The translations under genes were made by a program, and so were the position numbers. A DNA stretch of 63,690 nt, the filler included, from Ministeria vibrans ATCC 50519 (lineage: Eukaryota > Protista > Filasterea): the NCBI GenBank assembly GCA_943704425.1. It is 7 parts of 7 records of this genome, joined end to end, with 100 filler letters (N's around TTAATTAATTAA, not from the genome) between each part and the next. Parts side by side here need not be neighbours in the genome. Positions count along the whole stretch, not along the records: positions 21,661 to 39,671 come from CALSCP010000173.1; 6 more parts are not named here. One strand, given 5' to 3'. Each line of letters starts with the position of its first letter. Position 1 is the first letter of the stretch. Shown here piece by piece: positions 1 to 63,690 of this stretch. Below the pieces are notes generated by a model, which was not told the origin of the DNA, did not search any database, and was given only the letters and a program-made list of their open reading frames with translations.

Positions 1-2752
1 CATCCCCCCCAGTTGCACCACCGGATCGTCGTTCAGCTCCAGTCCGTCCAGTGAACCCACACTCGACAGCAGCGGCACACGCCCCATTCGCGCCCATCGT
101 CCAATCAGATCCTGTGCCGCCACAAACTCAAGTGGCAGTGTGCGATCCCGCACAGCCTTGTGCATCGCCGTGCTCACTGCACCCAGTCCAACTCGCTCAC
201 GGCTGCCCACCTGAAAAAACGGCACACCCCGTGTTTCCGGTGGCATCATCAGATGACTGCCAAGCACAGGCCCGACCAATCGCAGAATCTCACGCGAAAC
301 AAGCGAAACCAGATCGTCGGGGACAGTGTTCTCGGCGAACGTGTCAATGTGAGTGCCGACAATGATGACGCGGAAGTACGACTCGGCCGTGGTGGGCACC
401 TGATGTGCAATGATGTCCGCCCACTTCGACAGGTGCTCGTACTGTCGTTGAGCCTTGCGAGCAAAGTCCATGACGGACAGGTCAAAGACAAGCACGTACA
501 CCGACTCGGAGCCCATGAACAGTGCTGGAAGTGAATCGTACATCGACTCACCTGTCCATAGAAATAGATGAGCACTCGTCAGCAACCAAACAGAATATAG
601 TTTCACTTTATCTCACCTGCAAAGTCAAAGGTGTCCATGTCAACGTGCTCTTCACGTAGCTCGCTCTCCAACAGTCCTCGCACAAACGCCATCTCCGTTG
701 ACATTGTGGGCTCAGCCGACGGTGCGACTGTGGGCGCGTCACGAGATGATGCACTGCTCACACTTGCTGGTCCAGCGTCTGCATGCGGAGCTGAAACAGG
801 CGTAACAGTAGGTGCAGCTGTGGTTGATGGGTGGTGAGGCTCAGCCGCTGCGTGGGATGGACCAGATTCCTCCTCATCAGTGCTGTTCGTGTCCTCTGCC
901 ACTTCCTCTCCCTTCTCCTCCGCCTTCACCCCCATCACACTCCTCAGATGAAACTCATCCACCGGCACACTCACAAACACCCCCATTCCCTCGTGGTAGA
1001 CCATCCGCAGTTTGTGCAGGCGCGTTGCCACCGACCGGTCCTCTTCGCCCGGCAGTGTCTCGCCCCTCAGCGCAGCCACCAGAGCAGTCTTGCCCGCCTC
1101 CGTCGCACCCAAAAACAGCACTTTGATCGACCGACTCACCACTGACCCACGAGCCAGTGCCGCAGAGAACGCAATGTCGGAAGGACGCAGAATGCCACTA
1201 AAAAAAGAAAAGCGAGTCAATGAGTACTACATCAGTGCATTCTGTTGGATGCAGTTACGGAATGTTCAGCTCATGTGTGGGCCATTGTGCCTCACTTCCA
1301 TCTTCACAGTGTGCAATGAGTGTCTTTCCATCCGACGACAACTCAATCGCTGTGATGGTGCTACACATTCAATACGAGGTCAGTTACACACGTACAAATA
1401 GTGTGTTTCGTACCTGTCAGTCGCACTGAGAGTCTTGAGTTGTGTTCCCTTTGCAATGCTCCGTACTTTCAAGATGTTATCGGAACTATGGAAAATGGTC
1501 TTTCCATCACGAGAGAGACACACTCGTCGATAGAGCCTGAACACAAAAAACAAATGTGTCATCTTACAATCTCACTCTTCTTTTTTGCTTTGATTGTGTA
1601 CCTTGAACGGTCCGCAAAAGTGCGCACACACTCTCCCGAATGCACATTCCACACTCTGACTCCGCCAGATCCACAACTGACCACAAGCGACTCATCAGAG
1701 CTATACACTGCTGATGTGACACCACTAAACCAAAATCCAGTCAGTCAGTTCCATTTCACTCTTCCCATTCTCATACTCCAAATGACCAGTCAGTGTTTTT
1801 GTGCACGCTCCACTTTCACTTGACCATAGCTTGATTGTCTTGTCTCCCGAAGCACTGAGAATGGTCTTTCCATCGAGTGAGAATCGCACTGACCAAACCC
1901 ACCTACAAATCCAATTCCATTCCAAATCCAATTCCCATTCACTCTCTTTCTCTTACTCTTCGTGTCCCTCAAATGTCTTTTCGCACTCTTTCCTCTCAAT
2001 GTTCCACAATTTCACTGTCTTGTCAGCTGAACCACTCAGTGCTTTCTTTTCATCCGGTGAGAATTGCACATCCAACACAGAACTACAACAAGAGTGAAGA
2101 TCAACTCACACAAACACTGAGTCACAATCAATCGTACCTTAAGTGTCCCTCAAATGTGACTTTGCACTCTTCTCTTTCAATGTCCCACACTTTCACTGTC
2201 CCGTCATAGGAGCCACTCAGTGCCTTTTCGCCATTGCGAGAGAACACGCCAGAATACACAGCGCTAAAACAAAAATCACAACAGATTCCACGAGTGAACA
2301 TTTCTTACTTTTTGTGTCCTTCCAGTGTCTTTTTGCACTCTCCACTCTCAATGTCCCACACTTTGAGTGTTTTGTCCCCGGAAGCACTCAGAACACTCTT
2401 TCCATCGCATGAAACATCGACAGTGTAAATCTCACTACGAATGACAAACAAACAGTCAAAATAATCCCAACCAGAAAGTGTCCACTCACCCTGTGTGTCC
2501 TTTCAGGTTACGCACTAATGTTTGGTCTTTGGTCCTCCACACTTTCAGCTCTTCACTATAACCTCCACTGATAATCGACGTCCCATCGGGTGTCACTGCC
2601 ACACCGCAAATGCCCTTGCGGTGCCCTTTGATCGACGCCAGAGGACACTCAATCTGATTAGTTCCCGTCTCACTCTCACCAAACAGAATCACTCTGTTTG
2701 TGTGTAGATCCGCATACGCAACAGCACACTCGCCGATGCGCACGAACGGCAT
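1..2752 (-). CDS. WD40-repeat + Roc GTPase (ROCO family) protein, 3' end runs off the window
   Basis: Manually spliced exons 2752-2490, 2434-2309, 2263-2138, 2082-1957, 1902-1777, 1724-1602, 1536-1414, 1360-1259, 1197-617, 551-1, all GT-AG and in frame. WD40 repeats (e.g. [36 protein letters not shown]), then Roc motifs [30 protein letters not shown]. Confidence 0.9.
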
Positions 2753-3597
2753 CCTACACCACCAAAGACAACGCTCAATCGTTGCAAATCGCCCTTTCGA
2801 CTTCACTCGACGACAAAACAATCAAATCATTCGACAAAACCAAAAGAGTGAAACCGTTTTCGTTCCAAAATCCCAAAATCCACAAACAGTCATTCACAAC
2901 GACGGGAGGGCATGTCACCCCCTCCGTACACGCCGACTGCACCCCCCCTGCCGCGCATCATTCCCCAAAATAAAATATGTTCGACTGATTTTCGTCCCAC
3001 AAAAAAAAACAAAACACTCAAACTTTTGAAGGTCACCACAAAACGACTAGGGACGCGCAGACACACACCGGCACACCGCACAATACAAATATGCGTACCT
3101 GGGCGTGTCGGTGGTCGGTCGCAGTGGGCGCAAACGGAGCAGAGAGTGCAGTTCGTGGCGGAAAAGAAGTCACTCTCTACAACACACCATCAGCATCACT
3201 GCGCTGCTGCGTGTGCTGCACCACAGGCAATGCCTACCTGTAGCTGCGGAGTGTGCCGTGTCTGTCAAAATGAAATAATGAATAAACAAATCTGATTGAA
3301 ATTTGAAAATACTCAACAGACAACAGTTCAATGATTATCATTGTAAGTTTGGGACGAACAAAACCACTTTGAATATTATTATGGTTCCCACCCACGGTCC
3401 TCTTCTCTCCCTTTCCCTCGGCTAACATAACTGCTAAGTATACGTATAAATAACGTAGGCTAGTGAGGTGCGAAGTAGCTTCGGGTTTACTATTTCCTAT
3501 GGTTCAAGACGTGCCGAGACAATGTGGAGAGGAAGTGGAGACTGGAGACTGGAGAGTGACTGGAGACAATGAGGGGAGATCGAGAGTGCGGAAAATT

Positions 3598-3630
<33 letters not shown>

Positions 3631-3864
3631 CAGAATGGACAGGGGGTTGATTATGAGTTCATTATGAGAGTGGCGGTCTGACTGGGTGTCGCGGACACGT
3701 GCAGATGAAGAGGACGTCGAGTCAGCGTTGAATTGCTGCCGACAGCGTGAACCCACGCGCACTGGGGGAGGCAGGACGATTGCGAAACGACGATTTGGTT
3801 CCGGGTTGGTTTGACTAAAATTCCGTGGGGGCTGAGGACAGGTATTGGCAATAAATTCATTTTA

Positions 3865-4446
3865 TTACACTTGAATTTGGATCTGCTTTTGCGACAATAC
3901 AGTGCACGAAAATGTGTCATCCCTGGTGTATGTTCCTCCGACAACAGGCGGTCCGCCGGAATCGAATTCCTGAAATTTGCATAGGTACGGGCTGTTACCG
4001 ATCACCGTGATATGCATGACGGTGGAGTCAATTGGCTGTGTTTTGACGGCCAGAGTATTTCCTGTCGACCCAGTTGCTTGGTCGACGTACATGTCCAGGG
4101 TGCAGTAGAAGTACCCAGTTGAGAGCTGCATAAAAAATACAGAAATGATTGAGTTGCTCTATCAAAAGTCCAGCAAAGGAATAAAACAATAATAATTATT
4201 ATCATGAACGGAATAATATTATTATTATTATATAGGCTTGATTTAAACTTTTTCCATGACACATAAAACATGAACAAAACACACCTCAGTGCAACCAGAA
4301 CGGTCGTAGCGGCTTGCATCGGTTGCCCCTGAGGCTTCAATGGAAAATCCTGAACCAGAGCAGTACACCTCCTGCTGGCAACGAGTGAAGTCAGCAGAGG
4401 CACTTCCGATGAGCATCAGAGCAACGCATAGAATCGCACGAATCAT
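3865..4446 (-). CDS. Small secreted Cys-containing protein, unknown family
   Basis: Signal-peptide-like MIRAILCVALMLIGSASA. Exon 4446-4285 splices in phase 0 to 4125-3865. A further exon ending near 3651 is possible. Confidence 0.55.
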
Positions 4447-4560
4447 GGAGTTATGCTAAGCAAAGTGCATAAAAACGGTTAGTGTACTATTTTTGATTGA
4501 ATTACATTTAATTAACAGCATCACGAATGAGAAAAAATAATAATAATAATAATAATAATA

Positions 4561-4625
<65 letters not shown>

Positions 4626-5258
4626 CAAAACATCATTGTCCAAATATCGTAGAATAATATAAAATCAGTCACAGATGAACATAAAGAATCAGTCTGTTAG
4701 AGTAACCCCAAAGAACCCTTTGAGGCTTCTTTGAGCCTATCAACCCTCAAGTTGGATAAAATAAAACACACTGCCAAATGGCCACATTGGACAATTGCAA
4801 GCTTAGCACCGGAGACAGTTCCCCGGGTGAGAGAAATGATTCAAAAAACGATGAATAAAAAAAAACATTCTCAAAACGAACTCAAAACGTCTCTTCTTTT
4901 TCAGCGCCGTCCAACAAAACGCTATCTCAGAAACCACATGTGTGAAGTGTTTGCTTGGCAACACAGTAAGCTCTAAGCGATGACATTGGCGGTACTGGTC
5001 GTGTCGAAAGGCGATCCAAAACACGAAGTCCGAAACCGAGAGTCCACCGAGAGGGACCTAACGCCTCAGGCAGGGGAAAAAAAAAAAAGGTACACACATG
5101 ACCCGCAAGACTGAAAAAACAGCCAACGCCAATCATCACGACTTTCACAGTGGTTGCACCGTATTACACACCACCCACATCCGTGATCCGCGCTTGAAAC
5201 CCTCCTCGCGATGGTACTCTTTTTGAACTCTTTTTCGCGAAAAAAAAAAAAAAAAAAA

Positions 5259-5358
5259 NNNNNNNNNNNNNNNNNNNNNNNNNNNNNNNNNNNNNNNNNN
5301 NNTTAATTAATTAANNNNNNNNNNNNNNNNNNNNNNNNNNNNNNNNNNNNNNNNNNNN
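5259..5358. other. Artificial contig linker (N-run, TTAATTAATTAA, N-run)
   Basis: All-frame stop linker. The same linker occurs at about 10945-11044, 21561-21660, 39672-39771, 51000-51099 and 62488-62587. Confidence 0.97.
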
Positions 5359-5395
<37 letters not shown>

Positions 5396-5449
5396 TGCCT
5401 TCTCTCTTACTTTCTCTTTGTTTCTTTCACCTTCCTTTCTTCCAAACAG

Positions 5450-5890
5450 GAGCGCGAGGGGGAGATTCAATCGCTCAAGCGGCAAGGGGCCGCGGGACGT
5501 GCGCTCGCCGGCGAACTGACCGACACCTTCCGTCCGGCCGTCATGTCCAACAAGCGTTGGAAGGACGACTCGGAGGTGTCCGCTTGCGAGTCGTGTGAAC
5601 GCAACTTTACTATCCGCAGAAGAAAAGTAAGGAGCGTTTTATAGATCGGTTTTGTAGTCTCATTGTCTTCTCTCGCGACTTTTTGTATCTAGCACCATTG
5701 TCGCGACTGTGGACGTATCTTCTGTAGTTCATGCTGCAACAACTGGCTGCCGCTGGTCAATGCGACAGGACAGAGCTTCAAGAAGGCGCGTGTATGCGAT
5801 CGGTGCCAGTCGGTTATTCTGCGCACGTGCATTCGCGCGGCTGCACGACTCAAGAAGGAGCGCCGCTCCTCCTCTTTCAGCTTCAAGTAG
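5450..5890 (+). CDS. C-terminal FYVE zinc-finger protein (RUFY/EEA1-like arrangement), 5' partial
   Basis: Spliced reading WKDDSEVSACESCERNFTIRRRK|HHCRDCGRIFCSSCC...ARVCDRC contains the WxxD, RRHHCR-type and RVC FYVE motifs. Confidence 0.9.
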
Positions 5891-6059
5891 ATATGTACAC
5901 ATAGTAAATTTTTTAATGATATTTAAGTCACCAAAATGCGCGAGAGGGGGGTAGAAGAAAAGCAGAACAGTGTAATGCAACAGAGGGGGGTATGGAATGA
6001 GTAATTAACGTGTGTACGTATAAATGTGTGTGTCTGTGTGTGTGTTTGCGATTGTGTGC

Positions 6060-8425
6060 TCATGCAATGACACAGCAACCTCCACCGCCCTTGGCATTGC
6101 TGCCGGCACAGCCGAGAATGGACTCGAGCAGGTCAGAGTCAAGGAAGGGTCGCGACGACTGCCGATTGGCCGCATTGCAGATGCGCTCGGCGTCCTTGTA
6201 AAGCGCAGTCATTCCTGAACAAACAAACACACAAACAAACAAAAAAAATTATTATTATAGAGGCACGGTCGAGAGTTGTACCTGGACTATGGCGGCTGAT
6301 GACCTTTTGAAAAAGAGCGGGCTTGATCTGTTCGTTGTCGGGCACGTTGAAGATGGCGCGTGCGGCAAGGAAGGAGCCCTTTTTGAGCGACGAGGCCATG
6401 AGCGCCGCTGCCACACCCTCATCAGCGTGCTTTTGAGCAATGTGGAAGAAGCTGTCCTTCTGGCCCAGCTTTCCGGCGAGCTTGAGCAGTGCTGCAGCCA
6501 TCTTGGGGTTGCGGTCGATACCGTAGCCCTCGTTGACGCAGATGGCGGACAGATAGGCTGCTTCGGCGGCGGCTGCCTCCTCATGGATGGTCTTTTTGAC
6601 TGTGCCAAAGACGGGAGTGGGGTGCTTGCTGTCGTCGAGCGACGAAATGCTCCACGTGTTCACTGCCGAGTCAACTCGCTTCTCGGGAATGCCTGCCGCC
6701 AGACACACACCCGTCAACACTGCGGCATAACGGCTCTTCTCGGCCTGTGCCAGCTCCCACAGGTCGGCCACTGAGTCCTCGAGCTGCGCAACAGTCGCAC
6801 CCTTCGCAGTGATGGCATCGATAATCTCGCGCATGCGCTTGAAGTAAGGCGGCTCCATCTTGTTGGTGCGTGGCGGCGGCAATGATGGCGGCGGCGGCGG
6901 ACGCACAAGCGGGTGGATTTCAGGGGCAGAGGCTCGAGGCGCACCGGGGGCAGCAGGGTTGCTCAGCTGGGCGGGTGTCACGGCGTACGCCTCTTCCATG
7001 CTCTCTTCGCCAATGGTGTCTGTCGAGGGGTTTGCTGCTGCTGCCATCGCCGTGTCGGTGGTCGACGGGGCCTCTGTGGCGTCAGCGGACGCTTTGCGAT
7101 CAACCAAGCTCGAGCTTTGATCGGCCATTTCCATGGCACCGCCTTCCTCTGCAATGGGTGCAACACTGCGTCGCGCCGCGGCTCGCTGTGCCGACGCCGG
7201 AGGGGCTCGACCGCGCTTGCTGTGACGAGGCCCGCTGCGCTGCGTTGCCTGGTGACGTGCAATGACGTGCTTTTTGGCACTTTCAGACTCATCGTTAGTC
7301 ACATCCTCAATAACCGCATTTGACGGCATCACAGACTACGCGGGTGCGGGAGATTAGCAACACAACACACCACACAAAATGACGACGAGAGTAAAGAGAG
7401 AAGAGCGCGAAAAGAGCGCGCGGGAACGTACGTCGAGATTGGAACGAGCAAAGGCGAGAAACTGCTCGAGAGTAATGTGGCCGACGCGCTCCTTGTCCGC
7501 CACACTGAAACACGCTTCGCAGCTGGTCATGGCTGCCTTCCGCGGCTTTCCGTTAGCAACAAGCGCCATCACAAACTCCTCTCGGTCCACGTGTCCTGCA
7601 AGAAACACACAAAGGGTCGTGATGAGGAGCAGAGCGTGCCGAGCAAAAAAGAGGGAGAGTCACATAAGAATAATAATAATATTAAACAGGTCTCATCGGG
7701 AGTTTGGCACAATCACTGTATCAGAGGCGGAAAGACATGCCACTAGGTGATAGGCGTGTACAACACAGTAACCGAAGACAGTGGATTGCTCGGAAAGCGT
7801 CGTTGCAGCGACATTCGCAGAGAGGAAGAGGGAGAAAGAAGATGTGCTTGAGATGAACGGCATGCGCCACAAGACCAAGGTTGTCTCCAATANNNNNNNN
7901 NNNNNNNNNNNNNNNNNNNNNNNNNNNNNNNNNNNNNNNNNNNNNNNNNNNNNNNNNNNNNNNNNNNNNNNNNNNNNNNNNNNNNNNNNNNNNNNNNNNN
8001 NNNNNNNNNNAAAAAAAAAAAAAAAAAGAAAAAAAAAAAACACATGTTGGGATTGTGGAATGGGAAAGGAGAGGACTGCACACACGCAAGCGGCGTTGAG
8101 AAGAGGGCGGTGGGCGGTGGGAGGGCGGGGCGGGGGAGGGCGGGCGCGCGGGGGGGCTCGTACCGTCGCCGTTGACGTCCATGTCAACAAAGGCCTTGCG
8201 CAGGTCGGAGATGGTGTCGTCGAGCATGTACTGGACGTACTCGGCCTGCGACAGCCGCCCGTCGCCGTTGTCGTCAATCAGCCCAAACTCGGCGATGGCG
8301 TCGTCCTCGCCAACGCCCTTGAGCGCTTTCGCAGCGATGAATTCGGTGATGTCGAGAAACCCGTCGTGGTTGGTGTCGTAGATCTTGAAGGCCATTCGCG
8401 CCATCTCCTTGGCGAAGCCGCTCAT
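6060..8425 (-). CDS. Four-EF-hand protein with low-complexity linker, SEL1-like helical region and C-terminal CaaX
   Basis: EF loops DTNHDGFLDITE, DDNGDGRLSQAE, DVNGD|GHVDREE (rebuilt across the gap-containing intron), DKERVGHITLEQ. Splices into ORF 7332-6280 (EGYGIDRNPKMAAALLKLAGKLG). Last exon ends GGGGCCVIA*. Confidence 0.7.
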
Positions 8426-9218
8426 GGTGTCGCACGGTGTTGCTGTCGCTGTTGAGGGGGCCAAAGAGACTAAAGAGAGTGAAATGAATTGGCAATTGCC
8501 GATCAGTCGTGTGAAAGCGGTTTTAATTTGCGTGAGAACCACAATAATTATTTTCACTCGGTGTTGATTCCCAAAATAATAATCCGATAAACAATGCCAT
8601 TATGTCGGTTCACAGCCACCACAGTCCAAGCACGCGTCAGCGCCACAGCCGCATCAGTTTGATTTGTTACTTGTTCCCTGTTCACTGTTGGCTGCTGCTC
8701 GGGGTGCCTGCACTACTCGATGCTTGCGTTGCTGTGTTGCCGCCGTTCGCTTGCAGCCGAGTGATCACCGATATACTGAATATTTGAGTAAACAATGGCC
8801 ACTTGGCGACAGCGGACAATGCAGTAAGCCCAGTGAACGAAGGTTTAGACTTGTGGCGTGAAGACGTCAAACAGGCCGCGAAGAGGCGGTAGGGAGGAGG
8901 ATCACGTTTGTTGCCAGCAGCCATTAACTTACCCGTCGTTGATCACAGTTTCACGTTTTTTCGAATAGTAAAAGAGTGCTATTGCCCATTGGCCATTGTC
9001 CATTCCCTGACATGGCACATGCCTGTCCAATGTCCATTGGTTAATGGTTAATGACTATTGGCTGGTAGCGCCTTAATGCCCATTAAATCATTAAGCGATA
9101 TATTGGACAGTCATATGACAGTCACGCACACAATCATTTGACTTATTTTGTGAGTTCTTATTTCATTATTTTCACATTTTTTCTATTAGTCCTTCTCTTG
9201 ACGCACATAGTATTCACC

Positions 9219-10817
9219 ATGGGATGGGGCACTGATTTATGGGTATGTGGAAGTGTCCTTTTCGATTTGTCATCCGGTTCCTCTTCCTTTCTCCTCGTCC
9301 ACGGCGCACCCACCGTCGATTTGATACCAAGCGTCATTGCCTCGTTGCCTACTGCCATGGTTTGAGTCGTCTCTCGTCGCTTTCAGTCCACAAAAAGAGT
9401 GTTTTGGCTGTTTTTTTTCGCTTTTCTTCTTTGCCCCTGGGCCCAGCACGTCCCGACGCTGCGAAATGGCGTCGTCGTACCTCCTGTCTTTGGTGAGAAG
9501 CAGGGAGTTTTCTCCCCAATGCGATGACAACGCGTCGCATTGCGCTCCCTTTTGAAAAGTGTGTTTCTCTCGTCCGCACGCCGTCGTGTGGACCGCCACG
9601 GGCTCAAGGCTGCGCTGTGGGGCACCCACGGACGCCGCGGGGGCGGAATAAGGGTGTGTGGCGGTGCGCATTGGCTCATCCGGCTCTCTTTTGCTCTTTT
9701 GGTGGTGCAGGACCAGACCGAACTGCTCGACTACCATTCCAAGGCCGGCATCGAGTTCTCCCACACCGTCGGCAAGTTTGTTCACGCACGCGTTAAGGCT
9801 GAGTACGACTACGCACGCGTACTCCATCAGATTTCTAAGGATTTCAAGGTAGGAAAAAACGTTTTTTTTTTTTGGTGTTTGTTTGGGCATCTCTCGAGCA
9901 ACAGCGGCGTGTCTGCGCTGACACGGCGTGCTTGGTTTAGGCGGAAAATGAGAAGCGCCTTGCGCAGTTTGAATCGTAAGAGGTCCTTAGAAATTCTTCT
10001 CATTGGGCCATAACGCACTTTTTTTTTTGCCCACTTTTGCACTTTTGACAGAACTCAAGTGCTCGCGTTTGATCGAGTGCTCGACTTGAACGACGCAACG
10101 GCGACCGAGCACGAAGCGATGGCGGAAGCGATGGAAGCCAACGTGGCGACGCTGCTGTCGACCACGGCGATGGAGCAAAGCAAGGAGCGCGAGGCACTGC
10201 TGCAAGGCATGACACGCATTAAGCAGACCATTGCATCGCTCCTCTCGGACGTCGACAAAGTATATGGAATAGATGCGCGTGTATGGGCACTGCGGTGTTG
10301 ATGCGGTTTATGTTTTGTGTAGTGGAAGCGCAACTATGAAAAGTGCTTCAAAGAGAGCGAACAGGCGCGAATGGACTATGAGCGAGCAGACAAACTGCGC
10401 AAGAGCAAGAAGGACGTTGAAAAGGTACCAAGATCAAAATAAAGTGGGCTGTGTGGGGGAGCTGACCAGTATATATGTACACATATATGTGTGTAGGCGG
10501 GCAGTCTGTACCGCACCAAGGGGAAGCTGACGGAGGATGCGCACAACGAGTACATTATGGCCGTCGACAAGTCCAATCGCAAGAAACGCGACTTCTTCAC
10601 TACAGAACAAGTGAGACGTGAAATTTCTTTATGCATGTATGTGTGTATGTGATGCTGACAGTGTGGCTTGCATAGGCGGCTGCCTTTGATGATCTCGAGC
10701 GTCTTGAGCATGTGCGTGCCGAGACCCTTTGCACTGCGTTTGAGGCTTTCTCCGTTGCAGTCAATCTGCCCATTGACTCGCTCACCAACGTTGCCTCTCA
10801 AATATCCGCCATTGCAA
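9219..10817 (+). CDS. F-BAR protein of the CIP4/FBP17/Toca-1 family, 3' partial
   Basis: MGWGTDLW|DQTELLDYHSKAGIEFSHTVGKFVHARVKAEYDYARVL matches the family N-terminus MxWGTELWDQ; coiled-coil exons follow. Confidence 0.85.
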
Positions 10818-10879
10818 GTACGATCTCTCCCTCTCTCTCTATCACTTTGTTTCTTTCTCCCTCTCTCTCTTTCTTTGTT

Positions 10880-10914
<35 letters not shown>

Positions 10915-11045
10915 CACTTTGTTTCTTTCTCCCTCCTCTCTCTCNNNNNNNNNNNNNNNNNNNNNNNNNNNNNNNNNNNNNNNNNNNNTTAATTAATTAA
11001 NNNNNNNNNNNNNNNNNNNNNNNNNNNNNNNNNNNNNNNNNNNNT

Positions 11046-11802
<757 letters not shown>

Positions 11803-12053
11803 ATCGCCCCTTAGTCTCCTCCTACCCCCACCCAACCCCACTCAACCAAATGAACAACACCATGTCAATTTAAAAAAAAAATTATAGAAGAGTGAGAGAG
11901 GGAAGTATTTTTACCTCACCTACCGCATCACTGGCGAGTCCTCTGCCTAGATCGCCCCTTAGTCTCCTCCTACCCCCACTCAACCAAATGAACAACACCA
12001 TGTCAATTTTAAAAAAAAAATTATAGAAGAGTGAGAGAGGGAAGTATTTTTAT

Positions 12054-13447
12054 TTAGTAGCGATCGGTTACATCAACATCCAATCGATTGTTGGCAACCA
12101 CGTCAAAGGCATCGCGAAACACATCAAACTCAGCCTAGGCACAAGGGACAAGGCAGAGACAGTGTAAGTAAGACAGAGTATGTGTGCGAGTGGGGACAGA
12201 GTGGGGAGCAACACAAAAACATGCACACACATTCAGAGGTGGTAAATACCTGGTCCTGGATGGGCACGAGCGAGCCGTCCTCGGCAAGGTAGTTGACGGC
12301 CACAAGGTAGTTTCCCAAGTGCTGCTGGACGTTGCTAATGAGCTGCTCGTACGTGCACGACTGCAGCACCTGCACTGTGCCCACGACAATCTCGGACACG
12401 GCGCCGTTATAATGCACGACAATTTTAGCCGGCTCATTCTACGCAAAAGGGAGGGTTGTGAGGGAGGAAAGAGAGGCACACACTTGCGTACCGACGGTGG
12501 TGGTTGTGCTGCGGCGGCCGCAGACGCAGAAGCAGAACTCGCGTACAGTGACGTCCCTTTGCTTCTGCACACACACACACACACACACACACAATTTAGT
12601 GTTGTTTTTCTTTGTTTGGTTTTTGTCGGTACCCTGTACTCCTGGGTGCCGCTTCCCTTTGAGGCTTGGCAACCTTCTCGGTGGGCGGAGGGCGGGTGGT
12701 CAGTGATTTGGTGGTGCCACTGAGCTCTTCTTGCTCCGTATCCTCGGAAGTGTGCTTGAGAAACTCTGCGACAATGTCACTGCGCGACAGCTTGGGCGGA
12801 CACTTGAGTAGTGCGTTGAGGTACTCTTGCAGCTGCGGTCGACGCTCCTCGGCGACGTCAGCCACGGCGCTGCGCGACAGCAGCTTCTTCGAGGGGAGTT
12901 GAGGCAGAATGCGGTCGCTTGACTTGTGCTTGCCCCCTTCAATGGGGAACTTCTTCTTGAGGTTCGACTCGAGGTCGTCAAACTGGCTGTACCGTCGAAA
13001 GATCACGTACTCCGCCTGCTCGTCCGCCGTTCAGCGCAGATGATGAGATGGGAAGGAAGAGAGAGAGAGACAGAGACAAAATGAGAAAAAAAACCCCCCG
13101 CCAAATTTGAGGCAAGATAGACCTCATTTGCTCGCTTGCGGGTGCGTACCTTTCCCTCACGAGACACTAGGATCTTGTAGATGTAATATTTGGACGGCGC
13201 ATAGCGCTTTTCTACGTCTTCAATGACCGCCGAGAGGAACTTGGGTTTGTTCTTGTACTGTTGCTCCTGAAGTAGCAGACCAGGGGCGCAACGGACAATG
13301 GGAGGGGAGAAGGGGGAGGGGGTGGAGTGTGATGTCGTGGACGCAGCAACAGAGTTGAGAGTGTCAATACAGAGAGGAGAGAGAGAGAGAGAAATAAAAT
13401 ACCTGATAGTGCGACAACATGTCCTTGTCGCTTGCATGAGGTGCCAT
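12054..13447 (-). CDS. PX domain (Tks4/Tks5/p47phox type) + PB1-like domain protein
   Basis: DVEKRYAPSKYYIYKI...IFRRYSQFDDLESNLKKKFPIEGGK...RILPQLPSKK; C-terminal KIVVHY...VNYLAEDGSLVPIQDQ resembles a PB1 acidic motif. Confidence 0.8.
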
Positions 13448-13598
13448 ATGGTGGTTAGACCACATTTTGAGAAGGGTGAAAGGGAAAAGCGAATGTATTT
13501 GATGTACCAATGAAGTGAAATGTTGATAATAGCAGATTGATAAGCTGATTCGTCAATTTTGCAAATTGCAAACTTGTAAGTGACTAGTTCTTTTTACG

Positions 13599-14144
13599 AT
13601 GTGGCTCTTCTCACCACCCGAACCCAGCAAAGACGACGATGCCGATGCGGTCGACCCCGAAGCAACAGCCGACACACAACACTCGTCCTTTGGAAGTTCA
13701 GCTCTCAACTTTCTGTCGGGCGCCGTTGCAAACGCCTCCAAGCTGAGACACAAGCTCAAGGTACGTGCACATAGGTGTGCGTGGACGCCTCGCATCCGTC
13801 GCACCGCGCCGCTCACTCCCACTTTGCTGCTTCAGGAGAAAGTCGAAGACATGCCACTCATCCGCGACTTCAACCAAGAACAAAACACCTTTCTCGCGAC
13901 TAAACACGAACAGCGCACTGGCGAAGGTGTGCCCCCGTGGGTGGGCTATGCACAGGAGGACGTGCTCAAGGCCCAGATTCTTTCGCTGAGTGCCGACCAG
14001 CGCAACTTCAAAACGTCTCCTCCTTCCGCTGCGCAGTTCCCCTTTTCCCTCCAAGCGTACTTTCCTTGCGCCCTCGCCACGCTCGAGTGTGATCCCGAAC
14101 TCTCAAAGAGACGCTTTGAGCTTGTTCCCAAAGGTGCGTGAGAC

Positions 14145-14178
<34 letters not shown>

Positions 14179-14915
14179 TGTAGTGTATCAAATTTGAAAG
14201 ACGGTTGTGTAGTGGTGAGCGAAGAGGCGTTCTGGCGAAACTACTTTTACCGAGTCAACCTCATCAAACAGTCCAGCCAGTTGACCGAGTCCATGCGCAG
14301 CAGCGGAAGTAGCGCTCCAGGAGGGGGAGAAGGAGGAGCAGAAGAGGAAGGAAACAGTTCTGCAGATGACACGAGAGAAGGAGAAGGCACAGGTGCCGAC
14401 ACACCCCTCAACGACAACAACAACGATAACAGCGATAACACTACCACCCTGCCACTGAACGAGCCCCTCATCTCCGACCCAACTGTCGACCTGGACACCG
14501 ACACGGGCCAAGACGACCTTGAGTTTGTCAGCGACAACCTCGAGTTCGCCGAGTTCACTTCGCCCGACGACAGTGCAGACCCTACAGCGTCCACTGACAA
14601 TGTGACGACAGAAGCAGAGCCAGAACAACAACAAAGAGAAGAAGAAGAGGACGAAGCTGGCGTGGTTGCTGTGGCGTCAGTGAATGCGCGTGCAGACAGC
14701 GTTGAAGCAGACATTGCGGATGCGATGGGCGCCTCGCTCCTCGACGACACCGATGCCTTTCTGGCCGACCAATCCTCCCACATCCGTACAACGACTTATC
14801 TCGAACACACACACACACACACACACACACTACATTGTATTGACTCACTTTCTATTTAGAACTCGTGGATGACGCTGACTTTGAGGCAGAGCTCAACGCA
14901 CTGTTGGATGAATAA
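13599..14915 (+). CDS. SYAP1: Synapse-associated protein 1 / Sap47 (BSD domain)
   Basis: VPPWVG...QILSLSADQRNF...RFELVPK|VVSEEAFWRNYFYRVNLIKQSSQL. Confidence 0.9.
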
Positions 14916-14969
14916 AAATATACGAACGAACATGATGGTATTTGTATGTATGTACAGCGAATGAATTTG

Positions 14970-15540
14970 CTACGCTTTGTGTGTGTCCTTGAGCGCTTCT
15001 TCAAGCACCTTTGCTCGCTCCTCCCACAGCTGTTTCTTCATAAAGCCGTCTTTGCCCTTTCCATACGAGCGCGGGCCCTCCGACGTCGGCGTGTCCTTGC
15101 CGCGGTTGCGCATCCGCAGACGTGCCTCCGCCGGCATCTCCTCCTCCTCGTCCGACGACGACGACGACCCAAAGACCGACGCTTTTGCAACGGGGGCACA
15201 CGTGGCCGTCGCCACTGCCACAGCCGCTCGTTTCACACTTGTCTCCGCTGTGGGAGTCGTCGTGAAGGAGAATCCGATTTTGCCGGTCTTCGGCTTCTCC
15301 GCCGTTCCCTTCGCTTCTTTCGCTATTCTAAGGGCATCACTAGACGACACCATGGACGAAGTCACTCCAGGTGGCTCTCTTCGGGCGCCCTAGTGAACAC
15401 ACGACCCGTGTGAGTGCGATCAAAGCCCGAACCCCTTGTGTGGTGTTCACCTCTTCATCCTCATCGCCTATCTCTCGCTTTCGCTTTCTTTCGTCCAGAT
15501 CAGTCGGAGACGTAGCTGCTCTCCCTGTAGAGTGGTCCAT
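14970..15540 (-). CDS. PCNP: PEST proteolytic signal-containing nuclear protein
   Basis: ASVF...[34 protein letters not shown]...QLWE matches the PCNP core. Confidence 0.85.
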
Positions 15541-15669
15541 GACGCGAAATAAAAGAACTGAGTCGCACTACTGAACTAAACAACATTTGAACTTTTTACT
15601 TTGTCAACTCACAACTCTCATTTTTTCTTTTACTTACACAACAAAGGTCAGGCTCGTCACCCGCGCACG

Positions 15670-17657
15670 ATGGATTCGCCTGGTGCATCCGTGCGCACCT
15701 CTCCCTTTCCCCCGCGCGACCTCCCTTCGCCGTTTGTTGTTTGAACTCCTCTCTCTTTCTCCCTCATCCCGCATTCGGCTCCAATCGACCCCTGCGACTC
15801 ACCAGGCTCCCCACCGCCCCCGTCGCACCCGACCCCTCCGTGTGCGCTGTCCCCGATGGCTCTCTGTGGCTCTCTCCACCGCCATCCTTGTTCTTCGTTT
15901 TTTTTTTTTTTTTTTTTCTGTGTCTTCTCTTTCTGACTCTGTGCCAACAGGAAGCATGTCTATCGCCGGCGCACGAGTGTTTGGTGCCGGGTGCAAGCGC
16001 GCACGCGTCCACCAGGAGCGCGAGTTTACCGTCCAGCTGGTGGACGGAGCGGGAAACGACGTGGATGGTACGCGAGAGAAAAAAAAGGGAGGTCAAACAA
16101 CGGTCTTTTGCTTCCCCACTGAAATACCGACCGTATGTTGCGGTGCGCAGGCGAGGCGGACGTTGGTCTGGCGTTTAAGGGGCCTGCTGGGGTGGAGGCG
16201 GGTGTCGATGACCTCGGCGATGGCTCGTACACGGTGAACTACGTTGCGACGGAGAAGGGCGTCTACGAAATCGATGTGACGGTGGACGACGTGGACGTCG
16301 AGGGCTCGCCCTTTGTTGTGCACGTGTACGACCCGGACGATCCGTATGCGCGCGTATCGGGCAAGGGCTGCGAGACCGGTCTGGTGGGCGAGCCCAACAT
16401 TTGCACCCTGCAAGTGCTTGACTCGGAGGGTGCACCCCTCGAGGACGACAGTGACATTGGTCTGGAGATTAGCGGTCCCAGCGGCGCCGAAGCGGCTCTG
16501 GAAGATCTTGAAAATGGAACGTTTGGTAAAGAATGGGGAAAGCACAGTCAAGTCTGACGCACTCACCTTGTTGTCTCCCAACGCAGAATTGACCTTTTCC
16601 GTCGACGATCCGGGTGATTACCTCATCCGGTGTGTGGCCGACGACGAGGCACTGTGTGAATTTAGCGTGACCATTGTTGAGGCTGGACAAGAAGAGGCAG
16701 TCGATGAGGTAGCGGCCCAACCTGAGGAAGAGGCGGACACGACGGACGGTGCACAGTGCACAGCAGAGGGAGACGGGCTGCAGAATGCACTTGTGGACAC
16801 TACCGTGTCGTTTGTGATTACGATGCGCGACGGTAATGGCCAGGAGGTGGGCCACGGTGGGCAGCAGGTCGAGGTGAAGATCAACGGGGAGGGTCAAGGG
16901 GCAGTGGTGGACAATGGCGACGGGACTTTTGACGCCGTGTACCAGGTAGACTCGGTGGGAGAGCACACCATTGATGTCTTCGTCAACGATGCACACATTG
17001 CCGGGTCGCCGTTTGCCGTCAGTGCTGCGTCCAGTGCAGTGGCCGCCCACTGTACTCTCAGCGGTGCCACCGAACAGGCCTACACCAGCACTGCCAACTC
17101 GATTGTGTTGCAGCTGGCTGACCATAACGGCGCTCCCCTGTCCGCACACGATCCCTGCGACACCGTTTCGGCCTTTTTTGGTGGCGAGAACCGCGACCAT
17201 GTGTCGGGCAACCTTGTCGACAATGGCGACGGTACCTTTGAGTTTGTCTATGAGGCCACTGTGCCCGGAACCTACGAGGTCTGTATCGATCAATCACCAA
17301 TCAAAAGTGTATTGATACGATGTGGCTTGTTTGTTTTTCTTCTTTTAAGTTGACGGTCAGTGTCAATGATGAACTTGTGTCGGGCTCTCCGTGCCACATT
17401 CTCGTCAACCCTCGCATTGATGCGTCCCAGTCGTTTGCTGTTGGAGATGGTACTGCGATGAGAGGGTGGAAATGTGCGGCGTATTAAATGTGCTTGTGTT
17501 TAGGATTGGGTCGATGTGAGACTGAGACACCTGCGACGTTTGTTGTGGAGACAGTCGATGAGAATGGCGCTCAAGTGACGACTGGCGGTGCGCCAGTTGC
17601 AGTGCGCATTGATGGCAAGGACCGCGACACAGCAATGGGAGCGGTCATTGACAACGT

Positions 17658-17703
<46 letters not shown>

Positions 17704-19377
17704 TGTGTCATTGTCCGTTCCTGATTCTCTCTTCTTTTCTCGTATAGAACGATGGAAGTTATGAGGTTGTGTGGCAGGCACACAATGAGGGTCACTATCA
17801 GATCCATGTGAGTGTTGGCGATGAACCTATTCGCGGCAGTCCCTTTGGTATGTCATGCCATTTGCATTTCACACACTCCATCTCATCTCCTCCATTCCTT
17901 CTACCAGTTGTGTATGTGTCTCCGCGCATCGACGCGAGCTTATGCAAAGCGGACTGTGCTGAAGGGCTCAACATTGCAATGGACTCGGTCACCACTGTCT
18001 GTGTCGTACGTTTTTTTTTTTCTTGCGCCATTTTTCTTCTGACCAATTCGCTTGTCTCTATAGACGACATACACACATTCTGGCATTCGCGCCACGCAAG
18101 GAGGACAGAACGTGAGTGCGTACATGAGCGCCGCCAAGACAGGCGGTAGCACTGCGTCCATCTCGGGGGCAGTAGTCGACAACGACGACGGCACCTACGA
18201 CATCATCTTTGAGAACAACGAGGACGTTGGACAGTACGCCTTTTTTTGCGCGGCGAGTGTGTTGTATGTATATGCATCTTATGGCATCGTCTTCCTTTGT
18301 AGTTACCTGATGCACATTTTGGTGGATGGCCAGCCCATTGAGAAGAGTCCGTTCAAGGTGGCGGTGGGAGACACGGCAGCGTCGCCCGAGGAGACACGCG
18401 TGGCGGGGCTGAACAAGCGAGCGACGGTGGGAGAGCACAGTGTCGCATGTGTGGTGGTGCGCACTGCGGACGGAAACTACAAGAAGACGGGCGGCGACAC
18501 GGTGCGAGCGCAATTGGATGTGCCGAGTGGCGGTGGCAATGCGGGTGAGTGTGAGTGTTCGGTGGAGGACAACGAGGACGGTTCGTACGATGTCATTTAC
18601 ATGTCACGCGAGACGGGCCGCCACTTCCTGTCGATTGAGCTAAATGGCGCAGTGATTGACGGGTCGCCATTCTCGATTGAGGTGGGGCGTGCGGGTGCAG
18701 GTGAAGGGGCAGCGAGTGCGCCCAAGACCGTGTATGTGGTGCAGACAGGCGGTGCCATTGACGAGGTGTACCACAAGGCCGGTGGGGGTGCTCGTGTGGG
18801 CTCGGAGCCTGCCTCGAAGCGCGTGCTTGGCCACGTTGCCCCGCTACCGTTCAAGGTCTCGTACGCCAGTGCTTGTTTGAAGGAGGAACGCGATGAATGG
18901 TCCGATAATGAGCTTGCCACGCTTGCTGGAATGGTCCTTTCGCGCGATTCGGGTGAACACATTCTCGTAAGTTGGTCTGTTCTTTTTTATATATTTGTGG
19001 CATTGTGAATTTGTGCGTTCTTACATGCTCTCTCGTTTTTGTGTCTGGGGACTGTTCAGGTGACGCATGGTGCGACACACATGATTGCGACAGCAAAGCA
19101 TCTGGATACACTTCATGAAGAGAAGTCCTCCGAAAAGGTCGTTGTGCTCACTGGCGCATTCACTCCCGTACGACTCGCATTTGAGATTTATGTGCATCTC
19201 ATGTTGTGGTTCTTGTTACAGGAGTCTGCACAGAGCTCGGATGCGAGTGTGAACATTGGAATGGCACTGGGTGCACTCAACGTGCTGCCGCCGGGCGTAT
19301 TCATTGCCATGAATGGCCTAGTCATTCCCGCGCATGAAGTCACCCGTCGCGAGGATGGACTCTTTGCTTTTGAGTGA
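15670..19377 (+). CDS. Filamin/ABP-120-type Ig repeat protein (about 7 repeats) fused to a C-terminal short asparaginase-like domain
   Basis: Repeated VDNGDGT(Y/F)...G.Y.I.V.V....I.GSPF units. Tail QTGGAIDEVY...ILVTHGATHMIATAKHL...VVVLTGAFTP...SDASVNIGMA...GVFIAMNG. The junction lies inside one exon (18304-18966). Confidence 0.85.
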
Positions 19378-19631
19378 TCATTTTTCTCTTTTTGCTTTTA
19401 CTTTGTGTCGATGTGTGTGTACGTGCGCGTGTGGATGGGTATGTTATGTTTGAATGAAACAATCCGAATACCAGTCTAATCCAAAACAAACCAAACCAAA
19501 AAAACCCCCCCCAAAACCTCCACCGTAGATTCGTACTAAGTTTTACCTATCTTATTACAGATTTGTCTCTTTTTTTTTTCTTTTGGAGGCGCAGCGATCT
19601 TCGATCACCTCGCTTCCCTCACAGTAGCACT

Positions 19632-21483
19632 ATGGGCAACACACTCTCGGAGCCGATCACCGAGAAACACTCGTCGAGCGGAAGCAATGGAAAAGTTGCG
19701 TTTGGAGCGTCTGCCATGCAGGGATGGCGTTGCTGTAAGTGGCCGCTGGATGGGGTTGCCGCCGCTGTGGCGGGGGCGGCGGGCGGGGTGTGTCCCGTGG
19801 GCGGGGAGGGAGTCCAGCGATAGCGCAGAGTAGAAAAAGAGGACACTTCGCGAACACACGCCACTCTTGCGCGCGTCTTGACGCACCGACACTCCGCCGG
19901 CACCCTGCTGCGGCGTCCTGCGGTGTCTCCCCGGCTGCCGTTGCCGCTGCTTTGGCACGCGAAGAGTCTTCTCCTTAAAAAATCAAAACGCATTCTGTCG
20001 TGCAATGCCTTCCCATTTTTGTGTCACCTGGCGGTGCGTGTGTGCCCAAGCCGACCTGCCGCGCCTAGTGGTCGCCCGGTCGATGCAGGAAATATTATTT
20101 TGGCGCTGATTATTTCGCTTTTTACGACACATCGCCACGACGCACGCTGCATCGCACGCTGCGGGGAGGGGGGGGCGCGCACACGTCGACGTGCAAGTGG
20201 GTTGGCGTGTGGCGGGGTCGGCTGGATGGCTCGCTGCTGGGAAATGGGCAGAGGAGGTGTCATCGATTTTGTGTATTAATGATTTCCCTTTTTGATATTT
20301 TTTTCGGATGGATCTGCTTTTTCCCGCCAACAGCCATGGAGGATGCACACGTGACAAAGCCTTCGACAGACGTCGACAAGGATGCAAGCTTTTTTGCTGT
20401 ATTTGATGGACACGGAGGTAAAGGCCCAAAGGAAGCGCACTCTCATCTCACACTGTGTTGCACTGGGTTGTGCTTCTTCAAGGGAGCGCTGCTGCGCTGT
20501 ACGCCGGAGAGCACTCTGAGCGAAGGGTCACGGGTGACTCTAGTTTCAAGAACGGCGACATCCGTGCGGCGTTGAAACATGGCTTTCTGGGCTTAGATGA
20601 AGACATGCTTGCTGGTATGAAGAGGAATTTCATAATTATTGCGTTATATTCAATGGTGTTGTGTAGACTCGAAAATGTCGGGCATGTCTGCCGGTGCGAC
20701 TGCGGTGGCGATTGTGATTATTAACGACAGAATCTACTGCGTACGACACTGAAACAGAGAGAGACAGAGAAAGGAACTCCACCATAATAAAAATTATCAT
20801 CTGATTACATTGTATGTACATAGGGCAATGCGGGCGACTCGAGATGTATATGCTCAAAGGGAGGTGAGCCAGTGCCACTCTCGTTTGATCACAAACCAAT
20901 GAACGAAGGTACCAAAAGAGACAAGAGACAGAGAGAGAAAAACAAAATGATAGAGCGAAAGTGATAGAAAGAAATAGAGTGACGAAACACTCACTCTCTT
21001 TGTGTGTGTGTGTGTTTTTTTTTCTGGGGGGTGGTTCTCAGGGGAATACCGACGGATCACACAGGCAGGCGGGTTTGTTGAACTGGGCCGTGTTAATGGC
21101 AACCTGGCCTTGTCGCGTGCTGTGGGTGATTTCTACTTCAAACGCAATGCTCAGTTGTCTCCCGAAAAGCAGATTGTTACTGGTAAGGCGAAAAAACCCG
21201 ACAATGAGTTTAACGCTGATTTGTTTTTTTGTTTGATCGTGTGTAGCTGATCCTGATCTGATTGAAGAAGCAATCACTCCCAATCATGAGTTTATTGTAC
21301 TCGCATGTGACGGTACGTCAAGAGACTGTATGCGTGTTGCTCATGATATGTTGTGGATCAATAGGCATTTGGGATGTTATGTCGAACGCGGAAGTGACTG
21401 AGTTTGTGCGTGCGCGGATAGCGCAGAGTGTGCCACTGGACACAATCTGTGAGCAGCTCATGGACTCGTGTCTTGCGTCAGAG
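19632..21483 (+). CDS. Protein phosphatase 2C (PPM family), 3' partial
   Basis: [68 protein letters not shown]. Confidence 0.95.
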
Positions 21484-21728
21484 GTACTGTCTGACTGTGT
21501 GTGTGTGTGTGTGTGTGTGTGTTTGTGTATGTTTGTGTGGTAGGTGGATGCGGATGGAATNNNNNNNNNNNNNNNNNNNNNNNNNNNNNNNNNNNNNNNN
21601 NNNNTTAATTAATTAANNNNNNNNNNNNNNNNNNNNNNNNNNNNNNNNNNNNNNNNNNNNGTTTCTCTCACTTGTTTCTCTCACTTGCTTCTCTCTATAT
21701 CACTTTGTTTCTTTCTCTCTATCACTTT

Positions 21729-21777
<49 letters not shown>

Positions 21778-21793
21778 CTCTCTCGTTGGGTAC

Positions 21794-22677
21794 GTTGTCA
21801 TAGCGGAGAAGCTGCAGAAAGCCGGGCAGCCAAATACCCATGTTGTCTTCAAAGTGTTCCGGAAGGTCTTGTGCGTTGAGGCTGTTGAAGATCTTGGCAA
21901 CAAGCAGAAGCATGCGCGTGACAATCTCCAGGTTCGCTTTGTCGTTTTCGTACAGTGGAATCATGCCCATAAGCGACTGAAACAAGGCAGTGAAGGGCTC
22001 GGCGAATACGTCGAGCACGTACTTGATCTCCTACGCGCGCAACTCTGTCATCTTACTGTCGTCTCATTCATTTCAGAGGTACCTGCCAAAGATCTTCGGA
22101 TTTGAACTCATGACGATACCGCTTGAAGATGTCATGGAGCGTGCCGAGGACGCCGGTCATGACATGGACGTCGTTGGAGGCGAGCTTCTGCACCAGGTTG
22201 GGCAGGAGATCCTGCCACGACGTGGGGAAGTCGGCCTGGCAAATAGTGCCGACAGCGGTGCTGAGAACCTTTTGGATCTGCGGCGGCGCGAGCAGCATCA
22301 GATCGACGATCTGCTGCTTGACCGTGTGCTTGTCTGCATCGCACACCGGTTCAAACGCGTCCGACCAGAACTTCTTGACGTAGTTCTTGAGGACTACGGC
22401 CGCCATGAGACGCACGCTCATGGCAACAGACTGCTCGCCGACGATGCGCAGCAGCAGCGTCGAGTAGCCTGCCGTTGTCTGGTGCGCTGTGAGTTGCGCC
22501 TCGGCTGAAACCCAAAACGAACCTGAGTTGAGTAGACGCACGCAAGCACAGGTGGGAGCCAACGACACGCTGCCAATCTTGCCGGTTGGTGCATACAGGC
22601 AGGGTATTGCGCGCCGCCTTGCTTAAGCAAAGCACACTCATCCAAAAAAAAACGCAAAACGTGTCGTTTCGTTTTTG

Positions 22678-22713
<36 letters not shown>

Positions 22714-22949
22714 GAGAGACGTTTGAAACAGTCTCGATATGACACACACGGCCGCGATTCAATGCCGGAAATGCGCTGGATCACACTATTGTGAACATTT
22801 GAAAGCAGCGCAGGGCGCAAAGGGCACAGCGAACGACCGGATTGTCGCGAGCGGATTTTGAAAAATTGATTCCAACCTTCTCGATTGGCCATGCCGGCTT
22901 GTTCGAGGAGCGCCGCAAGAGACTGGAGGTTCTCTGGGGTTGGTTCCAT
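21794..22949 (-). CDS. CSE1L: Exportin-2 (CSE1/CAS), N-terminal part
   Basis: Importin-beta N-terminal LKNYVKKFW; DFPTSWQDLLP; IFKRYRHEFKSEDLW; KIFNSLNAQDLPEHFEDNM. Confidence 0.93.
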
Positions 22950-23109
22950 CGCGATAGAAAGACAAGGAAGAGTCTTATCAATGAAGGCTAAAGAATAAAA
23001 GAAATTAATTGTTAATTGAAATGTGTTGTGACTATTGACTTATGACTTTGTAAGTTATGACTTGATTTGATTGATTATGACCACATTATGACTACGAATA
23101 GTCGAATAC

Positions 23110-23230
23110 TATAGGCTTCTTTCTGGACATTCTCATCTTAAGTCTACGGCGGAAGTATTCAGTATTGCGGCTCTTTGTTTTGTATAGTTTTGTTTTGACA
23201 TTGAGTACAGCTCTCGATTCTCTATTTTTT
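23110..23230 (+). repeat. Dispersed ~90-120 bp intergenic repeat, copy 1 of 3
   Basis: GTCTACGGCGGAAGTATT...CTCTTTGTTTT...TTTTGACATTGAGTACAGCTCTCGATTC recurs near 41770-41890 and 43552-43630. Confidence 0.85.
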
Positions 23231-23387
23231 TCTCTAATAAATTTGGTTTCAGTTTGTTTTGACTTTTTGCCTTTTGGTATACAAGATTATAATTTTGCGA
23301 AACAAACACGGATGACGGAGTATTAGACGGTCGGGGTGCATTGTTGGTTTGTTGCGTGGTGACTTGTATTAATTCTTGCATTGCATC

Positions 23388-24757
23388 TCATTGGCGAGAA
23401 CGATTATTGTCACGACGAGAAGGTGGGTTCTGCTGCGACTCGCGCTCGTGTTGCTGGTCAGAAGAAGTGCGTTGCGCCGGGGGCACGCCAAGTTTGAAGC
23501 GATGGGAATGGCGGGGACTCGACGAAGCCTGCCAAAAGCCACGCTGTTGCTCCTGTCGAGGCGACGACGGCTCCGACCGAGGTTTCGGCTGGTGTTGATG
23601 ATTGTTTTGATGCTTCTGTTGTTGTGGGTGAACGTAGTGAGGTGATCGTCCACGATTCGAGGGCCCTCCGCGCCGATGTTGGAAATTTTTCTGCTCTTGA
23701 TTCTGGTGCTGGCGGTGTTGGGGTCGGGAGAAGACGTTGGCGCCTGGACTGGGTGTTGGGGAGTCTGTCTCGTCAAAGAGATGCTCGGTGGTGGTGGAGA
23801 GCACACGGATGGGAGAAAGGTTGGGCACCGGGCCGACAGCGGAGGAGCGCATGGAAAGCAACTGTGCATTTTTGTTGAGGCGAGCGCGATGGGTTACCAT
23901 GGACAAGTCGAAGCGGGTTGTCTCGGGGGGGTTGAAGGAGAGGGGTATAAGGCGCGGAGAGAGCTCGAGCAATGGACGCTCCAAGAGCGGCATAGACAAG
24001 AGTATCTCGGGGAGTTGTTCGGTTCGCGAGTTGTTTTCCGTTCCCACGACAAACTTGTCGTTGGCGCGGACCACAAGAGGCATTGCAGCGAGGGCAAAGC
24101 CATACTCCATTTGCACACGATGCAGAGCTTTCTTGTTGTACTGGAGGAGCATTGTGCGGTCCCACTTGCTCCCCATGGGGCGAACAATGACAGGATAGTT
24201 ACGCGCAAGCACTCGAATGCGATAGGTGCGCGCAAAGACGACCGTTTGGTCAGTGGTACTGGGCGGGACAACCACCGCATTAGCGGGAATGGGCAGACCT
24301 CGATTGGTGTACACTTTCGACAGGAGATCGTTCTGTTCGGGGGTATTGGTGAAGCGCTTGTGGAAGGACACAGTGTACGCGTTGAGGGTTGACCAGTAGA
24401 TCAGATTGGCTGCGTCCTACGCAAATGGGCAGTGCGTACACAAGAGTGCAAGTGTATGAGAAAGTGAGTGAGAGGTGTGTATATGAAGAGCGTACTGTGA
24501 TGGAGAGGGCAGGGGAGAACCCAGAGACTGCCTTGTTGCGAAGGGTTTTGCTCTTGACGGTACGGCCGGCAATGGACGTCTGGCGGATGACGACAGTGGG
24601 TATCGTGAGGGGGTGGCAGGACCACTCGTAGGTGTAACGAAGGACGCTGTGAATGACTTCGATGGGAAGACTCTCAAGGTGAGGCGCGCGCAGAAAGGCC
24701 AGGCGCCGGTAGGGGTAAAAGCGTGCATTGATGGGGTTCTCGATGAACTCTCGCGCT
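23388..24757 (-). CDS. Unknown protein with Q/R/S-rich disordered tail, 5' partial
   Basis: Open exon 24757 to about 24496 splices to about 24416-23388 (DAANLIYWSTLNAYTVSFHKRF...). No family recognised. Confidence 0.6.
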
Positions 24758-24885
24758 GTAAATAAAAATCAGAAAAAAATGTCAGAGGGGGGGGNNNNNN
24801 NNAAGATTTGTGAATAGTGAGAAATCGTGAGTGACTGATTTGGACTGTGTTTTGGACTCTTGTGTTCTTCTTTGCATTGTCTTAG

Positions 24886-27800
24886 CGGGTAAGATTTGTG
24901 AATAGTGAGAAATTGTGAGTGACTGATTTAGACTGTGTTTTGGATTCATTCTTTTATGGATTGCAGACCGTGCGATCTGGAAACGAGATACAAACGAACT
25001 GTTACAGGCGTTCTACAGAGTGACAAAAGGTGTTGAGATTGCTTTTAAAGAATATTTGTCTGAAACTTGTTTTCTTTTAGATTCGTAAGAGATATAAGCG
25101 AATACGGCCCTATTCCTGCACTCAATTTTTGGTCTTGTTTGTCAGTGACGCAATCTTTAAGTCGGCGTTCAAGGCGGCCCTCTCCCGCGGCTCAGTCGAG
25201 TCGCACTCACTCAAGGTGCTATTCCTGGGCGCAGTGATGGCAGGCAAGACAGCACTTCTTGCGGCTCTACAGGGACACACACTGCCCAAAACAGAAGACC
25301 GTTCAGTGGCGACACGAATGCAGCGGGTGCGACTTGTCTTCAACAGTGAAGGCTTCTTTGAGGCTGTGCCGCTCGAGGAGTACCGTTTGGCCAGCATGAT
25401 CGCCACGTCAAGGGATACCACGGCCGCGGACACAGGCACCGACGAAGGCGAAGTGCGTACGGAGGCGTCGCTGAGCCCTTCTGTCGCGGTTCTTCCATCA
25501 GCCGCAACAACACCCGCGTCCTCTTCAACAGTCATCCCCGATGCAGCCGCGTCCTCTTCGGCAGCCATCCCTGCTCCACCCGCCACCACTTCCACCCCTA
25601 CTCCCCTGACCATGAGCGCCGTCCAAGATCTTCTCATGGGCGAGCTGAGCGAACAGCACGTCGACCTCGACACTTTCGACTTTGCAGGTGAGGGTTTGTA
25701 GTTTTAGTTTCTTTTCTTAATCTCACACTCACTTAGGCGAGCCAATGTTTGACTCCCTTCCCGCTCTCTTCATGGGCTCCGAGTCCGCCTACATCCTCGT
25801 CTTCGATCTGTCCGTCATGGACGATCCTGAACAAGCACAGCGACAGTACGAGCACCTGTCCAAGTGGGCCCATCTCATCGCCCACCAGGTGCCCGAGTCG
25901 CTCTCGTCCTACTTCCGTGTGCTTATTGTGGGCACTCACGTTGACATGTTCCCCGAAGACACTGTGCCACCCCTTCTGCTCCGCACTGTCGCGCGTGAAG
26001 TGAACAGCCTTGTTCTGCGCGTTTTGGGCAAGCATTTAATTATCCCTGCGTCTGGCCGTGCGCCGTTCTTCCAAGTGGGCAGCAAGAAGCGCATTGGCCT
26101 CGCAGCACTGAGCGAGGGGATGCATGCTGCGGTGCGTGCACAGACACTGCCACTGGAGTATGTGTGTGCGCGGGACTTGGTCGGTCGGTGGGCGCGCATG
26201 GGCCGCATTCAGCTGCTGTCGTCTGTTACCGAGCTGTCGACTGTGCAACTCAGCGAGACCACCCCCATCATCACAGTGGGTGCACTGGTTCCCGATGAGG
26301 TCGCACTGCGCACGGGACTGGTGCCGTACATGGAAGAGGCCGCCGACGTGCTGGTGTGCCGCGAGGACTCGAGTGAGCGTCGAGTATGCGCGACAGACAC
26401 GATCGTGTTTGATGTGCCACGACTAATAGCGGCCGTGGAACTGTTGTGCTCGGTGGTGATGGCGCGCTGGGGGAGAGCGACGGGTGAGAGAGCACAGGAC
26501 ATGCTTGATTTGGTGACCATCGCCGGACAGAGACTGGACCCTGAAAAGACGGGTGAGCTCCTTGCGCAACTGGACGAGGCACGAACCCACTCCGAGGAGG
26601 GGTTTCCGATTGAGGTCGCCCAGTGGCTCTTGTGGACAGCGGCCGCGGGTGAGGCGAGTGGAGAACCTCTGCTTGCGGGTGCAGACGTGACAAACGCGAA
26701 TGTGCTCTTCACGGCACTAGAGCGACTGAGTCTGGTGTTCCGATGCGGGACTCGACTTCTCGTGCCAATGCTCCTGCCCGAAGATGCACCGTTCGTGGAG
26801 AGTGCACGGGCGCCTATTCAAGTCCTGCTCTATCAAACGGTGAAGGGAACCGACGGCTCACTCAAGCTGCTCCCCGTGTCACTGGCGACCTTTCACCTGG
26901 TTGTGGTGGCACTGTGGCGAGAGAGCGTGAAGGACAGTGCGATCCGGGCCTCACAGCGTTGCACGAATGTACTTGTGATGGAGGGCTGTGCGCCTGTCCG
27001 TGTGCGCCTGAACACCAACGAGCCATTCGTCCGTGTGGAAGTGTTTGAGGACGGTGGACCGCCTGAGCGAGTGATGGTGACGCTAAAGCGGGTGAGTGAG
27101 CGAGTGTGTGGGCAGACACGTAGTCTGCGATGGGGATGGCGTGGCGAGCCCGTCCTTGTGCCTGTGAATCCGTTCAACGTGGCGCTGCCGCTCTTCTCCC
27201 CACTCAAGGTGGCCGCCAACCCCGATCACTATCACGAGGCGGCAACTGTGTCGAACGAGATTTTGGTGCACCCCGACGAGACACGCGTCTGCAATGAGAC
27301 ACTGGAAGAGTGGTGGACCAAGCGTGTTGGTAAGAGAGTGTAAGCCCACCTTGTTGGGTCTTACTTTGATATATATTTAGGCACTGGGACGGGTCAGCAG
27401 TACTCGCATGCAGCCGCTCTCATTGTGGGTGTGAGTCGGTTCTCTTCGACAAAAAAGTCACATTTGGCTATGTTCTCTGATTTGCCAGGTGTGCGAGACA
27501 GTGTAGTCGAGCTAGAGGCGCTCTGGCAGGGTCGCGGGTTCAGCGTGCAGAGTGTGACAGACAAGACACCCTCCGATCAAGTGACGAAAGAGGAGATTAC
27601 CAAGGCTGCTCAGCGTCTTGTTCGCGATGTCGGTGACAAAGCCGGCCGGGACTCGCTCCTCATTGTGCACTTGCTTGGCCATGGGGTGGGGGACAGAGAT
27701 GGTGGCCTTGTTCTCAGTGACGCCCATCGACCGAAGTTCGCGTCTGGTCAGTTCGGACGGCACTCCCGCTTTGACGCCGACTCGCTCAAGGGCCTGCTTC

Positions 27801-28213
27801 GTGGAGACGCGGGCTGGCTCGGCTGCAATATTCTCGTGGTGTGCGATTTCTGCAACTCCGGCACGCTGCTCAAGGACGACGCTGACCTAACCATGTCCAG
27901 CCCCGTCGCGCGGTTGGGCTACTCTCGTCAGACAATCCTCAGTTCGCTCCCCGATACCCCCAGCTACATGTCACTAGACGGTAGGCGTACACGTCTGACG
28001 GAGTTGCTCGTATCTGCTCTGGGTCCCTCACTCGAGGCATTCCGTGTCGGTGAGGAGCATATCACTGCCGTCGGCCTGCGACAGAGGCTATGCTCGCTGG
28101 ACAAGAAGAACACCTTCCAGGCGATGCTCGTGGGTCGCATTTGGGATGAGTGGTCGGGCACGCGAAACGACGGAGACATCTTCTTGTTCAAGACTGGATC
28201 GGGAGTTGCGTGA
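24886..28213 (+). CDS. Roc-COR (ROCO) GTPase with C-terminal caspase-family (peptidase C14) domain, 5' partial
   Basis: Exons 25146-25687, 25737-27329, 27381-28213 in frame, plus small upstream exons. Roc: GAVMAGKT, VAT, DFAG, VGTHVD. COR-like: TIVFDVPRL, LERLSLVF...LLVPMLLP. C14: ALIVGVSRF, DLPGV, VTKEEI, VHLLGHG, VVCDFCNSG. Confidence 0.88.
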
Positions 28214-28339
28214 GCTAGAGACAAAGAGAGGTGGAGAGGGGTATAGAGAGCATGTATTTATTCTTATTACACTGATTTACTCCCATTTTTACTGGTACAT
28301 TTTTTTAATTAAACTGTTACATGTGTTTATGTTTTTGTT

Positions 28340-29041
28340 TTTTTAAACTTTCAAGTGACTTTCATTGATGCAAGCCAACATAAGCCTCTCAATCTATACT
28401 ATGTTGTCGCGTATCAATAGCTACACTGCTGACCAAGAAGACCCAAGACCCCCATCCCTCTCATCCTACAACCCACACTCAGGTTGTTTGGTAAGAGTTT
28501 TACAAGTTATTTTCCTCTCTCTCTCTCCACAACACTTTTTGGAAAACAAAAACAAAAACAAAACATCACTCCTCCTCATGCGGAATCCGATCCCACCGTG
28601 GAGGGGCGTCACGAAGTGCCGTAACGCGTAGTGGCTCTCTCTCTCACTTACTCACACACACACACACACACACTCTCTCTCTCTCTCACTCTCTCACTCT
28701 CTCTCTCACTCTCTCTCTCTCCGTTGTTGTCGTTCATTTTTTAATTAAACTTTCAAGTGACTTTCATTGATACAAGCCAACATAAGCCTCTCAATCTATA
28801 ATACAGTGACGCGTATCAATATTGAGCTACACTGCTGACCGAGAAGACCCAAGGCACCCATCCCTCTCACCTAACATCCCACACTCAGGTTGCTCGGTAA
28901 GAGTCTCTCCACAATGAAACTGGAATGAAACTACTACCCCTAGGGAAAACAAAAACAAAAACAAAACATCACTCCTCCTCATGCGGAATCCAATCCCGCC
29001 GTGGCCCGTGGAGGGCGTCACGAAGTGCCGTAACGCGTAGT

Positions 29042-29050
<9 letters not shown>
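28340..29050 (+). repeat. Diverged tandem duplication (~300 bp units), each ending at a CT microsatellite
   Basis: AAACTTTCAAGTGACTTTCATTGAT...GGCGTCACGAAGTGCCGTAACGCGTAGTGGCTCTCT at about 28345-28645 and 28747-29050. Confidence 0.85.
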
Positions 29051-29086
<36 letters not shown>

Positions 29087-29093
29087 TTTTCAG

Positions 29094-29607
29094 ATTTGAA
29101 TGTACAGAACGAATCAACGCCCATCCCGCTCCCCAATGTATCTGGGCCCATTCTGAAAAAAGTCATTGAATACTGCGAGGTATTGTTACACAACGAATGA
29201 AAAGCGCTGACTGTTGTCGCTTGCATTTGAATAGCGCCACAAGGACGACGCAGAGCCTGTTGAGGGCACAGACACTCCCGATATCTCGCCTGACGATGCC
29301 AATTTTTGTCAAGTGGACCAGGGAACTCTCTTTGACGTACCCGATTGAATGTGCTTTGTTTCGCTGCTCATGACTCGTTTTGTTTTTCATATTTTCTCTT
29401 CTTCTACTTTGACTGGCTCAGATGATTTTGGCAGCTAACTACATGGACATCAAGGGGCTGCTGGACCTCACATGCCGCACCGTCGCTAACATGATCAAGG
29501 GCAAGACTGCACCTGAAATCCGCCAGACCTTCAATATTGTCGATGACTTTTCGCCCGAGGAAGCGGCGCAGGTCAAGAAGGAGAACGAGTGGTGTGAGGA
29601 GAAGTGA
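29094..29607 (+). CDS. SKP1: S-phase kinase-associated protein 1; first exon not found
   Basis: [19 protein letters not shown]; VDQGTLFD|[47 protein letters not shown]...ENEWCEEK. Confidence 0.95.
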
Positions 29608-29712
29608 TGATGTTTCGTTTTTTTTACTCCCAGTGTACAAACAAAACGTTTTTTTTTTCGTATTTTTTTTTCTACATGTTTTCTCTCTCTTCATATTCAC
29701 CATAGAGAGTGT

Positions 29713-30046
29713 TTACAGGACGTTCCACTTGCCTGTGGCACGGTAGGCAACGACGAGACGGCGGGCCATCTTTTTCACTTTAGCGTCCGGATCGTTGTAC
29801 ATGTTCTCGGCCGCCTCAACGACGCGCTCCTCCAGCCTGCGTGGCGACCCGTCTCCGAGCGCATGCAGTGCCTGCATGCGCACTGGTCCAATGGGATCAC
29901 GCGTCAACTCAAAGATGCGCTCCCACAGCTCGCCAATGTCTGCCCGCAGATGGCACGGGCACATGTCCTTGAGCGCACTCTGGCGCTCCCTTGCACATTC
30001 CGATCGCGATCGCCGCAAGAATTCCTAAGCAAGCATTTATTCCATA

Positions 30047-30119
<73 letters not shown>

Positions 30120-30209
30120 TGGGTGTGGGTGTGGGTGTGTGTGAGTCCTGGACGGTGGCGATACCTCAATAGCACGCTCAGCTTCATTCAGTTCACACAC
30201 CCACGTCAT
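29713..30209 (-). CDS. Small HEAT-repeat-like protein with CPC motif
   Basis: Exon MTWVCELNEAERAIE splices to EFLRRS...MCPCHL...WERIFELTRDPIGPVRMQALHALGDGSP...NDPDAKVKKMARR...TGKWNVL*. Confidence 0.75.
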
Positions 30210-30417
30210 CACATGAAATCGACCTCTTTGAAAGTGTGTGTAGAATGAGTTATTCAAAAAACCCAAAAGGAGACACAAAAACACGAAAGAGGGGAAAATA
30301 AATTGAAATTTAATGGAGAAAACAAACGAACCCCAATAGAATATTAATTATGCAATCTCACACGCAACTGATTGATTTCGAAACCCAAAAAAAAAAACCT
30401 TACAATCACCTGTAGAC

Positions 30418-31355
30418 TTAGAGGGACGGAGGGGGAGTCAAAGACATGGGTGGAGCAAGGGGATCGCGCGGAAGAAAGCCGGGACAAGCGGGTGCGCGGC
30501 AGTGGCAGGGTCGAGTGCTTGTGTGGGGCGTCGCATTGGCGTACGAGAAGGTGAGCTCTGTGTCGCGCTGGATGGCTGTGTGTGCAAACAGGGCGAGTAG
30601 GGGTACGACACTGGTGCCCATGTGTGCAATGCGAGTCGTCAGGTTCGGCGCGTGGCTGTGGTTGATGAAACGCGCGACGTTGCTACAAAGTGTTGCTATC
30701 TTAAGAGCCCTTCACAGCAATAATCTGCTCAATATAAAGCATACCCGTGCTTTGTAGGATCTAGATTGGTACGGACAACCTGGTCTCCACTGCATAAACG
30801 CCCCCACAAGAAAGTCAATTCGGGTTAGAATTCAAAAAAATTCAGCTCTCCTCTTTCTTTCTCCCACAGTCCCACTTCACTTACTAGTACTCCCGGACAA
30901 CCATGACATAGTTGCACTCATCGGTGGTCTCGCAGAGACGCTGGCGCGCCTCGGCATCGCCGGTGCGCACGACAGCGCCAGCATACGTGCACACATAGGC
31001 GCCCGCTGCAATGTCCCGTCCGGCATACGCGCCCCAGCCACGCCCGTCCGTCGTTCGACGAACCACAATCGGAACACCGATTGATTCGTCGGGTGGCACG
31101 CCAAGGTCGGCTGCCGACTCCCACGCTGCAAGGCGCGAGGAGAGGAAGCCCTCGTCAAGACTGTCTCCGCTGCTGCTCACCCTGGACACGCAATACTGCG
31201 CCAATGAAGACAACCCATCACATCACATCAAAGAAGAAGACGCATCTGCATCTACGAGCGTAACTCACCTTGAAAGGCTCCGGTGGAGAGCCTCCATCCA
31301 CTTCAACAGCAACAGCAAAGGGCTCTTCGCCACAGCTCAAATCCGTCCAATTCAT
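30418..31355 (-). CDS. SET-domain lysine methyltransferase (SETMAR/SUV39-like) with post-SET
   Basis: GRGWGAYAGRDIAAGAYVCTYAG; NVARFINHS; ELTFSY; CHCRAPACPGFL. Confidence 0.9.
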
Positions 31356-31360
31356 CTCAT

Positions 31361-31411
<51 letters not shown>

Positions 31412-31805
31412 GCCACCCTCTGTCACGTTGAAAAGAGAAATGTGATAAGTGATTATTGTGTGAGTCTGTGAGAGTGAATATATATAAAAGTTAAATCCCA
31501 CGGAAATGAAAAATATATAGAACAATGTGAAGAGTAATACAATGCTTCTGCCATAAGCTTATTAGACTAGCCCCAACTCTCAAGAAGATGGAGCACCCAT
31601 AATCCATATACCCACAAAATATATTTTATTGAAGAAGAATACAACCCATTTATTACTAATAATTATTATTATTATTATAGTCTTCTTCTATTATTATTAA
31701 TATAATAGTATATTATTATTATTATTAAATTATTATTATTATTATTATTATTCTCTATTCTAAATTAATTTTATTATTTTCTTATGATGTTTAATAAGAA
31801 ATGTT

Positions 31806-34800
31806 TTACACGGTTCCAAGAGCTGAATTGGACCAGAGAATGAGGGTCTGGGGCGACCGATAGAGATAAATGAGCTCGGCAAAGAGTGCCTCTTCGAGAT
31901 CAAGGACATTCTCCTCACGCGCATCGTAGATGTCCTGACAGAGCTTCTCAACGGCACTCACGTGCGGAAGACAGGTAAAAAGAATCTGCTGCGCGGCATT
32001 GGACATGGCCAGGCGAAGGAAACGGCCCACCACGAGCACAACAGAGACGTACAGGCCAACCACTCCCGAACTGGCGACAAACGACAGCGACGCAGACGCG
32101 GCACGCTCGCTAAACGACACAAGCTGCGGACGCAAAGGCTCGATGGGAACCGAGCCAGAGCTGTCGGGCACCACCAACGGCGACGACTGGTCCAGCTCCC
32201 ACCAGGAAACCACATCGTCCGTGCCGTTCGACAGCGATCGCAACACCGCCGTGCAGTTCACCAGCGACTGGGTCAGCACCGGGTGCAGCACCCCCGAGAT
32301 GGGCACTTCGACAAAGGCCGGGAAGAGATTGGGCAAAAACACAGCCCCCTCGCCCGCATCAAGCACATCCACAAACGCCTGGCGTGTCGCCTCTCCCGGC
32401 GCATACAGCGTCTCGTACGTGCCCAGGATCTCGGCGGTGACCAGCGCAGTCGGCGGCGACCGTGTGTACTCCATCTTCATGCGCAGAAAGGCAGTGCCCG
32501 TGCCGTTGGCCAAGAACCCATGCAGGTCAGCAATGTCGGGCGGCGACGCAGCCCACAGCGATCGGCTGGCCACCGTGAAACGGGCACTCGTCATGTCGGA
32601 CGCCTGGTACAGGCCCACAATGCCCCCGTACGTGTCTTGCAGTGTCCCCGCTTGCGCATCCGTCAGCGTCGTCAGCACATTGGCGGACGCCGTCATCTCC
32701 CACAACGGCTGGTAGCCAATGAAGCCCAGCGACACCGTCACAATTTGAGGCTGCACAGGAATGGCCGACGAGCGCACAAACGCCATAAGGAGCAGTGGCA
32801 GGAACAACAGCATGACGAGGAGCGTCGTGAGCGTAAGTCCCTGACAACATTTGCTGCCCTGCGGTCGCACATTGCCGTGCTTGGCGCGGTTCTTCTTGCG
32901 GCTCAAGTTGCGGCACTTGATCTGATACAGCTGAATCCAAATGTCCTCCATCTGAATCCAGTCGCGAAGGTACAGCGTTGTGCGCGTCACAGCCCAGTCG
33001 GTGATCATGCGAAGCTCAAAGAGGAACGGTATCGCCAAATAAATCGAGAAGAGGAGCTGCGAGCCAGTCGACAAAGAGCGCGTCAGGGCATTGCCGCCCG
33101 TGTGGCGCGGATAGCCGTGCCGGATCTGCAGCGCAGAGGCAATAAAGTAAAGGCTCTTGCACACGTACCAGAGCACAAGGACACTCGAGGCGGCAAAGGG
33201 ACGATGTGCAATGACAAAGGGCGTCAGGAAGAAGAGCCACACATGCACAAATATCACCAGAACCCACTGCAGCGCAAGCTTGAAACGCAGATCCCGCGCC
33301 AGGTACAAACACCTGTCAAGCACAAGCAGGAGCGCCTGCACCAGTAGCGCAATCACAAAGGTCAGCGGCACATTGTTCGTCGTCACAATGTTCGCAATGT
33401 TGCCCCCCTGGTCTTCCTGAAAGGCCGACCAGCCAAAGATGAGCACGAGGTAGGACAGGAGATCACTCATAACCATTGCCATGTACAGATCACGCCGATA
33501 CATTGCACCGGGTCGTGTCCACGCTCCCGCCGCACGCACCAGTCGTTGCCAGCGTGTGCCCGTCGCGCGCCCCGACGCACTCGCACTCGCTGACGAGCCA
33601 CCCACACTCTCTGCGTACTCACTCTCACTCTCGACGCCAACATGCTCCTCCTCCTCCCCCCCTCCAACCCCAACCATGCCCGCCTGCGCACTGTTCTTTG
33701 ACGACGACGACGACGTGGCACGCTGACGTGCCTGACGCTTCTCATGTGCTGCAATGCGCGCACGCGTCAACTCAGTCGACTGGCCACGCCACAGTCCAAT
33801 TTGTCGCAGGTTACTGCGATGCATCAGAATCGTCACGATCACCACAAGGTAGCCACTCAAATGGTACAGCGAACTCGAGTCATTGGTGCGCTGAATGCCA
33901 AAGATGGCCGAGCCGCTGTTGTACGGCACGTTGACATTGAACGTCCAGCAAGGAAGCTGGAAAAAGTAGATGAAACACACACAAATCTCAGCGTAAAACA
34001 GCATGCTCTCGTAGAACCAGGCAGGCGGACGGGGACGCAGCACGGAGAGGCCGCAGAACAGCACCACGGCAGGAATCACCGCCAGCACCGTCGCATTTGC
34101 GGCAGCCAGTGCAATCACCGAGATGTACACGAGCCAGTGTGAGTAGGCCGAATAGATGAGTGACAGGTGCGCCAAGAACACCGCGACGCGTCCATCACGC
34201 GCAATCACGGGTCGCTCTACTCCTAATGCCTCTCGATGATCATTCGACACCTGCGACATCACTCCCAAGAGCGCGTCCACTCCCTGCAACATCAGCATAC
34301 CCACTTTGCGCATTGTCGTCGACGCACGCTTGCCCAAGTTGGCCGCAGTCGACGACGATGGAGTGGGAATAGCCGCCGTCTGAGTCGTCAACTCAAGGGC
34401 CCCCTTCTCTTCAGCATTCTTTGTGTCCGTCGATACAGCAGCAACATCGTCCGCGGCATCATCACCGCCATCAGGTACCCCTGCGCTAATGTCACCTGCA
34501 TCGTGGTCACTACCGTCGCCTTCCCAGCCGGAAGGAGCCGCGTCATCCAGCAAGTGCGACGACTCGCTATGCTCACCTCGGCCAGCATGCTGCCCTTCTT
34601 CGTCCTCCTCGTCGTAATCGTCGTCGTCCACAACCATATCAAAGCCCACAAGCAGACCACGTCCCGTGCCACTGCCGTGTCCGGCGCGTGACGATCCACG
34701 AGGTCGCGACTGCGACGGAATTCCCAGCCGAGTCTCACGCTCGGCCTCCTCGCGCGCATCCTCTTCCTCCTCGCGTGCCACGCCTTCTAGCAAGGCCACG

Positions 34801-37800
34801 GGATCGTCTTCGTCCTCGACATCAATATCATCGTGTCCCAAGTCACTCGGTCCCTTCGACGACGACACCGACACCGACTGTGGCACGCGTCGTTGTCGCA
34901 GGCCACCCGTTGCAGTCACAGGCACACCATTTGCGTCCACCACACCCACTGTGCCCAACAGGACCACGTCGGCCGACGACATCATTTCACCTCCGCCTTC
35001 TTGGCCTTGTCCATGCTGTTGTTGTACTTGTTGCGATTCGTCCGCCTTGTGCGCAGCAGTGCCGCGCAATCGACTCGCCACAAACTCTTCGCTCTTGGCC
35101 TGAGCGGCACGATGAAGCTCCAAGAGTGCGGCGGGATCCTCAAAGAGCCGCTCGTGGCCTGTGCCACCGCCCGTCTCGGAGAGCACCTTCTCACGATGCA
35201 TTCGCAGCATACGCACGCGCTCGCGTGTTGCACGCAGGTACGTCGCTTCGGCAATCAGTTGGTTCTTGAGTTCCTTGCGCTGGTGACGCGCAATGCGACG
35301 AGCATTCCCGTGAGCAAGACGACGCTCGCGACGCAAATCGGCGGCAACCAGGTCGGACGCACGCGACTGGAAAAGACGGCGTTGCACAATGAGGAAGGCA
35401 AAGAGAATCACGTCAAAGAGAATGCCACGCGAACTCCACGCCGCCACCGTCGCATTCGGGTTGGCCGTGTCGCTGTCGCTGCCGTGCAAGGCCATGCCCT
35501 GACGCAAGCCAATCGTGTTGATGGTGGTGATCACCGACTGCGGTTGTAGGCCCCAGTCGATGCAGGTGGCGGGCAGCTGCCATATCATGCGGATGAAGAG
35601 CACCACCGTGGTGTAGCCAAACAGCATGGTCCACCGCTTTCGACCCGCCACCACGTTCATAATGAGGTACTCGCCCGAAAACAAACACACCATGCTCGTG
35701 GCGACATAACCAAAGTTGAGAATCGTCACGTCACCGGCACCCGCAGAGAAGCCAAAAATGAGACAGATCCAGTACCACCACGAGTAGAAAGCCATGGTGA
35801 GACTGGCCGCGAGCGATCGAGGGCGCTTGACAAAGTCCCAGGCGTGCAACGACGTGTCAAGACGCAGTGCAAACACACGACGCTGCTGCAGCATGAGCGC
35901 CAGCAATGTGATGTCGGCGCCCAGCACAACAATGAGTTGACCGGGAGGCATCCACAGCCACACACGCATGTTGCTGAGCCAGTACGACGTGCCCGCACCG
36001 TAAAAGGGATAATTGACGTAGTCCGTGAAGGAAGGGGGCACGGCCAGAGCCACCGCGTACTGCACCACCAGGAGGAACGCATAGGCACGCACAAAAGCTG
36101 TCCAATGTGCACGCAATTTGCGACGTGACATTGCCACCCACGAGACGGCAAGCAGCAACTGAACAACACCAATGACGTTGAGACGCACAAAGGCGGCGAC
36201 CACCGCCGCAATGGTGCACAGTTCAAGACCAAAAGCTGCAAAAAGATTGGTAAAAATACCACGGAGGCACCAAGAGAGCGAGTCGTCGCTTCGCTCTGTC
36301 TCCATAAACGGTTCCATCGGTCGCATTGGGTCGTACGTGCGTCGACCAGCGCGCACCTGCTCGCGACGGTCACAGCGTTCACAGGCACGTCGCATCCATA
36401 GCACAATAAGAATGATGATCCCTGGAATGACTGCGCCAAAGTTATCGTTGTACTTGTCAAGCCCGATCCACGGGGCGTCCGAGACAGCGTCGGGCGCACT
36501 GCCGTTGTAGTGCGGATTGAGAATGATCGCCGAGGGCAGCACATAGGGCACCTGATAGCCAAGTTGTGCAACCGTGATAAGCGCCACCAGAGGGCCTGCA
36601 ACAAAGCCAAACCAGCCGGTGAGACTTGGACCCAACATCCACGCCTCGATCGCCACCACAACACAGAGCAGCATGCCAAAAAGCGACGCGTTGGTCGACA
36701 CCAGCGCCAGGGCAAACACCGACACGAAGGCCCACGTGGGAATCTGTTGGGCAAGCATGCGACGACCCATGGCACAGGCGGCCAAGATCATGCCGGCCCA
36801 GCCAGCGTCGGACGTCATGGTAAGGTCGTGGGCACTAATGTTGTCTTCGAGCGCCACCAATGGCATGTCGAGCGCGTCGGGTTCGACAGCTGGAAAGAGA
36901 CGCGCGCGCAAGAAGGCGCCGGCACTCACACGATGACGCATTGATGTGGCGCGTGTCTCAAGCACGAGCGTCAAGAGAACGAGCGTCGGGCCCACAAGGT
37001 AGCGGAAGAGATCGAGGCCCGAGTGTGTCTCAAATCCAATGGCACGCAATCGGTCGTCGGAGAGCACCTCGAGAAAGAGCGACTGCACTTTTTCAAACTG
37101 GTAGGCGTACATGGAGACGACGGCCAGCACCGACAGGGCCACGGCGGGCAACAGGAACAGTGCCACGCCGCGCTGCGGTCGTGTCATCGTCGCATGAAAC
37201 ACCAGAAAGACAGTCAGGAAAAAGAGGAAGCCACAGTGAATGGCGGTCGAGGCACCCGCCACGCTCACAGCAAACAGCGTTGCGTAGCACACCAGAAAGA
37301 AGTAGTCAATGAGTAGCAACTTGATAAAAAGAATCACGCTGAGAAGTGACCAACCAGACTGCGTAGCACCACCACCCCTTGTTGAGGCGGTGGCATTTTC
37401 GGCAGCAGCAGCGGTGGCGGCAGCAGCAGCAGCAGCAGCAGTCGCCGAGGAAGATGGCGACCCCAACGGTGAGTGTGCATTCTCGCTCAAGGTGTCACGT
37501 CGCAAAAGGGGGCCGTCACCCGAGCCGCCCATGGCAGCGGCGGCAGCAATCGCTTCGGCTTCCTCGCGCTGAAGCGAACGAGCCGCACGATACACGTGCA
37601 GCTGGATCACAACAAGCATTTGCACGGCAATGCTCCAGCCAATCTGGTTAATGAGGTTCTCGGCGGGATCGTACAGACCAATGACCTGTTCGGTACTCAC
37701 CGAGAGAATTCCCTCGCTCCAGGTGAAGCGCCACAGATACTGCACGAGAACAACACCTTCGCAGTAGAAGACGAGCGCAGGCCAGAGGGGCTCAGCAATG

Positions 37801-54702: not shown

Positions 54703-55663
54703 ATGCATCGTCCAGTCGCTCTGTCTCTCCTGGTCCTCCTCGCGGCGTGCCTGGCCTCCACCGAGGCGCACCAGTACTTCGCGTGTCTGCATGCCGAGGC
54801 GTGTCCCTCCGAACCGGTTCAAAGCGAAAACCTCGTCTTCTGCAACGCCCCCTTCGAAGGCCACAAGTTCATTGAGCTCGCAGACCAGTTTAGCGACGCA
54901 AACATCTGCCCTCGCTGCCAATTCAAACCCATCGTAATTAAGCACTTTCTCTTCTTTTTCGAACAACTATTTTCATTCCGTTCTCATTCCGTTCTCTCAT
55001 TTTGTCCTTCTGGAGCAGATGCGGTACGAAATGGCCGCTGAGCACATCAACCATGGTGCTGGTGTGGTTGTGTGCCGTGGAGAGCTGCCAGAGAGTCCCG
55101 AAACGCGGCTGTGCAGCCAATTTCTGACAACTGAAACACTCGCAAGTTTTGGGAGCGCCAAAAAACGAACGCTCGATTTCCGTGTTGGAACACTGACGGA
55201 CACGGCAACGCACTCGTGGGTTGAGTGGAAGGACGCGGAGAAGACGGATGCAGTGCTGCACATCCGTCTTCTGCCGACGCCAGTCAGCGACGGACACCAG
55301 TTTGACGCACTGTCGACGGACGAGTAAGAAGACGGAAGAAACCAGCTGGAATGTTATTGTTGGTTTCCTTCGCGTGACATATTGTTATACTCGCTACTTT
55401 GTTAACATTAATGTTGTATTGTCTGGGCCATGTGTAGTCTCTTGGACGTCGAGAAGTACGACGAGCTTGTTGATGGCATCCATGGGGCGACAGGCCACAT
55501 TGGAGATGCGGATCATCTGAATCCGTGTCGCCATGCGGCGGCTGTGCATAGCGTGCGCCGTCTTGTGACGGATGTGGCGACGTCGTTGTTTGGCGAGGAG
55601 ATGATGGCGGTTGTGAAAGACAACCTGTCGCGCTATGCGCGAGGTGGTTGTGATGAACCATAA
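54703..55663 (+). CDS. Tandem secreted protein, copy 2 (complete, three exons, ~250 aa)
   Basis: Exons 54703-54933, 55019-55323 and 55438-55663 join in frame; signal peptide and several Cys. Confidence 0.8.
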
Positions 55664-56013
55664 GACTCTATTTCGACCCAATTCTGTGGATTGGAAAAAG
55701 TCAAAACTCTTACCTCTATGAAACGGAAGACGAGTGATATTTACATGATGTCAAATGTGTGAATTTACTGTATTGTACAAGGGGTAGAACCATTAGATAG
55801 TGCCGTGTGCGCGAGGGGAAGGGAGGGGGGTTGGTTTATTGAGTTAGTTATGTCTCGACACGAGCAACTTTCGCCAAATTTGGTTTGTGATCGATACGAG
55901 TGACGAGTGACAACTCAGTAGCCAGTAGAAAAGAATACGATTCAATGAGCACCAACAAGTTTTATTATTATTATTTTTTCGATTCGTTTTTTTATGTCGT
56001 CTCTCTCTCAGAA

Positions 56014-56130
56014 ATGCGTCGTTCAGTCGCTCTGTCTCTCCTTGTTCTCCTCAGCTTTCACGGTATGCCTGGCCTGCACCACGGCGCACCAGTACTTTGC
56101 GTGTCTCCACGCTGAGGTGTGTCCCTCCGT
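56014..56130 (+). pseudogene. Tandem secreted protein, copy 3 (frameshifted, truncated)
   Basis: Same start, indel in the signal peptide, stop at 56115, similarity lost after about 56130. Confidence 0.75.
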
Positions 56131-57187
56131 AACCAGCGACGAATCAGCGACGAGGAAAGAACGAGGAAACCAACGATAACGACAACAACAACAACAACAA
56201 AGAGCGTTTCGGCTACAAACACCTTACGCTTCATGAATCGTACAGCGGCGAGGTTGGAAGGGCCTGAAGAGGGCGCAGAGAAGTGAAGAAGTGGATTGAG
56301 GCGGTGGGGCGCTCTGGGAAAAGGCGTGGTCATTCGCTGCCTTGAAGCTCAAGCAATAATAGCAAGGACAACCCCAGTGTGGCTCATCGCCTGGCTGGGG
56401 ACCACGTTCGCATTGCGTTAGAATCGGCCCCGGCCCGGAAAACACTGGAGACGGACGCGGAGAATCGCCAATCGAAAGCGCATCACACACAATTCACAAT
56501 CAAAGGCGGCGGGAGCGTTGCGGGCTGGAAGTCCACTCACTTCGCCGGAACTCGCCTGGGAATTCTTATGCAGCTGGCCGACATGTCCTATTTAACTACC
56601 CCCGTGTTCTTGTTCTACGCCTCTAGGCCCTAACTAGTAACTACTGAGCTGATCTGCTGAAGGAGGGCTGGAGGGGTGCTCGTGCCTCGTTCAAAGAGTG
56701 CACGGAGGCCGAACTCGGGCGTTCATTTTCAGAGTGAAAAATTTTGTGCGAGTGAAAAAAAAACGCTGAGAGTTCACTTTGGGGCTGTTAATTGTTAAGA
56801 AAAATAACTATTATAAAATTATTGTCATCACAACTGGCGCAAAAAGCCCCGCGCTGCGACGACTGACGAAGGGGTCATGGGAGTATAGGGCAGTCATGGA
56901 GTGATTAGGGCAATTGTACGCCATTTACGTCTCAATGGACTGAATACGTCTCAGAGTCTCCGTCACCGAAAGGTTCAGTTTCGGTTCAGGAAGGGCCAAT
57001 TCAGATTAGACTTGAGACTTTACTTTCATAATTTCATTTTTATCCTTAATCTTAATTTGTGATCGGTACGAGTGACAACTCAGTTGAAAAGAGCACGGAT
57101 TCAATCAGCATAAACAACTTTTTTTTTGCCTACCATTTTCGAACCATTTTCGTTGTTTTTCTGCCTTGTCGCTTCTCTCTCTCAGAA

Positions 57188-58152
57188 ATGCGTCGTCCAG
57201 TCGCTCTGTCTCTCCTGGTCCTCCTCGCGGCGTGCCTGGCCTCCACCGAGGCGCACCAGTACTTCGCGTGTCTGCATGCCGAGGCGTGTCCCTCCGAACC
57301 GGTTCAAAGCGAAAACCTCGTCTTCTGCAACGCCCCCTTCGAAGGCCACAAGTTCATTGAGCTCGCAGACCAGTTTAGCGACGCAAACATCTGCCCTCGC
57401 TGCCAATTCAAACCCATCGTAATTNNNNNNNNNNNNNNNNNNNNNNNNNNNNNNNNNNNNNNNNNNNNNNNNNNNNNNNNNNNNNNNNNNNNNNNNNNNN
57501 NNNNNNNNNNNNNNNNNNNNNNNNNNNNNNNNNNNNNNNNNNNNNNNNNNNNNNNNNNNNNNNNNNNNNNNNNNNNNNNNNNNNNNNNNNNNNNNNNNNN
57601 NNNNNNNNNNNNNNNNNNNNNNNNNNNNNNNNNNNNNNNNNNNNNNNNNNNNNNNNNNNNNNNNNNNNNNNNNNNNNNNNNNNNNNNNNNNNNNNNNNNN
57701 NNNNNNNNNNNNNNNNNNNNNNNNNNNNNNNNNNNNNNNNNNNNNNNNNNNNNNNNNNNNNNNNNNNNNNNNNNNNNNNNNNNNNNNNNNNNNNNNNNNN
57801 NNNNNNNNNNNNNNNNNNNNNNNNNNNNNNNNNNNNNNNNNNNNNNNNNNNNNNNNNNNNNNNNNNNNNNNNNNNNNNNNNNNNNNNNNNNNNNNNNNNN
57901 NNNNNNNNNNNNNNNNNNNNNNNNNNNNNNNNNNNNNNNNNNNNNNNCGAGCTTGTTGATGGCATCCATGGGGCGACAGGCCACATTGGAGATGCGGATC
58001 ATCTGAGCCCGTGTCGCCATGCGGCGGCTGTGCATAGCGTGCGCCGTCTTGTGACGGATGTGGCGACGTCGTTGTTCGGCGAGGAGATGATGGCGGTTGT
58101 GAAAGACAACATTTCGCGCTATGCGCGAGGTACTTGTGGTTCGTTAACTTAA
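57188..58152 (+). CDS. Tandem secreted protein, copy 4 (internal gap)
   Basis: Exon 1 and exon 3 near-identical to copy 2. Confidence 0.75.
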
Positions 58153-60097
58153 GGCGCTAATAATAAAACGTTATACTTTTTCTTTGGCGGTCATGTACAT
58201 GTACCACTCGTACAAATTATGCGACATGGAAGAAGATGGATGAGTATGTCTGCTTGCGTTTGGATTTTCTACAATAGTGCTGTGTGTGCGAGGGCCGGAG
58301 AGATTTATTAATTGCGATGAATGTTTTATCAATATTGCTCCCACACACGACCGGTTTGGTGCTGGCACTCAAGAGGTTCGTCACCGTGCCATTGGTGGTT
58401 ATTACGTCCAGATTGATCTTCGTAGCTGAGTTTCAGCTGAGGCTCTGAATCAAATTACCCGCCGCGTAGAGTGAGTGAGGGTGAGCACTCCGTGTAGATG
58501 CAACTCCATCTACTCGCAATGGAAAGAAGTGTACCCATGTGGCGCATGGGTGATGCACGTGGCTTGGTCTATTTTGCGTACCGTTTGTATGCTTGAGACC
58601 AAACTAACGCAAGCCCCATGCGTGCATGCCGCTCTCCGACAAAACGAAAGCAAACTCGCTCGCATGTATCTACCAGAATCCGACCGGCATTGGTGCGCTC
58701 GGAGTTGTCAAGTTTAGACGTTTTGACCCGCGGGAAAAGCCACAGATTCGACCAAGAATGCAGTGTTATAGTAGCGAAGTGGCTGAGGAACAAATTAATC
58801 AAAGTTGTACTGAGCGTTCGCTGAGCAGACTCAGAGATCTGATTTATGCATTTTACGAACGACCAGGGCACTATCTGAAGAACGAGATGCTCGACATGAG
58901 TGGCGACATGCAGGGCCGTGACGATGGGCGTGTGATGAAGTGGATTTTGATGATGCCAATGAACTGTGTCGCGTTTAATTCGCGTCGCGTTCGCGTCGAA
59001 ACAAAATGACCAGACACTACATTCGTGGGTATGAAACGCATTTAAGCTAGTTTCGCTCTTGAATGACAGCTGCTCGAGCCTCAAACGCTGCTCATAATGG
59101 GAGCGTGGAATGTTCGTGGAATGAGTTCAGAGGGAGTTCAGAGTTCGTTCAGAGTTCCCACCGCGTCCTTCCCGCGTCCATCCCCTGCAAGCCGGTCGAC
59201 GCTCGAAGTCTCCGCCGCCTGCGCGAGACGGTCAAAATGTTGTGTCAGCGAGGCGGTGACTTTGTGCAAAGCGAACGCAAAGTATTGGAGACGGACGTGG
59301 AGATTCTGTGTGGAGAAGCGAAGGAGAATCGTCGGAGAATCGTCAATTGCAATTCCATTGCAAACGCACCACAGTTCACAAAGACGAAGTTGGCGGGCTG
59401 GAAGTCCGCTGGAGGGTTGTACTCTGTGACCGACATGCCCCAGAGAGGTCGCACACCCTATATCGTAACGATCCCGTGGTTCTACACCTCTAAAAAGAAA
59501 GTAAAAATGTTCGTTCAAAGAGCACTGCACCATGTATAGAGGCTGTCTGTCTGCACACTCACTCAGACTGAACAGCTCGGGCCTCGGAAGTCCATCCTTT
59601 TATTCCTCAGAGTGAAAAATAATCGATTGAGACGTTTGACGAGGGTTAATCACTTTAAGGTTTGGGGTGTGCGAGATTTAACAAAAAACGTTCAGATAAC
59701 GTACGTCTTCCGTGTGTCATCAATCGTGCTAGAACGCAGAAAACAACAACTGGCACAGCAAGCTCTGCGTTATGACAAGGGGGTCATGGGACACAGATGT
59801 GAGATGGGGTCATTGCTCGTCATTTGCTTCTCAAAGTGCTTGGCATGACGTCAAGTGTCTTGGAAATTTAAAGAAAAGGATGCGTCTCAGTCAACGTTCG
59901 GTAAAGGACAAACGTCGGGCCAATTAGTCTCATTAGTCATAGACTTTTCCATTTTTATTCTTAAATTTGGGTTGTGATCGGTACGAGTGACGATTCAGTA
60001 GAAAAGAACACGCATTCAATGAGTACCAACACGTTTTTTGCCTAATTATTTTTCGTTCCTTATCGTTATCTCTTTCTTTCTTTCGTCTCTCTCAGAA

Positions 60098-61068
60098 ATG
60101 CCTTCTTCAGTCGCGCTGTCTCTCCTGGTCCTCCTCGCGGCGTGCCTGGCCTCCACCGAGGCGCACCAGTACTTCGCGTGTCTGCATGCCGAGGCGTGTC
60201 CCTCCGAACCGGTTCAAAGCGAAAACCTCGTCTTCTGCAACGCCCCCTTCGAAGGCCACAAGTTCATTGAGCTCGCAGACCAGTTTAGCGACGCAAACAT
60301 CTGCCCTCGCTGCCAATTCAAACCCATCGTAATTAAGCACTTTCTCTTCTTTTTCGAACAACTATTTTCATTCCGTTCTCATTCCGTTCTCTCATTTTGT
60401 CGTTCTGGAGCAGATGCGGTACGAAATGGCCGCTGAGCACATCAACCATGGTGCTGGTGTGGTTGTGTGCCGTGGAGAGCTGCCAGAGAGTCCCGAAACG
60501 CGGCTGTGCAGCCAATTTCTGACCATTGAAACACTCGCAAGTTTTGGGAGCGCCAAAAAACGAACGCTCGATTTCCGTGTTGGAACACTGACGGACACGG
60601 CAACGCACTCGTGGGTTGAGTGGAAGGACGTGGAGAAGACGGATGCAGTGCTACACATCCGTCTTCTGCCGACGCCAGTCAGCGACGGACACCAGTTTGA
60701 CGCACTGTCGGCGGACGAGTAAGAGGATGGAAGAAACCAGCTGGGAATGTTATTGTTGGTTTCCTCCGCGTGACATGCTGTTATGCTAGCTACTTTGTCA
60801 CCACTAATGTTGTATTGTCTGGGCCATGTGTAGTCTCTTGGACGTCGAGAAGTACGATGAGCTTGTTGATGGCATCCATGGGGCGACAGGCCACATTGGA
60901 GATGCGGATCATCTGAGCCCGTGTCGCCATGCGGCGGCTGTGCATAGCGTGCGCCGTCTTGTGACGGATGTGGCGACGTCGTTGTTCGGCGAGGAGATGA
61001 TGGCGGTTGTGAAAGACAACCTGTCGCGCTATGCGCGAAACCCTACGATATGTGAGCAGAATCAATGA
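60098..61068 (+). CDS. Tandem secreted protein, copy 5 (complete)
   Basis: Three exons as in copy 2; distinct tail NPTICEQNQ*. Confidence 0.8.
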
Positions 61069-62016
61069 CGATAATCGTCATTCATTCTGAGGGAGGGTTT
61101 ACATTGAAATGGAGAGGGAAACAAATTAAAATAATAATGAGTTTTTTTTGGTTTCACGAGAAAAAAAAGGCTATCTGACTGTGTTTTTGCGTGGTGACTG
61201 TATAAGAAGAAGAAGTGAAATATCACCCATGTATTATTGATACAATCACTACGCGAAGACACAGCCGACTGCCTTTGCAAACTCAACCGAAACTCCTAGA
61301 GTCTCTCTAGGAACTCTCTAGAGGTAACATGGGAGGACAGTGGCAGGCCAGAGTGCTGCGTCGTCGCTATTCAGTGAGGCAATTTCAATGGTACGCCATA
61401 CCCCCAGTGAGGGCTTACTCCGGCTCAGGGCTCTGACACCATTTAGGTGTCTGTCGGCAGAAGTTCTCCCCCAGCTGGCCAGGGGCGACGGCCCGCGCTG
61501 GGAAAAGATACGCTCGTTTGCTGCCTGAGTGCCCGTCTGCCTCCAACGGAGTTCATCCTCAGAGCGAACAATCGATTGATTGCAGAATGCAGTGCGATAT
61601 TGAAGCAAAACACAAAACAACGCTGAGAGTGTCGAGGGTACGTCATCAATAATTGTGCCAGAACACAGAGAGCAAACGACTGGCGCAAAAAGCTCCGCGT
61701 TGTGACAAGGGGGTCATAACACATGAGACACAGACCACTCTGACAGATGGGCTCTCATGCTCAGTGAAATCACCTGTCTGACTGAATTCGGTGAAAATTC
61801 GGTCTGAAATTCGAAATATGCATAAGGTCCGAGAGGGCCAATTAGACTTAGACTTTCCAAATTTATTCTTGAATTTGGCTTGTGATTGGTACGAGTGACG
61901 ATTCAGTAAAAAAGAACACGCATTCAATGAGCACAAACTTCGCACAAACACGTTTTTTACCTAATTATTTTCGCTTTTTTTTTTTTTTCCTGCCTTGTCG
62001 CTTCTCTCTCTCAGAA

Positions 62017-62487
62017 ATGCGTCGTCCAGTCGCTCTGTCTCTCCTGGTCCTCCTCGCGGCGTGCCTGGCCTCCACCGAGGCGCACCAGTACTTCGCGTGT
62101 CTGCATGCCGAGGCGTGTCCCTCCGAACCGGTTCAAAGCGAAAACCTCGTCTTCTGCAACGCCCCCTTCGAAGGCCACAAGTTCATTGAGCTCGCAGACC
62201 AGTTTAGCGACGCGAACATCTGCCCTCGCTGCCAATTCAAACCCATCGTAAGCTCCTTCTCTCTCTCTGCTCTTTTTTTTTTTTTTTTTTTTGCTGTTAT
62301 TTTTATTCTTATTAATTATTCTTCTAATTTTTTCGAGTTCATTTTGTCGTCCTGGAGCAGATGCGGTACGAAATGGCTGCTGAGCACATCAACCATGGTG
62401 CTGGTGTGGTTGTGTGCCGTGGAGAGCTGCCAGAGAGTCCCGAAACGCGGCTGTGCAGCGAATTTCTGACCATTGAAACACTCGCAA
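62017..62487 (+). CDS. Tandem secreted protein, copy 6 (cut by contig end)
   Basis: Exon 1 and start of exon 2; intron 1 differs from copies 2 and 5. Confidence 0.75.
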
Positions 62488-62587
62488 NNNNNNNNNNNNN
62501 NNNNNNNNNNNNNNNNNNNNNNNNNNNNNNNTTAATTAATTAANNNNNNNNNNNNNNNNNNNNNNNNNNNNNNNNNNNNNNNNNNNN

Positions 62588-62662
<75 letters not shown>

Positions 62663-62754
62663 TTTTCTTTCTTTCTTTCTTTCTTTCTTTCTCTCTCCCT
62701 GCTCCTCTTTGTTGCTCTTCTACTCTGTCTCTTTGTCTGTCTTTGCCTTTGCAG

Positions 62755-62962
62755 TGGCTCTTCCAAGCAGACAGTCAACGTGTACAACACAGCGGGCGAC
62801 ACCGTCTCTACAATCCGGCACTACGTGGGCTTCCTGGGCCAACGCATTGGGCCCGTCTCCTCGCTTGCATTCCACCCTCACAAAGTTTGTCTTGCCGTGG
62901 GCACTCGCGATGGCAGTGTTAGTGTCTTCTCTGGTGAGTATGTGGGAGATGCTGTCGTCTGA
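62755..62962 (+). CDS. RPTOR: Raptor, last WD40 repeats (3' fragment)
   Basis: IRHYVGFLGQRIGPVSSLAFHPHKVCLAVG matches the Raptor C-terminal GFxGQRxGxxSCLAFHP signature. Exact end uncertain (possible donor near 62934). Confidence 0.85.
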
Positions 62963-63045
62963 TATTGTAAATACATTTTTATTCATTATTTTGCTTTTGA
63001 AATAATAATAATATACTCTTCCCCTGTCTGTCTGTGTGAGTGTGT

Positions 63046-63500
63046 TTATGACGCGAGTTGCTTCCCAATTTCGCCCAACCAACTGTTCATATCGTCTTCA
63101 CTGTCCACCTACGACACAAAAAGACAAAGTGAGTAGCATGCGACTGGTTTTATACTGCTGTGACTACCTTGAGAACATAGGAACGACCGGGAATGGACAG
63201 TGAGAATTCGTAGTTTGGCGCAGTGGAACTGATCATCTCAACATGCTATTCACAAACAGCCAAACAAGCGATCACAGTCAGTTTCTCAGGATCGATGTCC
63301 GTTTACACCGAAGCGTTACACACCCACGCACACATACACATAGAAGAAGACTTACAGCACACTGAGAGATATCAATGGAGCCCAGCATTGGCTCGTCGAT
63401 CCCCGGCGGTTTCGCAAAATAGCGCAGTTCGTTGGCAACAAGCATAAAGTACCGACGCTTCCACGCGCGATTGCCACCCCCTTGCTTGTACATGTAGCCC
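63046..63500 (-). CDS. C-terminal PH domain of a 5'-partial gene
   Basis: GYMYKQGGGNRAWKRRYFML...LRYF...GSIDI|...YEFSLSIPGRSYVLK|VDSEDDMNSWLGEI. Confidence 0.88.
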
Positions 63501-63649
63501 TTTATAATGCAACAAGGGTTACTTTTTACACACACACACACACATACTTATCCTCTCACTCTTTCAATCACTTTGTTTCTTTTTCCCTCCTCTGCCACTT
63601 TGTTTCTTTTTCCCTCCTCTGCCACTTTGTTTCTTTTTCCCTCCTCCTC

Positions 63650-63690
<41 letters not shown>

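Follow-up and report, generated by a model that had tools for sequence, protein, structure and literature searches.

A Ministeria vibrans ROCO-family gene predicted to encode a Roc-COR GTPase and a caspase-like protease in one chain

The DNA analysed here (the window) is a stretch of 63,690 nucleotides from the filasterean Ministeria vibrans ATCC 50519 (assembly GCA_943704425.1), made of seven parts of the genome joined end to end, and the gene of interest lies on the + strand of the part that comes from CALSCP010000173.1. The features of the locus are collected in Table 1, the coordinates of which were all checked by translation and by direct reading of the sequence. The gene is real and expressed; it belongs to the ROCO family and is carried on one spliced and polyadenylated mRNA, and its eukaryotic nature follows from the spliceosomal introns and the poly(A). 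An exact look-up of its reading frame in public assemblies gave no record.

Table 1. Features of the ROCO-caspase locus, in window coordinates
Feature	Position	Strand	Basis and remarks
Assembly gap (N, 24795-24802) and two tandem repeat copies	24795-24947	.	Further 5′ exons missing here
Upstream coding exon	24958-25029	+	Degenerate WD40-like blade tail (..IADRAIWKRDTNELLQAFYRVTK); open frame; RNA aligned from 24958
Micro-exon ATTC, 4 nt	25081-25084	+	ATTC stands between 25029 and 25146 in X6, X8 and X10; tttag|ATTC|gtaag
Exon with N-terminal half of Roc	25146-25687	+	G1, switch-I-like Thr, variable insert and G3; translation and alignment of 5 loci
G1, GAVMAGKT	25228-25251	+	Translation
Switch-I-like Thr of ATR, invariant	25312-25314	+	5-locus alignment (T56)
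Ser/Thr/Pro/Ala-rich variable insert	about 25408-25626	+	About 70 residues, low complexity, between G1/switch I and G3
G3, DFAG	from 25678	+	Gly codon split by intron 1
Intron 1	25688-25736	+	49 nt, GT-AG, phase 1, frame kept; joint 25685>25735 (cut +2) in X6, X8 and X10
C-terminal half of Roc	25737-26143	+	Switch II; G4 THVD (25934-25945); G5-like GSK (26078-26086)
COR-A-like region	26156-26773	+	Winged-helix and helical; exon 2 residues about 140-345; AF2 fold match
COR-B-like region	26774-27329	+	Alpha/beta; exon 2 residues about 345-530; AF2 fold match
Intron 2	27330-27380	+	51 nt, GT-AG, phase 1, frame kept; joint 27328>27380 (cut +1) in three RNA runs
Caspase-like exon (Peptidase_C14, clan CD)	27381-28213	+	PF00656; His, Cys and stop codon
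3′ UTR and poly(A) addition site	28214-28297	+	A-run loose ends after 28297 in X6, X8 and X10

The original prediction had placed three in-frame exons on one message: a first Roc exon, exon 2 (25737-27329) and exon 3, which encodes the protease. This was borne out by RNA-type contigs from three runs (X6, X8 and X10), in which both GT-AG introns were found to be spliced, and neither splice joint was present in the DNA run X2. Intron 2 contains an in-frame stop codon at 27341-27343, where the protein would end if the intron were retained. One RNA contig, corresponding to 26436-28297, has this intron spliced out, passes from the COR region into the caspase exon and its stop codon (28211-28213), and ends in poly(A), which rules out both intron retention with a stop at 27343 and a separately transcribed protease exon. 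The RNA contigs that contain the intron 2 joint were 1.8-2.2 kb long in the three RNA runs, and the RNA contigs split into near-copies at 25976, 26018 and 26137. The gene is expressed in RNA of ordinary cultures, as seen in three runs.

The start of the gene had been placed at 25146, and this was found to be wrong. The RNA joins 25029 to 25146 by way of a micro-exon, which sets the reading frame (..TK-D-S-DAIF..), and then runs farther 5′, with loose ends before 24958 in X6, X8 and X10 and at least 119-140 nt more upstream. A search of the whole window for the RNA letters upstream of 24958 found them nowhere. The gene model is thus truncated at the 5′ end, and the micro-exon and further upstream exons belong to the gene. 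Beside the assembly gap, a high-copy intron-like repeat (family D9) is present as tandem copies at 24803-24859 and 24891-24947, and the DNA depth at the repeat was about 22,700, compared to 50-100 nearby. The true acceptor of the upstream exon is probably 24966|24967 (ttgcag|ACC), as the 9 nt GGATTGCAG are apparently found at the end of the unseen exon before it as well. A start at the ATG at 24956, spliced straight to 25146, was considered and rejected, as the micro-exon puts that frame into a TGA at 25146. The RNA consensus contains an in-frame ATG 27 nt upstream of 24958, and so there may be a short isoform or a paralogue without WD40.

The Roc GTPase domain is divided between the first Roc exon and exon 2. 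The G1, G3 and G4 motifs that had been proposed (GAVMAGKT, DFAG and THVD) were all found on translation, and they are invariant in relatives: residues G28, A32, G33, K34 and T35 of G1, T56, and the DFA of G3 do not vary in five aligned loci, and T66, H67 and D69 of G4 and G114 and S115 of the G5-like motif do not vary in eight sequences with identity down to 52%. The residue that follows DFAG is Glu in the window gene and in the relatives L001, L003 and L004, and Gln in L002. Profile matches of the first Roc exon were weak (TIGR00231, E 0.0022; Pfam Roc, 0.15; Chlorobium tepidum Roco 3dpu/6hlu, E 0.8-1.4), and Pfam Roc was found in three family members with a best E of 2.9e-4. Single exons fall below the Pfam Roc gathering score because the domain is divided by an intron and by a low-complexity insert. 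When the exon 2 profile was compared to the PDB, nearly all of its matches were LRRK2 Roc entries, with LVFDLS/VGTHVD aligned to LAVYDLS/VGTHLD. A Ras-like Roc domain with G1-G5 motifs, as in ROCO proteins, is therefore present. A STAND NTPase domain (NB-ARC or NACHT) had no match in Pfam, NCBIfam or PADLOC; the protein may work by analogy with an apoptosome or NLR, yet it is not a member of the STAND class, its P-loop domain being Ras-like.

The region that follows Roc in exon 2 is predicted to be a COR domain, as the original prediction had it, with COR-A and COR-B parts, and this is upheld by predicted fold and language-model features and not by a sequence HMM. The AF2 model of exon 2, built on a shallow alignment of 15 sequences with 33-79% identity, had a pLDDT of 75.9 and a pTM of 0.71, with residues 140-530 mostly above about 80-85. 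The top 26 Foldseek matches of this model were all LRRK1, LRRK2 or C. tepidum Roco. Structural alignment with VIA-align gave Z scores of 14.3 to 3dpu_B and 13.8 to 3dpt_B over 282-290 residues, compared to 7.6 or less for unrelated rows; 282 of the 299 residues of 3dpt_B (the C. tepidum COR) were aligned, the alignments to 3dpu_B and 3dpt_B extended to residues 529/530 of the model, and residues 1670-1860 of the LRRK2 COR-B in 6vp6_B aligned to model residues 343-528 (Z 6.9). The ESM Atlas neighbours of exon 2 all had COR-A, Roc or COR-B. The fold thus places a COR directly C-terminal to Roc, the arrangement of ROCO proteins. The Pfam COR-A and COR-B HMMs matched neither exon 2 nor any of the 15 relatives searched, a phmmer search of the PDB with exon 2 found nothing, and a search of 1.84 billion representatives returned only four matches, all of them close relatives; exon 2 is therefore a sequence orphan outside its own small family. 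A homodimer prediction with two copies of COR (residues 140-530) gave a score of 0.00, which is evidence neither way.

Exon 3 encodes a predicted caspase-like C14 protease with an intact candidate catalytic dyad. The Pfam profile PF00656 scored 34.3 bits on exon 3, above the curated cut-off of 21.4 (E 2.5e-8), and Peptidase_C14 was also matched in seven of 13 relatives. The catalytic-type His (H100, in LGHG, 27680-27682) and Cys (C157, in DFCNSG, 27851-27853) stand at the canonical positions and are invariant in 13 sequences; on re-reading, the coordinates first given for them were exact. These residues align to VVHYSGHG and DSCHSG of Arabidopsis metacaspase-4 (AtMC4) and to LLIVHLLGHG and DTCEAG of a Streptomyces caspase domain, in agreement with the original description of a C14-type domain with a metacaspase- or orthocaspase-like D-x-C context. 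The NCBIfam model NF047832 (EACC1-associated bacterial caspases) gave an E of 3.7e-9 and 36.4 bits, well under its cut-off of 140, and so indicates a related domain type and not membership. In the ESM Atlas, the 30 nearest clusters of exon 3 were all caspase-family, of the bacterial 'caspase family' kind, and nearly all had Pfam Peptidase_C14. An AF2 model of exon 3 from the single sequence had a pLDDT of 35.7, too low for use.

Four metagenomic relatives (L001-L004) have 52-74% identity to the window gene. Both intron positions are kept in L001, as read in the sequence, and all of L001-L004 have the same DFAG|GT donor. On L001, L002 and L004, the reading frames that correspond to exon 2 and exon 3 lie next to each other. 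One sample contains three of the relatives, each on a scaffold of its own, and the family consists of several divergent paralogues. A profile scan of metagenome contigs (alignment A5) found no relatives, and a scan of genome contigs with the exon 3 alignment (A3) found a single Streptomyces locus and no bacterial Roc-COR-caspase. Given the C14 score, the conserved intron positions and the adjacent exon 2 and exon 3 frames in relatives, the gene is not a chance find. The same data bear on whether the fusion could be an artefact, in which a GTPase gene and a neighbouring protease gene, or contaminating bacterial DNA, had been misread as one fused gene. Such a misreading could be suspected from the assembly gap and high-copy repeat directly upstream and from the bacterial neighbours of the protease domain, but the single RNA contig that crosses the spliced intron to a poly(A) end refutes it for the Roc-COR-caspase part, and the short GT-AG spliceosomal introns with positions recurring in relatives and the same exon order on independent contigs also speak against it. 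We consider an artefact highly improbable.

The genes that neighbour the window gene include Skp1 and Piezo, and nothing was seen that points to a defence island. The nearest relatives of the Piezo protein are those of animals (34% identity) and of Thecamonas (31%), which weakly favours the unicellular animal relative proposed originally.

All four relatives examined (L001-L004) have reading frames with WD40 repeats upstream of the P-loop exon, as recognised by Pfam for L001 and L003, by the recorded families of the upstream gene for L002 and by eye for L004. In L001 and L004, the two that were checked by reading the sequence, the WD40 exons and the P-loop exon share one continuous frame. All that is visible of such repeats in the window is the tail of the last, degenerate WD40-like blade, which matches the final WD40-like exon of L004 weakly (35% identity over a short overlap), and the RNA continues upstream in an open frame. 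Because all four relatives examined have WD40 exons upstream of Roc, the encoded protein is most likely WD40-Roc-COR-caspase.

We infer GTP control of the protease, a role in immunity or programmed death and a WD40 module in the window gene itself. In the mechanism that we propose, the WD40 propeller would be a sensing or autoinhibitory module, and the Roc-COR tandem would, like that of other ROCO proteins, respond to nucleotides by switching its conformation and oligomeric state. A change in this switch would gather or unmask the C-terminal protease domains, which could then cut substrates or undergo self-cleavage. Which way the switch works should not be taken for granted, since GTP favours the monomer in C. 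tepidum Roco. With modest confidence, we favour the view that this Roc-COR-caspase ROCO protein, most likely with WD40 in front, acts as a trigger of cell-autonomous defence or regulated death; the view is based on the layout of sensor, NTPase switch and caspase that it would share with bacterial conflict proteins and the apoptosome, and on the several divergent paralogues. Proximity is not the usual trigger for metacaspases and orthocaspases, which as a rule are monomers activated by Ca2+ or by processing, and therefore the analogy to the apoptosome may fail.

The proposed coupling would be lost if Roc had decayed to a pseudo-switch or served as a scaffold for constitutive dimerisation, or if the caspase-like domain were a non-catalytic binding module. 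The low-complexity insert of about 70 residues between G1/switch I and G3, the variable residue after DFAG, which perhaps means weak hydrolysis, and a COR too divergent for HMMs would fit such uncoupled modules. The invariance of G1, T56 and DFA in five loci, of the G4 and G5-like residues in eight sequences, and of His, Cys and their surrounding motifs in 13 sequences argues instead for selection on both activities, and we regard uncoupling as quite unlikely.

A protein of the same architecture might, on the other hand, be a regulated signalling or housekeeping protease or a scaffold, in which the GTPase localises or times proteolysis, comparable to the paracaspase MALT1 or to metacaspases that act in proteostasis and the cell cycle and not in death. 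Many metacaspases have roles outside cell death. Expression in ordinary culture in three RNA runs and the Skp1 and Piezo neighbourhood, without signs of a defence island, are compatible with this, and LRRK1, LRRK2 and the Dictyostelium Rocos act mainly in trafficking, the cytoskeleton and signalling (PMC6337361). However, the nearest neighbours of the protease domain in both sequence and features are caspases of bacterial conflict systems, and the divergent paralogues and WD40 arrays with one repeat per exon are reminiscent of receptor families, among them the brown-algal ROCOs (PMC11378527). A signalling or housekeeping function is thus possible but, in our estimate, not probable.

Beyond the defence or death trigger proposed for the window gene, a broader and more speculative suggestion, of which we are doubtful, is that there is a possibly holozoan-related multigene family of WD40-Roc-COR-caspase proteins that is a GTPase-based, single-chain counterpart of the apoptosome and NLRs, in which a ligand of the propeller would throw the switch to kill or defend. 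If this is true, eukaryotes would have a third, independent class of death or immune machines driven by an NTPase, next to the STAND ATPases and the ROCOs with death domains, and the family may stem from bacterial conflict systems, by inheritance or transfer. ROCO proteins are heavily studied owing to LRRK2, and there is continuing debate on how Roc-COR governs an output domain; a natural protease fusion would offer an easily read output, cleavage or toxicity, that is simpler than a kinase. The gene is expressed and conserved and is one of a small multigene family, and public DNA and RNA runs are available for its organism, and so the hypothesis should be testable.

Among known systems, the Roc-COR tandem is shared with the animal ROCO kinases LRRK1, LRRK2 and DAPK1, to which the exon 2 model had structural matches with Z of 8-10, and the G3 and G4 signatures of LRRK2 (DFAG and GTHxD) match those of the window gene. 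LRRK proteins also have WD40, but at the C terminus, and the output of the animal ROCO proteins is a kinase and not a protease; DAPK1 signals death through a death domain and has no fused protease. The C. tepidum Roco (LRR-Roc-COR; 3DPU, 3DPT and 6HLU) was the best structural match to the exon 2 model, with the whole COR covered, and differs in having 9-10% sequence identity, no protease and an N-terminal LRR. The 'group 3' ROCOs of brown algae and other SAR organisms have a C-terminal S1-type peptidase (IPR009003, trypsin-like) and multi-exon repeat arrays with one repeat per exon, and have been proposed to be immune receptors (PMC11378527). They resemble the window gene as eukaryotic ROCOs with a protease as the C-terminal output, and its relatives in having one repeat per exon, but the protease has a serine-protease fold (PA clan) and not that of C14, and the repeats are LRRs.

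For the protease, the His-Gly and D-x-C-x-S-G motifs and the aligned dyad are like those of metacaspases and orthocaspases (Arabidopsis metacaspase-4, PDB 6W8S), although the PDB profile gave an E of just 0.016 and the feature neighbours of exon 3 are bacterial caspase clusters instead. The closest bacterial caspase domain found for exon 3 belongs to a caspase-NACHT-WD40 protein of Streptomyces triticirhizae (L005:5920-9954), with 35% identity over about 100 residues (hhalign 95%, E 2.7e-8). Bacterial caspase-STAND-WD40 proteins and the Apaf-1/caspase-9 apoptosome are similar to the predicted protein in combining a WD40 sensor, a P-loop NTPase switch and a caspase-type effector. They differ in that the switch is a STAND ATPase (NB-ARC or NACHT) and not a Ras-like GTPase with COR, and in the reversed order of domains; in the animal apoptosome the caspase is moreover a separate chain, recruited through CARD.

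The closest precedent in architecture is bacterial. Kaur, Iyer, Burroughs and Aravind (2021, eLife; PMC8195603) described bacterial LRR-AP-GTPase(Roc)-COR proteins with a caspase among the C-terminal effectors, and these Roc-COR proteins with effectors, of which there are many paralogues per genome, were read as systems that counter invaders. The original remark that the architecture was not known to have been characterised has therefore to be qualified, in that such fusions had been predicted in bacteria, and it holds for eukaryotes, for which we found no Roc-COR-caspase fusion in the literature. As in the window gene, a single chain has a caspase-like effector behind a Roc-COR switch, and a repeat array stands in front, as is likely for the window gene too; the bacterial proteins differ in being prokaryotic, in having LRR and not WD40, and in being computational predictions only, and the Roc-COR of the window gene has no detectable sequence similarity to theirs, which are known here by description. 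The gene thus represents in a eukaryotic chain a Roc-COR-caspase architecture that was previously only predicted, and in bacteria, and a complete sensor-switch-caspase module on one eukaryotic chain, with a GTPase in place of the STAND ATPase, would tie the predictions of Kaur et al. to eukaryotic death and immunity.

The gene for the ROCO GTPase-caspase fusion protein was read from the sequence as three long + strand reading frames linked by two short GT-AG introns, and contigs of three RNA-type sequencing runs and one DNA run (X2) were aligned to positions 24803-28500. The RNA runs are dated 2011 and 2025; two of them (X6 and X8) carry one organism label, and the third (X10) carries another. 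It was found that both introns are spliced in all three RNA runs, as the original prediction of in-frame exons had proposed, and that neither splice joint is present in X2, of which one contig is continuous across 25353-25801. Each RNA run also yielded a single contig of 1.8-2.2 kb consisting of 26436-27328 joined to 27380-28297 and ending in a run of A residues. Therefore, the central exon (exon 2) and the caspase exon (exon 3) are carried on the same polyadenylated mRNA. These data exclude a transcript that retains intron 2 and stops at 27343, as well as a separately transcribed protease exon.

Features of the gene, its neighbours and related sequences (positions in the window unless a contig is named)
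Feature	Position	Strand	Remarks
Intron-like element, two tandem copies	24803-24859 and 24891-24947		95% identical; right of the 8-N gap
4-nt micro-exon ATTC	25081-25084	+	genomic context tttag, ATTC, gtaag; in RNA contigs of three runs
Exon 1	25146-25687	+	
Ser/Thr/Pro/Ala-rich low-complexity insert	25408-25626	+	about 70 residues; in Roc, between G1/switch I and G3
Intron 1	25688-25736	+	GT-AG, phase 1, frame kept; splits the Gly codon of DFAG
Exon 2 (central)	25737-27329	+	
Intron 2	27330-27380	+	GT-AG, phase 1, frame kept
Exon 3 (caspase)	27381-28213	+	
Skp1 gene	29422-29604	+	Pfam E 1.5e-26
Piezo channel gene	31806-39497	-	single exon; one uninterrupted 2563-codon ORF
327-codon ORF	23388-24371	-	Gln/His/Pro-rich C-terminal part; diverging neighbour across the assembly gap
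WD40-repeat regions of relatives	L001:291-1884; L002:572-2081; L003:1108-2400; L004:1-436		one repeat per exon
Streptomyces triticirhizae protein	L005:5920-9954		NZ_RFFJ01000045.1; 1344 residues; N-terminal caspase-like domain, NACHT-type P-loop (NPHP3_N), C-terminal WD40

The gene start originally placed at 25146 proved to be too late, because the RNA connects 25029 with 25146 through only four intervening letters, a micro-exon flanked by introns of 51 and 61 nt. This micro-exon is required for keeping the reading frame, and once it is included the exon at 24958-25029 is open (IADRAIWKRDTNELLQAFYRVTK). The ATG at 24956 was rejected as the start codon, because its frame, with the micro-exon included, meets a TGA at 25146. 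The RNA extends at least 119-140 nt 5′ of 24958, and these letters were found nowhere in the window. Just upstream of the known exons there is an assembly gap of 8 N (24795-24802), followed by the tandem intron-like copies, one abutting the gap and the other, whole copy starting with GTAAG (from 24885). The summed depth of X2 at this element was about 22,700 versus 50-100 nearby; therefore, it is a high-copy element, possibly introner-like. The 9 nt GGATTGCAG at 24958-24966 apparently also end the unseen upstream exon in the RNA, like a target-site duplication. Because of the gap, the high-copy repeat and the RNA letters not found in the window, we conclude that 5′ exons of the gene are missing from this assembly. 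A shorter form is conceivable, since the RNA has an in-frame ATG located 27 nt before 24958.

Exon 3 scored above threshold against Pfam Peptidase_C14 (E 2.5e-8) and, at E 3.7e-9, matched the NCBIfam EACC1-associated caspase domain, under the cut-off of that subfamily. Thirteen family members all keep the LGHG His and the DFCNSG Cys without change, together with the nearby LLxSDA and RQ motifs. In the family profile this dyad is aligned to the motifs around the catalytic His and Cys in metacaspase-4 of Arabidopsis, which supports the predicted intact C14 dyad. The nearest ESM Atlas neighbours of exon 3 were all bacterial caspase-family clusters. The only bacterial relative found in the genome scan was the N-terminal caspase domain of the Streptomyces caspase-NACHT-WD40 protein (hhalign probability 95%, E 2.7e-8).

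The GTPase motifs are divided between two exons: exon 1 carries GAVMAGKT, the Thr in ATR, and DFAG, and exon 2, in which the switch II segment comes first, contributes THVD and a GSK motif. The residues of these motifs are invariant in the aligned relatives. The low-complexity insert contains a 33-nt internal repeat (25511-25576) and is present in all relatives with a highly variable sequence. Because intron 1 and this insert split the Roc domain, single-exon scores were weak (small_GTP E 0.0022 and Pfam Roc E 0.15 for exon 1; Pfam Roc E 2.9e-4 and Ras E 0.007 for some exon 2 relatives). An exon 2 profile gave eight weak matches among all PDB sequences, six of them to LRRK2 Roc and none to Ras, Rab or Arf. 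LVFDLS and VGTHVD of exon 2 align with LAVYDLS and VGTHLD of LRRK2 Roc, and the combination of DFAG with GTHxD is the signature of the LRRK type.

COR was undetected by HMM searches of exon 2 and its relatives. For exon 2, all feature neighbours in the ESM Atlas were clusters with COR-A, Roc or COR-B (top score 0.96). An AlphaFold model from a 15-sequence alignment (mean pLDDT 75.9, pTM 0.71) was confident over residues 140-530, and in a Foldseek search with it the first 26 places were all ROCO proteins; LRRK1 led (5e-6), with C. tepidum Roco and LRRK2 behind it. With VIA-align, the Roc-COR tandem of C. tepidum scored Z 14.3 and its isolated COR domain Z 13.8 (282 of 299 residues aligned), versus at most 7.6 for unrelated folds. 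These three independent kinds of evidence support a genuine COR-A/COR-B in exon 2, where the original prediction had described a COR-like region.

Among 1.84 billion representative proteins, exon 2 had only four matches, all close relatives, and seven further ORFs of nearly full length, with 52-74% identity, came from a profile search. In four metagenomic contigs with relatives of the gene (L001-L004), the P-loop exon is followed by the central exon and the DFAG-GT donor position is identical; intron 2 has the same position in L001. The caspase exon is present on L001, L002 and L004, and L003 stops before its position. L001, L002 and L004 are different scaffolds of the same sample; they either belong to a small multigene family or derive from several closely related organisms. 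Each of the four contigs has WD40-repeat frames upstream of the P-loop exon, with introns placed after GH[ST][KE]; the repeats were recognized by Pfam in L001 and L003, by the families on record for an upstream gene in L002, and by eye in L004. In L001 and L004, a canonical intron connects the last, degenerate blade in frame with the P-loop exon. We therefore conclude from these comparisons that the family has a predicted WD40-Roc-COR-caspase architecture. The exon at 24958-25029 aligned weakly with the tail of the last blade of L004 (35% over a short overlap), and the window gene very probably shares the WD40 module, which is not directly seen in the window. At 25976, 26018 and 26137, contigs of both RNA and DNA split into variants that are nearly but not fully identical (e.g., CTGCCACTGGAATATGTGTGT after 26137), which suggests expressed paralogues in the same organism.

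The named proteins most similar to the product of the neighbouring Piezo gene are the Piezo proteins of animals (34% identity) and that of Thecamonas (31%), a similarity compatible with, though no proof of, a position of the organism near animals. The 327-codon ORF had no Pfam match. The DNA separating the Skp1 gene from the 3′ end of the ROCO gene contains a stretch of about 400 bp with CT/CA microsatellites that is duplicated in tandem (28335-28700 and 28737-29105); the matched segments of the two copies are 80-97% identical.

Both the G-motifs and the dyad are conserved in relatives with as little as about 50% identity, which speaks for selection on the predicted GTPase activity as well as on the predicted protease activity. 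The WD40 propeller, nucleotide switch and Cys protease would be the parts of a sensor-switch-effector protein. In other ROCO proteins the nucleotide switch changes conformation and oligomeric state, and Roc-COR may act here in the same way. The Cys protease would sit at the output position of the chain, which in animal ROCOs is occupied by a kinase or death domain. In bacterial ROCOs this position is held by toxins, caspases included (PMC8195603). We infer, with slight confidence in its favour, a role in defence or regulated death, and prefer it to that of a signalling or housekeeping protease, which we consider rather unlikely.

In a literature search, no eukaryotic Roc-COR-C14 protein was found, nor any WD40-first variant; Roc-COR-caspase proteins have already been predicted in bacteria (PMC8195603), and ROCOs that carry an S1-type peptidase are known from eukaryotes (PMC11378527). 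The arrangement of one WD40 repeat per exon in L001-L004 resembles that of brown-algal ROCO genes with one LRR per exon, for which exon shuffling has been proposed (PMC11378527). The S. triticirhizae protein shares its three functional modules with the protist family; its switch, however, is a STAND ATPase, and the order of the modules is reversed.
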